A stretch of 64,000 nt of DNA from NCBI GenBank assembly GCA_965263185.1, contig OZ253588.1, positions 1,025,454 to 1,089,453 of the forward strand, given 5' to 3'. The stretch is from Dehalococcoidia bacterium. GTDB lineage: Bacteria > Chloroflexota > Dehalococcoidia > Lucifugimonadales > UBA2985. The notes under the pieces are model-generated. The model was not told the origin of the DNA. It searched no databases and saw only the letters and a program-made list of their open reading frames with translations. Below are positions 1-64,000 of this stretch, piece by piece (the first letter of the stretch is position 1; every line of letters starts with the position of its first letter). Position numbers and translations under genes: made by a program.

Positions 1-435
1 TACCACGTCTCTTATGGTCCTGGACGGGTCCTTGATAAAGGCCTGCTCCATCAGGAGAGCTTCCTCCGGGTCGACTGTGTTCTCGTCAGGAACGGCTGAG
101 TCATCCACGTAGCGGGGCGCCATTGCCGCCACTTGCATGGCAAGGTTGTGGACAAGCTCCTTGAACTCAGGCGTCCGGGCCACAAAGTCCGTCTCGCAGT
201 TCACCTCCACAATTGCCCCAACGCGACTCCCTGTGTGGATGTAGCAGTCCACCACTCCCTCCAGGGTCTCCCTGGACGCTTTCTTGGCGGCTGTGGAGAG
301 GCCCTTCTGCCGCAGCAACTCCACCGCCTTCGCAATGTCTCCATCGGCCTCTTCCAGGGCGTTCTTGCAGTCCATGACGCCTGCGCTGGTCTGCTCTCTA
401 AGGTCCTTGATGGCCTCCAGTGATACCCCGGCCAT
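1..435 (-). CDS. tsf: translation elongation factor Ts, 5' part (gene runs off the left edge)
   Basis: Reverse-strand translation from ATG at 435 reads [46 protein letters not shown]...[16 protein letters not shown], the EF-Ts N-terminal UBA-like domain and core block. It starts 3 nt after the rpsB stop, as in the conserved rpsB-tsf operon. It is absent from the ORF track because no stop lies in the window. Confidence 0.9.
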
Positions 436-437
436 TT

Positions 438-1316
438 CTATACAACCCCTTCCGTCAGCCCCTGGGCCGCAGGGGCGTCCGTCCCGTCTGCCTTCGCAGC
501 CATTTCGGAGGCTATTTCCACCATATCCGCCTCATCCGCGACTGCCGCCTCTTCCATTGCCATGTCCTGCAGGGCAGCGGCGGCGCTGGCGAGTTCCCTC
601 CGCCTGTGAGCGCCTTCCATCACGGCATCGGCCATGCGGGCGGTCACCAGGTTGATTGAGCGAATGGCGTCATCGTTGGCGGCGATGGGGTAGTCTATCA
701 GGTCCGGGTCGCCGTCCGTGTCCACCAGGGCGACTATGGGTATACCCATCCGTCGACCCTCTGCCACGGCGATCTTCTCCCGGCCTATGTCTACCACAAA
801 CAGCGCTCCCGGCAGCCGGGTCATCTCCTTCACGCCCCCGAAGTTTCTGTTCAAGCGCTGGACCTCGTCCTCCAGCTTCAGGGCTTCCTTCTTGGTGAGC
901 AGGTTGAAGCCCCCTCGCGCCTTGCGTTCCTCCAGGCGAATCAGGTAGTCTATTCGGCTCTGTATTGAGGAGAAGTTGGTCATCATCCCGCCAAGCCACC
1001 TGTGCTTGACGTAGAACATCCCGCACCTTTTCGCGGCCTGCTCCACGGAGTCCTGGGCCTGCCTCTTGGTCCCGACGAACAGGACGCTCTCTCCCCCTGC
1101 CACCACATCAGAAATAAACTGCTGCGCCCGCTTCAGCAGAAACATGGACTGCTGCAGGTCTATGATGTGTATGCCGTTCCGCTGGGCGAATATGTACTGC
1201 TTCATGCGAGGATGCCATCTCTGGGTCTGATGCCCAAAGTGGACCCCCGCCTCCAGCAAAGACTTCATTGTCAGCGACTCTTGAGGCGGCGCCTCCCGTT
1301 CATCCGATACGACCAT
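438..1316 (-). CDS. rpsB: 30S ribosomal protein S2
   Basis: Universal uS2 blocks: [59 protein letters not shown]. An alternative start is the ATG at 1268 (MKSLLEAG). Confidence 0.95.
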
Positions 1317-1427
1317 ACAACCTGCCTTCCCGCTGCTTCAGTAACAACCTCCCACGATAATGCCCGCCAAGTATATCACACTGAAACGCGAGGGACAATG
1401 CGTTGCGATGTCGGGTAGCGCCTCAGT

Positions 1428-1865
1428 TTGACGGTCTACTGGAAGATAAGCCATTTACCGCCCATGCTATACTTTGGTATCCATGGACGGAGGGCTACGC
1501 TAGTGATTCATGCAGTCAAGCTGGTGATTGTGGGTATATTGCTTGTGGGGGGAGTGATCTTCGGTGTAAGAGATTGGGAAGGTATAACCTATGGAATGAA
1601 AGCTGCTACATTAGCGATGGCGGTAGCTACTACGCTGTTCATTCCTTTTACTTCTAGTCAGGAGGTAGGGTATGTGTTGGGACGATTGAGTGTGGGTATA
1701 CTAGCTTTCTTGTCGGCTTGGAATTGGGTTAGGGGAGAAGCTAATGGTAATGATATTCCACCAATGATAGCATTGATAGTAATATGCATTGTCTTACTCT
1801 TGATGGTCGGGTATGTGCTATTCATGTTGGAGGTTCGGCAAGACGAGAAAAAAGAGACTAGTTGA
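1428..1865 (+). CDS. hypothetical small integral membrane protein
   Basis: 145-aa ORF with about 4 hydrophobic helices (LVIVGILLVGGVIF, ATLAMAVATTLFIPF, LSVGILAFLSAW, ALIVICIVLLLMVGYVLFML). It lies in a visibly AT-richer stretch between rpsB and tRNA-Val. No family recognised; start uncertain. Confidence 0.45.
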   Translation: MTVYWKISHLPPMLYFGIHGRRATLVIHAVKLVIVGILLVGGVIFGVRDWEGITYGMKAATLAMAVATTLFIPFTSSQEVGYVLGRLSVGILAFLSAWNWVRGEANGNDIPPMIALIVICIVLLLMVGYVLFMLEVRQDEKKETS

Positions 1866-2103
1866 GGTGTTTCAGCGCCCGGGATGGGGGCTACTACGAT
1901 GGGCCTATATTCTATTAGGTGTTCCCGTTATTAGTAGTCATCCCTCGCTGTACGTGAGTCAGATTCTATTTTGCACTTCTCTCGGGTCAGGAGATATGAC
2001 TCGGTTGGGCCGGCTGGGATACCGCTCGACCGCCACGCTCCGGGAGCCGTCCCTGGGCCCGATATTCGGCATAAAGGGCGGCGGCGCGGCGTTATCGGAG
2101 GGG

Positions 2104-2180
2104 TGGTGGGCGATAGAGGACTTGAACCTCTGACCTCTTGCGTGTGAAGCAAGCGCTCTAACCAGCTGAGCTAACCGCCC
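2104..2180 (-). tRNA. tRNA-Val (anticodon CAC), CCA encoded
   Basis: Reverse complement GGGCGGTTAGCTCAGCTGGTTAGAGCGCTTGCTTCACACGCAAGAGGTCAGAGGTTCAAGTCCTCTATCGCCCACCA folds as a cloverleaf. It has a 7-bp acceptor stem (one G-U), a GCTC/GAGC D-stem, a CTTGC/GCAAG anticodon stem with loop TTCACAC, and an AGAGG/CCTCT T-stem with loop TTCAAGT. Confidence 0.9.
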
Positions 2181-2371
2181 ACTTCTCGTCTCTGCCGGGA
2201 GCGCTACGCCGAACAGGGACGGATGCGCGCCAGCGCCCCTTTGGCCTGCCGATGCGCTCCCGTGGCGTACTCTGCGCACAAGCTATTCCAGAGTATACAG
2301 TCATGTGGCAAGGCGGGCAAGCGCGGCCCCGCCCTGGTAGTCTCTACGGGCGCTGGTTATGGCGCACGACA

Positions 2372-2471
2372 CCGCTCATATGGTTCGACATACTCACCAC
2401 GAGCGGGGGAGGGAACCCCTTCCGCTCACCCCCGTATCAGGTGCGGGGCAGGCTCTGAGATTGTCGAAGGG
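2372..2471. repeat. cluster of REP-like intergenic repeat units (families shared with 7.1-7.4 kb, 11.0-11.3 kb, 13.09 kb, 23.1 kb)
   Basis: ccgctcatatggttcgacatactcaccacgagcgggggaggg (2372-2413) recurs inverted at 23106-23146 and as variants at 11032-11071 and 7305-7332. tatcaggtgcggggcaggct recurs at about 13092-13112. ctctgagattgtcgaaggg (2453-2471) belongs to the cctgagcctgtcgaagg family at 7151-7368. Confidence 0.7.
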
Positions 2472-2636
2472 CATGGGCGGGAATGGGGTGGCGCTCCAAC
2501 CAACGTTGGCATTACCAACGCACATAGAGTATAACCCCCGCCCCGGCGCTGAATTTTGACGAACTACCGCTTGATGATTTCGGACAGGTAGCATATCATG
2601 TCCATATAAAGCCTGCGCGTATTTAGGAGGTTAGCA

Positions 2637-3044
2637 TTGCCAAAGATGATCCCTGTGCCCAATGATTTGAGCAAGCCATTCTGGGACGCCGTCAACGAGA
2701 AGCGGTTGGTGGTTCAGGACTGCGCTGAGTGCGGCGCGTTGCAGTATCCGCCAAAGCCTGCTTGCATGGACTGCGGCTCGGACAAGCTGGGGTGGAAGGA
2801 GACAAGCGGGCGAGGTCGCATTGCGACGTACATGGTCTCACAGGATACCAGGCTCCAGCGGCGCGTGCCTGACCAACCCTTCAACATTGCGCTGATCTCC
2901 CTGGATGACGACCCCCGTATCAACTTCTACTCCAACCTCCCCGGGGTGCCCGTGAAGGAAGTCCCCATAGGAGCGGCAGTCGAGGTTATATTCGAGGAGA
3001 TCGCCCCCGGACAGCTGATCCACGAGTGGCGCCTGGTTGAATAA
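2637..3044 (+). CDS. DUF35-type Zn-ribbon/OB-fold protein (thiolase partner)
   Basis: Rubredoxin-like CAECG...CMDCG followed by an OB-fold-like C-terminus. It lies directly upstream of a thiolase-like gene, the usual DUF35/SCP-x thiolase pairing. TTG start at 2637, 6 nt after TAGGAGG; alternative ATG at 2646. Confidence 0.8.
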   Translation: MPKMIPVPNDLSKPFWDAVNEKRLVVQDCAECGALQYPPKPACMDCGSDKLGWKETSGRGRIATYMVSQDTRLQRRVPDQPFNIALISLDDDPRINFYSNLPGVPVKEVPIGAAVEVIFEEIAPGQLIHEWRLVE

Positions 3045-3101
3045 CGCCCACATGGGCCGGGATGAAACAGCGCTTATCCGCTATTAGAGAAGAGGTGAAC
3101 C

Positions 3102-4439
3102 ATGACTATGGAAGGTACAGGATGGAGAAGAGACAAGACTGGGCTGGGAGCCTGGCCTCACCAGGGCAAGGTTGCCATTGTGGGATGGGGTCAGTCTCCG
3201 GTTGACCGGCGCTGGGACGGCGTCTCCATGGACAGGATCTTGGGCGCATACGCCATTATGGCGGTCAACCGCGCCCTGGAGGACGCCGGTGTGAAGCCGG
3301 AGGAGGTCGATGGACTCCTCTGCTGCCCGGACAACATGGCGGGCTTCAACGTGGCAGGCCCGTCAGGCCAGTGGGGGCCGTATCGCCCGTACCTGGAGCC
3401 GCCCTACGACTCCGAGGAGGGCATAAGCATCGTAACCAACAAGTGGCTGCTCGGCCAGATGCCGGAGTTGAGCAACGTCACGTACACGCCGGACAACGCG
3501 CCGGCCATTGGCGAGGGGATGGGGTTCGCCGCCCAGGCATGCGCGGAGGGCATGTATCAGATTGGTGTTTACGTCTACACGGCCAACAACCTGGAGGGTC
3601 GATACCGCCGTGGCGGTGACAACGCGGAGGATCACGCCAGGGAGGCCCGCCAGTGGAACACCCCCTGGGGCGCCGCGGGTGGACAGGACGCCCTGCCCCT
3701 TCAGGGCTATTGCGCCAAGTACGGCGTGGAGTGGGACGACATGATGGCTCCGGTCATCATCAATGAGCATAGGAACGGGCTGATGAAGCAGGAGTCCGAC
3801 CTTGAGGGGTGGAGCTTCTACCATCAGAACGGGGCTTCCGGGCTCAGCGTGGAGGACTACGTCAACTCTCGGCCAACCTTCTGGCCCATCAAGATATGGG
3901 ACTGTGACAGGCCGGTCAACTCCGTGGGGGCCTTCGTCTTCACCACCGCCGAGCGAGCCAAGGATATGAAGCAGAAGCCCGTCTACGTGATGAACCACAA
4001 CCAGGGCAACACCGGCAGGCCGCGAAGCAGCCAGATAACGGTGGATGAGCAGGAAGTGGCAAACGCAATGGCGGCCCAGATGGCATACGAGGGCACTGGC
4101 TGGAAACCCTCCGACGTGGACATCTTCAATCCCTACGACGGCTACTCTTGGTTCCTTCCGTTCTTTCTGGAGGCCTTTGAGTGGCAAGGGGTGAAGAAGG
4201 GAGAGGCGAGAGACTTCTTCAACGGCGACATCACCGTAGAGGGCCCGCACCCCTTCGTCTCCGGCGGGGGAAACCTCGGGAACGGACGCACCAGGACCTC
4301 AATGTACATCGACAGCATACAGCAGCTCCGTGGAACGGCCGGCAGGCGGCAGGTCAGCATCAAGGCTGAGACCGCTATCTGCGCCTTTGCTCCCTTTACC
4401 AGCGCGGCCTACCTCTGCCTTTCCACCAGCCCATCGTAG
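3102..4439 (+). CDS. thiolase-like (SCP-x type) protein
   Basis: 445 aa with a thiolase-superfamily layout and a Gly-rich C-terminal block (FVSGGGNLGNGRTRT). Genetic pairing with the DUF35 gene supports the call. Substrate unknown. Confidence 0.7.
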   Translation: MTMEGTGWRRDKTGLGAWPHQGKVAIVGWGQSPVDRRWDGVSMDRILGAYAIMAVNRALEDAGVKPEEVDGLLCCPDNMAGFNVAGPSGQWGPYRPYLEPPYDSEEGISIVTNKWLLGQMPELSNVTYTPDNAPAIGEGMGFAAQACAEGMYQIGVYVYTANNLEGRYRRGGDNAEDHAREARQWNTPWGAAGGQDALPLQGYCAKYGVEWDDMMAPVIINEHRNGLMKQESDLEGWSFYHQNGASGLSVEDYVNSRPTFWPIKIWDCDRPVNSVGAFVFTTAERAKDMKQKPVYVMNHNQGNTGRPRSSQITVDEQEVANAMAAQMAYEGTGWKPSDVDIFNPYDGYSWFLPFFLEAFEWQGVKKGEARDFFNGDITVEGPHPFVSGGGNLGNGRTRTSMYIDSIQQLRGTAGRRQVSIKAETAICAFAPFTSAAYLCLSTSPS

Positions 4440-4567
4440 TCCTGTACAGTGGAGCCTCTGAACCGGCGCTCGATACTACGGAGCGCCGGATGAGGTTCTG
4501 CGCGGAGGACTAGCCTGCCTCTGGCAGGGTCGGTCGTGCTCCACCCGAAGAGGGTCAGAGGCGTTTC

Positions 4568-7102
4568 TTGCCACTAATGGGCAACATACCGGGCTTATCG
4601 GCCAGGCTGGACGTTGCCTTCTGGCTTCAAGCGGCCCTGCTGGTAACGGCCGCGGCGTCGGTGCAGTTCGCCGGGTGGGTGGAAGCGCCTCCTCTTGTAC
4701 TGCTCGCGTTCCTGGGCGCACTGTCGGCTGCCCTTGTGGCCGGCTCCCCGGAGCGTGGACCGGCGCTTCATCTGCGGGCCACGGCGGTGGGAGGGCTCCT
4801 GGCCTACGCCGGAGGCATCTACCTTGCCGATGCCGGCCAATGGCACGAGAAGTTTGGCGCCCTGCATGGCAGCCTATCCGGCTGGTTCTCCGCCGCGCTG
4901 GGCGGGGAAACGACTTCCGACCCACTGCCCTTATCGGTCGGGATAATGGCGCTGACCTGGCTGACGGCGTACCTTACCTCATGGCTCCGCGTCAGGCGCG
5001 GAAACATCTGGGCCACCTTCCTGCTCGCAGGCGCGGCTACGGTGGTCAATCTCACGTACCTGCCGGAGAGCTACACCCCTTATATCCTCGTCTTTCTGTT
5101 CGTCAGCCTCATCGCGCTGGCGCATTCAACCAACCTCAGCAGACTTGCCATGCTGCGAGCCGGAGGCGCCCTCTATTCCGCCTCCGCCGAGCGTCTGTCA
5201 CTGGCTCACGGTCTGTGGCTCAGCGTGGTCATCATAGCCATAACCGCCGTCCTCCCCATTGGGGAATCCCCCGTTTCGCCCCTCGGCTGGTTCTACAACC
5301 CCGTGCATGGAGCCGCGACGGACGACCTCCGGGGCGAGGTCCGCCGGGTGTTCGGCGCGCCCCAAACCGGCGAGCCATACTCCGTCCGGTTCCTGGGGTC
5401 CATCCTCTCTTTGGTCAGGCCGGTGGTTGGCAGCACAGAGCCCATCCTCTTCGCTGAAATCGACTTCGCGGAAGTCGATATTCCCCTGTACTGGTCGGCT
5501 GTAGCCTATGACCAGTACACGTCCAAGGTGTGGAAGGTGCAGAACACGGCCGCGATGTCCCTGCCCGTCCCTGCCACGGAAGATGTGGCCGTGGCAGCGG
5601 ACGACCCGTCCGTAACTGCGACTATCAACTACGAGGTATACATGTACGTGGACGCGCCCTACCTGATGATGGCGGGAGACCCCACAGACGTTAACCCGGA
5701 TGTCCGGCTACAGGCGCCGGCTTCCGGGACGTTCCGGCTGGACCTGGCCGATGAGGAGCGGAACGAGGGCTTGCCGGATGACCTGCAGAGGGTGGCATCG
5801 GCTCTGGCCGCCCCTGCGGGAGACCCGGACCTGGAGCGTATACCCGGTGACCTGCTGGTGGTCAAGGTCATCAAGGAGCCCGGCCCTTCCGGGGACGAGA
5901 CGGCTATCGACGTAGACTCTGCATCTCCCGTTTACGCCTCTGAACTGCAGAGCGCCATAGACGGCCCCGGCGCGACGGTGGGGTTGGAGGTGGTCCGCGC
6001 GCCACTTGAGAGCTCTCCCGTTCTATTCACCGCAATTGGCCCGTTGGGGCTGGGCAACAGCTACAGGGTCTCCTCAGAGGTCATGGTAGCAGGCGAAGAT
6101 ACCCTCCGCAGCGCTTCCCGGGACTACCCGCCGGCGATATCGGACCGCTTTCTCCAGATTCCCCACTCCCTGCCCGACAGGGTGTCCTCGCTTACTTCCG
6201 GGATCGTGTCCGGCGCATCCAACCCCTACGACATAGCCGTAGCCATAGAGACCTACCTGAGAACCCTGACGTACAGTGGCGTTCCCATATCGCTCCCGAA
6301 CGACGCCGACGCGGTTGACTACTTCCTCTTTGAGTCCAGGGAGAGCTACAGCGACTACTTTGCCTCTGCGATGGCGATGATGCTGAGGACCCAGGGGGTA
6401 CCAACCAGGCTGGCGCTGGGGTTTGGGCCTGGAGAAGAGGACGCAGACGGGTTCCTGGTGCGCGATAGCGACAACCACTCCTGGCCGGAGGTCTACTTCC
6501 CGGGCGTGGGATGGGTACCCTTTGAGCCCACGCCCATCTATGATACGCGCCCCAGGGGCGTCGAGTTCCTGGATCAGAGCGCGCAAGCCGTAGCGGAGGA
6601 AGCCGCGGAGTCTTCGTCTGAGGAGGAGCCGCGATCCTCATTGGTCAGGTTCGGGACTCCACTGGGCGCCGGGGGCGTCACGTTTGGCGTCTTCCTGCTC
6701 ACCGGAGTAGCGCTGATGCGTGTCCTCTGGGCCAGGCAGTACGGCCCGCCGCGCTCTGCGCAGACTGCGTACCGGAGAATGCGCCGGTTGGCGGCGTTGC
6801 TGGGCTTCCCATCGCCACTGGCGCAAACGGCGTCCGAGTTCTCCCGCAGCCTCTCCAAGCTGATCCCTGAAGCCGGCTCGGACGTGGAGCTTGTAGCCGG
6901 CGCCTACGTCCGCCAGCGGTACGGGGGCGTAAATCCCACCTCCACGGAGGAGTCGCGCCTTGCATTGTCCTGGCGCCGCATCAAGGAGGCGTTCATGGGT
7001 CGACTCAAGCAGACCGATGTGGAGCCGTCCAACCCCCCTGAGCATACCGGTTGGACAGCTGACGCGGAGTCCGATGGCAGGCCGGGGCACGAGCCGCGCT
7101 GA
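4568..7102 (+). CDS. transglutaminase-like membrane protein (TgpA-like) with Ser at the nucleophile position
   Basis: N-terminal polytopic region. Core block DYFLFESRESYSDYFASAMAMMLRTQGVPTRLALGF...DNHSWPEVYFPGVGWVPFEPT matches the TgpA/transglutaminase core (FLFE.R.G.C..(Y/F)AS...R..GIPAR...H.W.EV...GW...DPT). A C-terminal TM helix follows. Confidence 0.85.
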   Translation: MPLMGNIPGLSARLDVAFWLQAALLVTAAASVQFAGWVEAPPLVLLAFLGALSAALVAGSPERGPALHLRATAVGGLLAYAGGIYLADAGQWHEKFGALHGSLSGWFSAALGGETTSDPLPLSVGIMALTWLTAYLTSWLRVRRGNIWATFLLAGAATVVNLTYLPESYTPYILVFLFVSLIALAHSTNLSRLAMLRAGGALYSASAERLSLAHGLWLSVVIIAITAVLPIGESPVSPLGWFYNPVHGAATDDLRGEVRRVFGAPQTGEPYSVRFLGSILSLVRPVVGSTEPILFAEIDFAEVDIPLYWSAVAYDQYTSKVWKVQNTAAMSLPVPATEDVAVAADDPSVTATINYEVYMYVDAPYLMMAGDPTDVNPDVRLQAPASGTFRLDLADEERNEGLPDDLQRVASALAAPAGDPDLERIPGDLLVVKVIKEPGPSGDETAIDVDSASPVYASELQSAIDGPGATVGLEVVRAPLESSPVLFTAIGPLGLGNSYRVSSEVMVAGEDTLRSASRDYPPAISDRFLQIPHSLPDRVSSLTSGIVSGASNPYDIAVAIETYLRTLTYSGVPISLPNDADAVDYFLFESRESYSDYFASAMAMMLRTQGVPTRLALGFGPGEEDADGFLVRDSDNHSWPEVYFPGVGWVPFEPTPIYDTRPRGVEFLDQSAQAVAEEAAESSSEEEPRSSLVRFGTPLGAGGVTFGVFLLTGVALMRVLWARQYGPPRSAQTAYRRMRRLAALLGFPSPLAQTASEFSRSLSKLIPEAGSDVELVAGAYVRQRYGGVNPTSTEESRLALSWRRIKEAFMGRLKQTDVEPSNPPEHTGWTADAESDGRPGHEPR

Positions 7103-7150
7103 AAGCCCGGTGGAGGTCTGCCGCGGAGGGCGCGTTGCGGCCATTCCTCC

Positions 7151-7368
7151 GTTCGCCCTGAGCCTGTCGAAGGGGTCCCCTTCCCGTTCGTCCTGAGCCT
7201 GTCGAAGGATGCGAGCGGGGCCAGCAATCCACTGTCATTCCTGCCCCGGAGCAGGAATCCAGAAGGGCTGGGCGGGGATGGATGCCCGCGTACGCGGGCA
7301 CGACGTGGTTCGACAGGTTGACCATGAACGGGTTCTACCCGTCCGCTCACCCAGAGCCTGTCGAAGGG
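7151..7368. repeat. REP-like intergenic repeat cluster
   Basis: Three copies of (g)ttcg(c/t)cctgagcctgtcgaagg at 7151-7175, 7187-7209 and 7344-7368. One hairpin unit gtcattcctgc-N6-gcaggaatccag..ggctgggcgg (7233-7277) has a near copy at 11250-11288. One gtggttcgacaggttgaccatgaacggg unit lies at 7305-7332. Confidence 0.75.
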
Positions 7369-7403
7369 CGGCAACGCCGTTTCGCTGCCGCCCGCGTAGC
7401 TTC

Positions 7404-8234
7404 TCACGCCGCGCTTCTGCCCAACCTGCCCTTCTTGACTACCGCCGACACGGCGAACATGGCGGTTGCCACCAGCGCCATCGCAGGGCCGGAGGGAAGG
7501 TCGGCGTGGAACGACAGGTACAGGCCGGCTATGGCCGAGGTTGCGCCGACAAGCGCGCCGTATACCATTACCCCCACAAACCGCCTTGCCAGCATATATC
7601 CGGTTGCGGCGGGAGTAATGAGCATCGCCATAACCAGGACTATGCCGGCAGCCTGAATCCCAATGACTATAACCAGGGCAAGCAGGGCAAGCAGCACGTA
7701 TTCGACGAGCCCCGTCCTGATTCCCACGACCGACGCGCCCACGGGGTCGAAGGTGGTGTACACCAGCTGCCTGTGGAATGCGTACAGCCCGGCCATCACC
7801 AGAGCTGTAAGTCCCAGCGAGACGTATACGTCCGTTTGGGACACTCCCAGCACCTGCCCAAGCAGCAGGTCCTCTATATCAACGTTGATGCCGGTGGCCT
7901 TGGACAGCATTACCAGGCCCAGCGCGAACATGCCCGCAAAGATTATGCCGATAGACGTGTCCTCCGCAATGCCGGTGCGCCTGCTGACGGCGCCCATCAG
8001 CAGGGCGATTGCGATCCCGGCCGGCACGGCGGCGAAGAACGGGCTGATGCCCAGCAGAAACGCAACCACCATGCCGGGCAGCACGGAGTGGGCAAGGGCG
8101 TCGCCCATGAACGCCCGGCCTCGGGTTATAACGTATGCGCCCAGGACCGGGCACATCACCCCCACCAGTACCGAGACCACCAGCGCCCGCGCCATGAAGC
8201 TGTATTGGAACGGCCCAAACAGGAAGTCAGTCAT
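7404..8234 (-). CDS. znuB: metal (Zn/Mn-type) ABC transporter permease
   Basis: ABC-3 family pattern: FQYSFMARAL, GDALAHSVLPG, about 8 TM helices. ATG at 8234 overlaps the upstream ATPase stop by 8 nt. The ORF is open to 8306. Confidence 0.85.
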   Translation of the reverse strand: MTDFLFGPFQYSFMARALVVSVLVGVMCPVLGAYVITRGRAFMGDALAHSVLPGMVVAFLLGISPFFAAVPAGIAIALLMGAVSRRTGIAEDTSIGIIFAGMFALGLVMLSKATGINVDIEDLLLGQVLGVSQTDVYVSLGLTALVMAGLYAFHRQLVYTTFDPVGASVVGIRTGLVEYVLLALLALVIVIGIQAAGIVLVMAMLITPAATGYMLARRFVGVMVYGALVGATSAIAGLYLSFHADLPSGPAMALVATAMFAVSAVVKKGRLGRSAA

Positions 8235-8994
8235 CGCGAGCGCCTCCTGCCGCGTGATAGTGATCGGCCGCAAACTCAATGCCGTGGGAGCCGTAAAGCT
8301 CCTCAAGCACTTCAGGGGTGAACACCTCCTCAGGAGGGCCGCACGCGCAGACGTGGTGGTTTATGCAAAGGCACTGGTCAAAGCGCTGGGCCATGTTCGT
8401 CAGGTCGTGGGTTGCCAGCAGCACCGTCTTGCCCTCGTCCCGCAGGGACTGGAGGACGCCAATGATGTCCTCCTGCGCGCCCACGTCCACGCCACTGAAC
8501 GCCTCGTCCAGCAGAACAATGCTGGCCTCCTGTGCCAGGGCGCGGGCTATGAAGACCCGTTGACGCTGGCCGCCGGACAGCTCCGTTACAAGCGATGAGC
8601 GCTCGTCCCACAGGCCAACCCGCTCCAGGCACTGCCTCGCCATAGCCTTGTCCTTCCTGCCGGGCTGCCGCAGCCACCCCACGCTCCAGTGCCGGCCCAT
8701 GGTTACCACGTCCAGAACTGTGGCCGGAAAGGTCCAGTTGATCCTGTCCCGTTGCGGGACGTAAGCAAGAGACCCCCTTTTGGTAGCTCCTTGGATCTCC
8801 ACCCTGCCGTGGGCTATGGGCAGAGTCCCCGCAATGGCGCCAAAGAGGGTGCTCTTGCCCGCTCCGTTGGGGCCAAGCACTCCCATAAGGGTGCCGGCGC
8901 CCACGCTGAAAGTAACGTCGGTTAGCGCTACGTGACCGCCCCGCACTACGGTCAAGTCCTCTACGGTTATTACCGGCTTGGAGATTGTACCCAT
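8227..8994 (-). CDS. znuC: metal ABC transporter ATP-binding protein
   Basis: Walker A GPNGAGKST, signature LSGGQRQRVFIARAL, Walker B VLLDEAFSGVD, H-loop ATHD. Confidence 0.9.
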   Translation of the reverse strand: MGTISKPVITVEDLTVVRGGHVALTDVTFSVGAGTLMGVLGPNGAGKSTLFGAIAGTLPIAHGRVEIQGATKRGSLAYVPQRDRINWTFPATVLDVVTMGRHWSVGWLRQPGRKDKAMARQCLERVGLWDERSSLVTELSGGQRQRVFIARALAQEASIVLLDEAFSGVDVGAQEDIIGVLQSLRDEGKTVLLATHDLTNMAQRFDQCLCINHHVCACGPPEEVFTPEVLEELYGSHGIEFAADHYHAAGGARDD

Positions 8995-9127
8995 TGTCTT
9001 CTACCCTCCGCGACTACGCTTGAACGCCTGCTGCCTGCACCGAAGGCCGAGAACGGCCTGGGCCTTGGAGCGTTGGGGGAGTGGGACGGTCGGCCAAGCT
9101 AGGACCGCCGGGGCGGGCGGCAGGCGG

Positions 9128-10345
9128 TTACTTCAGCGCATCGACTATCCTTTCTACGTTTGTCCGTACCATGTCCACGTAGGTTGCGGCTTCGCTGTCC
9201 GCAGGGCCCAGGGAGCCGGAGTAGAGCCGGATAAACTTTGCTCCCGTCTCTTCCGCCACTGTGGCTGCCAGGCGTTCGCTGACCATGGTCTCGCCAAAGA
9301 CCGCCGGAGCGCCCTCCTCTTCCACCTCTTCTATCAGCTCCGCCAGATGCTCCGCAGACGGCTCAGTTTCTGTGGTGACGCCCAGAATAACGCCTACCAC
9401 CTCAAACCCGTACCGGTTGGCAAAGTAGCCAAAGCTGTCGTGGGAGGTGAGAAGCAGCCTTCGCTCCTCAGGAACCTGGGCAACCTGCTCCTCCGTCCAT
9501 GCGTGGAGCTGGTCCAGACCGGAGTTGTAGGCCGCGGCGTTGGCGCTGAAGGTGTCGCTGCGGGCCGGGTCCAGGATGGAAAGGCGAGAGGCTATCTCAT
9601 TCACCGCGGTCTTAACGCGTATGGGGTCAAACCAGAAGTGGGGGTCCTCCAAGCCGTGGCCGTGGCCTTCGTGGATTTCCCCGCCTTCGCCGGCAATGGC
9701 TTCTATCTCCTCAATAGCGTCGTCGGTGCCCGTTTGGCCGCCGTCGACTTGGGCCAGCATCGCGCGTATCATTGCGGGCGGTTCGTCCGCGTCCCCATCG
9801 TCCTCGACGTTGGCGAGCAGCTCCCTGACCTCTTCCAGGGCCGCCGCTGGTTCAATCTCGCCCTCCTCCACTTCGTGGACTACGCCGCTTACCGCGTCCA
9901 GCAAGTCCACCTCTCCCGCGTGGCCCTCTGAGAACTCTATGGGGTCTACAAGTTCGCCAAGCTTCACAATGGCCTCCGGGTCTCTCGCAGCGTTCTCCAG
10001 GAGCTCGTGAAGCCAGGACTCCTCCAGTCCCAAGCCAACGCTCAACACCAGGTCTGCGTCTGCGATCCTGGCAATGTCTTTGGCGCCCGGTTGAAAGCTG
10101 TGAGGGTCGGCGCCCGGCGGCGTTATACTGAAGACGTCAACGCTGTCCCTGCCAACGTTCCTGGCCCAGTCGGCCACAATGTTGGACGTGGCAGCCACCT
10201 GAAGGGGCTCAGCCCTCGGGGTGGAAGCGCCCGAAGTTGGCGCGGGGTCTTCTCCCGCGCATGCGGCAACGGCCAAAACGGCGGTAAGGGCAACAGCGTA
10301 TGCCCGGAAGCGAGGCAGGTTTTTGGGAATGTGTCTCAATAACAT
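9128..10345 (-). CDS. znuA: metal ABC transporter substrate-binding lipoprotein (ZnuA/TroA family) with a long acidic/His-containing insert
   Basis: Lipobox LAVAAC. TroA-family blocks: DPHSFQP, DPHFWFDP, SHDSFGYFA. An insert of about 100 aa rich in D/E with HEGHGHG lies between the two lobes (about 9650-9975). Confidence 0.85.
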   Translation of the reverse strand: MLLRHIPKNLPRFRAYAVALTAVLAVAACAGEDPAPTSGASTPRAEPLQVAATSNIVADWARNVGRDSVDVFSITPPGADPHSFQPGAKDIARIADADLVLSVGLGLEESWLHELLENAARDPEAIVKLGELVDPIEFSEGHAGEVDLLDAVSGVVHEVEEGEIEPAAALEEVRELLANVEDDGDADEPPAMIRAMLAQVDGGQTGTDDAIEEIEAIAGEGGEIHEGHGHGLEDPHFWFDPIRVKTAVNEIASRLSILDPARSDTFSANAAAYNSGLDQLHAWTEEQVAQVPEERRLLLTSHDSFGYFANRYGFEVVGVILGVTTETEPSAEHLAELIEEVEEEGAPAVFGETMVSERLAATVAEETGAKFIRLYSGSLGPADSEAATYVDMVRTNVERIVDALK

Positions 10346-10358
10346 TTCAACCTCCTAT

Positions 10359-10388
10359 TGTGAGTGATTGAGATTGAGTATCATCACA
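10359..10388. promoter_or_regulatory. candidate Zur/Fur-type operator upstream of znuA
   Basis: AT-rich imperfect inverted repeat TGTGAGTGAT-TGAGATTGAGT-ATCATCACA lies in the 87-bp spacer between the fur-family gene and znuA. The assignment is by position and symmetry only. Confidence 0.3.
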
Positions 10389-10432
10389 GCTTCAGAAGGC
10401 TCTCGGTTTTTGGTTTCTGGTTCTGGCCCAGC

Positions 10433-10882
10433 CTAGCCGCTCCCGCTGCGTAGGCAGTCGTTGCAGTCTATGTAGAACTCGATGCGGTGCCCAACCACTT
10501 CGCCCTGAATGTCGTCTCCAATTGCCCGCAGGAACCGCTCCACGGTTGCGGCCCGGAACTCGCCAACGGCTCCGCACTTGACGCACACGGTGTGGTGGTG
10601 GTGCTCAACGCGGGACAGGCTGTACACTGGGGCGCCGTTAGCCAGAGCCAGCTTGCAGATGACGCCCGCTCCCAGGAGCAGCTTTATGGTCCTGTAGACC
10701 GTTGCCCTCCCCACGGCGGGCAGCGCTTCGCTGATCTCCTCCACGGTGAAGCCTCCATGCTTCCCTTCCAGGAGGCCGATGATAGCCTGCCGGGGAGCGG
10801 TGGAGCGATACCCATTGTCCTCCAGCACGGCCATAAGGTTGGGGCGGGTGGCTTGAAGCTCGCTCATAATACTTGGTCTCAA
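10433..10882 (-). CDS. zur: Fur-family metalloregulator (probable Zur)
   Basis: Winged-helix block RATVYRTIKLL, HHHH + CxxC (HHHHTVCVKCG) and C-terminal CNDC, typical of the Fur family. It heads a znuACB operon. Alternative start at M6 (10867). Confidence 0.85.
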   Translation of the reverse strand: MRPSIMSELQATRPNLMAVLEDNGYRSTAPRQAIIGLLEGKHGGFTVEEISEALPAVGRATVYRTIKLLLGAGVICKLALANGAPVYSLSRVEHHHHTVCVKCGAVGEFRAATVERFLRAIGDDIQGEVVGHRIEFYIDCNDCLRSGSG

Positions 10883-11031
10883 TAACCTGCAGGCAGATAT
10901 ACGACAGGGGCGGAGTGAATTTGAGACATAGTCTACAATCCGTATGGCTGCTTGTCAACAGGCTGACGGAGCGACTTCCCAACTGTCGTTGCCATGAAAA
11001 CAGACGCTTTACGGGGTTGTCGACCCTTTTC

Positions 11032-11288
11032 CCGCTCATGTGGTTCGACAGGCGCGCCCACGAGTGGGGGAAGGAACTCGGCTGGCCATGAGTGGGGGCA
11101 ACCAACCACCGTCATTCCCGCGGATCCAGAGGGGAGAGGCGGCGGTGGGGCCGCGCGGGTGTTACAGGAGACGCCGCGCAATGCAATAAGGAGCGGTAGG
11201 CCCCTCGGGGTGGTTACTTGGGAGCGCGGCCTCAGGTATTAAGGGTATACCATTCCTGCGGAAGCAGGAATCCAGGGCTGGGGCGGCG
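11032..11288. repeat. REP-like intergenic repeat cluster
   Basis: ccgctcatgtggttcgacaggcgcgcccacgagtggggga (11032-11071), a degenerate gtcattcccgcg unit (about 11109), and cattcctgcggaagcaggaatccagggctggggcgg (11251-11286), which forms an 8-bp hairpin. Confidence 0.7.
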
Positions 11289-11483
11289 CTCACCCTGCGT
11301 CAGCCGTTGATGCCAACAGGCCGGAGAGGGAAGGCGCGCCCCCGCAACTCCTCATATGGCAGATCCTAAGGTTTCCCGATTTTGCTGGTTGCTAACGATC
11401 GACCGGATACGCCAATTCCGGCCAGCGTGCAGGGGACGTCAGCAAGCGCTGCCAACTGAGGTGACTATAAAGAGCCTTTGGTA

Positions 11484-11514
11484 GAAGCAAGCCCCCACTG
11501 GGAGCTTGCTCTTC
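11484..11514 (-). terminator. candidate hairpin terminator after the 448-aa ORF
   Basis: gaagcaagc-N11-gcttgctcttc stem-loop lies 13 nt beyond the stop at 11527. The T-tract is weak. Confidence 0.3.
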
Positions 11515-11526
11515 GGGAGAGTAGAT

Positions 11527-12873
11527 TCAGCATGAGAGGCCGGATGATTCCTCCCAAAATGAACTGCCTTCCTGCTGTCTTGATTCCGCCGCTAGAGCGT
11601 AGCCCTTCAGAATCTCCGCTACCTTCGTGATCTTCTCTTTCTTAATCTGTGTGATCATCAGAAAGACGAAGTCGGCGAGGAATATGGAGTTGAGGCTGCT
11701 CTTTTCTGATGCGTAAGGAACCAACCCGTGGACCGTCGCGTGCCGGTTCGGGATAGGACTTTCTGCGAACTTACTCCGGTCGTTCTCGTCGTCTATATGC
11801 TCGTACAGGTGTTTTTCCAAGGTCTCGTATTCCATTGTGCCAGATGTTAGGTCGTGAAACGAAGATATTGGTAGGTCGTCTACTTTGCTTAGTATCGTTT
11901 CCTTGATGTTGAGTCCACGGTCTACGATTTTTCCGTGCAGTTGCACTCTGGTCGCTCTCTCTATTTCGGCCACCATGGCGCGGGGCACTAGGCGGTACAA
12001 GCCTAGCTCGTGGGCTGAGAGGGCCTGATTCATAGTCTCCTTTGAATCTTGGTCTACGAGGTATCTGCTCGTGGCCAGTTCGATGTCCTTGCGGAATTCA
12101 GTCCATCGCTCCTTGTAATGGGTCATTATTGCCTCGTCCAGGTCTTCTTCGGTGGCATCCTCCAGCACGATTGTTGGCAGGGTGTGATGAATTACCCACC
12201 CAGGTTTCGCCGCCATACGTGCTTTCGTATGAACGAGGGGCGGAAAGGGCCTTAGAATTGGTTCTAGGATTGACTGGAGGTTTTGGCTTATTTCAAGGGA
12301 GAGATTTGGGAACTGCAGTTGATACAGAATCGGTGGTAGAGAATCGAGCACGCTGAGGCTCCTCGTTAATTCTTGGGTGATTCCTCCGAACAGTGTTGGG
12401 AATGCGTCGGCGATGTCGAACCGTAAAGAATCAAAAAGGCGTAGGTTTACGAGCGGCTGAATCAGCGAACCCGAGATTCTTAACCTCGGAAGATCAAAGG
12501 TCTGGATATTTGGTAGCAGTCTGATTCCCTCTAGAGGGGACAACCTGAGATCCGTCTTACGTCCAAGGGTGAAGTCTTCACTTTCGGGGAGCGAACAATC
12601 CGCCGGTGCCTCATCCGGGTTGGCTTCAGTCTCCCCTTCGCGGTCAACCGGTTCCTCTTGGATACCCCAAGGACCACTTCGGCATTCTTCGACCTTGACT
12701 TCGTCGGTTCCAGTGGCCTGGGCTTCGTTGTTCGTGTCTGCTTTCAACTCTCTGGATTTACCCCTTGCAGTTGGATGCATCTGATCTGACCCGATAATTG
12801 TACTACCTGATATCTTATATGAACAAGCGTTTGGTCTTGTCCCATTTTCGGTACCAGTCTGAGTGCAGGTCAA
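11527..12873 (-). CDS. hypothetical protein: acidic disordered N-terminus and helical C-terminal domain with an Rx4H (HEPN-like) motif
   Basis: 448-aa ORF in an AT-richer islet between repeats and nuoN. No family recognised. NRHATVHG is encoded at 11728-11748. Confidence 0.6.
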   Translation of the reverse strand: MTCTQTGTENGTRPNACSYKISGSTIIGSDQMHPTARGKSRELKADTNNEAQATGTDEVKVEECRSGPWGIQEEPVDREGETEANPDEAPADCSLPESEDFTLGRKTDLRLSPLEGIRLLPNIQTFDLPRLRISGSLIQPLVNLRLFDSLRFDIADAFPTLFGGITQELTRSLSVLDSLPPILYQLQFPNLSLEISQNLQSILEPILRPFPPLVHTKARMAAKPGWVIHHTLPTIVLEDATEEDLDEAIMTHYKERWTEFRKDIELATSRYLVDQDSKETMNQALSAHELGLYRLVPRAMVAEIERATRVQLHGKIVDRGLNIKETILSKVDDLPISSFHDLTSGTMEYETLEKHLYEHIDDENDRSKFAESPIPNRHATVHGLVPYASEKSSLNSIFLADFVFLMITQIKKEKITKVAEILKGYALAAESRQQEGSSFWEESSGLSC

Positions 12874-13130
12874 TCCACTTGTGAAGACTCGAACCAGTAG
12901 ACCAGCCTATACAAGGCTAGCTGGCTGGTCCAGATTGGTGCAGAAATTAGGAAATACGACCGATTCCGCTTGCTGCCTCCAAATCGACGGCCCACGAGTA
13001 CCGGAGTTATTGGTGTCGATTGGGAAATATGTATGGACAGGCCCACCACGGGCGGGGAAGGTAATTCTGTGCGTCCCCCATATCAAGTGCGGGGCTAGGC
13101 TACGGGCGGGAGGAGCGTGGCCCTCACGGG

Positions 13131-14564
13131 CTAGGGCAGTATAACCTTGGTGGCGGCCTCAATCGCGCCGACCAGCGGCCCAGGATATATGCCTACGATG
13201 ATAATCCCCGCGAGCATCGCGCCCAGGACGCCCCGGTTGAGCATCGACACGCTCAAGGGAGAGCTCTCGGCGGCGGGCATCATGTACATCTGCTTCATCA
13301 CCATCATGTAGTAGTACAGCGATATGAGGCTGTTGACCATCGCCAGCCCCACCAGCCACAGCAGCCCCCCCTGGGCTGCGGCGGTGAACAGGTAGAACTT
13401 GGTGGTGAATCCTGCGAAGAAGGGAAGCCCCGCCAGGGAGAAGAGGGATGCGGTCAGTACCATCGCCACAAAGGGGGACCTGTGGGCCAGGCCGGCGAAA
13501 TCGGATATATCCTCCTTGTTGGTGGCGTTGTAGAAGACAATCACGCAGAGGAAAACGGCCAGGTTGGTGATCCCGTACCCAACCAGGTGAAGGATAACCC
13601 CGGTGGATGCCAGGGGCGATATGGCCGCCACTCCCATCAGCAGGTATCCCACCTGCCCTACGCTGGAGTAGGCCAACATTCGCTTGATGTTGTGCTGGGC
13701 CAGGGCAACCAGGTTCCCCACCGTCATGGTGAAAGCCGCCAGAACCACCAGGATGACCTGCCAGTCGTCAAAGGCGGGCATGAAGGCCTGGGTGAAGAGC
13801 CTCAGGATAAGCGCGAAGGCGGCGGCCTTGGATCCCACCGCCAGGTAGGCGGTGATCGGCGTAGGAGCGCCTTCGTACACGTCGGGCGCCCACATGTGAA
13901 AGGGAACCGCCGCCACCTTGAACCCCAACCCGGCTATGATGAGGGCCAGGCCCACCATCACCGCGGGGTTCAGCGGCGCAGGATCCATGAGGAGAGCAGC
14001 GTGGATCTCATCGAAGCGCGTTGTGCCCAGCATACCGTAAATCTGGCTGATCCCGTAGAGAAGCAGCGCGGAGGCAAAGGCTCCCAGCAGAATGTACTTG
14101 ACCCCGGCCTCGCTGGGCTTGAGGCCGTGCCTGCCGTAGGAGACCAGGACGTACAGGCTGAAGCTCAAAAGCTCCAGGGAGATGTAGGCCGTCAACAGCT
14201 CCCCGGAGGCGGCCATGAGCATCATCGCCAGAATGGAGAAGAGCAGTATGCCGTAGTACTCTCCGGGACGGCTCAAATGCTTCTTCACGTACTCCACCGA
14301 TGTGAGCACCACCAGCATCCCCATGACCAGGAAGAAGGCCTTGAAGAAGAGGGAGAAGTTGTCTATCAGGAAGAGGCCGTCGTAGAGGTCCGCTTTCTTG
14401 CCCCACAGATACCACAGAGAGAGGACAAGCACCCCCACCAGCCCCGCCAGGCTCAGCGCCGGCAGGTAGCCCTTTCTCTCCCTCGGCAGAAAGAGGTCCA
14501 CGCCAAGGACGCCAAAGGCCACCGCGGTCAGCGTGAACTCGGGGGAGAACAGCCAGAAGTTCAT
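13131..14564 (-). CDS. nuoN: NADH-quinone oxidoreductase subunit N
   Basis: Polytopic ND2-type protein. FHMWAPDVYEGAPTPITAYL block. Last gene of the nuo operon. Confidence 0.9.
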   Translation of the reverse strand: MNFWLFSPEFTLTAVAFGVLGVDLFLPRERKGYLPALSLAGLVGVLVLSLWYLWGKKADLYDGLFLIDNFSLFFKAFFLVMGMLVVLTSVEYVKKHLSRPGEYYGILLFSILAMMLMAASGELLTAYISLELLSFSLYVLVSYGRHGLKPSEAGVKYILLGAFASALLLYGISQIYGMLGTTRFDEIHAALLMDPAPLNPAVMVGLALIIAGLGFKVAAVPFHMWAPDVYEGAPTPITAYLAVGSKAAAFALILRLFTQAFMPAFDDWQVILVVLAAFTMTVGNLVALAQHNIKRMLAYSSVGQVGYLLMGVAAISPLASTGVILHLVGYGITNLAVFLCVIVFYNATNKEDISDFAGLAHRSPFVAMVLTASLFSLAGLPFFAGFTTKFYLFTAAAQGGLLWLVGLAMVNSLISLYYYMMVMKQMYMMPAAESSPLSVSMLNRGVLGAMLAGIIIVGIYPGPLVGAIEAATKVILP

Positions 14565-16063
14565 TACAGACCCGCCACCCTGGCAAGAATGGGCGCTACG
14601 CCGCTATCGATCATGTCCATCCACGGCTTGGGGTACAACCCCACCACCACAAGGAAGAGAACCAGCACTGCCGCGGAGAACCCCTCCAGGCGCTTAAGAT
14701 CCGGCAGTCGCTCCCATCGAGGGTCCAGCGGGCCGAAGAAGACCTTTGCCAGGAGCCTGAGGATGTAGACCGCCGTGATGGCCGCTCCTATGACTCCCAG
14801 GATACCCAGCAGTGGATAGTCTCGGAAGACGCCAATGAACACCATGAGCTCCGCAACGAATCCGCTCAGCCCAGGCAGCCCCAGAGACGCGAGTCCCGCC
14901 ACGGCGAAGAAGGCGGCCGTCAGCCCCATGCGCTTGGTCAAACCCTCCAACACCCATATGTCCCGGACGTGAGTGCGGTCGTATATCGCCCCTACAAGGG
15001 CAAAGAAGAGGGCCGTCATAATGCCGTGAGAGAACATCTGCAGGACGGCGCCGCCCACTCCCACGGCGTTCAGGGTGGCGAAGCCCATGAGGACGTAACC
15101 CATGTGGCTAACGCTGGAGTAGCCGACAACGTACTTCAGGTCCCGCTGTCCCATGGCGGACACGGCGCCGTAGATGACGTTGACCGTGCCCAGAATGATA
15201 AGTACGGGCATCCAGTCCGCCGCTCCCTGGGGCAGCAGGTCGATCCCGACCCGGATGATGCCATAGGCTCCCAGCTTCATAAGCACCCCTGCGTGGAGCA
15301 TACTCACCGCGGTGGGCGCGGCCACATGGCCGTCCGGAGACCACGTATGGAACGGCCACAGGCCCGCCAGGATGCCGAAGCCTATCATAAACATGGGGAA
15401 GAACAGGCGCTGGAAGTCATCGGAGAAGGTCACGTCCCTCAGCATAACCAGCGAGAAGCTCCCGATACCGCCCTCCACGAACACCGCAATGAGGGCCACC
15501 CACACCAGGACGCTGCCGGCCACCAGGTACAGCATCAGCTTCATGGCCCCGTACTCCTTTGGCCTCAGGAAGGAGCCAAAGTCGCTGCTGCTTCCCCATA
15601 CGCCTATGAGCAGGTACATCGGCATAACCGCCATCTCGTAGAAGAAGAAGAAAAAGAAAAGGTCCAGGGATACGAACACCCCGAAGACCCCGGCCACCAG
15701 CAGGAAGAACAGGACGAAGAACTCCTTGGCGCGGTTCTCCACACTCCACGATACGAGGACGCCGGTGAGAGTCACCACGCCGGTCAGGAGTATCATGGGC
15801 ACGGATATGCCGTCCGCCCCAAGGGAGAAAACGACGCCCAGAGAGTCCAGCCACTGCACGTCCCGGACGAACTGATACCCGCCCGCATCGTTGTCATACG
15901 CCAGGAATACGTAGGCAGAGAGGCCCAGCAGCGCCACGGCCACCGCGGCTGAGGTGAGCCTGATGTGATGGAGCCTCTCCCCCGGCAGGAAGGCCAGAAG
16001 TACACCCCACACAAAGGGGATCGCCACCAGGGCCGTAAGCACGTATGAGTCCAGGGTATTCAC
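14564..16063 (-). CDS. nuoM: NADH-quinone oxidoreductase subunit M
   Basis: ND4-type: WPFHTWSPDGHVAAPTAVSMLHAGVLMKLGAYG. Confidence 0.9.
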   Translation of the reverse strand: MNTLDSYVLTALVAIPFVWGVLLAFLPGERLHHIRLTSAAVAVALLGLSAYVFLAYDNDAGGYQFVRDVQWLDSLGVVFSLGADGISVPMILLTGVVTLTGVLVSWSVENRAKEFFVLFFLLVAGVFGVFVSLDLFFFFFFYEMAVMPMYLLIGVWGSSSDFGSFLRPKEYGAMKLMLYLVAGSVLVWVALIAVFVEGGIGSFSLVMLRDVTFSDDFQRLFFPMFMIGFGILAGLWPFHTWSPDGHVAAPTAVSMLHAGVLMKLGAYGIIRVGIDLLPQGAADWMPVLIILGTVNVIYGAVSAMGQRDLKYVVGYSSVSHMGYVLMGFATLNAVGVGGAVLQMFSHGIMTALFFALVGAIYDRTHVRDIWVLEGLTKRMGLTAAFFAVAGLASLGLPGLSGFVAELMVFIGVFRDYPLLGILGVIGAAITAVYILRLLAKVFFGPLDPRWERLPDLKRLEGFSAAVLVLFLVVVGLYPKPWMDMIDSGVAPILARVAGL

Positions 16064-16115
16064 CTCTTACCTATTCGCTCCGCTCTCTCATTGTCGTGTC
16101 CATTTGTGTCTTTCC

Positions 16116-18014
16116 TCACACCAGTGGCAGCGCGACCCACCATATCAACGCCACCACCACCGTTCCAACCGCCATCCACAGAGCGTAGTTGTACACCTTG
16201 CCCGTCTCCAGGTATCGCAGCCTCAATCCGGAGAGGAGCACCGAGCGGCCCGTTCCGTTCACACCCGTATCGTTCAACACAATGCGGTCGAATAGGGCCA
16301 CGAAATCGGCGAACCTCCGCGCAACCCGATCGATGCCCCACTGGTACAGGTCGTCTATGTAGAGCTTGTTGACCAGTACCCTATGCAGGCCGGCAAACCG
16401 CTCCCGCACACGCTCCACCGAAAGCAACCGCCTTGAGTACAGTGCCCAGCCGAGGGCGAACCCTCCAACGGAGAGGGCTACGGATATTGCCATAACGAAT
16501 ACATTTACCTTGTAATGGTGAGGCTCCTCGAAGAACAGCCATGCGCCGAACCCGTCGTAGCCGGGGAACAGGCCGGGGGCCAGCAGCCCTGCGCCAAGGG
16601 CCAGGACGGCCAGGGCTGCCAGGGGCAACGTCATCACCAACGGGGACTCGTGGGCGTGCTCATTCTCCGGCTTCAGGTCGCCCAGCACAACCAGGAACAG
16701 CAGCCGGGCCATGTACAGTGCGCTCAGCAGAGCGGCGACAAGGACCAGTACGAAGAACACAGGCCCCCTCCCGTCCAGCACGGCCACCAGCACCTCATCC
16801 TTGCTGAAGAACCCGCTCAGAGGGGGTATGCCTCCCAGGGCCAGCAGCCCTATGCCGAAGGTAACCGAGGTCACCGGCATCCGCTTCCACAGCCCGCCCA
16901 TCTCACGTATGTCCCTCTTGTCATCGGTGCCGTGGGCTATGCTCCCGGCTCCAAGGAAGAGGAGGGCCTTGGCAAAGGCATGGGCCACCAGGTGGAACAT
17001 GGCCGCGGTGAACCCGAACGACCCGAGGGTCAGCATCATAAGCCCCAGGTGGCTTATGGTGGAGTAGGCCAGCACCCTTTTGAGGTCCGTCATCACCAAG
17101 GCCATAGCCGCCGTAACCAGGGCCGTGACAAGGCCTATCACAGCCACTGTCATCATGGCCGTATCCGACATGACGAACATTGGGAATAGGCGCGCCACCA
17201 GGAACACGCCGGCAACCACCATCGTTGCCGCGTGGATCAGGGCGCTGACCGGCGTGGGGCCTTCCATCGCGTCCGGCAGCCAGACGTGCAGGGGAAACTG
17301 GGCCGACTTGCCCATCGCCCCCATGAAGATGAGCAGGATGGACGTGGTCAGCGTCCCGGAGCTTATGCCGCCCTGCTCCGCTATGTGGAAGATGGCGGAG
17401 ATGTCGAAGGTGCCCGTCTCGTTGAACAGCAACAGGATCCCTATTAGCAGGCCCACGTCGCCTATCCTGGTGGTGATAAAGGCTTTCTTGGCCGCCTCAG
17501 CCGCCGAGCGCCTCTCATACCAGAACCCTATGAGCAGATAGGAGCACACCCCTACCAGTTCCCAGGCTATGTAGAGGAGAAGGAGGTTGTCGGCCAGAAC
17601 CAGGGCCAGCATGGAGGCGGCGAAGAGGGAGTGGACGGCGAAGTACCAGCCAAAGGCCGGCTCACCCTTCATGTAGCCCAGAGAGTACACCTGCACCATC
17701 AGGGCCACAAATGTTACCAGGCCAAGCATTACCACCGATAGCTCATCGATCATTATCCCCCAGGTGAATGTGCTCCCTCCCACGGTGAACCAGTCCACCG
17801 AGAACACGCCCCCCCCCGAGGACAGGAACTCGCTGAGCACGTACCAGAAGACGCCAAACCCCGCCAGGATAGCCAGAGGGGCGAGGAAGGCTCCCCGCCA
17901 CGGAAGGAACCGGCCAAGGAGTACGATAGCCAGAAAGGCAGAGACGCAGAGGGCGGGCGCAAGCCACGCCGACTCGACTCCTGAGATCATCACCGTATCT
18001 GCCTGAAGAAGCAT
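16116..18014 (-). CDS. nuoL: NADH-quinone oxidoreductase subunit L
   Basis: ND5-type: SAQFPLHVWLPDAMEGPTPVSALIHAATMVVAGVFL. 632 aa with a C-terminal lateral-helix region. Confidence 0.9.
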   Translation of the reverse strand: MLLQADTVMISGVESAWLAPALCVSAFLAIVLLGRFLPWRGAFLAPLAILAGFGVFWYVLSEFLSSGGGVFSVDWFTVGGSTFTWGIMIDELSVVMLGLVTFVALMVQVYSLGYMKGEPAFGWYFAVHSLFAASMLALVLADNLLLLYIAWELVGVCSYLLIGFWYERRSAAEAAKKAFITTRIGDVGLLIGILLLFNETGTFDISAIFHIAEQGGISSGTLTTSILLIFMGAMGKSAQFPLHVWLPDAMEGPTPVSALIHAATMVVAGVFLVARLFPMFVMSDTAMMTVAVIGLVTALVTAAMALVMTDLKRVLAYSTISHLGLMMLTLGSFGFTAAMFHLVAHAFAKALLFLGAGSIAHGTDDKRDIREMGGLWKRMPVTSVTFGIGLLALGGIPPLSGFFSKDEVLVAVLDGRGPVFFVLVLVAALLSALYMARLLFLVVLGDLKPENEHAHESPLVMTLPLAALAVLALGAGLLAPGLFPGYDGFGAWLFFEEPHHYKVNVFVMAISVALSVGGFALGWALYSRRLLSVERVRERFAGLHRVLVNKLYIDDLYQWGIDRVARRFADFVALFDRIVLNDTGVNGTGRSVLLSGLRLRYLETGKVYNYALWMAVGTVVVALIWWVALPLV

Positions 18015-18027
18015 GTTTAACGGATAG

Positions 18028-18333
18028 CTACCACTTCATGAGGTCCGCCTCGTCCACGTCCACCGAGGCGCGGTCCCTGAATAACCGCAGGATTATCGCC
18101 ATCGCCAGGCCCACCTCCGCCGCCGCCACGGTGATGACGAATATGGCGATGACCTGGCCGGTGGCCTGCGCCCGCTCGCCGTACGCGGCAAAGGCTATTA
18201 GGTTTACGTTGACTGCGTTGAGCATGAGCTCCAGCGACAGCAGTATGAGCACCGCGCTGCGCCGCGCAAGCACGCCGTATACGCCAATGGAGAACAGGGC
18301 CGCGCTGAGCAGCTGGAAGTGGAGGAGGCTCAC
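18028..18333 (-). CDS. nuoK: NADH-quinone oxidoreductase subunit K
   Basis: 101-aa, 3-TM ND4L-type protein (LSLELMLNAVN) in operon position. Confidence 0.9.
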   Translation of the reverse strand: MSLLHFQLLSAALFSIGVYGVLARRSAVLILLSLELMLNAVNVNLIAFAAYGERAQATGQVIAIFVITVAAAEVGLAMAIILRLFRDRASVDVDEADLMKW

Positions 18334-18821
18334 TCTTCCTCCCTTTCCCTGGCTATGAGTATGGCCCCAATGAGGGCCACAAGCAGCACCAGGGACGCCA
18401 CCTCAAAAGGGACGGCCCACTGAGTGAAGAGGCTCTCCCCCAACTCTTCAAAGCTCACGGAGCTGCGAGTGGTCTCGGAGGGAGCGCCCCTGACCATAGC
18501 CACCGCAAGAAGCGCAAACATCCCCAGGGCTGTCAAAGCAGCTAGGGGCCACTGCGGGTTGTCCCTGATACCCCGGAACTCCTGAACGCGGGTGAGCATT
18601 ATGACGAACAGAATGACTATGGTGATGGCCCCTCCGTAGATGAGCACCTGCACCAGGGCCAGAAACTCCGCCAGAAGAAGCAGGTACAGCCCGGCGATTC
18701 CCACCAGGGACACCAGCAGCAGAAAGGCCGCGTGTACCACGTTGCGAGCCACCACCACGCCTACAGCGCCCCCCAGGCACACGAAGCCCAGAAGATAGAA
18801 CACCGCCAGGGAGAGGCTCAA
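18330..18821 (-). CDS. nuoJ: NADH-quinone oxidoreductase subunit J
   Basis: ND6-type 163-aa membrane protein with 4-nt overlaps to its neighbours. Confidence 0.85.
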   Translation of the reverse strand: MSLSLAVFYLLGFVCLGGAVGVVVARNVVHAAFLLLVSLVGIAGLYLLLLAEFLALVQVLIYGGAITIVILFVIMLTRVQEFRGIRDNPQWPLAALTALGMFALLAVAMVRGAPSETTRSSVSFEELGESLFTQWAVPFEVASLVLLVALIGAILIAREREEE

Positions 18822-19345
18822 TTCCCGGCCTCCACCGTTTCGCCCTCCTTGGCCTTCTTCTCAGCGGCCTCCTTCTGGGCGGCCTCCTTCTGGGCCGTCC
18901 ATCCGGTCTCCTCCTGGTAGCTCCAGCCCATTTCCAACAGCGTCCCCAAGTCTGTGCGGTTGCCGTTGCGAGCGTACTTGCTGAGCTCGTGCTCGTGGCT
19001 CATCTCAATGGCGTCGAAGTTGCACACGTCCACGCAGATCCCGCACACGATGCAGCGTCCCAGGTTTATCTCGAAGCTGTCCACTATCTTCCGGCGGGAG
19101 CTCTTTCCTTCGGCGTGAAGGGGGTTGTCCTTCATCACGGCGGTCATGCACTGTGTGGGGCAGTAGCGCACACAGACCATGCAGCCGGTGCAGTACGGCT
19201 CCTCCACCTTCTGGTCCCACGTGAGGACTGGGAACCCCATGTACCGCTCCTCTATGGGCTTGTGCTCCTTGGGGTACTGGTATGTGACGGGTTTGCGAAT
19301 CAGGGTTGCCAATGTGACCATGAGTCCCTTGAGATTACCCAGCAT
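18818..19345 (-). CDS. nuoI: NADH-quinone oxidoreductase subunit I (2x[4Fe-4S])
   Basis: Two ferredoxin motifs, CTGCMVCVRYCP and CIVCGICVDVCN. The C-terminal Lys/Glu/Ala tail contains a 15-bp tandem repeat (QKEAAQKEAA). Confidence 0.9.
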   Translation of the reverse strand: MLGNLKGLMVTLATLIRKPVTYQYPKEHKPIEERYMGFPVLTWDQKVEEPYCTGCMVCVRYCPTQCMTAVMKDNPLHAEGKSSRRKIVDSFEINLGRCIVCGICVDVCNFDAIEMSHEHELSKYARNGNRTDLGTLLEMGWSYQEETGWTAQKEAAQKEAAEKKAKEGETVEAGN

Positions 19346-20453
19346 TGCGCGCCTCCGGAACGGGCTTGTATATCCGCACAGTGTACTCGGGAGTGGGGCC
19401 TGTCCGCATTATCTTGCTGAGCAACCATATCAGGGCTCCCAGAATGGCAAGCGACATGAGGGTGAGGCTCCAGGCGGGCCAGCCATAGAAGAGGTAGACC
19501 GCCGTGATTACCACGTTGACGAAGGAGAGGGGCACCAGGACCTTCCAGCCCAGGGACATGAGCTGGTCAATACGCAGGCGTGGGTAGGTGCCACGTATCC
19601 AGAATATGAGCAGGATTACCAGATACGTCTTGACCAGGAATACCACAAGGCCCAGGGCGGGGACGTCGCCGGGGACTCCGGGAAAGAGCCATCCTCCCAG
19701 GAACAGCAGGACGGTCAGAGCGGCTATGGCGAATGTGTTGATGTACTCTGCCAGGAAGAAGACAGACCAGTGCGCGCCGCTGTACTCCACAAACGGCCCT
19801 CCCACCACCTCGGACTCCGCCGGGTGTATGTCGAAGGGGGTGCGCCCCAGCTCCGCCAGTCCCGCAATGAAGAATAGTACCAGCCCCAGGGGCTGGATCA
19901 AGGCGTAGACCACGGTGTCCTGGCCGTACACCACCTTCTCCAGGTTCATGGACTGTGCCAGCATAGCCACACCAAGCACCGCCAGTATCAATGGTATCTC
20001 GTAGCTCACCAGCTGCGCCGCGGCGCGGAACCCTCCCAGCACGGCGTACTTGTTGGAGGAGGCCCAGCCCGCGGCCACAAGCCCCACTATGGAGAGGACG
20101 GAGAAGGCGATGATGTAGAAGAGGCCCATGTCCAGGTTCCTGATAACCACGTCCCTGGCAACCGGTATGGTTACCCATATCATAAAGGTGGGGATAAACA
20201 CCGCCAGGGGCGCCACCCAGTACACCACGCGGTCCACCCAGGAGGATAGCAGGTCCTCTTTAGCCATGAGCTTTATGGCATCGGCCACCGGTTGCAGCAG
20301 CCCAAACGGCCCTACGTGCATGGGGCCCATGCGCATCTGTATACGTCCCAGGAACTTCCTCTCGATCCAGGTCAGGGAGAGGACCACTACGGAAAGCGCC
20401 GTCAGCAGGCCCAGCATGGACGCAACCATAATGCCCACATCCAGCGCGCTCAT
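19335..20453 (-). CDS. nuoH: NADH-quinone oxidoreductase subunit H
   Basis: ND1-type: GPFGLLQPVADAIKL, LAELGRTPFDIHPAESEVV. Confidence 0.9.
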   Translation of the reverse strand: MSALDVGIMVASMLGLLTALSVVVLSLTWIERKFLGRIQMRMGPMHVGPFGLLQPVADAIKLMAKEDLLSSWVDRVVYWVAPLAVFIPTFMIWVTIPVARDVVIRNLDMGLFYIIAFSVLSIVGLVAAGWASSNKYAVLGGFRAAAQLVSYEIPLILAVLGVAMLAQSMNLEKVVYGQDTVVYALIQPLGLVLFFIAGLAELGRTPFDIHPAESEVVGGPFVEYSGAHWSVFFLAEYINTFAIAALTVLLFLGGWLFPGVPGDVPALGLVVFLVKTYLVILLIFWIRGTYPRLRIDQLMSLGWKVLVPLSFVNVVITAVYLFYGWPAWSLTLMSLAILGALIWLLSKIMRTGPTPEYTVRIYKPVPEARNAG

Positions 20454-21571
20454 CGGTCAACCTCGCCCAGCACTATGTCCAGGGACCCAAGGATGACCAC
20501 CGCGTCCGCTATGTAGGTATTTGTGAGAAGCTCCTTGATCGCCATCAGGTTGCAGAAGGACGGAGGGCGCACCTTCACCCTGTACGGCCTGTCGGCGCCG
20601 TTGCTCACAAGGTAGACCCCTATCTCGCCGCGGGGGTTCTCGCCTCGCACGTACACCTCTCCCTGAGGTGGACGAAGCACCAACCTTGTTGGAGTGATCG
20701 TCGGCCCGTCCGGCATCTGGTCCAGGGCCTGGTCTATGATGCTCAGCGACTGACGCATCTCCTCCACGCGGACGTAGTACCTGTCCCAGGAGTCGCCCTT
20801 CTCGCCAATCGGTATGCCGAAGTCAAATCTATCGTACACGGAGTAGGGGGCGTCCTTGCGCACGTCCATAGGCACTCCGGAGCCCCGGAGCGTAGGCCCG
20901 CTGACGCCGTAGCTTATTGCCCTCTCAGCGCTGATAACCCCAATCCCCTTGGTGCGCGCCAGGAATATCTCGCTGAAGCTCAGGAGCCGGTCGGCCTCGT
21001 TTATCCCCTGCCGGAGCTCTCGCAGCAGTTCCCTCATGCGCTGGGGGAAGTCCTCCGGCACGTCGCTCTTGACGCCGCCGATGCGTATGTAGTTGTGCAT
21101 CATACGGGCGCCGGTCACCGCCTCAAACATGGACTGTATCTTCTCCCTGTCCCGGAAGGTGTACATGATTGGGGTCATGGCTCCGGCGTCTATGCCGAAC
21201 GTCCCGAAGAACAGTAGATGGCTTGCCACGCGGTTCAACTCGCACAGGATGACCCGGACGTACTCCGCACGCTCCGGCACCTCAAGTCCCATGAGCTTTT
21301 CCACCGCCCTGCAGAAGGCCATCTCGTTGTTGAGATTGCTTATGTAGTCCATCCTGTCAAAGAGGGTGACTATCTGGGCGTATATCTCCCCTTCGCACAG
21401 CTTTTCGGAGCCTCTGTGGAGATAGCCTATGTGCGGCTCCACGTCAACAATGCGCTCCCCGTCCACCATGAGCACCATACGGAAGACGCCGTGTGTGCTG
21501 GGGTGTTGAGGCCCCATGTTCACCATCATCTGGACCGTGTCCAGTTGGTTCTCAGCGTTCACGTCTACCAC
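20450..21571 (-). CDS. nuoD: NADH-quinone oxidoreductase subunit D (49-kDa)
   Basis: NMGPQHPSTHGV, HRGSEKL, C-terminal LGEVDR. Confidence 0.95.
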   Translation of the reverse strand: MVDVNAENQLDTVQMMVNMGPQHPSTHGVFRMVLMVDGERIVDVEPHIGYLHRGSEKLCEGEIYAQIVTLFDRMDYISNLNNEMAFCRAVEKLMGLEVPERAEYVRVILCELNRVASHLLFFGTFGIDAGAMTPIMYTFRDREKIQSMFEAVTGARMMHNYIRIGGVKSDVPEDFPQRMRELLRELRQGINEADRLLSFSEIFLARTKGIGVISAERAISYGVSGPTLRGSGVPMDVRKDAPYSVYDRFDFGIPIGEKGDSWDRYYVRVEEMRQSLSIIDQALDQMPDGPTITPTRLVLRPPQGEVYVRGENPRGEIGVYLVSNGADRPYRVKVRPPSFCNLMAIKELLTNTYIADAVVILGSLDIVLGEVDR

Positions 21572-22080
21572 TCCGTATACTCCGGCATCTCGTAGTTCCT
21601 GCGGCCCGGATACCCCTCAAACCCGTCGTACAGAAGCAGCGGGGCCATGTTGGGATGGCCCTCAAAGGCTACGCCAAACAGGTCGTGGGCCTCCCTCTCG
21701 TACCAGTCGGCCCCCCGCCACACCGATATCACCGACGGCGTAGACGGCTCCTCCGGGGAGAGGTTGGTCTTGAGCGTCATCATGTGTTTCATGGTGGTGC
21801 TGTAGAGGTGATATACCACCTGTAGATGCTCCACGTAGTCCACTACGCATAGACACATAAGGTAGTCGAAGGCAAGCTGGGGGGCCTCCTTGACCGCCGC
21901 GCAGACGGCCGGGACGTCGTTGGAGCTTACGGTGACCGTAACCAGGTCCACCGCCGCCCCTATCTCCGGCTTGAACTCCGCCAGCGCCTCCGGGAGCAAC
22001 AGCTCTAGGGCGAGGCCCTTTTCGTCCAGAGCTACTGGAGCCTGGGGAATCGCCGGCTCCCGCCTATGCCTTTCTACCAC
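21565..22080 (-). CDS. nuoC: NADH-quinone oxidoreductase subunit C (30-kDa)
   Basis: [18 protein letters not shown] block. Separate from nuoD (not fused). Confidence 0.9.
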
Positions 22081-22606
22081 GCTGCTTGGCGTCCTGCATG
22101 ATTTTCTCTTGCAGCTTCAGGATGCCGTCGATCAGGGCCTCCGGCCTGGGCGGGCATCCCGGAACGTAAACGTCCACGGGTATTATGTGGTCAACGCCCA
22201 TCACCACCGAGTAGGAGCGGTAGTAGGGCCCGCCGTTGGTCGCGCAGCTTCCCATAGCTATCACCCACTTGGGCTCCGGCATCTGCTCGTAGAGGATTTT
22301 TATAGGCTCGGCCATCTTCTTCACCACGGTCCCGGCCACAATCATCACGTCCGACTGCCGGGGGGACGGCCAGGTGACTATGCCAAACCTGTCCAGGTCG
22401 TGGTGGGCCATGTAGGTGCTCATCATCTCTATGGCGCAACAGGCCAGCCCAAAGGTCATGGGCCACAGGGACGACTTTCGCGCCATTGCTATAAGCTGCT
22501 CCGACCGGGCGGTGACGACCCCCGGAGCGGCCCTGTTCAGTATACTACGCGGCTCCTGGTTCCCGTCGCCCGTGGTCACTTCCATTGTAGGACCCCCTTC
22601 TTCCAA
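22064..22606 (-). CDS. nuoB: NADH-quinone oxidoreductase subunit B (N2 cluster)
   Basis: [33 protein letters not shown]. Confidence 0.95.
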
Positions 22607-22968
22607 CTGTATATGATGCCAAAGAAGAGGATGCCTATGAACAGTAGCATCTCATAGAACACCGCGTCTATGCTGGTGAGGAAGACAAGGGCCCACGGGA
22701 AGAGAAACACGGCCTCAACGTCAAATATGAGGAACAGGATGGCGAAGATGTAGTACCTCATGTGCAACTGCGACCAAGAGTAGGGGGCGGGAGGGATGCC
22801 ACACTCGTACGACATGTCCTTGATGGCCGTTCGCTTCTTGGGGGAAAGCACGAAGGAGGCGGCGAACATGATCGCCATACCCACAAACCCCACAATGCCT
22901 GCTATCACCACCGCGGTGTAGTTGAGAGTCAACCCTTCAGGCGCCATCTGCAACCCCCAAGGCAACAA
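22576..22968 (-). CDS. nuoA: NADH-quinone oxidoreductase subunit A
   Basis: ND3-type: [18 protein letters not shown]. Alternative start at M8 (22947). Confidence 0.9.
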
Positions 22969-23105
22969 CCCATTGTGGAGCCGTCACCAATAGAATCGAC
23001 AACCGCACTCAGAATATACTACCCATCGGTGGCGGTGTCAATGAAGCTGCGTTGCCGATAGTCTCTACGGGCTCTGGTTATGCCAATGGCGGTTGGCGTA
23101 CCACT

Positions 23106-23146
23106 CCCCTCCCGCTCGTGGCGAGCATGTCGAACCATATGAGCGG
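23106..23146. repeat. REP-like unit, inverted copy of 2372-2413
   Basis: cccctcccgctcgtggcgagcatgtcgaaccatatgagcgg matches the reverse complement of 2372-2413, with 2 substitutions and 1 indel. Confidence 0.75.
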
Positions 23147-23183
23147 TAAGGGGGATTGGCTATGCTACAATGAGCGATAACTC

Positions 23184-23396
23184 TTGAGCAGGATGAAGAA
23201 TATGCAGGAACAACCAAGCCGCCAGACCTATCTTGAACGCGCCATTGCCGACGGCCGTGCCGCCGCGGTCCAGGAAGCTGTAGAGGCAGCTAAATACGGC
23301 TGCCCGGTCTCTAAGGTGCTTAAGGGCAATGCTACCCTGAGCGTCAGTCACCCTGGCGTAGGACCCTTCCCGGAGCCCGGCAAGTGTGTGTCATGA
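23184..23396 (+). pseudogene. C-terminal remnant of an OsmC/Ohr-family peroxiredoxin
   Basis: AVEAAKYGCPVSKVLKGNATLSV matches the C-terminal resolving-Cys block of OsmC-like proteins (A...CPVS.aL.g...i). The N-terminal two-thirds of such a protein are missing. Confidence 0.5.
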
Positions 23397-23629
23397 CAGA
23401 GACGCTGAACGCTGACTGTCAGGAATACGGCGTTCCTAACTGCCTTGAATTACAGATCGTGGGTCAGGCATTATTTTCCTGCTTCCAGCAGCGCGTTCTT
23501 CAGATATTAAACTATCCCGTTTAGGAGAATAGTATCCTAAGCCACGTTGGTGAAGGCGAGGGTATTGCTGACTACAAAAGGACATTCGCTCAGACGGTCT
23601 TTACGGATGGTTTGGTAATGGTTCCAGTG

Positions 23630-23664
23630 AAAAGGCCCCAGGCACAGCATGCCTGGGGCCTTTT
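23630..23664. terminator. bidirectional Rho-independent terminator
   Basis: aaaa-GGCCCCAGGCA-cagca-TGCCTGGGGCC-tttt: a perfect 11-bp GC-rich stem flanked by A4/T4, 40 nt beyond the stop of the DGQHR gene. Confidence 0.8.
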
Positions 23665-23704
23665 GTTACGAACCGAGGCAGAGCCACAGCTTCTTAGTGG
23701 CCCT

Positions 23705-24889
23705 TTATCTGCCTATCGCCTTGAGTATCGTCTCATCGCTCTGGGTCAGTTCCAACCCGGCTAGCTTCTTGAGGTAGGCCCTTAGCTGTATCCTAACCCC
23801 ACTTCTGGGAAGAACCTGATTACCAGAAGTGATAATGCCCTGCCACATAGGAGCATCCCGCCGCCAGTCGTAGGTCTCAGGATGGGTTAAGGCCTTTTTG
23901 ACAACCTGTTGCCAGCCATGTCTCTCTTTCTCCATAGCGGTGGCTATGAATTCTCCGATGCCCGAAACAACTCCAGAGTTCCAGTGCAAATAGCGGCTTC
24001 GTACAGGTGGCACTGACAGCGTGCCGTCAGCTGCCTGCTTCCATTCAGGGAAACATTCTGCCAGGGTGTCCCAGACCTGTAGCAAAAGCTGAACATACTC
24101 GTCCCTTAGACTAGGAGTATCAGTCCGGGAGGTTAGGTTTTCTTGGACCAATCCCGCTGAGTGGGCAGCTGAAATAATGGGGCTACTGGCTTGGTACACT
24201 GCTGCCAAAGTCAGTATGGCTTGCGAACCTGCCGGTACGGCTGAGTTCTCTAGGTCCACGCGGTCCCTTAGCAACTGGGAGCATTCTACGAGGGCTTGGA
24301 CAACCTTGTTTATGGCGTCTCTGTGATTGAAGAGTATGTCTAAGCTTTTCGTGGTCTTTTTGGCAGTTCTGTTGAGATCTGAAAATAGTTGTTGACCATG
24401 ACTAACGCTGGTGTATGGGAATAGTACTATCGTAATGCGTTCGTCAGCCAATTCAGGCGTTTCTTCGACCACCTTTCTTATCGCACCAAAGCGATGTTGA
24501 CCATCTACTATGATTAGGGGGTCTCTCTGATCTAGGGTTAACATCCCAATAAAAGATCCTTCTCCCTCTGGGCTGGCTGGCAACCACTCTATTGGTTTAT
24601 CGATACCATCTCTTCCATAAGTGCAGGTCAATGCGCCAAATCTATAGTCATCCGGGTTATTGCGAATGTACTGAGCGATCTCGGCAAAGCGGCCAGAAGA
24701 GGGAATCCTGTTTTCTCTCTCTTTCGGGGGTAGGTTTCTATCTGTGACCGTCAGATACCTAACCGCCACTGAAAAAGGCAAAGTGATAACGTAGTAGGTG
24801 GTTCCGCCCATTACTCCTTTTAGAGCAGGAGCGGTCATCTTCATTCCAGGGTCTGTCATTTGGCCAAGGGCTTCTTGTAGGGTTGTCAT
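23705..24889 (-). CDS. DGQHR-domain protein (DndB-like, ParB-fold)
   Basis: IIVDGQHRFGAI (the DGQHR signature) followed by QQLFSDLNRTAKKTT (the Q.F.DLN block of DndB-type proteins). 394 aa. AT-richer islet. Confidence 0.8.
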   Translation of the reverse strand: MTTLQEALGQMTDPGMKMTAPALKGVMGGTTYYVITLPFSVAVRYLTVTDRNLPPKERENRIPSSGRFAEIAQYIRNNPDDYRFGALTCTYGRDGIDKPIEWLPASPEGEGSFIGMLTLDQRDPLIIVDGQHRFGAIRKVVEETPELADERITIVLFPYTSVSHGQQLFSDLNRTAKKTTKSLDILFNHRDAINKVVQALVECSQLLRDRVDLENSAVPAGSQAILTLAAVYQASSPIISAAHSAGLVQENLTSRTDTPSLRDEYVQLLLQVWDTLAECFPEWKQAADGTLSVPPVRSRYLHWNSGVVSGIGEFIATAMEKERHGWQQVVKKALTHPETYDWRRDAPMWQGIITSGNQVLPRSGVRIQLRAYLKKLAGLELTQSDETILKAIGR

Positions 24890-24969
24890 TTTGTTCCTCC
24901 TAGTTTTCTATAATCTGAAACGTAAAGCGCACATCGCGCGGTTCAATCTCTCTTATATGAATTTATAAA

Positions 24970-25239
24970 TCATGCCACCTCCTTCAGCCGAGCGGCCACT
25001 ACCTGCAAGGCTCTCTGTAAATTCAAGGTTGAAATCTTAGCAGCAAGTCCACTTAGTGCCTCGGTCAACGTAGGTTCATGCGATTGCTGTTCTATAAGCA
25101 GCGGTTGTAGATTCCCGGCACCTATAGTGGTGTATGTGCCCTTGGGTCTGCTCGTCACTTGAATAATGGGTCTCCATCCACCAAGATCTGGATCACCAAC
25201 TCGGTCAATATAACTCACGTTGTAAGCACTGTCGCTCAT
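24970..25239 (-). CDS. hypothetical 89-aa protein upstream of the DGQHR gene
   Basis: ATG at 25239 is preceded by AGGAG 5 nt upstream. The ORF-track start at 25290 would overlap the promoter palindrome. No family recognised. Confidence 0.5.
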   Translation of the reverse strand: MSDSAYNVSYIDRVGDPDLGGWRPIIQVTSRPKGTYTTIGAGNLQPLLIEQQSHEPTLTEALSGLAAKISTLNLQRALQVVAARLKEVA

Positions 25240-25269
25240 GTACTCCTGCCTTCCTATATTAACTTTTGT

Positions 25270-25313
25270 GTATCGATACTCTATATACAACGTGAAGTAT
25301 ATACTATCGATAC
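25270..25313. promoter_or_regulatory. large palindromic candidate operator
   Basis: GTATCGATACTCTATATAC-aacgtgaa-GTATATACTATCGATAC. The arms are reverse complements apart from one indel and one mismatch. Each contains TATCGATA and a TATA(T/A)AC -10-like hexamer. It lies 31-74 nt upstream of the 89-aa ORF. Confidence 0.5.
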
Positions 25314-25569
25314 AACCATGTCAATAGGTTACGGAGATGATCTGCGGAACTTGGCAAACCGATAGAAGGCAGAAAATACCTATCCTTGGTTGCCAGAGCC
25401 GAAGTGCTGTACCAATGCAGTTTGCCTTTCCTCGAGATGCATCGCTATTGGCTGGACATTGGTATTCCTGACGTGTAGGGTCTAAAGTGCCAAGGGGTTG
25501 GTAATCCCCTCTAATGAGGTAATGTGTAACGCTGGAGTCCCTCAACCATTATCACAATAGGAGAATCCC

Positions 25570-26283
25570 GTGAGCCTTTCAGATGTGAAAGCCCTTACCT
25601 TTGACGTGTTCGGCACGGTGGTTGACTGGCGCAGTAGCCTCATACGTGAGGGCGAGCAGCTTGGGCGTTCCAAGGGCATCGATGTGGACTGGTCGGATTT
25701 CGCCGACAGGTGGCGAGGCGGCTACGGCCCGGCAATGGCTCGCGTGAGAAGCGGGGAACTGCCCTGGACGAACATAGACGCGCTGCATCGCAAGATCCTG
25801 GATGGACTGCTGGAAGAGTTCGGTGTTGCTGGTCTGAGCGAGGAGGAGAAGGACCACTGGAACCGGGTGTGGCACAGGCTAGCGCCCTGGCCGGACTCCG
25901 TGGCCGGGCTGGCGCGGTTGCGCAAGCGCTTCATTGTAGCCACGCTTTCCAACGGTAACGTGGCCCTGCTAACCAACATGGCGAAGCGCTCCGGCCTGCC
26001 GTGGGATTGCATCCTCTCGGCTGAGCTTATGCGGCGCTACAAGCCCGACCCAGAGGCCTATCTGGGCGCCGTGGACCTGCTCGGCCTTCGTCCGGACGAA
26101 GTGATGATGGTAGCGGCCCACAAGGGCGACTTGCGGTCGGCGCAGGCGGTGGGCCTCAAGGCTGCCTTTGTCGCCAGGCCCCATGAGTTCGGCCCGGACC
26201 ACGCCGTGGACACCGCGCCTGAAGCGGATTTCGACGTCAACGCCACGGACATCGAGGACCTGGCGAGCAAGTTGGGCTGCTAG
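25570..26283 (+). CDS. HAD-superfamily hydrolase, haloacid dehalogenase type II-like
   Basis: Motif I FDVFGTVVDW, S/T motif ATLSNGN, motif K (YKPDP), motif IV (VAAHKGDL). GTG start. Confidence 0.75.
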   Translation: MSLSDVKALTFDVFGTVVDWRSSLIREGEQLGRSKGIDVDWSDFADRWRGGYGPAMARVRSGELPWTNIDALHRKILDGLLEEFGVAGLSEEEKDHWNRVWHRLAPWPDSVAGLARLRKRFIVATLSNGNVALLTNMAKRSGLPWDCILSAELMRRYKPDPEAYLGAVDLLGLRPDEVMMVAAHKGDLRSAQAVGLKAAFVARPHEFGPDHAVDTAPEADFDVNATDIEDLASKLGC

Positions 26284-26398
26284 CCAAGTTGCATAATGGT
26301 GGGGCTTGCCTATTTCCAAACTCTTGCCAAGAAATTGACAACAATTGGCGCTCGTGATAGCGTTTACCCACTACCCCTATTGCCTCGGCGGTAGGATC

Positions 26399-26432
26399 GA
26401 GACCACCCATTGAGGTGGTCTCTGTCTTTGTA
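26399..26432 (+). terminator. candidate Rho-independent terminator
   Basis: GAGACCACC-cattg-AGGTGGTCTC followed by tgtctttgt. Confidence 0.5.
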
Positions 26433-26468
26433 AGGGATTAGCGCTTGATCACCAACCCCCCCGCGCTG

Positions 26469-27272
26469 CTAGCTCCGCGTGGCGCGGCCCTTAAGCGCCA
26501 TCAAGGCAAGACCAATGCTGAGTACGCCAATCAGAAGCACGGCGCCAACGCCCCTGAACAGCACTTCCGGCTCCCAACCAACGGTGATCAGCGATCGCAG
26601 CGCCGCCAGCAGGTACGTGACCGGGTTGTAGTCAGCCACCGTTGCCAACCACTCCGTCATCGCTTCCTGGGGCAGGAAAAGAGTTGTCATAAACAGGAAG
26701 GGGAAGAACAGCAGGAAGGTCAGGTTGACCGCCGCGGCGCTCCCGGTCTTCAGGGCGATTGCGTAGGGGAAGCCGGCGAATATGAGGCCCCACAGACCGC
26801 CCAGGAACATGAATACCGCAATGCCAAGGACGCCGGACTCGAATCGGATGCCCACCAGGTAACCCATGATAATGACGGGAATCGTCAGAGCGACCACCAG
26901 CAGGAAGTCGGCCAGCATCAGGCCAAGGAGCAACGCCAGGCGGTTTACCGGCGAGATGACCAGCCGGTCGAAGTAGCCGCTCTGAATGTCTGTTACGACG
27001 GTTATCGCTCGGGATACACCCGTGACGGCAAACAGGATTGCTACGGGTAGCTGGAACGCCTTGTAGTCCAGGCCAGGGATCTGTTCGGCGAAGTCAGCAA
27101 GGGCCCCGATGTTCAGGAAGAAAAATAAGACCGGCACTATCAGTGCGGGAATGGTGACCTCCGGATCTCTGGCTACTGAGCGGGTAGCGCGCTCGGCTAC
27201 GGCGAGGATGTCCCGCAGGAAACCCGCTCTACGAGCTCTGACTGAAGCGGCAGTGGATGCTTGGAATGCCAA
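26469..27272 (-). CDS. ABC-2 type exporter permease
   Basis: 267 aa with 6 TM helices in the ABC-2 layout, downstream of a DrrA-like ATPase. Confidence 0.8.
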   Translation of the reverse strand: MAFQASTAASVRARRAGFLRDILAVAERATRSVARDPEVTIPALIVPVLFFFLNIGALADFAEQIPGLDYKAFQLPVAILFAVTGVSRAITVVTDIQSGYFDRLVISPVNRLALLLGLMLADFLLVVALTIPVIIMGYLVGIRFESGVLGIAVFMFLGGLWGLIFAGFPYAIALKTGSAAAVNLTFLLFFPFLFMTTLFLPQEAMTEWLATVADYNPVTYLLAALRSLITVGWEPEVLFRGVGAVLLIGVLSIGLALMALKGRATRS

Positions 27273-27374
27273 CTCGAACTCCTTATTGATTCAGGCTAAG
27301 CCGGTTTTGTGTGTGGTCGCGATGAATCTGTGTGGTATGCCGTTGCAAAAGAGTAGTTTGCGCTCAACGGAGGC

Positions 27375-28376
27375 TCAATCCGAAGGTTGGTCCTCTTCGG
27401 GTTGCTGGCGGTCGCCTGTATCGTCCTGCAACCGCCCTCCGGTCACATGGAGAAACACGTCGTCCAGGGTGGGAGTGCGCAGGGTCAGCTCCTGGATGGC
27501 GACCCCTCGATGGTCCAGGGCCAACGCAACGGCGCTTATCAGCGCCGCGCCGTTGCCGACGCTTACCGTCAGCTCGTTGCCATGCACCTCCACGCTGTTC
27601 ACCCGGCCTGTGCTCTTGAGCGCATCCACGGCTGCGTCTACGTCGCCGTCTACCTTGGCGATGATGAGGTCTGAGCCGCGGGCCCGCTTCAGCTCCTGGG
27701 GGGTACCCTGGACTGCCAGCCTCCCCCGGCTGATGATGCCGATTCGGTGGGCCAGGGCGTCCGCCTCCTCCAGGTACTGGGTGGTCAGGAAGATGGTGAC
27801 GCCCAGCTTGTCGTTGATGTCTCGCACCTCCTGCCAGACGCGGGAGCGGCTGACCGGGTCCAGGCCGGTGGTCGGCTCGTCCAGGAATAGGACCTCCGGG
27901 TTGTGTATCAGGGCTGCGGCCAGGTCAAGGCGGCGTTTCATACCGCCCGAATACGTGCCTATCAGCCGGTCCATAGCTTCGCCGATGTCCACCAGGTCCG
28001 AGAGGTCGGCGATGCGGCCGTTTATCTGCCTCCGCGACAAGCCGTAAAGCTGGCCCTGAAGCCGCAGCAGCTCTCGCCCCGTCTGCTTGTTGTCCAGGGC
28101 GGCGTCCTGGAGGGCCGCGCCTATCCGCAGTCGCACCTGGACTGGCTGGCGCACGGCGTCGTACCCGGCCACGGTTATGCTGCCGGACGTGGGCGCCAGA
28201 AGCGTGACCAGAATCCGTATGACGGTTGTCTTACCCGCGCCGTTGGGGCCAAGGAACCCGAAAATCTCCCCTTTGCGGACGTTCATGTCCACGCCGTCCA
28301 CGGCCTTCACGACGCCAAAGTGGCGCACAAGCCCTTTCACGGCAATGGCGTGTGTGTTTTCAGACGTGTTGGTCAT
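27375..28376 (-). CDS. ABC exporter ATP-binding protein (DrrA-like)
   Basis: GPNGAGKTT, YSGGMKRRLDLAAAL, LFLDEPTTGLD, TTQYLEEA. Confidence 0.9.
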   Translation of the reverse strand: MTNTSENTHAIAVKGLVRHFGVVKAVDGVDMNVRKGEIFGFLGPNGAGKTTVIRILVTLLAPTSGSITVAGYDAVRQPVQVRLRIGAALQDAALDNKQTGRELLRLQGQLYGLSRRQINGRIADLSDLVDIGEAMDRLIGTYSGGMKRRLDLAAALIHNPEVLFLDEPTTGLDPVSRSRVWQEVRDINDKLGVTIFLTTQYLEEADALAHRIGIISRGRLAVQGTPQELKRARGSDLIIAKVDGDVDAAVDALKSTGRVNSVEVHGNELTVSVGNGAALISAVALALDHRGVAIQELTLRTPTLDDVFLHVTGGRLQDDTGDRQQPEEDQPSD

Positions 28377-28419
28377 TCAGATGCAAGGTTGGAGCGCGCG
28401 TTGGGATTCCGGTCTGCCG

Positions 28420-29505
28420 TTAGTCGAACATCAGGACGGTCCGCGTTACCTCCCCGGCTTTCATGGCGCGGAAGGCCTCGTTGACGTCCTCCAGCCGGCC
28501 CCGGCGGGTGATCATCTCGTCCAGCCTCAAGCGGCCCTGTCTATAGAAGTCGATGAGCCTCGGCATATCCACGCGGAAGCGGTTGGAGCCCATCCCGCTG
28601 CCCTGAATCTTCCGCTCGCCCAGGAACATGCGCCCCTCTATCTCTATCTTCTGGCCTGCGGGTATCATGCCGACGATGGTTGCGGTTCCGCCCGGAATCA
28701 GGCAGTTGAAGGCCTGTTCGGCCGCCGTCTTGAGGCCAATGGCCTCAAAGGAATAGTCCACTCCGCCGCCGGTGAGGCCCATTATAGCGTCCACGGGGTC
28801 GTGAGATGAGGCGTCCACAACGTGGGTGGCGCCCAGGTCCAGGGCGTGGGTGAGCTTGGGTTCCACAACGTCCACGGCGATTATCTGCCTGGCCCCGGCG
28901 ATGCGCGCTCCCTGGACGGCGGCAAGGCCAACGCCCCCCAGGCCAAAGACGGCGACGGTAGACCCCGGCTCGATGCGGGCGGTGTTGATGACCGCGCCCA
29001 CGCCGGTTATTACGCCGCAGCCGATGAGGGCCGCCCGGTCCAGGGGCATATCGTCATCTATTTTGACCAGGGCGTTCTCGTGCACCAGCATCCGCTCCGC
29101 ATAGCTGGAGAGGTTGAACCCTTGTGTGATGGCGGCGCCGCTTCCGGCAAGGCTGAGGCGCGGCGGCTCCCCCTCCAGTCGGCGAGGCCGTTGGGAGCAC
29201 CGGCTGGGATGCCCGGAAAGGCACTGCCGGCAGACGCCACAGAAGACGGACAGGCACGATATGACGTGGTCGCCGGGCCGGATGTAGTCGACCTGCTCTC
29301 CAACCTCCTCCACGATGCCGGCGGCCTCGTGGCCCAGGATGGACGGGGTGACGGTGGGGTACAGCCCTTCCACGTAGTGAAGGTCGCTATGGCAGACGCC
29401 GCTGGCGGCGGTGCGGACTACCACCTCCCGCGCCATTGGCCTGTCCATGTCCACCTCTTCGATGGTCAAGGGAGTGTTGACGGCATGGAATACAGCGGCT
29501 TTCAT
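28420..29505 (-). CDS. zinc-dependent alcohol dehydrogenase (class III-like MDR)
   Basis: GVCHSDLH, GHEAAGIVEEVG, structural-Zn Cys cluster CGVCRQC, GLGGVGLAAVQGA Rossmann motif. Confidence 0.9.
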   Translation of the reverse strand: MKAAVFHAVNTPLTIEEVDMDRPMAREVVVRTAASGVCHSDLHYVEGLYPTVTPSILGHEAAGIVEEVGEQVDYIRPGDHVISCLSVFCGVCRQCLSGHPSRCSQRPRRLEGEPPRLSLAGSGAAITQGFNLSSYAERMLVHENALVKIDDDMPLDRAALIGCGVITGVGAVINTARIEPGSTVAVFGLGGVGLAAVQGARIAGARQIIAVDVVEPKLTHALDLGATHVVDASSHDPVDAIMGLTGGGVDYSFEAIGLKTAAEQAFNCLIPGGTATIVGMIPAGQKIEIEGRMFLGERKIQGSGMGSNRFRVDMPRLIDFYRQGRLRLDEMITRRGRLEDVNEAFRAMKAGEVTRTVLMFD

Positions 29506-29512
29506 GGCACAA

Positions 29513-29585
29513 CCTCACGCTGAGCGAGTTTTGCAGCCCATTATAGCACGACCGGACGGGCGTTTGCGCTAGTCGGCAACTTGGG
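29513..29585. repeat. 73-bp direct repeat, copy 1 (contains the ADH promoter/RBS)
   Basis: cctcacgctgagcgagttttgcAgcccattataGcacgaccggaCgggcgtttgcgctagtcggcaactt. Read on the minus strand it gives TGCTATAAT (29540-29548), then GTGAGG and the ADH ATG. It is repeated at 31857-31930 with 3 substitutions. Confidence 0.85.
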
Positions 29586-29606
29586 GCCTAGTGGGCTGGG
29601 ATTTCC

Positions 29607-30104
29607 TTACCGCCGCGCTCTCATTAGCTCCGGGCAAAGGAAATCTACCTCAATGCCGTGTTGTCGCAACTGAGCGTGGTAAGTCCACCAGTCGGTATCT
29701 GAGGCGTTCAACACCTTTGGCTGAGTCCCGCTTGACAGTGCCACGGCTACAAACTTGCGGTCGCTTCGGTCGAATGAACTGAGGGCAGGGTCGTCCGGGA
29801 ACTCCTCGAAGTCACGGTCTGCGTGATGATTCAAAGGGATTTTTCGGCAGTGCGACGGGTTTGCCTGGTTATCGTGGAGCCACTTGAAGAAAGAGTCACC
29901 AAGCCCAGGCTGTCCAGAGAAGCTGAGCCTTCCTCGGTATTCCTCAAGGATCAGGTTTCCGTCGTCCAAAAGGATCCGACATTCGTCACGGATGTGGCGC
30001 AAACGGCCTATGCACTTGAGTTTGCAATCTGGGCCAGCCTGTTCGGCCCTGCCATTTGCAACGACGGCAACATTGGTGTCCATGACTACCTCCGCCTTCC
30101 CCAT
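29607..30104 (-). CDS. PIN-like domain protein
   Basis: ATG at 30104 lies 2 nt after the ATPase stop (30107-30109). VVMDTNVAVVANG (first acidic residue), ILEEY, FDRSDRKFVAVA and NASDTDWW supply the four acidic positions expected of a PIN-type Mg-nuclease fold. Confidence 0.6.
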   Translation of the reverse strand: MGKAEVVMDTNVAVVANGRAEQAGPDCKLKCIGRLRHIRDECRILLDDGNLILEEYRGRLSFSGQPGLGDSFFKWLHDNQANPSHCRKIPLNHHADRDFEEFPDDPALSSFDRSDRKFVAVALSSGTQPKVLNASDTDWWTYHAQLRQHGIEVDFLCPELMRARR

Positions 30105-30106
30105 GC

Positions 30107-31507
30107 TCACGTAGAATCTCCCTGCCTTTTCAGCGCAGCTTCGCTCATGGCGGCAATCTCGCCGAACTGGTCGCCAAAGAAGTCTTTGGGCCAATTGGAG
30201 ATGTTCCCGTATTGGTCGACCTCAAGCTGGCTGACGCTTGAGCCTCCACTGTCATCTGCCGAGCAGAAATACAGGCCGACATCGTCCTTCTGTATCTCCT
30301 CTTCAGCGATACGACGCTGGAGCCTGCGAAGCAGATGCTCGCTGTGGCTCTCGAACAATACCTGTACATTATGATTCTTCCAGGTATCGATGAAGACATC
30401 GGCCAGGCCGGCCTGAGCAGAGGGATGCAGGTGAATATCGGGCTGCTCCAGAATCACAGTGGAGTGTTGCGGCACGTAGAAGCACAGTGCTAGCACGGGA
30501 ACAATCTGGGATACCCCAAAGCCGACGTCTGTGAGGAGGACTTCGGCTGAATGGGGAGACTTGCGCACCTTGACCTCGAACACCCGCTTGCCTTCAGCAA
30601 GCGCCTCGACTCGAAAGTCGTGAACCAGTCCAAGACGCTTGAGCCAAGCGGCTGCGTATTCGTCTATGGCAAGTTTGCGGGGGTTAGCGGCCCACTGCTT
30701 TAACTGACCTCTTTCTCGTGATGAAAGCAACGCGTCCACCAAAAAACCACCGTCCGTTCCCACATCGCTGGGTTGTACACGCGACCGGGTATAAGTGCGA
30801 AGTGGGGAGATACGGAGGGGGCCGAGGTAGTACAAATCTCGCAAGAGCGATTGCATTTCATGCTCGAGATTACGAAAGAAGAAGTTGTGACTCGAGTACC
30901 CCGAATTCGCCAAGTTTGGAAAGCTGTAAAACTTGGTCGAAGGCGGGAAATTGGTCGAAGGCGGGAAATTGGAGGTCCTAAAAATGTCCCAGTCATTACG
31001 AAATCTCAACTCGTTTGGGAGCGGCGGGGTCAAATGGTAGTCGGATTGGCCAAGATTGCGCCGCATCCCAATCTGCTGATCAGCTATGAGATAGGCCATT
31101 CTTTCCAGTATCAACGATTTCCCAGATCCTATGTTTCCTTCCCGTGACTCAACCTCGAATCCAATGTCGCTGCCTTCGAATATTATTTCCCTTTTAGAGT
31201 AGTCATCTGGTATTGTGAAAAAGGTCTTGGATTTCCAGGCGAGCGAAATCTTTAGATTTCGCGTAGTGTCGTGACCGTACACAACGCTCCCGAAGTCACC
31301 CAGGTCGACGGGTGTTTTTTCATCGCCGAAGTGGAAGACGCTCCCAAGGTCCGGCGAGTCGTCCGTCTGCTTCATCATCAGCAATCCTTGGTAAAGGCTA
31401 GTCTTGCCGGAGCTATTGGGACCAAAGAAGCCGGTGATGGGCTTTAGCGCAATGTCACCGGTGTCCATCCAGGATTTGAAGTTTTCGAGCCGCAACCGTG
31501 TCAACAT
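30107..31507 (-). CDS. ABC/SMC-type AAA ATPase (AAA_21-like, DUF3696-like C-terminus)
   Basis: LRLENFKSW...FFGPNSSGKTS (Walker A), signature-like DVGFGVSQ, Walker B VILEQPDIHLHP, H-loop FESHSEHLLRRLQRRI. The C-terminal block LEVDQYGNISNWPKDFF is, as I recall it, the DUF3696 region. SD GAGGAGG and a TATAAT (31532-31537) lie upstream. Confidence 0.75.
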   Translation of the reverse strand: MLTRLRLENFKSWMDTGDIALKPITGFFGPNSSGKTSLYQGLLMMKQTDDSPDLGSVFHFGDEKTPVDLGDFGSVVYGHDTTRNLKISLAWKSKTFFTIPDDYSKREIIFEGSDIGFEVESREGNIGSGKSLILERMAYLIADQQIGMRRNLGQSDYHLTPPLPNELRFRNDWDIFRTSNFPPSTNFPPSTKFYSFPNLANSGYSSHNFFFRNLEHEMQSLLRDLYYLGPLRISPLRTYTRSRVQPSDVGTDGGFLVDALLSSRERGQLKQWAANPRKLAIDEYAAAWLKRLGLVHDFRVEALAEGKRVFEVKVRKSPHSAEVLLTDVGFGVSQIVPVLALCFYVPQHSTVILEQPDIHLHPSAQAGLADVFIDTWKNHNVQVLFESHSEHLLRRLQRRIAEEEIQKDDVGLYFCSADDSGGSSVSQLEVDQYGNISNWPKDFFGDQFGEIAAMSEAALKRQGDST

Positions 31508-31656
31508 CTCAGAGCCTCCTCATCTAAGGAGATTATATCCATAGATGTGTGCGCATCCTGTCAAGCGCTACGCACCTTGGCCGTTCCGGGTTGGAGCCTT
31601 CCATAGTGGGGCCCGCTGACGATGGCAACACAGCGCTTGCTCTGCCTATTTTATCA

Positions 31657-31847
31657 CCTGCTCCTGTGCGTTGCCGTACGGGGGCAGGTACACCACTCAC
31701 ATCCACTGAGCTTAAGCGCTCCAGTCCACACATCAACGTATGTTCGACTACGGACTCATCGGAGACATGTCCTCAACGGCGCTTGTCGGGACAGACAGCT
31801 CCATCGATTGGCGTTGCTCCCTGCGCCTCGACTCTCCCAGCGGCTTT
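31657..31847 (+). pseudogene. duplicated 5' leader plus first 36 codons of the GH15 gene (fragment)
   Basis: 31657-31847 aligns with 32984-33174 at roughly 85% identity by eye. From the ATG at 31740 it encodes MFDYGLIGDMSSTALVGTDSSIDW, versus MFHYGLIGDMSSAALVGTDGSIDW in the intact gene. Homology ends 9 nt before repeat copy 2. Confidence 0.8.
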
Positions 31848-31856
31848 GATGGCGCG

Positions 31857-31930
31857 CCTCACGCTGAGCGAGTTTTGCGGCCCATTATATCACGACCGGA
31901 TGGGCGTTTGCGCTAGTCGGCAACTTGAGG
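31857..31930. repeat. 73-bp direct repeat, copy 2
   Basis: Same sequence as 29513-29585 with 3 substitutions. It retains an extended -10 (TGATATAAT on the minus strand, 31884-31892) pointing toward the ATPase/PIN pair. Confidence 0.85.
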
Positions 31931-32000
31931 CCGGGGGGCTGTGATTAGCGCCTGGCAGCCTTCATCCCCTTGTCCTCTCAGCGCCCTTGAATCAGGTTCG

Positions 32001-32753
32001 CTATTCGAAGGTGGACGCGTCTTCGCCTACCCACCTGAGGATGATAGCGTTCAGGGCGCCGTCAGCCTTCATCGATGCCAGGGCCTCGTCGAGCTTGCCC
32101 TTCAGGTCGCTGCCCTTGCGGACGCCAATACCGAGACCCCGGTCCAGCAGTATGGATGGGCCCACAATTGCCAACTGGCCCTCGTACTCCGCAACTTTCT
32201 CTACGCCATAGCCGTGGTCCACCAGGACGGCATCCACCTCGCCGTTGAGTACTGTTTCGGCCAAGTCTATCGAGCCGTCGAGCGATACGAAAGGCCTGCC
32301 GAGCTCGGTGAAGTAGTCGGAGTAGATGGTGTTTACGGTTGCCCCAATCGTGCCTTGGACGGCTTCATCGCCCTCGCCGGCCCTCGCCACGTACACAGAA
32401 GGGGTTGGCGGGTAGTACGCTTCTGTGAAGTTGATCAGCTCCTCCCGTTCGGCGGTGATGCTCATGCCGGCGAGGATCGCATCGAACTCTTCCGCCACGA
32501 GGTCGGGAATCATCGTTTCCCACTCGCTCAGGATCCACTCACACTTCAGATCGGCGCGCCGGCACAACTCGTCCCCCAGTTCACGCTCAAGGCCATCTAT
32601 TTCACCATCATCGTTAACGAAGTTGAAGGGATCGTAGTTGCCGTCAGTGGCTATCACCACCGTGTCCGCTCCCCCACATGCGGCCAGCAACGGCATGAGC
32701 ATCACCGCCAGGAGAAGCGCTCTAAGCGTGTGCGTGAACCGGCCTTTCAACAT
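32001..32753 (-). CDS. polar amino-acid ABC transporter substrate-binding lipoprotein (orphan)
   Basis: Signal/lipobox LLAACGG from the ATG at 32753. Family-3 SBP blocks: YDPFNF, FDAILAGMSIT.ER, VDAVLVD. No cognate permease or ATPase is adjacent. Confidence 0.8.
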   Translation of the reverse strand: MLKGRFTHTLRALLLAVMLMPLLAACGGADTVVIATDGNYDPFNFVNDDGEIDGLERELGDELCRRADLKCEWILSEWETMIPDLVAEEFDAILAGMSITAEREELINFTEAYYPPTPSVYVARAGEGDEAVQGTIGATVNTIYSDYFTELGRPFVSLDGSIDLAETVLNGEVDAVLVDHGYGVEKVAEYEGQLAIVGPSILLDRGLGIGVRKGSDLKGKLDEALASMKADGALNAIILRWVGEDASTFE

Positions 32754-33066
32754 CAACCCCCATCTCACTTGAGCGAGTACGCCGGATGCGCAGTTTAGGT
32801 CATTGTCGGGACAATTTGGCGGTCTTACGCATGTGCGTCCCCTCTTGCGAAGGATGATACACGACCGTAAGCAAGACATTCAAGAGCCGCTCCAGAAAGC
32901 CTGCATCGGATGTTGCAGACGGGGCGGAGTCCACATCCGCCCGCTCCCCGCTCGCGAAACGGCGTTGGTGGTTGAGAAATCCCCCTGCTCATTGCGCGTT
33001 GCCGTGCGGGGGTGATACACTCACTCCCATCCACTGAGCTTTAGCGCTCCGGTCCACACACCAACT

Positions 33067-34908
33067 ATGTTCCACTATGGACTCATAGGAGACATGTCCT
33101 CAGCGGCGCTTGTCGGGACAGACGGCTCCATCGACTGGTGCTGCTTCCCGCGTTTCGACTCTCCCAGCGTCTTTGCCGCCATCCTTGACCAGGAGATAGG
33201 CGGACGCTTCCGCATCAGCCCTGTCGGCTTCTGCCTTGACACCCGGCAGAGGTATCTTCACGACACCAACATACTGGAGACCACTTTCACCACAAGCGAC
33301 GGCATAGTCTCCGTCACAGACTTCATGCCCATTATAGAGGATGACGACGACAACCCGGAGACGCCGCCCAATGCCGACGACGAAATCCATCGCATCGTCA
33401 CCTGCCTGTCCGGGGAGGTTGACATGCGCTGCGATTTCCAGCCCAGGCACGACTACGCCCGCTCTCTCCCCGTCTTTCGTCCCATGCGCGGCCGCTCCGG
33501 CAACTCCGCCGTCCAGGCGCGTGGCGGCGGGCAGACCATGACGCTTGCCGCCAGCATCCCTCTCCCCTTTGACGACCGCGGCGTCACCTGCGACTTCACC
33601 CTTGCCAAGGGACAGACCGCCACGTTTGTCCTTGCGTACGGCAGCAGCCGTCCGGCCAGCCTGGAGCGGTATCGCACCGCCGAGAAGCTGGACCAGACCA
33701 GGCGCTACTGGCAGGAGTTGGTGGACAGAATGAACTACGACGGCCTCTGGCGGGACTCCGTAGTGCGCTCCTTCCTGGCGCTTCACCTTATGATGTACCG
33801 TTACACAGGGGCCATAGTCGCCGCGCCCACCACCAGCCTGCCGGAGACCATCGGAGGCTCGCGCAACTGGGACTACCGCTTCTCGTGGCTGCGCGACTCC
33901 AGCTTCACCGTCGATATTCTCTACCGGCTGGGGGACGACTACGGGGCCGACCGCTACATCAACTGGCTGCTGGAGCAGTGTCAGCTGAGCCGCCGTAAAA
34001 CCCGCATCGTCTACGGCATAACAGCCAGGTCATCGCTCAGGGAGTACACGCTCGACCACCTGCGCGGGTACGAGGACTCCCGTCCCGTCCGCATCGGCAA
34101 CGCCGCTGAACGGCATCTTCAGATGGACGTTTTCGGAGAGGTCATCATCTCCATACACTCCCTGCTTCTGCTCTACGGAGAGATATCGGCGGAAGCCTGG
34201 GAGATGGTCCACTCCCTGGCCGAAACCGTTATGGGCAACTGGCGTCGGAAGGACCGCGGCGTCTGGGAGGTCCGGGGCGAGCAACAGCACTTCGTGTATT
34301 CCAAGGTAATGTGCTGGGCCGGTCTCCAACGCGCCTCCCACATCGCAGACATCTTGGGTCACAAGCAACTGGCCGGCCGATGGTCCCGGACCGCAGAGCG
34401 CATCAAGGCAGAGGTACTGGATTCAGGATGGACATCCACCAAACAGGCCTTCCGGCAGCGATATGAAGACGACGCTCTGGATGCCTCAAACCTGGTCATC
34501 CCCTTCCTGGGCCTGTTGCCGCGCGACGACCCCCGCATCCTGCAAAACCTGGATGCCATCGAACGGGAGTTGGCCGACGGCCCAATGGTCTGGCGATACC
34601 TCCCGGAGGAGACGGACGACGGCCTGAGAGGCCAGCCCGAGGGCGCCTTCACCCTGCTCAGCTTCTGGCTAATCGGAAACCTCATATACACCGGCCAGAC
34701 CGACCGCGCCTTGGACTATTTCCACGAGATGATCACCAAGCGTGCCAACCACCTGGGCCTCTTCGCCGAAATGTTCGATCCGGCTACAGACCGGCAGCTG
34801 GGCAACTTCCCCCAGGGATACTCGCACATCGGCCTGATCCATTCCGCCCTGAACCTCTCCGGCTTCATCGCCAATACCGCCACCAGGCGCAGGCACCGCC
34901 CCCATTAG
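33067..34908 (+). CDS. glycoside hydrolase family 15 (glucoamylase/trehalase-like)
   Basis: N-terminal YGLIGDMSSAALVGTDGSIDWCCFPRFDSPSVFAAILD and catalytic-domain blocks AAPTTSLPE..GG.RNWDYRFSWLRDS and FSEM-type FAEMFD are characteristic of bacterial GH15 enzymes. Confidence 0.85.
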   Translation: MFHYGLIGDMSSAALVGTDGSIDWCCFPRFDSPSVFAAILDQEIGGRFRISPVGFCLDTRQRYLHDTNILETTFTTSDGIVSVTDFMPIIEDDDDNPETPPNADDEIHRIVTCLSGEVDMRCDFQPRHDYARSLPVFRPMRGRSGNSAVQARGGGQTMTLAASIPLPFDDRGVTCDFTLAKGQTATFVLAYGSSRPASLERYRTAEKLDQTRRYWQELVDRMNYDGLWRDSVVRSFLALHLMMYRYTGAIVAAPTTSLPETIGGSRNWDYRFSWLRDSSFTVDILYRLGDDYGADRYINWLLEQCQLSRRKTRIVYGITARSSLREYTLDHLRGYEDSRPVRIGNAAERHLQMDVFGEVIISIHSLLLLYGEISAEAWEMVHSLAETVMGNWRRKDRGVWEVRGEQQHFVYSKVMCWAGLQRASHIADILGHKQLAGRWSRTAERIKAEVLDSGWTSTKQAFRQRYEDDALDASNLVIPFLGLLPRDDPRILQNLDAIERELADGPMVWRYLPEETDDGLRGQPEGAFTLLSFWLIGNLIYTGQTDRALDYFHEMITKRANHLGLFAEMFDPATDRQLGNFPQGYSHIGLIHSALNLSGFIANTATRRRHRPH

Positions 34909-34964
34909 CCGAGCCACCCTTGCGGATGCCAACGACCGCCTACCGTTGTACCTAGATTCCCGCT

Positions 34965-35190
34965 TTCGCAGACCTTTGCGTAACTCTGGGCGCAACGCTG
35001 TGAAGAGACGCTCCAACTGTCATTCCGAACGGAGCGGAGAGGAGTGAGGAATCTAAAGGCTTTCATCCCCCACGAGGGTCCTGTGGCCGGAATCTTCCCA
35101 TGACTACGGCGCAATGTTTTAGATTCCTCGCTGCGCTCGGAATGACATCAAATGGAGGGTTTGGGCAGGTTACGCAAGGGTCTCCCTCCG
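34965..35190. repeat. inverted pair of REP/MITE-like units forming a long imperfect palindrome
   Basis: gtcattccgaacggagcggagaggagtgaggaatctaaa (35019-35057) faces tttagattcctcgctgcgctcggaatgac (35117-35146). The outer arms gacctttgcgtaac (about 34971) and gttacgcaagggtc (about 35169) are also complementary. Confidence 0.7.
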
Positions 35191-35270
35191 AGAGTGTCTC
35201 CAGAAGGGGGAGAGGGGCCTCCATGTGGAAACAGGGAGCAGGGGGCTATCCCCCAGAGGCGGTCGCCCCT

Positions 35271-36176
35271 CTAACGCAGGTCCAGGCTTATGTCCATCGC
35301 CATCACCGAGTGGGTAAGAGCGCCCACGGATATCAGGTCCACCCCTGTCTCGGCGACGGCTCTGACGGTCTCCAGGTTGATGCCCCCGGACGCCTCCAGA
35401 AGGCGCCTGCCCTCCGTCAGTGTCACCACCTGCCTCATCTCTTCCGGAGACATATTGTCCAGCAGAATCACGTCGGCGCCGGCTTCCAGCGCCTCCCTGG
35501 CTTCGTCTATGGACTCCACCTCTATCTCCACCCTCAGGGTGTGCGGCGAGTTCTCCCTGGCAAGGCTCACTATCTCCACCAGCCCAAGCCCCCGCGCGCG
35601 CAGGGCGGCGATGTGGTTGTCCTTGATGAGGATGCCGTCGGCCAGGTTGTAGCGATGGTTGTGGCCCCCTCCCATTCGCACGGCGTACTTCTCCAACTGC
35701 CGTATCCCAGGCACGGTCTTGCGGGTATCGACGATACGGGCCTTTGTGCCCTGCGCCGCCTTCACGTACATGGACGTTGCAGTCGCAATGCCGCTGAGGC
35801 GCTGGAGGAAGTTGAGGGCCACCCGCTCACCCTTGAGGATGCCTGCGATGCTTCCCTCCACCTCCGCCACCACCACGCCGGGCGATACCTCGGAGCCATC
35901 GGCTATCAGCGTGCGGGTCTCCACGTCGGGGTTGGCGTGGCGAAAGACCTCCAGCGCGACCTCAACGCCGGCGATGACGCCCGCGGCCTTGACGACTATC
36001 GACCCCAGCCCGCGGATGTCCGGCGGTATGAGGGCGTCGGTGGTGACGTCGCCTGGCCCCAGGTCCTCCTCCAGAGCCCCGGCGACGATGGCCATTACCG
36101 AAGACGTGATTTCAAGCATCTCAGTAGCCTGCCTTTTGGAGAGTCCCTGTTTCTCCCCAGCCAGATATTCCTCCAA
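35271..36176 (-). CDS. nadC: nicotinate-nucleotide pyrophosphorylase (carboxylating)
   Basis: GDVTT, KDNHI, VEVEVES..EA.EA...GADVILLDNM, ASGGI, ISVGALTHS. The start may be an internal Met. Confidence 0.9.
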   Translation of the reverse strand: MEEYLAGEKQGLSKRQATEMLEITSSVMAIVAGALEEDLGPGDVTTDALIPPDIRGLGSIVVKAAGVIAGVEVALEVFRHANPDVETRTLIADGSEVSPGVVVAEVEGSIAGILKGERVALNFLQRLSGIATATSMYVKAAQGTKARIVDTRKTVPGIRQLEKYAVRMGGGHNHRYNLADGILIKDNHIAALRARGLGLVEIVSLARENSPHTLRVEIEVESIDEAREALEAGADVILLDNMSPEEMRQVVTLTEGRRLLEASGGINLETVRAVAETGVDLISVGALTHSVMAMDISLDLR

Positions 36177-36252
36177 GGAGAAAGAGACCGCAAGGCCATC
36201 AGAAAAACTTCAGGCCTGTTCGCTTGGCCGACCTGTAGTCACTTTAGCGCCC

Positions 36253-37458
36253 CTACACCTCTTGCAGCATTCGCTCCAGGGCTATGCGGGCATAGTTGGC
36301 CGTCTCGTCGTCCACGGTGATGCGGTTCATCACCTCGCCGTCCAGCAGACGCTCCAGCGACCATAGCAGGTAGGCCGGGTGGGTGCGGTACATGGTGGAG
36401 CAGGGGCAGACCACGGAGTCTAGGCAGAAGATCAGCTTGTCAGGGTTCTCCCATGCGAGCCGGTTGACCAGGCTTATCTCTGTTCCCACGGCCCACTTGC
36501 TCCCGGAAGGCGCTTCATTGATGGTCTTGATGATGAACTCCGTTGAGCCGTCGCAGTCGGCGGCCTGCACCACGTCCATCACACACTCCGGATGCACCAC
36601 CACGTTTATGTCCGGGTAGGCGGCCCGCGCCTTCTGTATCTGGGCGACGCTGAACCTGGTATGCACCGAGCAGTGGCCCTGCCACAGGATTACCCTGGAC
36701 TTCCGCAGCGCCTCCGGCGTACTGCCTCCCAGGGGCTTGAAGGGGTTCCACAAGACCATCTCATCCAGGGGCACGCCCATCTTGATGCCGGTGTTGCGGC
36801 CCAGGTGCTGGTCCGGGAAGAACACTATCCGCTCCCCTCGCTCAAAGGCCCACTTGTACACGGCGGGGGCGTTGCTGGACGTGCAGACAATGCCGTTGTT
36901 GCGCCCGCAGAGGGACTTGATGGCGGCGGTGGAGTTCATGTAGGTGATCGGGATTACCCCGCCCTCGCCAAGGACCTCCATCAGGTCGTCCCAGCAGTCC
37001 AGCACGTCGTCGGTGCGGGCCATGTCGGACATGGAGCAGCCGGCGGTTATGTTGGGCAGGATCACCTTCTGGTGTGGCGCGCTCAGGATGTCCGCCGTCT
37101 CAGCCATGAAGTGGACGCCGCAGAAGACGATGAACTCGGCCAGTGGCTGCGCGGCCGCCTGCTGCGACAGCTTCAGGGAGTCGCCCCGGAAGTCGGCGAA
37201 CTGGACTATCTCGTCACGCTGGTAGTGATGGCCCAGGATGACCAAGCGGCTGCCCAGGGTATCCCTGGCCTGCCGGATGCGACGCTCCAACTCAGCGCCG
37301 CCCATGTAGTGGTACTCCGCCGGGATACTCTGCCAGCTGACCACGGCGGCGAACTCCTCCGCCAGCGGTTTCACGTCCAGCGGCTCACCGATGCGACAGA
37401 ACGCGGATTGCTCCGTTTCCGTCAGTGGTATATACGGAAGTTTCTCTGTTATAGGCAT
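36253..37458 (-). CDS. nadA: quinolinate synthase
   Basis: LGHHYQRDE, GVHFMAETA, GCSMSDMA, PDQHLGRN, HCSVH, VVHPEC, CPCSTMYR. Confidence 0.9.
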   Translation of the reverse strand: MPITEKLPYIPLTETEQSAFCRIGEPLDVKPLAEEFAAVVSWQSIPAEYHYMGGAELERRIRQARDTLGSRLVILGHHYQRDEIVQFADFRGDSLKLSQQAAAQPLAEFIVFCGVHFMAETADILSAPHQKVILPNITAGCSMSDMARTDDVLDCWDDLMEVLGEGGVIPITYMNSTAAIKSLCGRNNGIVCTSSNAPAVYKWAFERGERIVFFPDQHLGRNTGIKMGVPLDEMVLWNPFKPLGGSTPEALRKSRVILWQGHCSVHTRFSVAQIQKARAAYPDINVVVHPECVMDVVQAADCDGSTEFIIKTINEAPSGSKWAVGTEISLVNRLAWENPDKLIFCLDSVVCPCSTMYRTHPAYLLWSLERLLDGEVMNRITVDDETANYARIALERMLQEV

Positions 37459-37496
37459 GTTAATATCCCCCCAACTACATTATACGCCATTAAGGG

Positions 37497-38795
37497 TCAG
37501 TTAGACAAAGCCCCCTGTAGAGACCAGGGGCCGGTCTTGCTGATGCGGACCTGGGCCAGCTCTCCAAGGAGGTCGGCCTCATGCGGGAAGAACACCAGCT
37601 TGTCGCTGCGAGTCCGTCCCTGCCATTGCCCTTTGTTGTGGCCGTCAACCAGCGCTTCCACCGTCCGCCCCAGAAGCCCGGAGTTGATTTCCGCGACGAT
37701 TCCCTCCTGGAGCTCCTCGATGGCCTGAAGCCTGGCCTTCTTCTCGTGGTCTGGAACGTCGTCCTCCATCCTGCGGGCGGCAATGGTGCCCGGCCTGGTG
37801 GAGTAGGCGGCCGCGTGCACCTTGTCGAACCTGACGTCCCGGATGATGTCAAGAGTGGCTTGAAACTGCTCGTCCGTCTCGCCCGGAAAGCCGACTATTA
37901 CGTCCGTGCTCATGGAGACGTCCGGGACGGCGGCGCGTATCCTGTCGACCAGCCGGAGGTAGTCGTCTCTGGTGTAGCTGCGGCGCATGTTCAGCAGGAC
38001 TTCGTCGTCCCCGGCCTGGAAGGGCAGGTTGAAGTGCTCGCATACCTTGGGGGAGTCCGCGACCGCTTGGATGATGCGGTCGCTCATAAAGCGAGGGTGA
38101 GAGGTGAGGAAGCGGATGCGCTCAAGGCCCTCGATGGGGTGTACCGCTTCCAGGAGGTCGGCTAGGTCTGGCCTGTCCGGCAGGTCGTGGCCGTAGGCGT
38201 CCACCGTCTGGCCGAGCAGGGTGACCTCCCTGACGCCTCGCTGCGCCAGTAGCTCCACCTCTCGCACCACGTCCTCCACAGGGCGGCTCTGCTGCCTGCC
38301 GCGCCGGTAGGGGATGATGCAGAAGGAGCAGAACTCATCGCAGCCGTGGATTATGGGCACGTAGGTTGTGACGTGCGGCTTGACGGGAGCCAGGTTTTGC
38401 AGGCAACCCTCCACGTCCATGCCAAACCGCTCGCCAAGCAGGTCGATGAGAGGCCCGTACTGCTGCGGCGCCATGAACACGTCCACGTATGGGTAGCGAC
38501 GCTCAAGGTCGCCGGTCTTTGGCCCCACCATGCAACCCATGAGGGCGACTATTCGCTCAGGGTCTCGCTGCTTGAGGGGCTTGAGGGAGGTTATCATGCC
38601 CGTTACCTTGTCCTCGGCGCTCTGCCGCACCACGCAGCTGTTGAGAACTATGACGCCGGCCTCTTTGGGCGATGCGCTCTCCCGGAAGCCAAGGCCGTGC
38701 AGCGCGCCGGCCAAGCGTTCAGAGTCTGCCTTGTTCATCTGGCAGCCGATGGTCCAGATATAGTAACTGTTAGCGTCCACCTGGGCTCCTGGCAA
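37497..38795 (-). CDS. miaB: tRNA methylthiotransferase (MiaB family)
   Basis: UPF0004 N-domain TIGCQMNKADSE, radical-SAM CDEFCSFC, C-terminal TRAM domain (VEALVDG...ISKTGPWSLQG). Confidence 0.85.
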   Translation of the reverse strand: MPGAQVDANSYYIWTIGCQMNKADSERLAGALHGLGFRESASPKEAGVIVLNSCVVRQSAEDKVTGMITSLKPLKQRDPERIVALMGCMVGPKTGDLERRYPYVDVFMAPQQYGPLIDLLGERFGMDVEGCLQNLAPVKPHVTTYVPIIHGCDEFCSFCIIPYRRGRQQSRPVEDVVREVELLAQRGVREVTLLGQTVDAYGHDLPDRPDLADLLEAVHPIEGLERIRFLTSHPRFMSDRIIQAVADSPKVCEHFNLPFQAGDDEVLLNMRRSYTRDDYLRLVDRIRAAVPDVSMSTDVIVGFPGETDEQFQATLDIIRDVRFDKVHAAAYSTRPGTIAARRMEDDVPDHEKKARLQAIEELQEGIVAEINSGLLGRTVEALVDGHNKGQWQGRTRSDKLVFFPHEADLLGELAQVRISKTGPWSLQGALSN

Positions 38796-39632
38796 CTGCT
38801 ATGTTCCTTGGCTATTGGTCATTGGTGAGAAGGTGGCGGAGGAAATGTCCATCGAATAAGCGCCGTTTTGGCTATAGAATCCGATCCGCCCGATTGCCTA
38901 TCCCACAAATTATCCCACGCCCTTGACTCGGCAAGACTATTTTATGAGTAGGCATTAGTTAGAGGGACTCTAGGGAGTATTCATAGATTATATCAGATGG
39001 GCATGCGGGCTACAATGGTCTGTATGCGGGCGCGCAGCAGTTCCCCGCCGCCGTTCATAAACCTCCTGAGTTGACTAAAGGGTACATATGGCGCACGTCC
39101 TCTAGGCGTGAAACGCCGTCCTGGACGGCATCGATGGCCCGGATTCCGAGATTCGCCGGACTCTCAGGAACGGCCAGGGACGATTTATGCCGCCGCCGGA
39201 GCGCGTGAGTGTGCCTGAGCGCGGGGCGCGTGGGAATATGTCCGACACCGACTCATCCTGAATGAGTTAGATGATTGATGGCAGAAGATTCTTGAGCAGC
39301 AGTTTCCAAGAACTGCCAGGAGAAAAGGACCGTCCAGAGGCGGCTCCCCACTGGAGAGTAGTATCCACCCGGGAGGCCCGGGTAAGAATCGGACTCGCCC
39401 TACACGACCTGGACCATCGCCCAGGTCGTCGATGATCTTTTGCGCCGCGTTTTCGGCGCCCCCCGCGTGCTGCGATATAATATAAGAGGGAAATGAAACT
39501 GAGGCCAAAAATAACAGACAGAGGGTACACTGCAATTCGTTATTATCGGTGTATCTGTGTCGCCACATGGGATTTTATGATATGATGAATGTCCTGTGTC
39601 GGAAAATAGCCGCTCGAAAAGGAGAACGTCCT

Positions 39633-40442
39633 GTGCCGCAACGCCAGAGACCCAGGCTCAAGCGGATCCCCATAACGTGCGACTGGTGCGGCTCCACCGC
39701 TCTCAAGCTTTACCCGTCGCGGGAGAGCGTCCGGCAGCAGCTCTCGCCCTATCACTTCTGCAGCTCGACGTGTCAACGCGATCACTGGGAGGCGCGGCGG
39801 AAAGCCGAGTGGGTTGCCGAGTCATACCCATGCCGTCAGTGCGGCGCTACTCTCACCACCCAGCAGGCCCCCGGCCGGCGGCGGGACTACTGCTCAGCCG
39901 CGTGCAAGCAGAAGGCGGCTCGGGAGCGGTTACGGCGGAATCCTGCCGGCGCGGTGGTGGTGGCGCGGCAGAGATTCCAGGAGGCATGGCGCCAGACGGT
40001 GAAAGCCATGAACCAGTGGGTAGGGTTCGACGCGCATGGAGCGCCAGTGGGAAAGGCCTACCGCCAGGCTGCGCTTGTCCACAATACCGAAGGAGTCACC
40101 GAAGAGGAGAAGATGGAGGCCGTCGTACGCATTTCCAAAGCGATCAGAGGCCTAGATGGTCCGCAGTATGTGGGAGAGCCGTCCAGGTATCGTGCTTCAG
40201 GTGGGGTGTGGCAGGAGTGGTGGAATTGGTGGCTGGAGGGCCGGAGGCAGCGCTGGCGCTTCTACGACGATCACCTTGCCGCGGCCCAGGCGGCCACGGC
40301 GGAACTGCGCAAGCGAGAGAGAGTCGCCGCACGTCGGGCCGAAACGGCGAGGCTACGCCGGGCCGCGGCACGCGACCACGTAGAAGACTCTACGGGGTCC
40401 GTTGGGTTCTCCCCTGCGGACCTGGAGCTGAGGCCCGGGTAA
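39633..40442 (+). CDS. hypothetical Arg-rich protein with two Zn-ribbon-like Cys4 units
   Basis: CDWCGS...FCSSTC and CRQCGA...YCSAAC. GTG at 39633 lies 8 nt after AAAGGAG. The ORF is open from 39549. It is GC-rich inside AT-rich flanks. An overlapping 308-aa ORF in another frame was judged a shadow. Confidence 0.45.
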   Translation: MPQRQRPRLKRIPITCDWCGSTALKLYPSRESVRQQLSPYHFCSSTCQRDHWEARRKAEWVAESYPCRQCGATLTTQQAPGRRRDYCSAACKQKAARERLRRNPAGAVVVARQRFQEAWRQTVKAMNQWVGFDAHGAPVGKAYRQAALVHNTEGVTEEEKMEAVVRISKAIRGLDGPQYVGEPSRYRASGGVWQEWWNWWLEGRRQRWRFYDDHLAAAQAATAELRKRERVAARRAETARLRRAAARDHVEDSTGSVGFSPADLELRPG

Positions 40443-40880
40443 AAACATTACTTTTTAGCGGTCAGAATCTGCAGGGGTTTTCCGTGCCTGAAACGCCCGC
40501 TGTTTTCAGCCAACCTTTTTAGCGAATATATATCCGCGCGTGAGACGCAGTTTTCATCTCTACTCCGCGTTTCAAAGCCTACCCACCGCATGCGCTGTTC
40601 TCTGTAACAGTCGAAGTGTTGTCTTGCAGGTCAAAGGGAGTTGCAGGCTCAAACAATCCAACGGTGAAGACACCACAATAGGGCCTTTAGGAAGCTCATC
40701 AGACGTCCATCCAACCCGTGATCTATATGCTCTCGCAGTGTCCCAATTTTGCTGGTTGCCAACACTGGGTGGCAGTCTCTAGGCAATCAGAAATACTCGC
40801 GGCGGGAATCATTCTGATCCAAGATAGGAGAGAACTCTACTAAGTGCTTAGTCAGGTATCAATACTATTTCCATTCGGAA

Positions 40881-43409
40881 CTAATCCTCATAACCCAGCT
40901 CCTTTGCCCGTTGAAAGTCTTCGGCTGCTCCTTCTGCATCGCCCATCTTCTCTCTGGTCACGCCTCGAACCTGATATGCTATGGCACTTTTCGGTTCACT
41001 CTCAACCGAAGAGTTGAAATCGGCCAATGCCAAGGCAAATTCCCCCCTCGCCGCATGAGCGTAACCACGGAACCGGTAGACGAGCGAATTGTCGGGCGCA
41101 AGCCGAATTGTAATGTCGTAGTCGGCAATAGCCCTGTCGAAATCGAGCTTCTGGCGATACGCCATTCCTCTGCCAAAATAGGAGGGTATGTGTTCCGGAT
41201 CCAGCTTAAGAGCTTCGTTGTAATCGGCAATTGCCAAATCGTATTCGCCGTTGAATCGAAGGCAATCTCCTCTACATCGACGTGCGTCTACGTGGCTTGG
41301 TTCTAGTCGTAAAGCCTCGTCAAAGTCCGCGATGGCTAGTTCCAGCTCATCCCGTTCGCCATAAGCCATCCCGCGATGGTGGTAAGCCATGGCGTTGTTG
41401 GCACCAAGAAGAATCGCCCTTGTTGTATCGGAAACCACCCTATCAAAGTTGTTCATGTAACCATGGACAACCCCGCGCAATTGGTATGCAGCGGAATTGC
41501 CCGGGGTAAGCTTAATTGCTTCGTCCAGGTCTGAAATTGCTCGTACATTGTCTTCCTTTTCGAAGAAGGCCAATGCCCTGTACATGTATGCCGCGGCATT
41601 GTTGGGATTGCGCCTCAAGGAGGCACTGAGAGCAGCCATGTCTAGCTTGTCGCCCTTCTTCATGTCTAATGAGGGCAACTCCGCAATTGCCGCATTCACC
41701 AACTCTGATAGCTGTTCCAACTCTTCAGCGAATCCCATATGGCGCGCCATCTTGCTGTAGAGGTTCGACTTTGACCTGTCACCAGCCAGCAATCCGGTGA
41801 CGGCTGTGGCAACTACCACTGGTGGGGCGTCTGGATTCAACCTCAGGGCAGACTCGAAGGTTTCCAGAGATTCTTGGAACCTTCCCAATTGACGTAAGGC
41901 CACCGCCATTGCTTGGTAGTAGTATGCATCAAGGGAACCGCGTTCCGGGGCAACGCCTTGCAGATGCTCAACGGCTTCCCGTTCCCGGCCGGCCATGAGC
42001 AATATCCATCCGATTTCAGTCCAAGGAAGAAGCCAGTTTGGGTCCAACTTTGCGGCGAGCCAGCACTCCTCTAGACCTTCTTCGACCAAGGCCGCATCGC
42101 CTCTCTTGGCGCCTATGCCCCCCTTGACCGATCCCAAGGTGAAATGGTTTGCAGGGTCCAACAGGTCCAGTTCGGCCGCCTTGGTAACCTCGGCTAGAGC
42201 CTCGGGCATTTTCCCTTGTATTTGTAGCTCCATAGATCGCTCGTAGTGGGCGTAGGCTTCAGGTTTGCTTACATCCCAGCCCTTGAGAAGTCCACCTTCG
42301 GTTTCTTGGATCAGGGCATCAACTTCTCCCCGATGAACCTGATAGTTGACGGCTATCACCCTCCTTATCCAGTCCGAGCCCACCGCGACTAGGTCCTCTT
42401 TCCACTCACTATCCGACTCCCTCTCGGCCAATTCAGACAAGACCGGCTCTGAATACAGGGAGCCTGCACCATGAGCTAGTATGTCGGCGAAAGCAGCGTG
42501 GTGGGATTCCGTATCTAAGTGGACTTTTAAGCTGTCGTACACAAGAGTAGCGTAATTGCGCAAATGCTGAACTATCTCTGTGACGACTTCGGTTCCTATG
42601 TAGCCTGCCAGGGCAACGGCGATATCGCTGGCCCAATAGAGCCGTCTCAGTTCGCGGAGTACACGTGTGCGTTCGTGAGAGTCACCCTCCTTGGCTAATG
42701 CCTTGGCTATGTTCCTCAGGTTCTTACTCGATGGCCGCGAGCCCCGGTACACCCACGCTTCCACAGTGTTTTTGTCCACTACCATCTTACAGGAGAAATC
42801 CCAAAGAGAGGGGATTCCCGCTTCGGAGCGCATACTATCGAGATATTTGCCCCTGCGGTCAATTTCGACCCAGTCCAGAAAATTGAGAGCGATTGGTTCG
42901 GAACCGCTGAGGCGCATCTGAGCCGCGACTCTCAGCGCCAGGTCGACAGCAGCAAGCCTCGCATAGATCCTCCAAACGTTGGGTAAGTGGCTTGGGAACA
43001 CGCGCGGCATCCTGGGCCGAAGCAGAGATCTCAACCGGTCCCACTTCACCGCATGGTGATCGAGTATGGTGGTCAGCGCTTGTACAGTGGATGAAGCGCC
43101 ATCTCCATCGCTTGTACTTGTGCCCACCCCTTGTTCGACTAGGGTTTCCGCTATAGCCTTGATAATCTCAGTACGGCTGGACTCCTTCACTCTGTCTTCC
43201 AAATACCCTGAGAAATAGCGGCTGGCTGTCTTTGATTGGAGCTTTGGATGTTCTATACCCAAAGTCTTTACCAACTGCCCCAATATCTGGCCGCTGGTCG
43301 GCAGCTGCGGGGCAACTTCTCTTTCCAATACTTCGTCCGTACCTTCGCTGGTTTTGCTTTCCGACATTTCACTCCCTACGTGGTTCATTCTACCAGTCAT
43401 AGGAACCAC
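40881..43409 (-). CDS. HTH (XRE-like) + TPR repeat protein, coupled to pVip
   Basis: The C-terminal ~400 aa contain about 10 TPR units (e.g. AYMYRALAFFEKEDNVRAISDLDEAIKLTP, AMAYHHRGMAYGERDELELAIADFDEALRLEP, SYFGRGMAYRQKLDFDRAIADYDITIRLAP). The N-terminal half has an XRE-like stretch, VDKNTVEAWVYRGSRPSSKNLRNIAKALA. No P-loop. Candidate starts: 43409 (GTG), 43400, 43388. Confidence 0.75.
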   Translation of the reverse strand: MVPMTGRMNHVGSEMSESKTSEGTDEVLEREVAPQLPTSGQILGQLVKTLGIEHPKLQSKTASRYFSGYLEDRVKESSRTEIIKAIAETLVEQGVGTSTSDGDGASSTVQALTTILDHHAVKWDRLRSLLRPRMPRVFPSHLPNVWRIYARLAAVDLALRVAAQMRLSGSEPIALNFLDWVEIDRRGKYLDSMRSEAGIPSLWDFSCKMVVDKNTVEAWVYRGSRPSSKNLRNIAKALAKEGDSHERTRVLRELRRLYWASDIAVALAGYIGTEVVTEIVQHLRNYATLVYDSLKVHLDTESHHAAFADILAHGAGSLYSEPVLSELAERESDSEWKEDLVAVGSDWIRRVIAVNYQVHRGEVDALIQETEGGLLKGWDVSKPEAYAHYERSMELQIQGKMPEALAEVTKAAELDLLDPANHFTLGSVKGGIGAKRGDAALVEEGLEECWLAAKLDPNWLLPWTEIGWILLMAGREREAVEHLQGVAPERGSLDAYYYQAMAVALRQLGRFQESLETFESALRLNPDAPPVVVATAVTGLLAGDRSKSNLYSKMARHMGFAEELEQLSELVNAAIAELPSLDMKKGDKLDMAALSASLRRNPNNAAAYMYRALAFFEKEDNVRAISDLDEAIKLTPGNSAAYQLRGVVHGYMNNFDRVVSDTTRAILLGANNAMAYHHRGMAYGERDELELAIADFDEALRLEPSHVDARRCRGDCLRFNGEYDLAIADYNEALKLDPEHIPSYFGRGMAYRQKLDFDRAIADYDITIRLAPDNSLVYRFRGYAHAARGEFALALADFNSSVESEPKSAIAYQVRGVTREKMGDAEGAAEDFQRAKELGYED

Positions 43410-44259
43410 CTCTCGACAGGAATTTCTCAGGAGCTATCGAGATGTCACGGAGCGCCTCCTCTACTCCAACCTCCAGGATAGGTCGGCTGTAGATGTGAGT
43501 TCCGGAAACGTTGTCGAAGAACCTCCCAGCGGGGTCTACCATGACGTAGCTTCCCGTCATCAGGTCGTTGCTCTCCGGCACCACTACGATTCCAGTCATC
43601 TCGACTCGCCTGCACTGTTGGACGTACCGCTGAAATTCACCATCTGAAACTATATGCTCTCCAATTCCCGCGTCGTTCTGCCCCTTGACAGGGAGCACCT
43701 GGAAGAGCTTCCATCTCTCTGGGCGAGCCTTCACTATGAAATCGGTGAGGTCTTCCCCCAAGTTGCTTTGCGTCACCACGGTGTTGACCTTTATGCGAAC
43801 ACCGGATTGCTTGAGTATTTCGACTACACACAGGTAATCTTCTTTACTCATGGGGCCGTGTCTAGTAGTCCTGCCAATACCCACGAGTGTGTCCCTGTCC
43901 ACGGAATCAATGCTCAACGCAATCCAGGCGAGGCTTCCTTTGACGCTCTCCAGCCATTCCCCTGTAGTCCGGCTCCCATTGGTCACCACCGATGTGGTGA
44001 GTCCTAACTCCTTCGCCCGCCGGATCAGGTCAGGCAGCCAGGGACACAGGGTCGGCTCGCCACCGGCGAAGTTAATCTTTTGGAAGCCGGCCCCTGAAAG
44101 AGACTCTACAACTAGGATGCAATCCTCACGTCCGAGATGTCCCTTGGGCAGAAACTGCGGCTCAATATCCTGGAAGGTAGCGAAGCAGAACTTACATCTC
44201 ATATTGCAGGCCTTCCACAGGTGGTAGTTGACGGACGGAATCTCGTTGACTATGCTCAT
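43390..44259 (-). CDS. prokaryotic viperin (radical-SAM ddhNTP synthase homologue)
   Basis: SVNYHLWKACNMRCKFCF (CxxxCxxC), KINFAGGEP, RWKLFQVLPVKGQN, VPESNDLMTGSYVMVD, ILEVGVEEAL, FLSRGGSYDW. These are co-linear with the viperin/RSAD2 blocks as I recall them. ATG at 44259 follows AGGAGAGAA. The ORF is open to 44295. Confidence 0.85.
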   Translation of the reverse strand: MSIVNEIPSVNYHLWKACNMRCKFCFATFQDIEPQFLPKGHLGREDCILVVESLSGAGFQKINFAGGEPTLCPWLPDLIRRAKELGLTTSVVTNGSRTTGEWLESVKGSLAWIALSIDSVDRDTLVGIGRTTRHGPMSKEDYLCVVEILKQSGVRIKVNTVVTQSNLGEDLTDFIVKARPERWKLFQVLPVKGQNDAGIGEHIVSDGEFQRYVQQCRRVEMTGIVVVPESNDLMTGSYVMVDPAGRFFDNVSGTHIYSRPILEVGVEEALRDISIAPEKFLSRGGSYDW

Positions 44260-44462
44260 TTCTCTCCTCGGATATCTGTTGCTTTTGCACCGCATATCCC
44301 TATGGTATGGAGCCTATCCCCCGCTCACTACCCTACTTTGGTGGACAATTTGCATTTCGAACCCCCTATTTCTGTGATGAGGGGACGAGTTAATCGGGCC
44401 TCGCTACCGACTCACAGAGCGATCACGCGGGGATGTAGTCACGCTCGATTATGGCGTAGAAT

Positions 44463-47400
44463 ATGGCTATGCCAGTAACCACAACAAAGCTGACCACGGC
44501 AGTCGAGCAGTACTTCGCCGACCTCCGGCTCATACGGGCGTCCGGCGGCGCTACCGGTGAGCGGTCGTACTACCCGGCGCTGACCAACCTGCTTAACGCC
44601 GTAGGCAGCACTCTCAGGCCCCAGGTGTTCTGCGTAGGCGAGCTTGCCGAGCAGGGCGCGGGCCACCCCGACTTCGGCCTCTACGCGAGACGGCAGGTGC
44701 AGCGGGGAACTCCGCGCCCCGGCCAAGTCCCCGAACGCGGAGTCGTGGAGGTCAAGCCCGCCGGTGACGACGCCTGGTTGACGGCGGACAGCGACCAGGT
44801 GAGCCGCTACTGGGGTCGGTACAGGCTCGTGCTGGTCACCAACACCCGCGACTTCGTGCTGGTGGGCGAGGACGCGCAGGGCAACCCCGTTAAGCTGGAG
44901 ACCTTCCGTCTTGCCGACTCGGAGCAGGCGTTTCACTCCCGGCTGGAGACGCCCCGGTCCTTTGCCCGCGCCATGGGCGCGGGCCTGGGCGAGTACCTTT
45001 GCCGTGCGCTGTCCCACAGCGCGTCGATAGTCGAACCCAAGGACCTGGCATGGCTCATGGCGTCCTACGCGCGGGACGGCCTGGCGCGGGTGGAGGCTGC
45101 GGGCGACGCCCCATCCCTCCATGCCGTCCGCTCCGCCCTTGAGGAGGCGCTGGGCGTGCGCTTCGAGGGTGATAAGGGCGCGGCCTTCTTCCGCTCAACC
45201 CTGGTGCAGACCCTCTTCTACGGCGTCTTCTCCGCGTGGGTGCTCTGGGCCCGCCAGACGACGCCGCCCGCAGGCCCGTTCAACTGGCACGACGCCGTAT
45301 GGCACCTGAGAGCGCCCGTCCTCCGAGCCCTCTTCCAGCAGCTGTCCTCGCCCTCACAGCTACAGCCACTGGGACTGGTCGAGCTGCTGGACTGGACTGC
45401 GGCGGCCCTGGACCGTGTCGACCGCGGTGCCTTCTTCGACCGCTTCGACGCAGGCGAGGCCGTGCCGTACTTCTACGAGCCGTTCCTGGAGGCCTTCGAC
45501 CCCGAGCTTCGCAAGCAGCTTGGCGTCTGGTACACGCCCGCCGAGGTGGTGCGCTACATGGTCGCTCGCGTCGACATGGCGCTGAAGGAGGACCTGGGCA
45601 TCGCCGACGGCCTGGCGGCCGACAACGTCTACGTCCTTGACCCCTGCTGCGGCACCGGGACGTACCTTGCCGAGGTTCTGCGACGCATCGCCGCAAATCT
45701 CCAGGGCAAGGGCCTGGGCGCTCTCACCGGAGCGCAGGTGAAGCGGGCGGCCACCCAAAGGGTGTTCGGGTTCGAGATCATGCCTGCGCCCTTCGTCGTC
45801 TCCCATCTACAGGTTGGACTGACCATGCAGGCGCTGGACGCTCCCCTGTCCGATGACGAGACGGAGCGCGCCGGGGTGTACCTCACCAACGCCCTCACCG
45901 GCTGGGAGCCCAGCGTGCAGAAGCCGCTGCCCTTCCCGGAGCTGGAGGAGGAGCGCGACCGCGCCGATAGGGTGAAGCAGGATACGCCGGTCCTGGTCAT
46001 CCTGGGCAATCCGCCCTACAACGGCTATGCGGGCATGGCTGTCGAAGAAGAGCGGGAGCTCTCCACGGCCTATCGGACCACCAAGCAGGTGCGGCGTCCG
46101 GAGGGCCAGGGGCTGAACGACCTGTACGTGCGATTCTTCCGCATGGCAGAGCGTCGCATTGCCGAGAAGACGGGCCGGGGCGTGGTCTGCTTCATCTCCA
46201 ACTACTCCTGGCTGGACGGCCTCTCCTTCACGGGCATGAGGGAGCGCTACCTGGAGGCCTTTGACGTTATCCGTATAGACAACCTCAACGGCGACAAGTA
46301 CAAGACGGGCAAGACGACTCCCGGTGGCGCGCCGGACCCAAGCATCTTCTCCATGCCGGGCGATCCGGTGGGCATCCAGGTGGGTACAGCGATTACGACC
46401 CTGGTGCGCAAGGCTGACCACCAGCCCGCCAAAGAGGTCGGCTTCCGGCATCTGTGGGGACAGACAAAGCTCTCCGACCTGACGGCGACCGCCGAAGTGG
46501 GACCGGATGAGCTTTACGACAGCGTTGAGCCGAGCTTGCCTTTGGGGTTGCCGTTCGCTCCCGTCACTGTCAGCGCTCGATGGGCGGATTGGCCCGCGCT
46601 GCCAGACCTGTTCCAGATGTACTTCCCCGGGGTGCAGACGAGCAGAGACACGTTCCTATCGGACGTTGACATTGACCGGCTAGAGCGTCGTATAGCGGAC
46701 TACTTCAACCCTAACGTTAGCCATGAAGAGATTGCTCGGCGCTATCCTTCAGCGATGAACTCTACGGCAAACTATAAGGCTATTCCAGTTCGAGATGCAT
46801 TGCTTAACCGGGGCAACTCCGAAGACACAGGTGTCTTGCGCTTCGACTTTCGGCCATTTGACAAAAGATGGCTGTATTGGGATGGGCAACATGGCTTACT
46901 CAATCGTCCACGCCCTGAATACAAACCTCATGTATTCAAGGGGAACATAGCATTGGTTTCTCAACAGAAGCCTCGTCGAGAATGGTCTCCGCCCCAAGTG
47001 ATTGCTGCGTTGGGTTGCTACGACCTGATGGACCGTAATGCTTCATGCTTCCCTCTATGGCTCCACGAAGAGGGCATGGCACTTGACGGCGGCGGAGAGC
47101 AGCGCCGCCCCAACCTGTCGGACGCGGCCCAACGCTACCTTGACCGCCTAAGCCTGGGAGTGGAGGACCTGTTCCACCACGTCCTCGCCGTGCTGCACGA
47201 CCCATCCTACAGGGAGGCCAACGCCGGCGCCCTCAGGATGGAGTGGCCCCGCATCCCGCTGCCGGGCTGGCCGGACGGCGATACTTCGGGAGCGGCTGAA
47301 GAGCTGGCGGCATCGGCGGCGCGGGGACTGGAGCTTGCCGCGCTGCTTGACTCGGAGACGCCCGTTGCTGGCGTCACGACCGGCGCGCTGCGGTCGGAGA

Positions 47401-47810
47401 TGGCCGCGATCGCCGTGCCCTCAACCACGGACGGCGGCAACATGGCCGGTGACGACTTCTCGCTGACGGCTGGCTGGGGACACTTCGGGCAGGGCGAGGC
47501 TGTCATGCCGGGCCAGGGCAGAGCCGTCGAGCGCCCGTACACCGCGGAGGAGCGCGCCGCGCTGGGCACATCGGCAGACGCGCTTGGCAGCGCCACTTTC
47601 GACATCCACCTCAACGACCGCGCCTACTGGCGCAACGTCCCGTCGGCGGTCTGGAGCTACAAGCTCGGCGGATACCAGGTTCTCAAGAAGTGGCTCTCCT
47701 ACCGCGAGCGCGGCGTCCTGAACAGACCGCTGCGACCGGAGGAGGCGCAGCACTTCACGGACACCGCGAGGAGGATTGCGGGGATACTGCGGCTGGTGGG
47801 GGAGGGGTGA
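44463..47810 (+). CDS. single-chain PD-(D/E)xK + N6-adenine DNA methyltransferase + type-ISP-like C-terminal TRD (type IIG/IIL-like, no helicase)
   Basis: N-terminus: GHPDFGLY...GVVEVKP (D...ExK). Motif I VLDPCCGTGTYL. Motif IV ILGNPPYNGY. FISNYSWLDGLSFTGMRE block. C-terminus VWSYKLGGYQVLKKWLSYRE as in type ISP specificity domains. Confidence 0.75.
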   Translation: MAMPVTTTKLTTAVEQYFADLRLIRASGGATGERSYYPALTNLLNAVGSTLRPQVFCVGELAEQGAGHPDFGLYARRQVQRGTPRPGQVPERGVVEVKPAGDDAWLTADSDQVSRYWGRYRLVLVTNTRDFVLVGEDAQGNPVKLETFRLADSEQAFHSRLETPRSFARAMGAGLGEYLCRALSHSASIVEPKDLAWLMASYARDGLARVEAAGDAPSLHAVRSALEEALGVRFEGDKGAAFFRSTLVQTLFYGVFSAWVLWARQTTPPAGPFNWHDAVWHLRAPVLRALFQQLSSPSQLQPLGLVELLDWTAAALDRVDRGAFFDRFDAGEAVPYFYEPFLEAFDPELRKQLGVWYTPAEVVRYMVARVDMALKEDLGIADGLAADNVYVLDPCCGTGTYLAEVLRRIAANLQGKGLGALTGAQVKRAATQRVFGFEIMPAPFVVSHLQVGLTMQALDAPLSDDETERAGVYLTNALTGWEPSVQKPLPFPELEEERDRADRVKQDTPVLVILGNPPYNGYAGMAVEEERELSTAYRTTKQVRRPEGQGLNDLYVRFFRMAERRIAEKTGRGVVCFISNYSWLDGLSFTGMRERYLEAFDVIRIDNLNGDKYKTGKTTPGGAPDPSIFSMPGDPVGIQVGTAITTLVRKADHQPAKEVGFRHLWGQTKLSDLTATAEVGPDELYDSVEPSLPLGLPFAPVTVSARWADWPALPDLFQMYFPGVQTSRDTFLSDVDIDRLERRIADYFNPNVSHEEIARRYPSAMNSTANYKAIPVRDALLNRGNSEDTGVLRFDFRPFDKRWLYWDGQHGLLNRPRPEYKPHVFKGNIALVSQQKPRREWSPPQVIAALGCYDLMDRNASCFPLWLHEEGMALDGGGEQRRPNLSDAAQRYLDRLSLGVEDLFHHVLAVLHDPSYREANAGALRMEWPRIPLPGWPDGDTSGAAEELAASAARGLELAALLDSETPVAGVTTGALRSEMAAIAVPSTTDGGNMAGDDFSLTAGWGHFGQGEAVMPGQGRAVERPYTAEERAALGTSADALGSATFDIHLNDRAYWRNVPSAVWSYKLGGYQVLKKWLSYRERGVLNRPLRPEEAQHFTDTARRIAGILRLVGEG

Positions 47811-47815
47811 AACGC

Positions 47816-48895
47816 ATGCCCAAGTCTAGCGTCTTCTGGTTCGCGCTCTCAGCGGTAGTACTGCTGTCAGTGGGCCTTTGGCTCATTTGGTGGCAATGGG
47901 ACTGGTTGCACCCCGAAGCGTCGACAACCGTGTCGAACAGCGAAACACTTAGGAACGTAGGACTTCTGCTTGGAGGCGCACTCGCCTTTGTTTTTGCCGG
48001 GTGGCGTGCTTGGGTCGCGGAGCGCCAGGCCAGCGCAGCGCAGGCCCAGGCTGCTACGGCGCAGGCTCAGGCAGATATTGCGCAACAGCAAGTTGAAACC
48101 GCCCAGCAGGGCTTACTCAATGAGCGATATCAACGTGGGGCGGAAATGCTCGGCAGCCCGGTGCTCTCGGTGCGTCTGGGAGGAATTTATGCCCTGGGAC
48201 GTCTCGCTGAGGAATACTCAGAGCTATATCATGTGCAAGTCATGCAGATCTTCTGCGCGTTCGTGCGTAACCCGGTCGAGATAAACGGCATTAGGGAATT
48301 GACACCGATAGAAACTGGGCCGCCTCACGGTGTTCCACCGCCTCTAAGGGAAGATGTTCAGGCCATCATGGATGCAATCGGCGTTCGTAGTGGGAATCAT
48401 CTTGAGATTGAGGGAAAGGCTAGATTTCGCCTGAATCTGAGTGGCAGTGACCTAAGAGGAGCTACGCTTATAGGTGCGAATCTTACCAGCGCAATTTGGG
48501 AGTATCCTTCAGGGCTATCAACGGCGGAGTCCTTAGCCTATGACAAATACACAGACCTTTCTAGCGCAAAACTGTGCTCGGCAAGATTGGCGTTTGCGGA
48601 GTTGCAGAAGGCGATGCTAACTGGTGCATGCCTGTGCAATGCATGGATTGCCAGGACGGATTTCTCAGAGGCTCATTTCGCAGAAGCAAATCTGCACGGA
48701 GCACTTTCTTGGGGCCCAATCCTCTCAGGCGCTACCTTCTCAATTGGCATCCTGTCTGCGAAGGGTATAAGACAATGGGATTTAGATTCATGTGAGGCCG
48801 CGCCGGAAAAACTCCCAGTTTTAGCTGGGGTTCATGACGTTGGAACGGGTGCGCCCCTGGTGTGGAGTGGGAAATCGCTTATTGAGCAAAGTTAG
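47816..48895 (+). CDS. membrane-anchored pentapeptide-repeat protein
   Basis: ATG lies 5 nt after the methyltransferase stop. Two N-terminal TM helices, a Q/A coiled coil (AQAQAATAQAQADIAQQQVETAQQ), RLGGIYALGRLAEE helical repeats, then pentapeptide runs (NLSGSDLRGATLIGANLTSA, ARLAFAELQKAMLTGACLCNAWIARTDFSEAHFAEANLHGA). Confidence 0.75.
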   Translation: MPKSSVFWFALSAVVLLSVGLWLIWWQWDWLHPEASTTVSNSETLRNVGLLLGGALAFVFAGWRAWVAERQASAAQAQAATAQAQADIAQQQVETAQQGLLNERYQRGAEMLGSPVLSVRLGGIYALGRLAEEYSELYHVQVMQIFCAFVRNPVEINGIRELTPIETGPPHGVPPPLREDVQAIMDAIGVRSGNHLEIEGKARFRLNLSGSDLRGATLIGANLTSAIWEYPSGLSTAESLAYDKYTDLSSAKLCSARLAFAELQKAMLTGACLCNAWIARTDFSEAHFAEANLHGALSWGPILSGATFSIGILSAKGIRQWDLDSCEAAPEKLPVLAGVHDVGTGAPLVWSGKSLIEQS

Positions 48896-48937
48896 TCACT
48901 ATTCGAGCGAATGGGCACCCGTCCAGTTTCCATGTCC

Positions 48938-49333
48938 CTATGGGATTGACGGGTCGCTGGATATAGCCGCCAATGCCTGGTCGAAGGTCTTGATCTCCCG
49001 GACACCCCTCCGCTGGCAACTGGCCAGGTGGCAGAGGTCCCGGGCTTGCAGGCTGGGATACTGCTCGTGGAGCTGCCGAGCCAGGGCTACGTCGGCCTCT
49101 TCCAGCGGCCAAACTTCAACTGCGGCGCTCGCTATCAACTCTAGCGTCGCATCGAAGGTTTGCAACCTTCCGGTGGGCAGGTATACATGGGCCAGTTCCT
49201 GCATCACCTCTGCTGAAGTGCATAGGGGCGCGCCACTCCGGTTGGCTTCGACGAAGAAGCGCTGGGCCGTGGTCTGGAGCGCATGAGGGCGTCCTACCGC
49301 GTAGATGAAGACGTTTGTGTCTACGAATATCAC
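48938..49333 (-). CDS. vapC: PIN-domain toxin VapC
   Basis: MIFVDTNVFIY, EVMQEL, ARDLCHLA, FDQAL (four acidic PIN positions). 4-nt overlap with the upstream antitoxin. Confidence 0.85.
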   Translation of the reverse strand: MIFVDTNVFIYAVGRPHALQTTAQRFFVEANRSGAPLCTSAEVMQELAHVYLPTGRLQTFDATLELIASAAVEVWPLEEADVALARQLHEQYPSLQARDLCHLASCQRRGVREIKTFDQALAAISSDPSIP

Positions 49334-49605
49334 GTTGCAGCCACGCCTCGTCCACGTGACTCGCTCATGACGCGCAAGTGCTCACTCCAGTCCGGCTCCG
49401 TCTCCGGACCTTCCAACGCGGCGCATGACCTGAAGAATTCCTTCACGTCTTCCGGGGACTCGAACAGATTGACGCTCTGGCGCGTTTCAAGGCGCTCATG
49501 GGCGGCCGCTCGCAGCCAGGCGCTGAGGGACATACCCTCCCGCCTTGCTTGGTGAACAAAGCGGTCTCGGTCCTCGTCAGGCATTACCAACTGCACTCTG
49601 GCCAT
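49330..49605 (-). CDS. vapB: RHH/CopG-type antitoxin VapB
   Basis: 91 aa. The beta-strand-helix-helix N-terminus RVQLVMPDEDRDRFVHQARREGMSLSAWLRAAA is typical of ribbon-helix-helix antitoxins. Confidence 0.75.
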   Translation of the reverse strand: MARVQLVMPDEDRDRFVHQARREGMSLSAWLRAAAHERLETRQSVNLFESPEDVKEFFRSCAALEGPETEPDWSEHLRVMSESRGRGVAAT

Positions 49606-49894
49606 GTCGCCCTCCGGTCGGGTTAGGGTGTATGTGTAATATCGTTACACATCTGCTTGTCCAGAGTCAAGTGGATTGTTTGCGTTTTAGGGGGGAAGGT
49701 CACAGAGAGATCAGGGGTCGGATGGAGGTACGGTAGGCTCCCTTAACGCCCTGTTGTAGTGTCTACGGTTATCGATAGTCTGGGGGACGCTAAAACTGGG
49801 GTCTAAAAGGGCAGTCCACGATCTTAATTTGGCCTCTAACCTGTCCAGCTAATGGGGTCCACCTCAGTGTGACCAATGGCTGGAGAATCTCGAG

Positions 49895-51450
49895 CTAGGA
49901 GTCTGTCCGAGAAACACGGTTGGCGAGTGGTTTGGGGTATAATGGGGCCAGTCCAGTAGCGGGGAGTTGTTGATGAGGAAGACCTACCTTCCCTACGAAC
50001 CCGACCAGCAGTTGCTGTTGCCGGCGGCATTGCAGGAGTGGCTGCCTGACGACCATCTGGCGTACTTCATATCCGACGTGGTGGACCAGTTGGACATATC
50101 GGAGGTCACCGCTCGCTACGAGCGGGAACGGCGTGGCGGGCCGCCGTATCATCCACGGATGATGGTCAAGGCGCTGCTGTATGGCTACTGCGTCGGGGTG
50201 GCGTCCTCACGCCGCATCGCCCAGCGTCTCCACGAGGACATCGCCTTCAGGGTGTTGGCGGCGAACAACACACCGGACTTCCGGACCATCTCCGACTTTC
50301 GCAAGGGTAATCTGGATGCGCTGTCGGGCCTGTTCGTACAGGTACTGGCGTTGTGCCAGAAGGCGGGACTGGTGAAGCTGGGGCACGTGGCGCTGGACGG
50401 CACGAAGGTCAAGGCCAACGCTTCCAAACACAAGGCGATGAGTTATGGACGGATGAAGGAGAGGGAAGCGGAGGTGGCGGAGTTGCTGGAGCGAGCCCGG
50501 GAAGTGGACGATGAGGAAGACCGGCGGTACGGCAAAGACAAGCGTGGAGATGAGTTGCCGGAGTAATTGGCCTTTCGAGAGGGTCGGTTGGAGAAGATAC
50601 GGGAAGCCATGGCGGCGCTGGAAGCCGAGGCGCAGGCTGAGGCCGAACGGGCCGAGGCCGAAGGTGGTAAGCGCCCGGGTGCGCCCGATGACAAGGCCCA
50701 GCGCAACTTCACCGATACCGAGTCGCGCATCATCCCCGCGCCTGGAGGAAAGGACTTCCTGCAAGCGTACAACTGTCAGGCGGTGGTGGACAGCGCTCAC
50801 CAGGTAATCGTGGCGGCGCGGGCCACCAACCGGACTTCGGATAAGCGACAGGCTGCGGCGATGATGGAGGAGACCATCGACAACGTCGGCGCAGTCCCCA
50901 GGGAAGTATCCGCCGATGCCGGCTACTACTCGGCAAAGGCGGTTGAAGGTCTCTACAGGCTGTGCGTGGACCCGTTGGTTGCGCCGGAGCAGACCTGCCA
51001 CGGCCGGGTTGTGCCACCTGCGCCCCGAGGACGCATACCCAGCCATCTGTCTTCCAGGGACCGGATGCGACGGAAGTTACAGACCAGGCGGGGTCGGCAG
51101 CGCTACGCTTTGCGGATGCAAACTGTGGAGCCGGTATTCGGCCAGATCAAGCAGGGCCGGGGGTTCCGGCAGTTCCTGCTGCGGGGACTGGAGAAGGTGA
51201 ACGGCGAATGGTCGCTGATCTGCACGGGCCACAACCTGCTCAAACTGTTCCGCTTTGGGGTCAATCTGCACAGGAAAGCGCGGGCCGATGGGCCAGCCCA
51301 ACGCATCAGGAACTTTTGCCGAGGTAGTGAGCACGGCGCTATTCGCAAAGCTATCTGGGGACTGGCCGGGGCAACCGGCACAATTAGTTGTCGCAATCCA
51401 TTGTCGCAAACCCGCAAGCGCCGTTAGACAATCCTCGGACGGGCTGCTAG
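49895..51450 (+). mobile_element. IS1182-family insertion sequence
   Basis: Imperfect terminal inverted repeats ctaggagtctgtccgagaa (49895-) and the reverse complement of ttctcggacgggctgctag-type sequence (-51450), about 16/20 matching. They enclose a single transposase reading frame. Confidence 0.65.
49967..51427 (+). pseudogene. IS1182-family DDE transposase interrupted by one in-frame TAA
   Basis: The two track ORFs (49967-50566, 50567-51427) are in the same frame, separated only by TAA at 50564-50566. N-terminus: YHPRMMVKALLYGYCVGVASSRRIAQRL...DFRTISDFRK. C-terminus: ADAGYYS...VEPVFGQIKQGRGFRQFLLRGLEKVNGEWSLICTGHNLLKL. Confidence 0.8.
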
Positions 51451-51749
51451 GGCTGATTGAGTGATAAACAGCGCGGTTTGACAATGAGAATTGTTGCCGC
51501 AAATCAACGCCTGTACCTAGGTAGGTATGATACCGGCCAGCTCGTAAGACTACAGAAATCGCTATCTCTCACACAGTCACCAAGGCGGAGCATCAGCGAG
51601 CTCTCCATATCAGTCTGGCCGCCTCGATTCACTCTCAAATTCAATTAACGAGGCAACATGTATTGACAGGTCGATTAACATTCTCCACAAGGCATGTGGT
51701 GTCGAAAAGTGTCGGAACAGCACTCTCTTCCCTCATTGACTCCAGAGGC

Positions 51750-51895
51750 GCGGCTGGTCTTCACCCCGAAAACTGGTCCAGTCGGAGTGTCAGTCTTGTG
51801 GGATGATCACCCACAAGAAGGAGGGGCATTTCTTGAAGAGTTCCCGCCATACGTCGGAGCAGATGGCCTTCGCTCTGGACGGCAGTTTGTACGCC
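51750..51895 (+). mobile_element. decayed IS3-family 5' end fragment (copy A)
   Basis: agtcttgtgggatgatcac...aggaggggc followed by an orfA N-terminus-like KSSRHTSEQMAFAL. Homologous to the inverted copy at 53521-53620 + 55329-55375. Confidence 0.55.
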
Positions 51896-52431
51896 TTCGC
51901 CGATCCGCAAGGAAGATAGCCATTCTCTACGACGGCCGTTGATGGCCTGAGATAATCCGCCGCGGTTGAATCGCCGTGTACTTTGTGTGCGGATGCGAAT
52001 ACAATCGATCTGCATGACCTATTCTGAGCTCATGAGGAGGCCCAAGCACTCTGGGACGAGTGGGAGCGGTTGTCACTGGAGGCTGAGAGCATCGATATAC
52101 GGCCAAATGGGCTCAAGGACGACCGAGCAGGCTGAATGGTGAACTTGCCGCTACAAGGGAGGACCAGGTAGTACCAAGGACGGCGTATCAGGAACGTTGA
52201 TTGGCGTCGATGAATCCAATAATGAGCTGGCTCTCGAGGAAAGCACGATTGCATTTGAAGCAGAACCGGAGGTCGAACAAAACAGAAACTCCTATGATCT
52301 GGGCGATAAGTGGGACGATGAGCGTATCACAAGAGCGGTGGATGAGCGTGCATTTGCTATAGTAGTGGATGGAGTGATCACGAAGTTGTATTCAACTTCA
52401 TGAACCCAGGGAGTCCGTAAAGGAGGGCGTC

Positions 52432-53322
52432 GTGCCTGTAGAGCAGAAGGCAGAGGCGATGGAGCGCATAGCGTCGCAGTCACAGGAAGTTGAGTGGCTG
52501 GGTAGCGGGTATGGGGGCGGGGCGGCCGTGGAGGGTCCCGTGTGGTGGAAGGAGGGAGGATACCTCTTATTCAGCGACATCGGCAGTAACCAGAGGCTGA
52601 AATGGGCGCCTGGCGACGGCATCACCGTGTTCCAAGAGCCGACCAACAACGCAAACGGCCTCACTCGCGATCCACAGGGGAGGCTGATCGCCTGCGAACA
52701 CGGAGCACGCCGCGTGACCCGGCAGGAACCCGACGGCAGCGCTACGGTGGTGGCCAACAACTATCAGGGTAGGCGGCTGAACCGCCCCAACGACGTGGTG
52801 GTAAAGTCCGACGGGAGCATATACTTCAGCGACCCGGGAGCGCCAGACCCGAACCTGGACCTAGACTTCGCGGGCGTATACCGAGTTTCCCAGGACCTGG
52901 GGATGCTGACCCTGCTGGCCCGAGACTTCGTCATGCCCAATGGACTGGCCTTTTCCCCTGACGAAGGCATCCTATACATAAACGACTCCCGCCGTGGGCA
53001 TGTACGGGCCTTCGACGTCCAGGCCAACGGCACGCTTGCCCTGGGGACCGACCGTGTCTTCGCAGATCTGAGAGGCGAGCGTCCTGGAGTGCCTGACGGC
53101 ATGAAGGCCGATGTTGAGGGTAATGTGTATTGCGGTGGGTCTGGGGGCATATGGGTCTTCGACTCCTCAGGCAACCATTTGGGAGTCATCGTTCACGGGG
53201 CGGCGGCTACAACCAACATGGCCTGGGGAGACGAAGACTGGAGGACCCTGTATTTCACCACTCGTGATAGCCTGGGAAGGGTCCGGTTAGGCATACCGGG
53301 TATACCAGTGCCGGCGACCTAA
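52432..53322 (+). CDS. SMP-30/gluconolactonase/LRE-family beta-propeller
   Basis: EGPVWW, LLFSDI, NGLTRDPQGRL, NRPNDVVV.SDGSIYFSDP, PNGLAFSPDE..LYI.DS, PDGMK.D..GNVY. GTG start after AAAGGAGGG. Confidence 0.85.
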   Translation: MPVEQKAEAMERIASQSQEVEWLGSGYGGGAAVEGPVWWKEGGYLLFSDIGSNQRLKWAPGDGITVFQEPTNNANGLTRDPQGRLIACEHGARRVTRQEPDGSATVVANNYQGRRLNRPNDVVVKSDGSIYFSDPGAPDPNLDLDFAGVYRVSQDLGMLTLLARDFVMPNGLAFSPDEGILYINDSRRGHVRAFDVQANGTLALGTDRVFADLRGERPGVPDGMKADVEGNVYCGGSGGIWVFDSSGNHLGVIVHGAAATTNMAWGDEDWRTLYFTTRDSLGRVRLGIPGIPVPAT

Positions 53323-53399
53323 ACAAATCGGTCACACCTTCATCTGCAGAAGCGACTATTGGGCTCTGCGGGCGCATAGACGGCTAGCGTGGAGCCGGG

Positions 53400-53620
53400 G
53401 GTATTTTCCGCGACTCCAATGTTTTGCGTGACCTCTATCCGACCTCCATCTTCTCTATGCAGGCATCCAGGAGACTGTATGTCTCTCCGGTTTGGGATAC
53501 GTCTCAAATGTTCAACCAGCCTGCCTGAGCGCATAGGCGATCTGCTCCGCCGTGTACCGGGAACTCTTCCTCTTCATGGAATGCCCCTCCTTCCAATTTG
53601 TGATCATCCCACAAGACTAA
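53400..53620 (-). mobile_element. decayed IS3-family fragment (copy B, orfA N-terminus), split by IS1380 copy 1
   Basis: The minus strand encodes MKRKSSRYTAEQIAYALRQAG then a stop, with frame-shifted continuation. The rest of its 5' end resumes at 55329-55375. Confidence 0.55.
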
Positions 53621-55328
53621 TCCCGAATCCACCGAAGGACACGGATGGGCGGCGTGAGGACCGGAGAAGGGGGATGAGAGAGCTACAGGGGAGATGGCCT
53701 GGGCTCGATTGGGGTAGATGGGAGGTCGGCGGAGGGACTTCAGTCACCGCACAGGCCCCCAATGGCCGTCTGCGGGAGCTGGGATGCGCGGGGGATGGCA
53801 AGAGAATAGGCAGCAGGGAACTCCCGCGGAGCTGGTTGGTGCGAGTTGGCGGGGACGTTGGGTCAGTGGCGGAGGGCGCCGTCAGGCTGGGAGTGGAATG
53901 GCTCGCAGCCGGGCCAGGGCGCGACTGAACTGGGTATCCCAGGGCCAGCGCCGGGGAAGATGCAGGGTCAATCGGCGTGCCGAGCGAGTGAGCCGTCCGG
54001 CCAAGGCGAAGACCCGTCGTCTGAGGGTCTTGGTGGTCACGATCTGCTCACCCAGGCCGATGCGGGCTGTCCAGCGGGCCAGGTTGTGTGCCATCACCTG
54101 TACCGCCAGCCAGGCTCCGTTGGCGGCGAAGCGGCCGGACGGCATGTGGTTCAGTCCGACACCGTACTTGAGGTCGCGTATCGCATTCTCGATCTCGGCG
54201 TGACGGCGATGATCAGCCTCCAGTTCGAGCATCTCCCCATCGCGGTCGGTGATGAAGCCGTGATAGCTGTAGGTGGCGAAGAGGGCCAACTGGGAACCGG
54301 GCGTGGGTTTCACCCGCCGGACGATGAGCCGCACCGGCGCGGCGTCGGGCTCACTCTGGAAGGGGATATAGGTGGTCTCTGCCACATCGGCGGCGCCGTC
54401 CATCCAGTAGGGAATGGGAGTCCAGTCCTCTTCTGGTATGGCCTCGATGACATTGTGCAGGCTTTTGTGCTGGCGGATGGTGATGGAGAAGCGGACATCC
54501 ATCTTGCGGCAGACGGATACCACGCTATGAGCGTAGAAGCCGCTGTCGGCCCGCATCGTGAGTTGTCCCCTGGCCCCGGCGTAGCGCACCCGCCCCACCG
54601 TCTCACGCAGGAAGTGGGCGGCGCCGCGGGCGGTGTTGGCCCGGCCCTCGCGCAGCCGGGCCATCAGCACGTCTCCGGTTCCGGCGGCGACGGCCAGCAG
54701 CGGGTGATAGCCCCGCTGACCGGTGTAACCATGGTGGCGCGCCCCTTCCTTGGCCAGTCCATAGGTCTCGCAGATGGTGGAGTCCAGGTCGATGGTCAGG
54801 GGCCCGTCGCCGGGTCCGGCCCCGGCAGCCCAGGCCCGTGCCAGCAACTCCCGGCTAACCCGGTCCAGTTGGCGGACATGGCCCCACCTGAAGCTGCGCA
54901 GGAAGGCGCCCAGGGTGGAGGGAGCCTTAGCCGTGAAACCGAGAACGCGGGCGGTCCCGCCGGCGCGTAGCACATCGGCGTCGTCGATGCAGTCGCCACC
55001 GGCCAACGCGGAGGCCACCAGCGTCATCATCTTGTCACCGGTGTTGGCTCTGCCTTTTGCATGGCCCAGGTCCAGGTGCCGGTCAACCAGTTGGGGCAGG
55101 CCAAGGCGCAGGGCCAGGGTGGACGGAAGAATCAGCCCGGCATTGGCCACCAGGCGGTGATCATCGAAGGCGATGCGGATGCGGTCGGGTTGGTGGCGTG
55201 GTAGCATCTATTGGGTGCTCCTTTTCCGGGACTGGTTTGCTGTTACAAAACCATTATCCCAGATTCAGAGGAGCACCCTTTGGCCACTTCAGGACGCTGA
55301 CCCGACGCCCTCCTTCGGTGGATTCGGG
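53621..55328 (-). mobile_element. IS1380-family insertion sequence, copy 1 (complete)
   Basis: Perfect 18-bp terminal inverted repeats CCCGAATCCACCGAAGGA (53622-53639, and reverse complement at 55311-55328). CTAA lies on both flanks (53617-53620 and 55329-55332). Confidence 0.85.
53882..55207 (-). CDS. IS1380-family DDE transposase
   Basis: 441 aa. DLDSTICETYG...GYTGQRGYHPLL, MRADSGFY, HAEIENAIRDLKYGVGLNHMPSGRFAANGAWL: the IS1380/DDE_Tnp_1-assoc pattern. Confidence 0.85.
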   Translation of the reverse strand: MLPRHQPDRIRIAFDDHRLVANAGLILPSTLALRLGLPQLVDRHLDLGHAKGRANTGDKMMTLVASALAGGDCIDDADVLRAGGTARVLGFTAKAPSTLGAFLRSFRWGHVRQLDRVSRELLARAWAAGAGPGDGPLTIDLDSTICETYGLAKEGARHHGYTGQRGYHPLLAVAAGTGDVLMARLREGRANTARGAAHFLRETVGRVRYAGARGQLTMRADSGFYAHSVVSVCRKMDVRFSITIRQHKSLHNVIEAIPEEDWTPIPYWMDGAADVAETTYIPFQSEPDAAPVRLIVRRVKPTPGSQLALFATYSYHGFITDRDGEMLELEADHRRHAEIENAIRDLKYGVGLNHMPSGRFAANGAWLAVQVMAHNLARWTARIGLGEQIVTTKTLRRRVFALAGRLTRSARRLTLHLPRRWPWDTQFSRALARLRAIPLPA

Positions 55329-56074
55329 CTAACACTTAGGCTGGACCAAGATTCGGGGTGAGGACCACTTGCGTCTCCACCCCAACGGCTAGGCCAAGGA
55401 CTTCCAGCGCCCAGACTCCCCTGGCCTGGGCGTTGGTGGAAGCGCCGGGCTGGGGGGCAAGCTATCCCGGTTTCTCGCTCCATCTACCCCCGGTTGGGAG
55501 CTATACGAACTTCAAGGCATCGACTCCTATGTGGGCGAAGTAGTAGGCGATGGAGTAACGCTTACATTTGACTACGGCAGGGACTCGTGGACTCTGAAAC
55601 AACGTGAAGATATGGCGCATCTCCATACTGTGACCTACGAGACCATCGGTGGCGTCGAGGCTAAGCTGATTGCGCCCACGGGCGACTCCGGCGGCTATAC
55701 CGGCGTATACTTCGCCAAGCTGGATAGCGCTAACCTCAACCTTGTCGGGAAAGACTTGACGCCAGCGCAGCGGCAGGTGGCCTTGACCATCTTCAGGAGC
55801 GTCCGCAGCCTCGGTCAGCAACGGTAGCGTCTCCGGGCCTACGGGACCACCCTCCAGCCGGAAGCCGGAGCCCCCTACAACGTCCCTCTTTGAGGAGCGC
55901 TCAGCGTGGAGCAGGGATGGGAGTAGGAATCGGTCGGCGCGGGATGCTGACGGCTCCATAACCTGGGGGTTGCCACAGATCTTGTGGCGACCCTCCACTG
56001 GCTCCTCCATCTATGAGGGTTTTCCTGTTGCCCAAGATCATCGCCGCGCCTCCCGGTCCTGCGCCATTAGACAG

Positions 56075-56104
56075 TTGACGGACAGAACGGGCGTTCTCTA
56101 TAAT
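56075..56104 (+). promoter_or_regulatory. sigma-70-type promoter with an embedded LexA (Cheo-type) box
   Basis: TTGACG (56075-56080), 18-nt spacer, TATAAT (56099-56104). The spacer contains the perfect palindrome AGAAC-GGGC-GTTCT (56084-56097), i.e. GAAC-N4-GTTC. It lies 42 nt upstream of the imuB TTG start. Confidence 0.7.
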
Positions 56105-56145
56105 GCACTCCCATACCACCACACCCATGCGCCGCGGGAGGAGCC

Positions 56146-57591
56146 TTGAAGGTAGCCTGTGTGCTCGTCACCCACCTGAGGGCCAAGGTCGAGCTGAGAC
56201 GACAGCCACACCTGAGAGACAGGCCCGCCGTCATCGTCGACCGCTCCGGGGGAAGGCCCCTGGTCGTCGACCGCTTCCCGTCCGCCACTGGGGTGGCTGC
56301 GGGTATGACCCTTGAGCAGGCCATGTCCCGCCACGTAAGCGCCATCGTCCTGGACGCGGACGAGCCATCCTACCGTGGCGCGTTCAACAGGATGCTCGCC
56401 TCTCTGCAGGGTGTCAGCGACCGGGTTGAGAGGTCGGACCTGGGCGCGGCCTACGTTCGCTTGGACGGCCTGGAGGACATGTACGGCGGCGAGGCCAGGC
56501 TGGTCACAGCCCTGCTGAACTGCGTCCCCCAGGACATGGGGCCGCGGGTGGGCGTTGCTGGCGCCAAGTTCCCCGCCCTGGTCGCGGCCCTGTCCAGCAC
56601 GCCCCTTGGGGCGACCAGGGTTCCCGCCGATGCCGTGTCCTTCCTCGCGCCCCGCTCCCTCGACCTCCTTCCCATCGCTTCGACGGTGAAGGCGGCCATG
56701 CGCCGCTTCGGCCTCCACACCATGGGAGAGGTGGCCGCCATGAGCAGGGACATGCTCGCGGAGCAGTTCGGGCCTGCCGGCGGTAGGGCATGGGACCTCT
56801 CCCACGGCATCGACAACAGCCCCCTCGTTCCCCTGAAGCATGAGGAGACCGTGGTCGAGCGCGCGTCCCTCCCCTTCTCATCCACATCCATGCCCCTCCT
56901 CCTGGCGGCGGTGGACACCCTCCTGAGGAGGGCCTACTCCCGACCCCGGATGCGGGGCCGGTACGCAGGCAGCGCATCCCTGGAGTGCGTGCTGGATCGG
57001 GCATCCCCCTGGGAGAAGTCGTTCCACTTTAAGCAGAGCGCGGGAAGCTCTGCGCGGGCGTACTTCATTATCAGCAACCGCCTGGAGACCGACCACCCAC
57101 AAGCGCCGGTGGAGGAGGTGTCCCTGGCCCTGTCTGACCTCACGGGAGAATCAGGAATTCAGATGGGACTTCTGCCGGACGTTCGTGATAGCAGGGAGCG
57201 GCGCCTTGTAGAGATGGAGAGGCAGCTCCAGGCCCGCACGGGAGGCGTCAGCGTCCTGCGCCGGGTGGCGAAGGTGGCCCCCGGGCACCCCGCTCCTGAG
57301 ATGCGCTCCGTGCAGGTCCCTGTGGACTCGCGGGGAAGAGAGGGTTTCAAGCCCATATCCACTCCTATTGCCATTGAGGTCCGGGAAGGGCCGAATGGAG
57401 AGCCTATAGAAGTGCGTCTTGGAGGGCGCTGGCTCTCTGTAGAGAGCGTCGAGGACGCGTGGAGCTTCGACCTGTGGTGGATGCCCCGTCCTCTTACCCG
57501 CACCTACTACCGGGTGAGCCGCGAGGACGGACGGCTGCTCACCATGTTCCTGGACCACATGGACGGCTGCTGGTACCGGCAAACGGCCTGA
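56146..57591 (+). CDS. imuB: ImuB-type Y-family polymerase-like protein
   Basis: 481 aa with Y-family fold blocks (VAGAKFPALVAA, LP.....A.RRFGLHTMGEVAAM) but no N-terminal D..FY..VE catalytic acidic motif. It lies directly upstream of dnaE2. TTG start after GGGAGGAG. Confidence 0.75.
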   Translation: MKVACVLVTHLRAKVELRRQPHLRDRPAVIVDRSGGRPLVVDRFPSATGVAAGMTLEQAMSRHVSAIVLDADEPSYRGAFNRMLASLQGVSDRVERSDLGAAYVRLDGLEDMYGGEARLVTALLNCVPQDMGPRVGVAGAKFPALVAALSSTPLGATRVPADAVSFLAPRSLDLLPIASTVKAAMRRFGLHTMGEVAAMSRDMLAEQFGPAGGRAWDLSHGIDNSPLVPLKHEETVVERASLPFSSTSMPLLLAAVDTLLRRAYSRPRMRGRYAGSASLECVLDRASPWEKSFHFKQSAGSSARAYFIISNRLETDHPQAPVEEVSLALSDLTGESGIQMGLLPDVRDSRERRLVEMERQLQARTGGVSVLRRVAKVAPGHPAPEMRSVQVPVDSRGREGFKPISTPIAIEVREGPNGEPIEVRLGGRWLSVESVEDAWSFDLWWMPRPLTRTYYRVSREDGRLLTMFLDHMDGCWYRQTA

Positions 57592-57607
57592 GACCTGGGA
57601 TCATGCC

Positions 57608-60600
57608 GTGACCGCCGGGTACGTCGAGCTTCACGCCAAGAGCTTCTACTCCTTCGGGATGGGAGCGTCCCACGTCCACGAGCTCCTGTCCAAGGCGGTG
57701 GAGTTGGGGTATCCCGCGCTGGCCCTCACCGACGCCAACCTGTGCGGGGCCCTGGAGTTCGCGCGCCTGGCCGGCAGCCTGGGCATACAGCCGATAACCG
57801 GCGGCGAACTGACCCTGATGGACGGCTCAAGGCTCGTGACATTGGCCAGGACACGGGAAGGGTACGCCAACATCTCCCGCCTCTTCACCCTGGCCAACTC
57901 AGTGGACCGCAGGAAGCCCAGGCTCGACCCTGCCCACCTGCGGGAGTACGCTGGCGGCGTTGTCCTGCTCACCGGCGGGCGGGGAGGGCCTCTCGCGAGG
58001 CTCCTGTCGGACGGCCGACGGAAGGAGGCCAGGAGGCTTCTCAGGGACTACCTGGAGTGGTACGGAGCGGGGTCGGTGTATGTGGAGCTGCAGCAGAACT
58101 TCCTACATGGGGACACGGAGCGCAACCGTGAGTCGGCGAGGCTAGCCGCTGAGGTCGGCGTTCCCGTTGTGGCGACCAACGACGCCCTCTACCACTCGCC
58201 GGAAAGGCACAGGCTCCAGCATGCCCTGGTCGCAGCCGGTCGAAACGCCACCATCGACCAAGCCCTGCCCTTCATCAGCCCCAACCACCACCTGCATCTG
58301 AAGTCGCCCGAGCGGATGGCCCATATCTTCCGGGACTGCCCGGAGGCCCTCGCCAACACCCTGAGGGTAGCTGAGCGTTGCTCCTTCAACCTGTCCACGG
58401 ACCTTGGCTACATCCTGCCCGATCCCGCCGTGCCGAAGGGGTACACCGCCGACACCTACCTGAGACGGCTTTGCATGGAGGCGGTGATGAGACGCTACGG
58501 CTCCATATCGAAGCGTGTGGAGGAGCGCCTGGAGGAGGAGTTCTGCTTGATAAGTAGGCACCACATGGCCGGCTTCCTCCTACTCTACCGGGAAATAGTC
58601 CTCATCGCCCAGGGTATCATGGAGGAGAGGGGGCTGACTCACCCGGAGACCCCTTTGGAGGAGAGGCCGCCCGGCAGGGGCCGGGGCTCCTCGGTGGCCT
58701 TGCTGACGGGTTACCTCATCGGCATAAGCCATGTGGATCCCCTGAGGTGGAACCTTACCCTGGAGCGCTTCATCTCCGAGGACACCTCACTCCTGCCAGA
58801 CATAGACCTGGACTTCCCTCGCGGCCTCAGGGACGAGCTGATACAGAGGGTACACCGTCGATTCGGGCCCGACCATGCTGTCCTGGTGGGGGCCATAGCC
58901 ACCTACTCGGTGAAGGGCATCATACAGGATATTGGCAAGGCCCTGGGGTTACCGAAGGAGGATCTCAGACTCCTCTCCAGACAGGTCCACTCCCACGACG
59001 GCGCGGACCTGCGGGAGGAGATGCTGGGGCTTCCCGCCTTCAGGGACCGGGTGGACGCCCCCGGCTGGCGTGACCTCCTGGAGATGGCGCCCCAGCTGAT
59101 GCACGCTCCCAGGAGCCTGGGGCAGCATGTCGGGGGCATGGTGCTGAGCCACGCCCCCATCTCCGGCATGGTCCCGGTGCGAGAGGGAGCCATGCCGGGC
59201 CGCTACATAATGGACTGGAACAAGGACAGCGTGGCCGACGCCAACTTTGCCAAGATAGACCTCCTCTCCCTGCCGGTGCTGGACCAGCTTGAGGAGGCGC
59301 TGGACCTGGTGGAGGGGCGCGAGGGGAAAAGGCCAGACCTGGCTCTTCTGGACCCGGAGGACTCCGAGGTGTACGACATGATCAACGAGGGCCGCTCCAA
59401 GGGCGTCTTCCTGCTCCAGTCTCCAGCCCAGCTGAAGATGGCGCAGCGCCTCAGGTCCCGATGCCTCCTGGACCTAGCCTACCAGGTGGCTCTCATACGG
59501 CCCGGCGTCGGCGTCCAGGGCAGCGCGGTCTCCCAGTTCGTGGAGCGGTACAGGCACGGGGTCACCTGGGAGTACGACCACCCACTGGAGAGGCGCGCCC
59601 TGGAGCGGGGCTGCGGCATAATCGTGTGGCAGGAGCAGGTGGTGCAGCTCATCATGGACGTGGCGGGTATGACGGCGGCCCAGGCCGATGAGATCAGGCG
59701 TGCCTTCTCCAGACCCAACGCCGACCACTTGGTCGCCATGCACCGGCAGAGGTTCATGGTTGCGGCTCTGGGGAACGGCGTGCCGGAGGAGGTCGCAGTA
59801 AAGATATTCGACAAGATCAACGGCCACTACATGTTCCCGGAGTCCCACTCCCACGCCTTCGCCGTCACCGCATACCAGGCCGCGTGGCTCAAGCGGTACC
59901 ACCCACTGGAGTTCTTTGTGACCCTGGTGAACAACCAGCCAATGGGCTTCTACCCCATGGAGACCATCAAGCAGGACGCTAGACGATTCGGCGTGGTCTT
60001 CTTCAACCCCTGCGTGAACCGCAGCCAGGCGAGGTGCATCCCCGACGGGGGCTATCTCCTGCTGGGCCTTGGCATCGTAAAGGACGTGGGCGAGGAGTCG
60101 GCCGGGGCGATAGTAGAGGAGAGGTATAGGCACGGCCCCTACACTACTCCGGCAGACCTGGTGAGGCGCACTGGTCTGAAGCCCCAGGCCGCGCTGTCGC
60201 TGGTCATGGCGGGCGCCTTCGACGGCCTCAACCCCAACCGACGCGAGGCGCTGTGGGAGGCCGGTCTATCCACAAGACCCTCCAGGAGCGGGCAGAGGGC
60301 TTTCCCGGCCTCGGTGGAGCAGGGCGTACCGGAGCTGGCCGACTTCACCTCCTTCGAAAGGATGGCGGGTGAGTACGGGGTCATGGGCATATACCCCAGG
60401 GGGCATCTTATGGAGTTCGTGAGGCCCCGGCTGAGCGCCGATGTGCTGCCGGCGTCTGCGGTGGAGAGCATGGATGAGGGCCGGGAGGTCATGGTGGCGG
60501 GCTGGCCCGTCGCCAGGCAGCATCCAAGGGGCAAGGAAGGGACGGTGTTCGTGACCATTGAGGATGAGACTGGGGACGCGCAGCTCATACTGTGGCCCAA

Positions 60601-60754
60601 GGTCTTCGCCCGATGCCGCAGGGAGCTGGGGAGCCAGGTGATACTGGTCCGGGGCGTGGTGTCCCAGTGGGACGGCACAACCAACATCGTAGTCTCGGAC
60701 GTGCAGCGTGTAGATACCGGCGTTCCCATGCCGGACGTTCACGATTGGCGTTGA
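57608..60754 (+). CDS. dnaE2: error-prone DNA polymerase III alpha paralogue DnaE2 (ImuC)
   Basis: PHP domain YVELHAKSFYSFGMGASHVHEL...LALTDANLCGA. Pol III alpha core IDLDFP, GMHAAG-type region, and a C-terminal OB domain. 1048 aa, the typical DnaE2 size, and paired with imuB. Confidence 0.85.
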   Translation: MTAGYVELHAKSFYSFGMGASHVHELLSKAVELGYPALALTDANLCGALEFARLAGSLGIQPITGGELTLMDGSRLVTLARTREGYANISRLFTLANSVDRRKPRLDPAHLREYAGGVVLLTGGRGGPLARLLSDGRRKEARRLLRDYLEWYGAGSVYVELQQNFLHGDTERNRESARLAAEVGVPVVATNDALYHSPERHRLQHALVAAGRNATIDQALPFISPNHHLHLKSPERMAHIFRDCPEALANTLRVAERCSFNLSTDLGYILPDPAVPKGYTADTYLRRLCMEAVMRRYGSISKRVEERLEEEFCLISRHHMAGFLLLYREIVLIAQGIMEERGLTHPETPLEERPPGRGRGSSVALLTGYLIGISHVDPLRWNLTLERFISEDTSLLPDIDLDFPRGLRDELIQRVHRRFGPDHAVLVGAIATYSVKGIIQDIGKALGLPKEDLRLLSRQVHSHDGADLREEMLGLPAFRDRVDAPGWRDLLEMAPQLMHAPRSLGQHVGGMVLSHAPISGMVPVREGAMPGRYIMDWNKDSVADANFAKIDLLSLPVLDQLEEALDLVEGREGKRPDLALLDPEDSEVYDMINEGRSKGVFLLQSPAQLKMAQRLRSRCLLDLAYQVALIRPGVGVQGSAVSQFVERYRHGVTWEYDHPLERRALERGCGIIVWQEQVVQLIMDVAGMTAAQADEIRRAFSRPNADHLVAMHRQRFMVAALGNGVPEEVAVKIFDKINGHYMFPESHSHAFAVTAYQAAWLKRYHPLEFFVTLVNNQPMGFYPMETIKQDARRFGVVFFNPCVNRSQARCIPDGGYLLLGLGIVKDVGEESAGAIVEERYRHGPYTTPADLVRRTGLKPQAALSLVMAGAFDGLNPNRREALWEAGLSTRPSRSGQRAFPASVEQGVPELADFTSFERMAGEYGVMGIYPRGHLMEFVRPRLSADVLPASAVESMDEGREVMVAGWPVARQHPRGKEGTVFVTIEDETGDAQLILWPKVFARCRRELGSQVILVRGVVSQWDGTTNIVVSDVQRVDTGVPMPDVHDWR

Positions 60755-61039
60755 AGGGAGACAGGCTGAGGCAGCAATTGTCTAAGTGATAAGAACAGCC
60801 TTTGGGAGGGATAGTCCGAGGGAATGCCGGAGAGACTCCAGCCAGAGGCAGAAAAAAATAAATCACCATTGCGATAGAGGGGGGAACACGGCTCTGGCAG
60901 GATTGAGGCTTCTGAGACGTTAGTTGCAGTGGTAAGGCCAACAGGGAAAGCGCCTGCCCGGAGGAACTATTGGCCGCCGAGCACATCAAGGGGCGGTTCG
61001 ATGCAATTGGCTATTCGGCACAGATCCAGTCATTTCCTC

Positions 61040-61143
61040 AGTCCTAGAGAGCTGGCGGCGGGACTTGAATGAGGTCAGACCCCACAGCTCGTTGAAAGGC
61101 AGGCCGCCAAAGGAGTATGCTGAAGCGGTAGCTGCACTCCACT
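61040..61143 (+). mobile_element. C-terminal remnant of an IS3-family integrase-type transposase (orfB)
   Basis: Encodes WRRDLNEVRPHSSLKGRPPKEYAEAVAALH then a stop, the conserved YN..RPHS.L....P tail of IS3 OrfB. No upstream catalytic domain remains. Confidence 0.6.
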
Positions 61144-61273
61144 AGCCTCTGATACTAATAACGGGGTAAGGTCAAGGATGCAGCATTTTCAGGTGCTGGA
61201 GGTTCCCTTTGGCAGGTCTTTCTGCATCCACTCGTCGAGTGAATAGAAGATTGACTGAGACTGGAGAGTCAAC

Positions 61274-62194
61274 ATGCGTGACGTCTACGACGTAGTCATC
61301 ATAGGTGGAGGCACAACCGGGCTTAGCGCCTGCATTTACACCCTTCGATCCGGCCTGAGCGCCCTTCTCGTTGAAGGGACCGTCTTCGGCGGGCAGATCA
61401 TCAACGCTGATACCATAGAAAACTTTCCAGGCTTTCCGCAGGGTATCACTGGGCCGGACCTGGTAGCTGCTCTCCAGGAGCAGGCGTCAAATTTGGGAGT
61501 GGAGTATGGATTTGGCCAGGTGCAAGCGCTAGATGTCCAAGCTCAGCCAATGGCCGTTCACACCGAAAGCGATGAGTTCCTGGCTAGATCTGTCATCATC
61601 GCAACCGGCGGTGAGCGGAACAAACTGGAAATACCCGGCGAAGAAGAATTCGAAGGACGCGGCGTTTCCAGTTGCGCTACGTGCGATGGCTATTTCTTTG
61701 CAGATAGGGAAGTGGCGGTTATCGGAGGGGGTGACACTGCGCTCGACGAGGGCCTCTACCTAACTGAGATATGCAGCAAGGTCACGTTGGTGCACAGGCG
61801 GGATCGACTCACGGGCAGCAAGATTCTTCAGGAACGCGCCCTCCAGAATCCCAAGTTGGATATCTGTTACAGTACGGTAGTTGAGTCAATCTACGGTGAG
61901 GATGTCGTTCAGGGCATCGTGCTACGCGATTTGGGGACAGATCAGGCGAAAGAGCTGCCAACTGCCGGGGTATTCATATGCGTTGGATATCACCCCAACA
62001 CCCGCCCATTCCACGGCACAATCCCCATGGATGACGGAGGGCACATAAAGGTGGACCTAGAGATGGCCACAGAAGTCCCGGGTGTGTTCGCCGCCGGAGA
62101 TTGCCGATGGCGCTCGGCCCGTCAACTGGGCAGTGGCGCAGGTGACGGAATCACGGCTGCTCTGTCCGCCTACGCCTATCTGAACGGTAGCTAA
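61274..62194 (+). CDS. trxB: thioredoxin-disulfide reductase
   Basis: FAD motif VVIIGGGTTG, redox-active CATCDG, NADPH motif VIGGGDTALDEG, C-terminal FAAGD. Confidence 0.9.
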   Translation: MRDVYDVVIIGGGTTGLSACIYTLRSGLSALLVEGTVFGGQIINADTIENFPGFPQGITGPDLVAALQEQASNLGVEYGFGQVQALDVQAQPMAVHTESDEFLARSVIIATGGERNKLEIPGEEEFEGRGVSSCATCDGYFFADREVAVIGGGDTALDEGLYLTEICSKVTLVHRRDRLTGSKILQERALQNPKLDICYSTVVESIYGEDVVQGIVLRDLGTDQAKELPTAGVFICVGYHPNTRPFHGTIPMDDGGHIKVDLEMATEVPGVFAAGDCRWRSARQLGSGAGDGITAALSAYAYLNGS

Positions 62195-62291
62195 TCTATG
62201 ACTTCCTGTTTCCCTTGACACCTGTTCACCCTCAGCTATAATCAAGCTAGTCCACCGTGGTTATCTGGAAATACCTTCCGAGGGAGGTCTG

Positions 62292-63362
62292 GTGACTACA
62301 AAGGCGCTTCAATCGGCTCAGTACGAAGTGGATAGCGTCGCAGACGCTATAGAGTTCTACTACGAAAAAGGTTGGACCGACGGCCTCCCGGTCGTTCCTC
62401 CAACCGAGGAGAAGGTTCGGGCTTTCCTTGCAGCAGCGGGACTTGAGCCTGACGCTGTCATAGGGACTTACGAAACTCGAAAACGCGTGGTAACGGCCGA
62501 GAAGGTCGCTATCAATTCAGTAATGGCGGGCTGCCTCCCTGAGTACTTCCCGGTGGTGCTAGCCATTATGGAACCAATACTGGATCCGCGATTCAATCTC
62601 CACGTCCCGAATTCCACCACCGGAGGAGCTGCTCTTGGATTCATCGTGAATGGCCCGATTCGGGACAAGCTGGGTATGAACTACCGAGGCAACGTTTTGG
62701 GACCAGGAAATCGCGCCAACTCCACGATCGGTCGGGCCGTAAGACTCTGTCAGATCAACATCCTTGGCTCCTTGGCGGGCGCCGGAACAGAGGATCCTCT
62801 CGGACGTCCGGTATTCGACAGGGCGACTATCGGACAACCTGGCAAGTATGTCGGCTATCACATTGTAGAAAACGAGGACGATTTCCCATCATTGCTCCCG
62901 GTACACGTTGAACAAGGATTCAGCCGAGACCAGAGCGCCGTCACCGTATTCTCCACGGGTGGCCACGTGCAGATTTCAGCCCATTCCGAAGATTCCGCCC
63001 AGAAGATAGCTGACACGGTTGCCAGGCACCTTGTAGGCAGCGGAAGACTGGTCGCGTCTGGAGGCTTTTGCATTCTGGTGATTCCCACCGAGAACACAGG
63101 CTACCTCGTTAAGGACGGCTGGTCTAAAGCCGACTTTCGACAGGCGGTGTTCGAGGGAACCAAGCGTACAGCAGAATCGCTAATGGCTCAAGGCTGGCCG
63201 GTTCGAGGAGGGAGCGCCGCGGAAACCAGCCATCAGACGATGGCCGTTACGGGAAGCGCCGATGACATTTATGTTGTGACCGCAGGTGGGCCGGCTGGAG
63301 GATTCATTCACTACATGTTGCCCTACGGTGGATCAGTTATGACACGCGAGATCAGATCTTAG
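62292..63362 (+). CDS. conserved-looking hypothetical protein
   Basis: 356-aa GC-typical ORF starting at GTG after GAGGGAGG. The N-terminal block FYYEKGWTDGLPVVPPTEE looks like a conserved motif, but I cannot name the family. The stop TAG abuts IS1380 copy 2. Confidence 0.6.
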   Translation: MTTKALQSAQYEVDSVADAIEFYYEKGWTDGLPVVPPTEEKVRAFLAAAGLEPDAVIGTYETRKRVVTAEKVAINSVMAGCLPEYFPVVLAIMEPILDPRFNLHVPNSTTGGAALGFIVNGPIRDKLGMNYRGNVLGPGNRANSTIGRAVRLCQINILGSLAGAGTEDPLGRPVFDRATIGQPGKYVGYHIVENEDDFPSLLPVHVEQGFSRDQSAVTVFSTGGHVQISAHSEDSAQKIADTVARHLVGSGRLVASGGFCILVIPTENTGYLVKDGWSKADFRQAVFEGTKRTAESLMAQGWPVRGGSAAETSHQTMAVTGSADDIYVVTAGGPAGGFIHYMLPYGGSVMTREIRS

Positions 63363-64000
63363 CCCGAATCCACCGAAGGACACGGATGGGCGGCGTGAGG
63401 ACCGGAGAAGGGGGATGAGAGAGCTACAGGGGAGATGGCCTGGGCTCGATTGGGGTAGATGGGAGGTCGGCGGAGGGACTTCAGTCACCGCACAGGCCCC
63501 CAATGGCCGTCTGCGGGAGCTGGGATGCGGGGGATGGCAAGAGAATAGGCAGCAGGGAACTCCCGCGGAGCTGGTTGGTGCGAGTTGGCGGGGACGTTGG
63601 GTCAGTGGCGGAGGGCGCCGTCAGGCTGGGAGTGGAATGGCTCGCAGCCGGGCCAGGGCGCGACTGAACTGGGTATCCCAGGGCCAGCGCCGGGGAAGAT
63701 GCAGGGTCAATCGGCGTGCCGAGCGAGTGAGCCGTCCGGCCAAGGCGAAGACCCGTCGTCTGAGGGTCTTGGTGGTCACGATCTGCTCACCCAGGCCGAT
63801 GCGGGCTGTCCAGCGGGCCAGGTTGTGTGCCATCACCTGTACCGCCAGCCAGGCTCCGTTGGCGGCGAAGCGGCCGGACGGCATGTGGTTCAGTCCGACA
63901 CCGTACTTGAGGTCGCGTATCGCATTCTCGATCTCGGCGTGACGGCGATGATCAGCCTCCAGTTCGAGCATCTCCCCATCGCGGTCGGTGATGAAGCCGT
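63363..64000 (-). mobile_element. IS1380-family insertion sequence, copy 2 (partial, runs off the window)
   Basis: 63363-64000 is identical to 53622-54261 except for a 2-nt (cg) indel at copy-1 position about 53789. Same orientation as copy 1. It contains the 3' part of the transposase gene (63621-64000, minus strand). Confidence 0.9.

Follow-up and report, generated by a model that had tools for sequence, protein, structure and literature searches.

A two-gene islet between nuoA and a HAD gene

The window, that is, the whole 64,000-nt stretch of DNA analyzed here, harbors a gene for a 394-aa DndB-like protein preceded by a gene for an 89-aa partner protein. The pair resides in an inserted islet of ~2.2 kb (23362..25567), which is bounded by the stop codon of an OsmC gene and the start codon of a HAD gene. 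The coordinates of the features are listed in Table 1. The GC content of the islet was 0.45–0.53 versus at least 0.60 in the flanks, and the GC3 values of the two genes were 0.51 and 0.45 versus 0.74–0.85 (about 0.8) for neighboring genes, in line with an earlier description of the islet as AT-richer. That preliminary description had placed the islet between the nuo operon and a HAD gene; nuoA and the HAD gene do flank it, but the description had left out two features that separate nuoA from the pair, a REP-like repeat and a truncated OsmC gene. The OsmC gene is intact in L001, the closest relative of the window locus, and in L070, and is a truncated pseudogene in the window, which shows local decay. 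The bidirectional terminator said to close the islet was also recovered, as a terminator-like hairpin lying 41 nt past the stop codon of the DndB-like gene; having a T run of only four bases, it escaped the consensus scan. Scans for tRNA genes and Rfam families as an integration target or RNA element gave only a tRNA-Val gene (2104-2180), far from the islet. The window also holds other defense systems at 4–20 kb from the pair.

Table 1. Features of the two-gene locus and its flanks, in window coordinates.
Feature	Position	Strand	Description and basis
nuoA	22576-22968		flank of the islet
OsmC 3' remnant	23184..23361	+	pseudogene with a 2-nt deletion near its end; marks one insertion edge; junction alignment
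Terminator-like hairpin, bidirectional	23630..23664		perfect 15-bp stem, 5-nt loop, flanked by an A run and a T run; inverted-repeat scan
DndB-family (DGQHR, ParB/Srx-like) protein, 394 aa	23705..24889	-	family profiles, alignment, AlphaFold2 model
Short GC hairpin followed by TTTACGTTTC, possible attenuator	24927..24940	-	in the 80-nt intergenic spacer; consensus scan
Partner gene, 89 aa	24970..25239	-	ATG at 25239, stop at 24970; family search, synteny, dN/dS, structure model
Shine-Dalgarno AGGAG of the partner gene	25243..25247	-	GGAG or AGGAGG at the same distance in every homologous locus
Putative operator	25269..25314		arms TGTATCGATAGT (25303-25314) / AGTATCGATACA (25269-25280), octamers GTATATAC / GTATATAG; inverted-repeat scan
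Sigma-70-type promoter	25296..25324	-	-35 TTGACA (25324-25319), 17-nt spacer, -10 TATACT (25301-25296); 11/12 consensus matches
HAD gene	25570-26283		flank of the islet

The larger gene encodes a DndB-family protein

Family membership was judged by curated profile cutoffs together with three sequence marks: the DGQHR pentapeptide, the F-x-x-x-N motif, and a QR pair. The 394-aa protein exceeded the cutoffs of Pfam DndB (PF14072; 232.1 bits, E 1.2e-68, cutoff 29.1) and the NCBIfam DGQHR domain (TIGR03187; 155.4 bits, cutoff 58.85), and it scored 216 bits with the DndB profile of PADLOC. It contains IIVDGQHRFGAI and QQLFSDLNR, so that the DGQHR signature and the Q.F.DLN block noted at the outset are both present and are now joined by profile matches. 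DGQHR, QQLFSDLNR, and R297-x4-H302 were invariant in an alignment of the clade, which had 66 invariant columns across 35 sequences 47–90% identical to the window protein. The dN/dS of the gene was 0.10 (window versus L001).

The AlphaFold2 model had a pLDDT of 85.8, and in its C-terminal helical domain R297-x4-H302 lies just ahead of the helix 305–334. The top Foldseek matches in PDB were Srx (1yzs, 3cyi), PadC (6ryk), SspE (7drr), and BrxU (7p9m), all of them weak (E at least 0.17). Those in BFVD were viral DndB-family, GmrSD N-terminal, AIPR, and ParB-nuclease proteins (E 1e-7 to 1e-3, TM-scores 0.2–0.43), and the match in PHROGs was ParB-like (E 4e-4). No relative with a solved structure came up when PDB was searched by sequence, either with the protein or with its profile. 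The locus had been pictured beforehand as perhaps a minimal two-gene module built on a ParB-fold protein; a conserved pair centered on a DndB-family protein is borne out below, but the ParB/Srx-fold matches in PDB are weak, as their E values indicate.

In vitro, binding of ATP and GTP has been seen for a DndB-like protein (bioRxiv 10.1101/2025.10.10.680097), and DndB has been described as a combination of ParB-like and HEPN domains (PMC3632139), which is the source of the HEPN assignment used here. In a HEPN domain, an R-x4-6-H motif would open the last core helix of a bundle of four. A Pfam scan of the C-terminal domain alone returned the DndB model only, and Foldseek against PDB gave no HEPN match. 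The R-x4-H motif alone does not indicate an active HEPN RNase, because canonical DndB, a dispensable repressor, carries it too. We know of no DndB with toxicity, nuclease activity, or RNase activity.

The small upstream gene encodes a member of a rare protein family

The mechanically compiled list of open reading frames gave the partner as 106 aa, starting from an upstream TTG. The 89-aa form is favored because of its homologs and its ribosome-binding site, and the spacer between the partner gene and the start of the DndB-like gene is exactly 80 nt. The 89-aa reading frame of the preliminary description, 80 nt upstream, is the one retained in Table 1. Its family, rare and unannotated, consists of standalone proteins, with about 200 clusters at 90% identity (199 matches) and 41 at 50%. 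The motif G-x-P-x-LGGWR is invariant in the family and falls within a region predicted to be disordered; a predicted C-terminal helix spans residues 58–88. The structure model was poor, with a pLDDT of 62 overall and <50 in the N-terminal half, and only the helix was modeled with confidence. No structural analog of the model was found in PDB, and searches of Pfam, NCBIfam, PADLOC, and PHROGs gave no match. The dN/dS of the partner gene was 0.35 (window versus L001). The 89-aa open reading frame is a real gene.

The stem of the hairpin in the intergenic spacer is preserved in L001 with base changes (GCGCG/TGCGC to GCGCC/GGCGC). We rejected it as a family-wide attenuator, since it is conserved between the window and L001 only.

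The two genes form a conserved module

As had been proposed, the neighborhoods of close homologs were surveyed for the 89-aa partner. Using a partner HMM, we found it directly upstream of the DndB-like gene in 13 of the 13 distinct contexts with upstream DNA (the window, L001, L004, L005, L009, L010, L013, L015, L018, L019, L020, L064, and L066). The HMM had no match at canonical or more distant DndB loci. The two families are alike in size, with 169 DndB-like and 199 partner matches, and the lengths of the contigs that carry them agree. The pairwise identities of the two proteins correlated (r=0.80 over 78 pairs, which share sequences and are not independent), and the partner evolves faster, with a mean identity of 0.44 versus 0.58 for the DndB-like protein. 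A third gene, convergent and encoding 114–122 aa, is part of the cassette in a single subclade; the window lacks it. These comparisons strongly support the view that the pair is a conserved, autonomous two-gene module, whose genes co-evolve and are both under purifying selection.

A contrary view would take the pair for the decaying remnant of a dnd operon, or the small open reading frame for a spurious one beside an orphan gene, with no current function in either case. It would account for a Pfam DndB match that lacks dndCDE neighbors, and the OsmC pseudogene attests to decay close by. However, purifying selection acts on both genes, the clade stands apart and is well conserved (the 66 invariant columns above) with a partner family dedicated to it, and the promoters and ribosome-binding sites are conserved. 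We consider this view scarcely credible; clade conservation, synteny, and purifying selection already largely refute it.

The cassette is mobile

In a related genome (L070) the site is empty, and 8 nt separate the stop codon of OsmC from the start codon of HAD. At the same OsmC/HAD junction, L001 has an insertion of 2,387 bp, the ends of which are homologous to those of the window insertion. Between L010 and L064, nucleotide identity (83%) is confined to the cassette. One 3.28-Mb Dehalococcoidia chromosome has two divergent copies, each with its own partner. Across loci the cassette is surrounded by unrelated housekeeping genes. The ends of the insertion showed neither convincing terminal inverted repeats nor convincing target-site duplications. 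Comparison of occupied and empty sites strongly supports horizontal acquisition of the 2.2-kb cassette, and the pair is met repeatedly as a unit in Chloroflexota genomes. A phage origin of the pair was considered and is not supported, because the scan of viral contigs found no close family members; it gave two distant DndB-like loci only.

Paired palindromic boxes overlap the promoter

Most homologous loci have a -35 element of the form (C)TATTGACA and a spacer of 17 nt. In the window, palindromic boxes flank the -10 element and the predicted transcription start of the pair's promoter. The outer arms of the putative operator are 12 nt long with one mismatch and lie 22 nt apart, and GTATCGATAC and GTATATAC are each self-complementary. 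This region had been taken for a near-perfect 44-bp palindrome: both reported strings are present (25270-25288 and 25297-25313), but the palindrome is imperfect, comprising the 12-nt arms and the inner octamers. The chance expectation of the 19-mer of the palindrome is 0.01 per window, and the inverted repeat scored above dinucleotide shuffles of the same 100 nt (p=0.023).

Paired boxes occur at the same relative position in L013, L015, L019, and L066. L018 has the same CCATATGG box in a different arrangement, L001 has one GTATCGATAG box only, and no inverted repeat above chance was found in L020 and L064. DndB of S. enterica is known to bind a pair of palindromic boxes within the promoter of its own gene (PMC4507180), and the window pair resembles it in having paired palindromic boxes in its own promoter. 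By this analogy, the boxes may plausibly serve as an autoregulatory operator. The operator role suggested in the preliminary description gains from the overlap of the boxes with the promoter and their recurrence in several loci, but the family-wide statistical support for paired boxes is modest (Fisher p=0.018), and the closest relative has a single box. In runs of unknown kind, stored as contigs, the read depth over the module matched the DNA depth of the strain.

The cassette is independent of neighboring dnd, dpd, and ssp genes

The window protein belongs to the same Pfam family as DndB and DptB, with the same two-domain layout and the DGQHR, Q-x-F-x-D-L-N, and R-x4-H motifs. Unlike DndB, it is ~45 aa longer and only 26–30% identical to DndBs of operons. 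With the DndB equivalog TIGR03233 (cutoff 328), the scores stayed below the cutoff for the window protein (203.7 bits) and for two other proteins, P0035 (189 bits) and P0086 (193.5 bits), and reached 485.8 bits for a control DndB of a dndBCDEA operon (L025). In the canonical loci L022 and L025, the DndC and DndD genes are directly downstream of DndB, whereas in the window no large open reading frame follows the DndB-like gene, and dndC, dndD, and dndE do not adjoin it. Among the genes called within +/-6-8 kb in eight contexts (L001, L004, L005, L009, L010, L064, L066, and L068, the last without a recognizable partner), no Pfam family of dnd, dpd, or ssp systems was found. The window protein shares a DGQHR ParB-like domain with DpdB, the DGQHR ATPase of 7-deazaguanine dpd systems, but scored only 12.8 bits with NF041060 (cutoff 300) and 11.2 bits with DpdB of PADLOC, and no dpd genes are nearby. 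Unlike DndB, this clade never adjoins dndCDE, always has a small partner upstream, and moves as a two-gene cassette. Its independence of neighboring dnd, dpd, and ssp genes, in the window and +/-6-10 kb around homologs, is strongly supported, and the absence of dnd/dpd partners noted from the window alone extends to these neighborhoods.

The pair could, even so, be a dedicated regulator of a distant DNA-modification or other operon, with the DndB-like protein as a nucleotide-responsive repressor and the partner as a co-regulator or anti-repressor. Repression by DndB through two palindromic boxes is an experimental result, paired boxes are present here, all motifs of the DndB family are kept, and the dnd scan covers neighborhoods only. 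Several findings make this unlikely. The GTATCGATACTNTATATAC box occurs just once in the 64-kb window, no dnd genes were found within 6-10 kb in 13 contexts, and the cassette travels whole from one unrelated site to another, with some close relatives having it and others lacking it. One genome has two divergent copies, each having its own partner, and a regulator that travels without its target operon is hard to explain.

The weak structural matches would fit another reading. GmrSD, SspE, and BrxU, in which a DUF262 ParB-like NTPase is fused to a nuclease, are type IV restriction or phosphorothioate-sensing effectors. In common with them, the window protein has a probable ParB/Srx-type N-terminal domain, a DGQ(H/Q)R motif, and a C-terminal putative effector, and SspE has been described as the counterpart of DndB in Ssp systems (PMC10853773). 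The DndB-like protein could then be a standalone, NTP-dependent restriction or sensing enzyme of this type IV-like kind, in which a ParB-like domain would sense modified or foreign DNA and an attached domain would act as effector, with the partner as its specificity or activation subunit. SspE and BrxU were among the top matches in PDB, viral GmrSD N-terminal and AIPR proteins were matched in BFVD, and other defense systems are present in the window. However, the score with GmrSD_N (PF03235) was 12.8 bits versus a cutoff of 33.2, the C-terminal DUF1524 or HNH nuclease domain expected of the DUF262-DUF1524 architecture of GmrSD gave no match, and the TM-scores were low. Unlike the window protein, those enzymes use no small upstream partner, and the fast evolution and predicted disorder of the partner suit an inhibitor better than a subunit. 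We regard such an enzyme as decidedly improbable.

A possible toxin-antitoxin-like or abortive-infection-like system

The locus has the architecture of a type II toxin-antitoxin system: a two-gene operon, a small upstream partner, a palindrome over the promoter, and a patchy, mobile, multi-copy distribution. Like type II toxin-antitoxin and Abi pairs whose effectors are HEPN or ParB-like, such as HEPN-MNT and AbiU1/AIPR, it has a small gene before a larger putative effector, is horizontally transferred, and includes a partner that evolves faster and is partly disordered; AIPR is also among the structural matches of the larger protein. DndB has been linked to AbiU1/AIPR (PMC3632139 and PMC3506569). 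Unlike those of known pairs, the partner has no MNT or other known antitoxin fold and no relatives in the libraries searched, and, unlike a classical type II antitoxin, its disorder is N-terminal and it has no recognizable DNA-binding fold. The architecture makes a self-regulated, toxin-antitoxin-like or defense role most likely. We tentatively propose, at somewhat less than even probability, that the pair is an autonomous, mobile, self-repressed operon, toxin-antitoxin-like or abortive-infection-like and independent of DNA phosphorothioation.

The mechanism that we infer would involve DNA binding, protein-protein interaction, nucleotide switching, toxicity, and a role in defense. From the strong sigma-70 promoter, the small gene would be transcribed first and the DndB-clade gene after it. 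If it acts as canonical DndB does, the DndB-like protein would bind both palindromic boxes around the -10 element and the start of transcription and would thereby repress its own operon. The DGQHR (ParB/Srx) pocket may take ATP or GTP, switching DNA binding or an enzymatic activity. The partner, mostly disordered alone, would dock onto the DndB-like protein via the G-D-P-(E/D)-L-G-G-W-R-P loop and the C-terminal helix and keep it inactive; because the partner would hold it inactive, the pair would behave like a type II toxin-antitoxin or abortive-infection system. Loss or displacement of the partner, as might happen on phage infection, may leave the ParB/Srx NTPase-nuclease domain and, C-terminal to it, the R-x4-H (HEPN-like) domain free to attack nucleic acids or nucleotides. 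It is possible, with a probability well below one half, that the pair is the founding case of a new toxin-antitoxin or abortive-infection family, in which a ParB/Srx nucleotide switch and the R-x4-H (HEPN-like) domain fused to it are plugged by the invariant GDP(E/D)LGGWRP loop of a disordered partner. Against a toxin or defense reading, the neighbors of the cassette are mostly housekeeping genes rather than defense islands, and close members are absent from viral contigs.

Significance

DndB is usually regarded solely as a dispensable repressor of dnd operons. In our literature search we came across no published description of a DndB that is solitary or standalone and has a partner. Comparative-genomics papers have speculated, with no test case to go by, that DndB is in truth an NTPase, nuclease, or HEPN effector (PMC10853773, PMC3632139). 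The clade described here offers such a test case: a DndB-type protein lives alone, moves alone, and has a dedicated partner, which allows its activity to be examined apart from the phosphorothioation machinery. Should the pair be no more than a self-regulating repressor, the result would be a modest refinement of annotation. If it is toxic or protective, it would add a new family to the defense or toxin-antitoxin catalog, in Dehalococcoidia and other Chloroflexota, where defense systems are poorly explored, and it would give an orphan family of small proteins its first function. If the toxin-antitoxin or abortive-infection reading is true, the pair would represent the first case of a DndB-family function with no tie at all to DNA phosphorothioation, and would make canonical DndB look like a conflict effector that has been domesticated.

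A distinct clade of DndB-like proteins

The 394-aa protein matched the Pfam DndB family (PF14072; 232 bits in a profile search), the PADLOC DndB model (216 bits), and the NCBIfam DGQHR domain (155 bits). It has 169 homologues with 47–90% identity, mostly from metagenome-assembled genomes of Dehalococcoidia and other Chloroflexota, and the next tier of matches in a GTDB genome scan was only 26–30% identical. At least two loci of that tier, L022 and L025, were recognised as canonical DndB, with DndC and DndD directly downstream and, in L025, also DndE and DndA. On the NCBIfam DndB equivalog model, which has a cutoff of 328 bits, DndB of the canonical L025 operon scored 485.8 bits, the window protein 203.7 bits (under the cutoff), and two further clade members 189 and 193.5 bits; scores of the window protein on the NCBIfam DpdB and DGQHR_dnd_1 models were negligible. 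We conclude that the protein is, judged by sequence, a member of a distinct DndB clade and not DndB proper.

The clade retains the family hallmark residues: DGQHR, QQLFSDLNR, and R297-x4-H302 were invariant in an alignment of 35 sequences. The R-x4-H motif is present in canonical DndB too, in agreement with a published account in which DndB comprises a ParB-like and a HEPN domain (PMC3632139). The window protein gave no HEPN match in Pfam and no structural HEPN match in a Foldseek search of the PDB. Dehalococcoidia also contain a second type of solitary DndB-like protein (L023 and L028). It is 28–30% identical to the window protein, has Y in place of H in R-x4-H, and has neither adjacent dndC/D nor a GGWRP partner.

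Sequence searches of the PDB found no solved structure of any DndB relative. The AlphaFold2 model of the 394-aa protein was good (pLDDT 85.8). Its best PDB matches, all weak (E ≥ 0.17), were sulfiredoxin, PadC, SspE, and BrxU, and a viral structure library yielded viral DndB-family, AIPR, GmrSD N-terminal, and ParB-nuclease proteins (E from 1e-7 to 1e-3). SspE and GmrSD figure among these matches, and a GmrSD- or SspE-like sensor-nuclease, with the small protein as accessory subunit, is conceivable as an improbable reading of the pair.

Features of the window and of homologous loci
Feature	Locus	Position	Strand	Remarks
REP-like interspersed repeat, ~40 nt	window	23105-23147; also about 2371-2414, 11029-11068		CTCCCCTCCCGCTCGTGGCGAGCATGTCGAACC...
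OsmC/Ohr-type 3' fragment	window	23184-23361	plus	5' end lost; 2-nt deletion near stop
Insertion	window	23362-25567		
Perfect 15-bp hairpin	window	23630-23664		3' of operon
DndB-like gene, 394 aa	window	23705-24889	minus	contains IIVDGQHRFGAI and QQLFSDLNR
Small ORF, 89 aa	window	ATG 25239 to stop 24970	minus	80 nt upstream of DndB-like gene; preceded by Shine-Dalgarno AGGAG
Outer arms, 12 nt	window	25303-25314 and 25269-25280		TGTATCGATAGT / AGTATCGATACA; one mismatch, 22 nt apart
Inner octamers	window			GTATATAC / GTATATAG; over -10 element and predicted transcription start
Near-consensus sigma-70 promoter	window	-35 TTGACA 25324-25319; -10 TATACT 25301-25296		17-nt spacer; upstream of small ORF
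HEC-03, two-gene candidate defence system	window	29607-31507	minus	
Prokaryotic viperin and TPR gene	window	40881-44295	minus	
Type IIG/Type ISP restriction-methyltransferase, 1115 aa	window	44463-47810	plus	Type_ISP_C, N6_Mtase
Transposase-like ORFs	window	~49.9-55.2 kb		
ORF, 82 aa	L001	9353-9601	plus	within insertion, just 3' of DndB-like gene
Third cassette gene, 114-122 aa	L005; L010; L064; L066	9367-9717; 9309-9653; 7294-7638; 7351-7719	minus	convergent
Second kind of solitary DndB-like protein	L023; L028	9839-11116; 9695-11116		
Upstream ORF, ~100 aa	L068	5400-6000		

A dedicated small partner

The small ORF had been put forward as the companion of the DndB-like gene, and the suggested neighbourhood survey of DGQHR homologues bore this out. 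The HMM of the small-protein family matched an ORF immediately 5' of the DndB-like gene in 13 of 13 distinct contexts with upstream DNA, every matched ORF being preceded by an AGGAGG-type ribosome-binding site, and matched at no locus with canonical or more distant DndB. The window ORF shares G(D/N)P(E/D)LGGWRP and a C-terminal helix with upstream ORFs of four homologous loci. A profile search collected 199 family proteins (69–112 aa), none with a Pfam domain or informative name. When 1.84 billion representatives were searched exhaustively with HMMER, only 41 clusters emerged, all of short, standalone proteins free of domain fusions. The structure model predicts half of the partner to be disordered.

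Between the window and its closest relative, L001, dN/dS was 0.35 for the small gene and 0.10 for the large gene. Identities of the two proteins correlated (r = 0.80 over 78 locus pairs, which share sequences and are non-independent), and the partner diverged faster (mean identity 0.44 versus 0.58). That the pair is a decaying remnant is contradicted by purifying selection and conservation and is extremely improbable. On this comparative evidence, the small ORF is a genuine gene and a dedicated partner of the DndB-like gene.

In L068, which belongs to the more distant P0089 subclade (49% identity with the window protein), the upstream ORF has a TTGACC-17-TATACT promoter and a similar terminal helix (PIEAAVHLVGSALLQLE) without the GGWRP motif; it may represent a strongly diverged partner.

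Autonomy and mobility of the pair

The islet is AT-richer, as first described: its GC content is 0.45–0.53 versus at least 0.60 in the flanks, and GC3 of the two genes is 0.51 and 0.45 versus 0.74–0.85 in neighbouring genes. The reported lack of partners also held, with no dnd, dpd, or ssp families within 6–8 kb of the pair in the surveyed contexts. The neighbours called there were unrelated housekeeping genes (nadABC, groESL, ruvABC, folate genes, Lhr helicase, etc.). Two divergent copies, both accompanied by a partner of their own, lie on one complete 3.28-Mb Dehalococcoidia chromosome, and L010 and L064 share 83% nucleotide identity over the cassette and nowhere else. A scan of viral contigs found no close family members.

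The strongest evidence of mobility is an empty site. The related 2.44-Mb contig L070, whose HAD protein is 86% identical, has the order QueA-OpuAC-RmuC-OsmC-HAD-(NYN)-ABC2-ABC-ADH-MFS, with 8 nt between the OsmC stop and the HAD start. L001 has the same gene order and a 2,387-bp insertion exactly at the OsmC-HAD junction. The insertion is also present in the window, with ends homologous to those in L001, which points to one ancestral event. OsmC is intact in L001 and L070, so the 3' fragment in the window indicates a rearrangement that linked the islet with the nuo operon: a later truncation left OsmC joined to the REP-like repeat and nuoA. A single 171-nt contig from another metagenome, in which the nuoA upstream region is joined directly to HAD, is weak evidence. 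In several metagenomes, contigs break at the REP-like repeat, whose depth there is thousands-fold.

From these comparisons the pair is mobile and appears autonomous. It might travel as a regulator of distant genes, which we consider unlikely.

One subclade carries a third cassette gene with a conserved ...LTDPFV(I/V)Y...YLPV... core; it is missing from the window, and none of the libraries gave a family match for it. The 82-aa ORF of L001, also absent from the window, has a coiled-coil N-terminus and a zinc ribbon-like C-terminal Cys/His pattern (HHVSC...PCKTCRA).

Promoter and putative operator

The promoter of the small ORF is enclosed in dyad symmetry. Both strings of the near-perfect palindrome in the preliminary description exist, but the palindrome is imperfect, its outer arms being 12 nt with one mismatch. 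A 19-mer of it is expected by chance 0.01 times per window, and the inverted repeat exceeds dinucleotide shuffles of the same 100 nt (p = 0.023). Most homologous loci retain the (C)TATTGACA -35 element and the 17-nt spacer. In several, short self-complementary boxes ~33–35 bp apart flank the -10 element: GTATCGATAC in the window, CCATATG(A/G) in L013 and L015, CACGTGA in L020, and others in L019 and L066. L018 also has a CCATATG(A/G) box in a different arrangement, L001 keeps a single box, L009 has a tighter inverted repeat over the -10 element instead of spaced boxes, and some loci have no inverted repeat above chance. Support for the boxes across the family is modest (Fisher p = 0.018, 13 loci). 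Their variation by locus would be expected if recognition is pair-specific. DndB of S. enterica binds to a pair of palindromic boxes within its own promoter (PMC4507180); by analogy, it is reasonable to suppose that the DndB-like protein autoregulates its operon.

Defence-related genes elsewhere in the window

The HEC-03 candidate consists of a 466-aa ATPase (AAA_15/AAA_21/DUF3696; PADLOC HEC-03B, 429 bits) and a 195-aa partner (HEC-03A, 140 bits). The viperin is a 301-aa radical SAM protein (PADLOC pVip, 293 bits; pVip-kinase model, 372 bits) whose gene overlaps the start of that for a downstream 842-aa TPR-repeat protein; GC3 of both genes is below that of the surrounding genome. The restriction-methyltransferase (PADLOC REase_MTase_IIG, 298 bits) adjoins the transposase-like ORFs, giving this region the appearance of a defence and mobile island.

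A proposed function

No account of a solitary DndB-clade protein accompanied by a small partner turned up in full-text literature searches. The protein family is already known; the clade, the partner family, and the cassette behaviour appear undescribed. The architecture of the pair agrees with a type II toxin-antitoxin or abortive-infection-like module: the small upstream partner evolves faster and is predicted to be half disordered, the larger protein has a predicted nucleotide-binding ParB/Srx domain as well as an R-x4-H domain, a palindrome overlies the promoter, and the cassette is distributed patchily, in multiple copies and by horizontal transfer. Binding of ATP and GTP in vitro has been described for a DndB-like protein (bioRxiv 10.1101/2025.10.10.680097). 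From this binding and the architecture we infer, tentatively and for every biochemical step, that the operon may repress itself and that the partner would hold the DndB-like effector inactive.

Follow-up and report, generated by a model that had tools for sequence, protein, structure and literature searches.

A probable HEC-03 anti-phage gene pair at a strain-variable site in a Dehalococcoidia genome

Within the window, the 64,000-nucleotide stretch of a Dehalococcoidia genome analyzed here, two adjacent genes most probably form an intact HEC-03 two-gene anti-phage system (we put the probability at roughly 85%), in which an ABC ATPase would act as sensor or regulator and a VapC-like PIN protein as toxic effector. 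HEC-03, or Hma-embedded candidate 03, was described as an ABC ATPase with a VapC-like PIN by Payne, Hughes, Fineran and Jackson (bioRxiv 2024, 10.1101/2024.01.29.577857) and is included in PADLOC-DB v2; in E. coli it lowers the efficiency of plaquing, for which both genes are required, and is toxic upon IPTG induction (bioRxiv 10.1101/2024.01.29.577857). The initial annotation had read the pair as an ABC ATPase with a small PIN nuclease, arranged in the manner of PARIS or Septu and likely anti-phage, and this part is borne out by profiles, folds, linkage, and defence context. It had also taken the combination for a variant not yet described, which did not hold, as ATPase plus PIN is HEC-03 (Payne et al., bioRxiv 10.1101/2024.01.29.577857) and is present in PADLOC-DB.

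As a type of system, the pair is therefore nothing new. Because the pairing is already catalogued in PADLOC and has been experimentally shown to block phages, we regard the locus, judged by its sequence, as an unexceptional member of an established family, one that PADLOC would annotate automatically as HEC-03; that this particular pair protects against phages is likely by analogy with the HEC-03 representative tested in E. coli. What the locus offers are leads for specialists rather than surprises: a natural case in which a single core-genome site, compared across almost identical genomes, holds HEC-03, HEC-01, or an IS element; a family-wide Walker B E-to-Q substitution, which bears on ATP binding vs. 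hydrolysis; a recurrent RNA ligase gene as a lead toward an RNA target; and homology to Menshen, which suggests a way in which the ATPase may hold the nuclease.

Genes and predicted proteins of the pair

The larger gene (Table 1) carries the open reading frame of the 466-aa ABC-type ATPase recognized at the outset, and every motif then listed was located: GPNSSGKTS (residues 29–37), GFGVSQ (329–334), ILEQPDIHLHP (352–362), and ESHSEHL (386–392), all four almost unchanged in an alignment of 71 family members. Pfam matches include AAA_15/AAA_21 (E 1e-19) and, at residues 405–452, the DUF3696 named in the initial annotation (E 6.7e-12). Both proteins of the pair match HEC-03 profiles over their full length in PADLOC, the check originally suggested. 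For the ATPase the profile is PDLC04148 (E 5.4e-129, 429 bits; residues 1–462 against profile positions 1–452 of 458), and the second-best profile is NsnB (198 bits, E 8.8e-59, residues 1–446). The label HEC-03A denotes the ATPase in Payne et al. and the small protein in the PADLOC profile. Top Foldseek matches of the ATPase AF2 model (mean pLDDT 78.7) were Septu PtuA, Rad50, SMC heads, and GajA (E 1e-11 to 1e-9, probability 1.00), which places the fold among ABC rather than AAA+ proteins, as in HEC-03; the modeled architecture is an SMC/Rad50/OLD-type head with a C-terminal DUF3696 helix. Confidence falls below a pLDDT of 50 in the loop at residues 167–190, the site of a 6-aa NFPPST duplication private to the source genome. 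The Walker B motif reads E-Q in place of D/E-E, as it does in 70 of the 71 family members.

The 165-aa reading frame of the smaller gene opens at the ATG at 30104; initiation at a TTG would give 195 aa, and the ATG is favored because homologues begin at or after it. The sole PADLOC match of the protein is the HEC-03 profile PDLC04147 (E 1.2e-41; residues 5–159, profile positions 2–153 of 159). Since it had no Pfam or NCBIfam match even at E-values up to 1, and a profile search against PDB sequences returned chance SH3 matches only, its assignment to the PIN proteins needed fold comparison. The AF2 model is a single domain (pLDDT 95.2) whose top Foldseek matches are all PIN-like, namely HARP RNase P, AF1683, VapC21, 7vwo (a second chain from an M. 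tuberculosis toxin–antitoxin complex), and the SMG6 PIN domain, at modest scores (probability 0.85–0.98, E 5e-3 to 0.1, TM 0.4–0.59). The acidic positions that the initial annotation had picked out in DTNV, EEY, FDRSD, and DTDW are D9, E55, D112/D115, and D136, invariant in 56 homologues, of which at least 90% also conserve D138. Their placement fits a PIN: strand 1 precedes D9, E55 belongs to the helix that follows strand 2, D112 lies at the N-terminal end of a helix, and strand 4 precedes D136. The confident model, the PIN-like matches, and the invariant D9/E55/D112/D136 together agree with the PIN fold first suspected, and the small protein is modeled with high confidence as a PIN-like fold with a putative four-acid active site. 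No homologue was detected in the phage genomes searched.

The stop codon of the ATPase gene is separated by the expected 2 nt from the start of the PIN gene (...ACG TGA GC ATG GGG...); the commonest junction in the family is a 4-nt overlap. In a survey of 80 genomes across many phyla, all 78 loci with room for it had the ATPase gene directly upstream of the PIN gene on the same strand, a strict form of the genomic linkage on which the first reading depended. Relative to the orthologues in a more distant genome (L001), dN/dS of the two genes is 0.14 and 0.16, sequence ratios that indicate purifying selection on the cassette. The insert is AT-richer, as had been noticed, with a GC content of 0.51–0.56 in the cassette vs. 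0.58–0.66 in the flanks, and GC3 is 0.63–0.64 in the cassette vs. 0.81–0.83 in the flanking alcohol dehydrogenase (ADH) and GH15 hydrolase genes. Homology with the orthologous L001 locus reaches window position 31560, within the leader, and the leader sequence is unique up to ∼31657, where a copied GH15 fragment begins. A scan for promoters and terminators gave nothing above shuffled expectation, and the leader held no sigma-70 consensus, a test that is uninformative for Chloroflexota.

TABLE 1. Coordinates of the gene pair and associated sequence features in the window.
Feature	Position	Strand	Description
Repeat A, resident copy	29493..29604	.	First 12–13 nt of ADH gene (antisense) plus ∼100 nt upstream
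HEC-03 PIN-like nuclease gene	29607..30104	(-)	165 aa; ORF, PADLOC profile, alignment, AF2, Foldseek
HEC-03 ABC ATPase gene	30107..31507	(-)	466 aa; ORF, Pfam, PADLOC profile, AF2, Foldseek
18-nt tandem duplication	30930..30965	.	In-frame NFPPST repeat within variable ATPase loop
Non-coding leader of cassette, presumed promoter	31508..31656	(-)	Part of strain-specific insert
Repeat B, fragment copy	31657..31848	(+)	∼80 nt upstream plus first 110 nt of GH15 gene
Repeat A, second copy	31838..31939	.	Dead fragment; ADH start codon CAT -> GAT (+ strand)

The insertion site and its repeats

The site between the ADH and GH15 genes is a strain-variable defence hotspot. The two closest relatives lack the cassette here, where one of them, the sister genome L082, carries HEC-01 and the other an IS element; genomes with flanking genes that are 98–99% identical thus differ in whether they have the pair. 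Within the window no other defence genes adjoin the pair, whose neighbors are the ADH gene, a solute-binding protein gene, and the GH15 hydrolase gene; non-coding DNA, gene fragments, and the solute-binding protein gene lie upstream of the ATPase.

Direct repeats had been reported on either side of the insert, and positions 29513–29588 do match 31857–31932 at 95% and bracket it, but a 190-nt copy of the 5′ region of the GH15 gene lies between the second copy and the cassette. The resident copy of repeat A forms the left edge of the variable segment, homology with L082 stopping at 29604. The repeat B fragment is 87–91% identical to its resident copy at 32985–33175 and is fused to the second copy of repeat A through the microhomology CAGCG(G/T)CTTT. 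The repeats are a duplication or recombination junction assembled from pieces of the two flanking core genes at a microhomology of 10–11 nt. We rejected a mobile element with att sites or a target-site duplication, since the repeats are copied 5′ ends of the two flanking core genes in a head-to-head junction; no integrase or transposase was found in the window's insert. A remnant of the solute-binding protein gene in genome L081 suggests that this cargo is ancestral, and an ADH-adjacent HEC-03 in L001, with a dS similar to that of the ADH gene, suggests that the clade has had HEC-03 for a long time. The incoming cargo may have been either HEC-03 or the solute-binding gene, as both histories yield the identical final structure and both fit.

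Defence neighborhood, proposed mechanism, and rival explanations

Related loci have a defence-island context. At least 12 pairs are placed between Hma genes (∼15% of sampled loci in Hma systems), and immediate neighbors include HmaB (10), HmaC (7), and genes of MADS, RM, Dnd/Ssp, and DISARM systems. In 9 of 78 loci the next gene directly after the PIN gene encodes an RNA ligase, and the same three-gene version occurs on an Aeromonas plasmid, NZ_AP022291.1, at 62255–64883; HEC-03 pairs were also found on conjugative plasmids beside Hok/Gef and AbiEii genes. A universal third gene was rejected because no neighbor family exceeds 10 of ∼72 loci, as was HEPN_Swt1 as a separate recurrent neighbor, its matches being the N-termini of HmaC.

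In the mechanism that we propose, oligomers of the ATPase would keep the PIN nuclease inactive, probably clamped between paired DUF3696 tails as in the prediction for Menshen NsnB–NsnC, until a phage-derived cue altered the ATPase's ATP-bound state; once freed or activated, the PIN protein would cut RNA (tRNA, rRNA, or mRNA), so that translation would stop and the infection would be aborted. Three elements of this scheme are what we infer: that the PIN protein targets RNA, that it docks with DUF3696, and that the switch is ATP binding and not hydrolysis. The docking idea comes from the similarity of the ATPase to Menshen NsnB, for which a published prediction has paired DUF3696 segments gripping the PIN-like domain of NsnC (PMC12065111). 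The natural loss of the catalytic glutamate (E-Q, 70/71) suggests that the ATPase may be an ATP-binding switch and not a hydrolase, and the recurrent RNA ligase as third gene points to an RNA target. Some PIN-like proteins cut DNA. A more ambitious reading, which we think rather doubtful, would make HEC-03 a catalytically active, sensor-less sibling of Menshen with an ATP-binding switch, dormancy reversible by the ligase, and cassette movement free of a recombinase. Paired DUF3696 tails of the ATPase would then clamp an active PIN RNase; the RNA ligase, co-transcribed in about one in eight loci, would mend self-inflicted RNA cuts, giving reversible dormancy and not suicide; and a circle excised at the microhomology would enter the core-gene hotspot by homologous recombination with no recombinase.

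A toxin–antitoxin or addiction module, in which the ATPase serves as an atypical antitoxin to a PIN toxin and the pair chiefly stabilizes DNA segments or plasmids instead of countering phages, would agree with a PIN fold nearest to VapC toxins, with the toxicity of the E. coli homologue when induced, and with the conjugative plasmids on which the pair sits beside Hok/Gef and AbiEii genes. We nevertheless consider it unlikely, given that phage defence needs both genes in the published assay (bioRxiv 10.1101/2024.01.29.577857), that ∼15% of sampled loci are inside Hma systems, and that a 466-aa ATPase with invariant nucleotide-binding motifs, encoded upstream and conserved as much as the toxin, is unlike any VapB. 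TA-like control and abortive infection can coexist.

A truncated or minimal Menshen, consisting of NsnB and NsnC without the NsnA DNA sensor, is considerably less probable still. The NsnB profile match and DUF3696 of the ATPase would suit it, as would the PIN-like domain with which the Menshen effector opens (PMC12065111), but the HEC-03 profile scores far better (429 vs. 198 bits), the pair has no DUF262/NsnA gene beside it in the window, and that family is not among the recurrent neighbors of related loci; moreover, the small protein has neither an NsnC profile match nor a C-terminal toxin domain, and it keeps the D-E-D-D residues lost in Menshen inPIN domains (PMC12065111). An orphan DndB-like gene at 23705–24889 is the sole candidate in the window for the DUF262 role. 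Hardly credible is a housekeeping pair for repair or RNA processing, comparable to a Rad50/SbcC-type ATPase with its nuclease: the ATPase fold does resemble Rad50 and SMC heads, and the PIN protein does resemble RNase P-like HARP and rRNA-processing PINs, but the pair comes and goes between genomes with 98–99% identical flanking genes, has an atypical base composition, is scattered through many phyla at high identity, is linked to defence genes, and has a homologue with a published defence phenotype (bioRxiv 10.1101/2024.01.29.577857).

Comparison with known systems

The pair differs from Gabija: GajA profiles match the ATPase at its N- and C-terminal motifs only (E 1.9e-11), the ATPase lacks a TOPRIM domain, and no gene nearby encodes a helicase (GajB). 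In PARIS, the ABC ATPase AriA reportedly keeps hold of a small nuclease until a phage protein is sensed, and tRNA is the reported substrate of the effector AriB. The layout of ATPase and small nuclease is shared with our locus and there is a partial AriA profile match (E 4.5e-22, residues 313–392), but the similarity is confined to conserved C-terminal ATPase motifs, and PADLOC gave no AriB (TOPRIM/DUF4435) profile match at the locus, the partner being PIN-like. Septu (PtuA/PtuB) and retron-associated PtuAB likewise combine an ATPase and a small nuclease in two genes, and PtuA is the best structural match of the ATPase (8eea, E 1.1e-11). Septu uses an HNH nuclease as effector where the present pair has a PIN protein, no HNH protein is encoded at the locus, and the NCBIfam PtuA model NF041760 gives 15.6 bits, its cut-off being 500. 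With VapBC type II toxin–antitoxin systems the pair shares the PIN fold and four-acid active site, VapC21 being among the top structural matches, but the partner is a large ATPase and not a VapB DNA-binding antitoxin, and the small protein lacks a sequence match to Pfam PIN families.

Menshen is alike in its NsnB-type ABC ATPase with C-terminal DUF3696, in a partner with a PIN-like domain, and in a non-canonical Walker B (EN in NsnB, EQ here). It differs in having NsnA, a ParB-like DUF262 protein with a DNA-binding domain, which is not encoded directly upstream of the ATPase here, and in that NsnC joins an inactive PIN-like N-terminal domain to a C-terminal toxin domain, whereas the partner here consists of a PIN alone and retains D-E-D-D. 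From HEC-03 as described, the pair departs in lying outside any Hma system, alone between housekeeping genes of a Dehalococcoidia genome, and in the private 6-aa duplication of its ATPase. It resembles HEC-03 in its two adjacent, co-oriented genes, one for an ATPase of ∼455 aa and one for a PIN of ∼160 aa, in profile matches along their whole length, and in predicted folds that both agree with those given by Payne et al. (bioRxiv 10.1101/2024.01.29.577857).

Identity of the gene pair

PADLOC assigned both proteins of the cassette to HEC-03 (Hma-embedded candidate 03). The ATPase matched PDLC04148 (named HEC-03B) over residues 1–462 (E 5.4e-129), and the small protein matched PDLC04147 (HEC-03A) over residues 5–159 (E 1.2e-41), its sole match in PADLOC-DB. 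The component names are swapped between sources: in the paper the ATPase is HEC-03A and the PIN protein HEC-03B, and PADLOC gives the name HEC-03A to the small-protein profile (159 positions) and HEC-03B to that of the ATPase. HEC-03 was described as an ABC ATPase plus a PIN-domain protein resembling VapC ribonucleases; work by others on a homologue established that a representative in E. coli lowers phage plaquing by orders of magnitude, that both genes are needed for defence, and that the system is toxic, so that IPTG induction was avoided (Payne et al., bioRxiv 10.1101/2024.01.29.577857). Every HEC-03 membership feature that could be examined here was found in the window pair, which is an intact copy, from an uncultured member of the Dehalococcoidia, of a system type that had been described before. 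The initial annotation was right about the biology and wrong in presenting the pairing as undescribed.

The ORFs and their junction (ACG TGA GC ATG) bear out the proposed layout of a 466-aa protein followed, after a 2-nt spacer, by one of 165 aa. The insert is AT-richer than its surroundings, as had been noted, with a GC content of 0.51–0.56 (vs. 0.58–0.66) and a GC3 of 0.63–0.64 (vs. 0.81–0.83 in the flanking ADH and GH15 genes).

Features of the cassette and its flanks (positions in the window)
Feature	Position	Strand	Remarks
ABC-2 exporter pair and HAD hydrolase			beyond ADH
Zinc alcohol dehydrogenase (ADH)	28420–29505	−	flanks cassette
ADH first codons and upstream region	29493–29604		resident copy
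Small-protein gene	29607–30104	−	165-aa ORF; ATG at 30104, stop at 29607
ATPase gene	30107–31507	−	466-aa ORF
Copy of GH15 upstream region and first 110 nt	31657–31848		87–91% identity to resident GH15 region 32985–33175
Second copy of ADH 5′ fragment	31838–31939		start codon destroyed
Family-3 solute-binding protein	32001–32879	−	other side of cassette
GH15 hydrolase	33067–34908	+	other side of cassette

Predicted folds and active sites

Searching a large protein collection with the small protein (E ≤ 0.001) returned 1595 homologues, nearly all of 155–170 aa among the matches listed. In an alignment of 56 homologues D9, E55, D112, D115 and D136 were invariant and D138 nearly so; the four PIN-like acidic positions originally proposed (in DTNV, EEY, FDRSD and DTDW) are among them. 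Pfam gave no match for this protein, and a sequence-profile search of the PDB gave no genuine one. The predicted model (mean pLDDT 95.2, pTM 0.90) is an alternating strand–helix domain in which D9 lies at the end of strand 1, E55 in the helix following strand 2, D112 at the N-terminus of the helix following strand 3, and D136 following strand 4, placed in the model as a PIN fold would place them. Foldseek E-values against the PDB were weak (best 5e-3), with probabilities up to 0.98 and TM-scores of 0.4–0.59. The best seven matches were all PIN-like, including bacterial and archaeal HARP RNase P (7e8k, 7e8j), AF1683 (1w8i), a Pyrococcus PIN protein (1y82), VapC21 (5sv2) and another M. tuberculosis toxin–antitoxin complex (7vwo). 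The eighth was the SSU-processome chain 7mqa_SL, which we take to be a PIN-domain protein, and there were matches to the PIN domains of SMG6 and Regnase as well. The PIN assignment is therefore supported by predicted fold and active-site pattern, and not by sequence-family membership.

In the ATPase, Pfam identified AAA_15 and AAA_21 (E about 1e-19) and, in the C-terminal block where it had been anticipated, DUF3696 (residues 405–452, E 6.7e-12). All four motifs read from the sequence are present and nearly invariant in 71 aligned family members: Walker A (G-x-N-S-S-G-K-[TS]), a signature-like motif (D-V-G-F-G-V-S-Q), the Walker B region (h-h-h-E-Q-P-[ED]-I-H-L-H-P) and the H-loop (E-S-H-S-E-H). 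Since its predicted model (pLDDT 78.7) matched Septu PtuA (8eea, E 1.1e-11), retron-associated PtuA, Rad50 and SMC heads, and GajA, the protein is an ABC ATPase of SMC/Rad50/OLD type. The sole match in a PDB sequence search was the class 1 OLD nuclease 6p74, in which IIEEPEMYLHP aligns to ILEQPDIHLHP, so a glutamine (Q355 of E354–Q355, window 30442–30447) occupies the catalytic-glutamate position; h-h-h-E-Q is found in 70 of the 71 members. In ABC ATPases, a change from E to Q at the catalytic glutamate permits ATP binding and head engagement and blocks hydrolysis. The conserved E-Q suggests that HEC-03 ATPases bind ATP without hydrolyzing it efficiently. Menshen NsnB is similar in having E-N at this position (PMC12065111). 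An 18-nt tandem duplication (window 30930–30965) adds an in-frame NFPPST repeat to a disordered, variable loop; these 6 aa are private to the window copy, being missing in the 90%-identical homologue P0121 and every other homologue inspected.

Linkage elsewhere and the ADH|GH15 site

Pairing of the two families is obligate. Scanning one genome per species gave 80 loci with a relative of the small protein (43–84% identity), spanning Chloroflexota, Planctomycetota, Pseudomonadota, Cyanobacteria, Acidobacteriota, Verrucomicrobiota, Bacteroidota, Myxococcota and others, and in 78 of them the small-protein gene comes directly after the ATPase gene, on the same strand, the other two beginning at a contig edge; a 4-nt overlap is the commonest junction (39/78). 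Among 143 immediate neighbors were HmaB (10, directly upstream), HmaC (7, directly downstream), HmaA (2), and MADS, AriA-like, type I and type IIG RM, Dnd/Ssp and DISARM proteins, and at least 12 loci have the classic Hma-embedded arrangement. In nine of the 78 loci (L019, L024, L058, L070, L073, L074, L077, L078, L079) a PF09414 RNA ligase gene begins within about 50 nt past the PIN gene; the HEC-03 preprint makes no mention of a ligase (bioRxiv 10.1101/2024.01.29.577857). A conjugative plasmid of Aeromonas veronii likewise carries the three genes for ATPase, PIN and RNA ligase together (ligase at L161:9526–10227), with AbiEii and Hok genes as neighbors. We found the PIN homologue on 12 plasmid records, adjoining a "DUF3696 domain-containing protein" in 10, and on no phage record. 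In a Chloroflexaceae locus (L062:6517–7866), a second AAA_15/21-type ATPase gene, a tblastn match to the window ATPase, directly follows the pair.

The closest genomes to the window locus are Dehalococcoidia MAGs. Two of these, L081 (OZ244924.1) and L082 (OZ252024.1), keep the ADH…GH15 synteny (proteins 98–99% and 96% identical) and lack HEC-03. The slot holds HEC-03 and an intact solute-binding gene in the window (29605–32911), an AAA_21 ATPase and a DUF4276 protein in L082 (5867–7901; HEC-01 profile matches 2.1e-88 and 1.8e-38), and an rve-family transposase (IS) with solute-binding gene remnants in L081 (6130–7912); window/L082 homology stops at window 29604 and 32912. The intergenic site between ADH and GH15 behaves as a strain-variable defence hotspot. 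In a more distant MAG (L001/L087; ADH 83% identical), HEC-03 orthologues lie beside ADH in the same orientation, with about 80% nucleotide identity to window 27390–31560. Low dN/dS values against L001 for the ATPase (0.14, dS 0.72) and PIN (0.16, dS 0.54) genes place both under purifying selection; ADH gave 0.15 (dS 0.73).

The direct repeats reported to bracket the insert do exist; a role as attachment sites or a mobile-element signature is ruled out by their make-up, as they are copies of the ADH and GH15 5′ ends joined at microhomology. The dead fragments (window 31657–31939) are fused head to head in CAGCG(G/T)CTTT. Circularisation or tandem duplication of a segment reaching from ADH codon 4 to GH15 codon 37 would leave such a head-to-tail junction; the segment may have formed at the microhomology and then entered the chromosome by homologous recombination. 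The insert contains no recombinase gene.

In another relative, a 364-aa protein encoded upstream of the ADH orthologue (L084:5208–6302) matches PADLOC candidate PDC-S11 (E 1.4e-16), which again hints that defence candidates gather near ADH. A second low-GC islet in the window (23500–25500, GC 0.46–0.51) separates nuoA/B-like genes from the HAD gene. Its gene at 23705–24889 (minus strand) codes for an orphan protein of the DndB family (DGQHR/ParB-like), with no other dnd genes nearby and no tblastn match in L081 or L082.

Possible mode of action and related systems

The ATPase probably sequesters the PIN protein and, given the E-Q in Walker B, may be a switch operated by ATP binding. AlphaFold 3 models of NsnB, the related ATPase of Menshen (NsnABC), place two DUF3696 domains around the PIN-like domain of NsnC (PMC12065111); given that clasp in a related ATPase, the DUF3696 tails are a likely PIN docking site. 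The resemblance to VapC and the repeated presence of an RNA ligase gene suggest that the PIN protein acts on RNA, and the three-gene variant hints at RNA cleavage and repair. Translation would likely be arrested, or the infection aborted, along the lines put forward for PARIS and Septu.

With the system type already known, the worth of the locus lies in the alleles at its hotspot, the E-Q of Walker B, the variant with an RNA ligase and the link to Menshen. The ATPase also matched Menshen NsnB (8.8e-59) and PDC-M55A more weakly, and AriA, GajA and AbiLi partially. The window pair differs from each relative: it lacks the NsnA and NsnC that define Menshen, the TOPRIM protein AriB that defines PARIS and the GajB that defines Gabija, and, compared with Septu, it has no HNH protein and its ATPase scores 15.6 for PtuA, where the cut-off is 500.

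Follow-up and report, generated by a model that had tools for sequence, protein, structure and literature searches.

A two-gene Chloroflexota cassette pairing a prokaryotic viperin with a large helix-turn-helix and TPR protein beside a conserved promoter-adjacent motif

Prokaryotic viperins (pVips) are reportedly an established family of anti-phage enzymes, and are said to occur either as single genes or paired with a nucleotide kinase. To our knowledge, work on them has largely used the isolated gene driven by a foreign promoter. The cassette described here lies in a 64,000-nucleotide stretch of DNA from a Dehalococcoidia bacterium (GCA_965263185.1, OZ253588.1:1025454-1089453), referred to throughout as the window. 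Its enzyme belongs to the same family as the pVips known to PADLOC and DefenseFinder (as ‘viperin’), with which it shares the CxxxCxxC and GGE motifs and a C-terminal extension running to a terminal Trp. In contrast to the pVip-kinase systems, the cassette has no kinase, but instead carries a partner of 550–870 aa with a helix-turn-helix (HTH) and tetratricopeptide repeats (TPRs), together with a promoter motif; a thymidylate-kinase-like neighbour occurs only in partner-less relatives. We found no published description of a two-gene cassette composed of a pVip and an HTH-TPR protein, in keeping with the preliminary description of this DNA, whose author knew of no such partner. The literature searched, including a preprint on viperin neighbourhoods (Shomar et al.), is silent on it.

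The viperin gene and its junction with the partner

The two genes are adjacent on the minus strand, and their principal features are as follows.

43390..44259 (-): pVip CDS, 289 aa plus stop, by NF038283, the PADLOC pVip models and PDB viperins
44185..44208 (-): radical-SAM cluster motif C18-x3-C22-x2-C25 (CNMRCKFC), by translation, inside the Pfam Radical_SAM match
44264..44269 (-): Shine-Dalgarno sequence GAGGAG of the pVip, by sequence
40881..43367 (-): partner CDS, most likely 828 aa from ATG 43367, with Shine-Dalgarno sequence AGGGAG at 43372-43377, by comparison of starts with homologues

By its sequence, the ORF at 43390-44259 (-) is a genuine prokaryotic viperin. It reaches 305.2 bits with the NCBIfam model NF038283 (viperin_w_prok), whose cutoff is 180, and the PADLOC pVip models match at E 1e-83 to 1e-111, whereas MoaA and other radical-SAM models score far under their own cutoffs. 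In phmmer searches of the PDB, fungal, cnidarian and mouse viperins match at E 3e-41 to 6e-38, and residues 6-289 are colinear with 7n7h, 9dfw, 6b4c, 7n7i and 5vsl. The SAM-binding GGE motif is found in KINFAGGEP, and the C-terminal extension, which ends in RGGSYDW, follows the solved viperins to their terminal Trp. The initial viperin call is thus borne out by the family model, by PADLOC and by full-length alignment to solved viperins, and the profile scores place the protein with these enzymes, not with the MoaA-like enzymes considered as the alternative. In the PDB alignment, the nucleobase pocket has Asn at the position of mouse Cys314 and His at that of Lys319; an Asn-type pocket is typical of prokaryotic viperins and has been linked to promiscuous substrate use (Shomar et al. 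2023 preprint). AGGAG-like boxes occupy the same place in homologous pVip loci, and a longer 301-aa ORF from ATG 44295 is unlikely because this start coincides with the predicted transcription start.

The maximal partner ORF spans 40881-43409 (-), where it encodes the 842 aa originally reported when read from a GTG, although the 828-aa form is the likeliest product. Counted from the first base past the pVip stop, the candidate starts are a GTG at -20, an ATG at -11, a start at +1, the ATG at +22 with its AGGGAG box, and a TTG at +61. The Tyr-Asp-Trp-stop codons conserved in the pVip inevitably create the ATG at -11, and several homologues have their sole possible starts 39-61 nt past the pVip stop, so that a start/stop overlap is not a conserved feature and was rejected as such. 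Translational coupling, as first proposed from the overlap in the window, is therefore unproven; the tight adjacency on which it was based stands, and the two genes are very probably co-transcribed. The partner was noted at the outset to lack a P-loop, and indeed its sequence contains no Walker A motif, and searches of Pfam, NCBIfam and PADLOC gave no match to an NTPase family.

Domain architecture of the partner

The AlphaFold2 (AF2) model of the full-length partner has a mean pLDDT of 86, and the protein is divided into the following parts.

42213..43367 (-): all-helical N-terminal domain, 385 aa, family-defining, by homologue searches, AF2 and Foldseek
42696..42863 (-): XRE-type HTH, aa ~169-224 of the 828-aa protein, by homologue Pfam matches, PDB profile and Foldseek
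41682..42263 (-): TPR block 1, about 4 repeats, aa ~369-562, by AF2 helix pairs
40899..41639 (-): TPR block 2, 7 canonical 34-aa repeats in register, aa ~577-823, by Pfam TPR_1/TPR_2

The N-terminal domain is modelled with a pLDDT of 83, and Foldseek found no global match to a solved fold in the PDB. Its homologues number 86 by word-indexed search, and an exhaustive profile search retrieved 709 representatives (E<=1e-3, 50% clustering). Several lines of evidence support a single XRE-type HTH within this new 385-aa helical domain. No Pfam HTH model matches the N-terminal half of the window partner itself; HTH_3/HTH_31 match 13-14 of 24 homologues at the aligned position, with a best E of 7e-7. 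The partner family profile matches the HTH domains of P22 C2 and CapH in the PDB at E 0.02-0.09, and its positions 162-221 match P22 C2, the CapH N-terminal domain and a designed DNA-binding protein. In Foldseek, the AF2 model has local XRE-HTH matches to C.Esp1396I, C.BclI and CapH with a probability of ~1.0, and the recognition helix NT(V/I)(D/E)xW is conserved through the partner superfamily. A second HTH at aa 18-82 is not supported (hhalign against HTH2, probability 1.9%). Accordingly, where the preliminary description recognized several XRE-like stretches, one HTH is supported, while the N-terminal stretch has no profile similarity to it.

The TPR Pfam models match aa ~430-840 of the partner, and the count of about 10 units first made in the C-terminal half is close to that obtained here, which is about 11: a block of ~4, a disordered linker, and 7 perfectly in-register repeats. 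TPR block 1 is the most conserved part of the whole superfamily, with near-invariant columns at 386-545, and its signature is also present in relatives that are not linked to a pVip. TPR block 2 is restricted to a long (~860 aa) class that has been seen only in pVip-linked cassettes. The superhelices of OGT, SPY and CTPR match the TPR region in Foldseek. A hypervariable TPR array of the kind an arms race might produce was rejected, the TPR region being as conserved as the N-terminal domain in the long class.

Linkage, the promoter-adjacent motif and the wider partner family

Linkage between the two genes is strict when viewed from the partner: a pVip lies directly upstream on the same strand in all 18 genomic homologues, one of these pVips being frameshifted. 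Viewed from the enzyme, the partner is carried by 52 of the 80 closest pVip loci, all 52 of which are from Dehalococcoidia/Chloroflexota MAGs. The recurrent association that had been proposed as a check is thus found from both sides. The genes are also inherited together, with pairwise distances of the pVip and the N-terminal domain correlated at r=0.91; they are the only conserved genes of the cassette, no third gene having been found to be kept across the loci. Within the main pVip clade, members without the partner show a recombinase or transposase beside the pVip or have retained the motif described below, which indicates secondary loss of the partner. Related pVips of Latescibacterota/Poribacteria have a thymidylate-kinase-like neighbour and neither partner nor motif; kinship of the N-terminal domain with a ~600-aa ORF upstream of these pVips was rejected (hhalign probability 0.1%). 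No relatives were found on phages or plasmids in IMG/VR, the GenBank phages or PLSDB, and a scan of JGI metagenomes yielded only 5 loci.

The cassette is neighboured in the window by a type IIG/ISP restriction-modification gene, a PIN/RHH toxin-antitoxin pair and a transposase, with no kinase domain among these neighbours, and the GC content dips to 54% across the region from 62-64% in its flanks. Other copies are flanked by an nSTAND-TPR protein and transposases, and several flanks elsewhere consist of housekeeping genes such as those for MFS transporters and a peptidase.

Upstream of the pVip, two further elements are recognized.

44331..44348 (-): conserved cis motif, window copy TTGTCCACCAAAGTAGGG, consensus wTTTGTCC-R-N3-R-ACTKGGG; putative operator/activator site
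44302..44330 (-): predicted sigma70-type promoter, with a weak -35 TAGTGA at 44325-44330, a 17-nt spacer and a -10 TACCAT at 44302-44307

The promoter role of the latter is assigned by homology; a generic scan misses the site in the window owing to its poor -35. The 18-nt motif TTGTCC-N5-ACTKGGG adjoins the -35 box, at about -53 to -36 from the predicted transcription start, and the distance between the start of the motif and the -10 TAnnAT is constant at 41-42 nt in the loci compared. Information content upstream of the cassette peaks at the motif and at the -10. The window copy has 2 mismatches and is not significant alone in 64 kb, where it is its aligned position that counts. No known RNA element or tRNA att site was found at the motif.

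The motif is present at the same position in 51 of 52 loci with the partner versus 3 of 28 pVip loci without it. An exact-pattern scan of 185,579 genomes gave about 39 Chloroflexota matches, 29 of them before a pVip and 8 before a small ORF with a partner-family gene behind it; among the remainder, one stands before unrelated ORFs and another is truncated at the end of the locus. The motif is likewise present in three cassettes that were found without using it (L165, L168 and L171), and in L162, a remote relative of low GC content, the motif has diverged while the 41-nt distance to the -10 is kept. In one locus (L029), a second perfect copy of the motif and promoter drives an adjacent Smr-domain gene.

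The motif follows the partner and not the first gene: it is also found ahead of cassettes that have a ~56-aa ORF in the place of the pVip and retain a partner-family gene. The partner family also occurs away from viperin: most of its 709 representatives lie downstream of such a ~56-aa ORF rather than of a pVip. This small upstream ORF is hydrophilic with no evident signal peptide, and no family or name was found for the NPNN protein that it encodes. The alternative first genes are small and their products very hydrophilic, with a weak SMP/LEA-like match in one case, and neither the small ORF nor the pVip matches a toxin family. The partner was initially offered, with due caution, as a possible sensor or regulator of the pVip, and a conserved promoter-adjacent motif that travels with it supports that hedged reading.

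Possible roles of the partner and its relation to known systems

On balance, we lean towards the partner being a transcription regulator encoded by the operon that it controls, acting at the motif and receiving its signal through the TPRs. The locus would then be a mobile two-gene anti-phage cassette of Dehalococcoidia/Chloroflexota, in which the first gene would provide a viperin-type radical-SAM ddhNTP synthase and the second a large regulator composed of the helical domain with its one HTH, the 4-TPR block and the 7-TPR C-terminal extension. The partner would bind the asymmetric site abutting the -35 box of the cassette and control transcription of the operon, its own gene included. Activation is likelier than repression owing to the class-II-like position of the site and the weak -35 in the clade of the window. 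The TPR part would take as its input a protein, a peptide or another ligand made on infection or stress. The arrangement suggests that the viperin is switched on by its own sensor-regulator; binding of DNA at the motif, the sign of control and the kind of signal are inferred.

Several observations count against this regulator model. The motif lacks the palindromic symmetry usual for sites of XRE-type dimers, and no covariation of the recognition helix with motif variants was seen. In the window, the HTH is too diverged for Pfam and the motif copy is imperfect (2 mismatches), and a promoter-like match is found inside the cassette, over the pVip stop (43416-43387). The best-conserved segment of the partner is TPR block 1 and not the HTH, its 828-870 aa are very large for a mere operon regulator, and the flanks in other genomes are only partly defence-like. 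The association of motif and partner could instead reflect shared ancestry of a promoter-plus-partner frame.

An unlikely alternative to transcriptional control is action mainly by protein-protein contact: as a TPR sensor or scaffold, the partner would bind the pVip, or else a phage protein, and gate the synthesis of ddhNTP post-translationally, with the HTH secondary or vestigial. The tight adjacency and co-inheritance of the two genes would suit such a role, as would TPR blocks conserved as well as the HTH or better, a 7-TPR extension seen solely in pVip-linked members and an HTH that is degenerate in the window by Pfam standards. However, the partner family and the same motif occur without a pVip, so its core function cannot depend on the pVip, and the recognition helix NT(V/I)(D/E)xW is kept across the superfamily. 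The gene order also resembles that of higBA-/hicAB-type modules, in which a toxin gene comes first, followed by an XRE-HTH gene. By analogy, the first product might be harmful and the HTH protein a neutralizer and autorepressor that is lost on infection, and it would fit this arrangement that pVips have been found adjacent to HicA and RelE (Gerdes preprint) and that the first gene varies between cassettes that keep the promoter and the HTH gene. Such a module is nevertheless quite improbable given the absence of a toxin family match for either first gene, a partner about ten times the typical antitoxin size, and a motif placed upstream of the -35 instead of over the -10 or transcription start, where autorepressors usually bind.

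The small, very hydrophilic alternative first genes, with their one weak SMP/LEA-like match, and the housekeeping flanks of several genomes (MFS transporters, peptidase) might also point to a general stress-response regulator cassette with no antiviral function, where viperin is one cargo among stress proteins. This is highly improbable considering that pVips are reportedly an established anti-phage family, that the window cassette is set between the restriction-modification gene, toxin-antitoxin pair and transposase noted above, and that an nSTAND-TPR protein and transposases lie beside other copies.

Returning to the regulator model, it is conceivable, and we propose it only tentatively, that the HTH-TPR protein is an infection-sensing switch that renders viperin inducible, its chassis driving swappable cargo (pVip, the NPNN protein, an Smr nuclease). 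If true, this would be a bacterial counterpart of interferon-induced viperin expression and a previously unrecognized family of cargo-swapping inducible cassettes; a regulator responding to infection would mean inducible viperin immunity in bacteria and a new TPR-based sensing module. The cassette supplies a conserved candidate regulator, an 18-nt candidate operator and a natural comparison set, namely the same regulator family with other cargo genes together with related pVips that use kinases. Every host is an uncultured member of the Chloroflexota, which makes a surrogate host necessary for any test.

Among described regulators, the RNPP/AimR receptors (PlcR, NprR, Rgg, AimR) likewise combine an XRE-type HTH and helical repeats in one polypeptide, and their role as ligand-controlled transcription factors is plausible for the partner. 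The RNPP-type architecture first ascribed to it nevertheless reduces to a loose analogy. The HTH is internal (aa 169-224), with ~170 aa before it and ~160 aa of non-TPR helices after it, the TPRs, canonical repeats of 34 aa, match those of OGT and CTPR and not RNPP folds, and the hosts are Chloroflexota instead of Firmicutes or their phages. Additionally, no RNPP/AimR Pfam family matches the partner at E<=0.01, no such fold is among the top 50 Foldseek hits of either partner model, and no secreted pro-peptide gene, nor any third conserved gene, is present at the cassette. Thus, RNPP membership was rejected. STAND/Avs-type NTPase-TPR sensors have a P-loop NTPase domain, which the partner does not. 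CapH/CapP and CapW (CBASS) and BrxR (BREX) resemble the cassette in placing a transcription factor beside defence genes, and the N-terminal HTH of CapH (7t5u) is a close local structural match. These systems rely, however, on a protease partner or WYL sensing, have no homology to the partner outside the HTH, and their genes are usually upstream or divergent, unlike that of the partner. The C proteins of restriction-modification systems, which include the best structural matches to the partner HTH (C.Esp1396I and C.BclI), also place an XRE-type HTH in the effector operon with a site beside the -35, and time expression of the effector; they are ~80-aa dimers on palindromic C-boxes, whereas the partner is a protein of ~830 aa with TPR input domains and an asymmetric site.

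Viperin identity and genomic surroundings

The 290-aa ORF that the preliminary description had named a prokaryotic viperin (pVip) is, on sequence comparison, correctly assigned. It scores 305.2 bits against the NCBIfam model viperin_w_prok (NF038283; cutoff 180), is matched by three PADLOC pVip models (E 1e-83 to 1e-111), contains the CxxxCxxC and GGE motifs, and aligns by phmmer at full length (residues 6-289, to the terminal Trp) with the fungal, cnidarian and mouse viperins of the PDB (E 3e-41 to 6e-38). A MoaA-like identity is disfavoured, as the MoaA models fall far under their cutoffs (45-68 vs 231-325 bits); the next-ranked PDB family (SkfB, PqqE, MoaA) reaches only E 1e-7 or worse. In the β8 loop, an Asn aligns with mouse Cys314 and a His with Lys319, and by this alignment the enzyme is of the "Asn pocket" type. 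No single product is assigned to it, because this pocket has been tied to promiscuous or GTP-capable prokaryotic viperins (Shomar et al.). The start at 44259 is preferred since it is preceded by a GAGGAG Shine-Dalgarno sequence, and the alternative ATG at 44295 falls on the predicted transcription start.

Features of the pVip region
44259 to 43390, minus strand: pVip ORF, 289 aa plus stop
43409-40881, minus strand: ORF of the HTH-TPR partner at maximal extent, 842 aa from GTG
44463-47810, plus strand: type IIG/type ISP-like restriction-methylase, 1115 aa (Type_ISP_C 3e-46; PADLOC REase_MTase_IIG 3e-89)
47690-48895, plus strand: pentapeptide-repeat protein with a hydrophobic N-terminal stretch
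48938-49605, minus strand: PIN/RHH toxin-antitoxin pair
49967-51427, plus strand: DDE transposase in two ORFs (DUF772 plus DDE_Tnp_1)

The G+C content of the 40-44 kb stretch is 54%, against 62-64% on either side. The restriction-methylase gene diverges from pVip at a spacing of about 200 bp, and the far side of the cassette holds housekeeping genes (miaB-like, nadA, nadC). The G+C dip and these neighbours, including the toxin-antitoxin pair and the transposase, place the pVip-partner pair in a small defence-island-like insertion. A Cys-rich 297-aa ORF (39549-40442, plus strand) separates the cassette from miaB; its zf-MYND/TRASH-like matches are weak and below cutoffs, and it is not conserved across related loci.

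Architecture of the HTH-TPR partner

The gene that follows pVip had been described as overlapping or abutting its stop codon. Overlapping starts do exist in the window, but they are not conserved among homologues, which begin about 8 codons ahead of a conserved LPTSGQ and at several loci have in-frame starts only 39-61 nt past the pVip stop. The best start in the window is the ATG at 43367, preceded by AGGGAG, giving 828 aa and a 22-nt gap. A sigma70-like match with a TG-extended -10 (TCGAGA-18-TAGAAT; 43387-43416, minus strand) overlaps the pVip stop and could be a separate partner promoter, promoter-like matches in this region being only about 2 sd over shuffle expectation.

The partner lacks a Walker A motif, as the earlier absence of a P-loop implied, and has no PADLOC match; Pfam, NCBIfam and PADLOC find nothing within its first ~400 aa. 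The full-length AF2 model (mean pLDDT 86) has three parts: an all-helical N-domain of 385 aa, a first TPR block (~4 repeats, ending near aa 562), and a disordered linker followed by 7 canonical in-register TPRs (aa 577-823). Foldseek matches the TPR part to OGT, SPY and consensus-TPR superhelices, and yields no global match to the N-domain but local XRE-HTH matches (C.Esp1396I, C.BclI, CapH NTD) with probability ~1.0. Of the XRE-like stretches originally noted, one HTH (aa ~169-224) is confirmed at the family level by profile comparison: HTH_3/HTH_31 match 13-14 of 24 homologues, and the family profile matches P22 C2 and CapH. A second HTH found no support. The most conserved segment is TPR block 1, not the HTH, and its signature extends over the entire superfamily.

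Linkage and the conserved promoter element

An N-domain search recovered 86 relatives, nearly all unnamed metagenomic proteins. In GTDB contigs, with one genome per species, relatives are encoded at 18 loci, all in Dehalococcoidia/Chloroflexota MAGs, and pVip (59-73% identity; one copy frameshifted) lies immediately upstream on the same strand in 18/18. Clustering of all ORFs at these loci leaves pVip and the partner as the only common genes, with no conserved third. Starting from pVip instead, the partner gene lies directly downstream at 52 of the 80 nearest loci, so the linkage is recurrent from both sides. Pairwise distances of pVip and N-domain correlate (r=0.91), the latter evolving about 1.6 times as fast; partners fall into classes of ~550-570 and ~860 aa, and the TPR region is not hypervariable.

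The 28 partner-less loci form two groups. In one, from Latescibacterota, Poribacteria and other lineages, pVip is followed by a thymidylate-kinase-like gene and preceded by an unrelated ~600-aa gene; the other comprises Dehalococcoidia copies, several with a recombinase or transposase beside pVip. These adjoining genes, together with retention of the promoter motif in three of these copies, point to secondary loss of the partner in the Dehalococcoidia.

MAGs of Dehalococcoidia, Latescibacterota and Poribacteria supply the closest pVips (L020-L098), and isolate names alone (APA_bin, RHO3_bin, SB0666_bin) suggest a sponge microbiome origin for some. At the Latescibacterota/Poribacteria loci (L069-L096), the shared 550-680 aa ORF immediately upstream (e.g. 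L085:2832-4652) has no Pfam match, and hhalign shows no relationship to the partner. Together with the ~200-aa thymidylate-kinase-like ORF downstream (e.g. L085:5863-6459), it suggests a distinct viperin arrangement of three genes.

Conservation in the non-coding DNA 5' of pVip is confined to two elements: wTTTGTCC-R-N3-R-ACTKGGG, a motif of 18 nt, and the -10 box TAnnAT, whose distance from the start of the motif is constant at 41-42 nt. Given this spacing and a -35 (YTGacg) abutting the motif, the latter sits at about -53 to -36. It occurs at 51/52 partner loci vs 3/28 partner-less ones, and no Rfam family or tRNA accounts for it. The window promoter has a weak -35, TAGTGA, beside this copy:

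44331-44348, minus strand: motif, TTGTCCACCAAAGTAGGG, two mismatches

An exact-pattern scan for motif plus -10 across all GTDB genomes yielded 61 matches, of which some 39 lie in Chloroflexota. In that phylum, 29 stand upstream of pVip, 8 upstream of a small ORF with a partner-family gene behind it and one upstream of unrelated ORFs, and one is truncated by the locus end. The matches outside Chloroflexota are scattered over unrelated phyla in about the number expected by chance, none with pVip or partner gene. L126 (156-1515, oriented from the motif) is the sole Dehalococcoidia locus with motif and promoter before unrelated ORFs, with neither pVip nor a partner-family gene within 8 kb. At L029 (8779-9334, minus strand), a second perfect motif-promoter copy (TTTGTCCTTCCGACTGGGGCTGAC...) drives a 157-aa Smr-domain ORF convergent with the pVip-partner cassette; this hints at a small regulon.

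The wider family and the role of the partner

With clustering at 50%, an exhaustive profile search returned 709 partner-family representatives at E<=1e-3, of which 123 pass E<=1e-30; most are 550-620 aa long. Contexts sampled by motif, small ORF and N-domain profile agree with one another: nearly all run from motif and promoter through a hydrophilic ORF of 52-74 aa to the HTH-TPR gene. This ORF (NHxNQ(L/M)NPNNxAYWxSRG) sits where pVip would, has no Pfam or NCBIfam match, and forms only 11 clusters, none named, in a collection of 5.8 billion proteins.

Small-ORF loci: L103, L116, L120 (809-979), L130, L132, L150, L115, L165-L168, L171 (329-499), L162

L162, a remote low-GC relative, keeps the small ORF and 41-nt geometry with a diverged motif; at L136 (832-993) the first gene is instead a 53-aa Lys/Gly/Ala-rich, SMP/LEA-like ORF, its match to the seed maturation protein family being weak (E 7e-4, below cutoff). 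As an exception, L169 has a 3-mismatch motif directly before a partner-like gene, without a small ORF. Promoter motif and HTH-TPR gene thus make up a constant frame, in which the first gene is exchangeable. The form that carries viperin is a derivative specific to Dehalococcoidia, in most cases with the 7-TPR block added. IMG/VR, GenBank phages and PLSDB plasmids hold no relatives.

In the simplest reading of this comparative evidence, to which we give slightly better than even chances, the partner would be the cassette's own transcription factor, acting at the motif with its TPRs as input domain. Against this stand the asymmetry of the motif, the lack of observed covariation between recognition helix and motif variants, and the greater conservation of TPR block 1 than of the HTH. 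Alternatively, the partner may gate pVip post-translationally, the two genes may form a toxin-antitoxin-like arrangement, or the cassette may serve as a general stress module.

The finding loses some interest because its hosts are uncultured and narrow in range, and because regulators next to defence systems are already a familiar theme. In keeping with the initial claim, full-text literature searches, of incomplete coverage and not including the original pVip paper, returned no HTH or TPR partner of viperin. The viperin partners that they did return were nucleotide kinases, neighbours of the HicA/RelE type and eukaryotic fusions; the effector here is already known, and the new part is an undescribed conserved regulator-like partner with its cis element.
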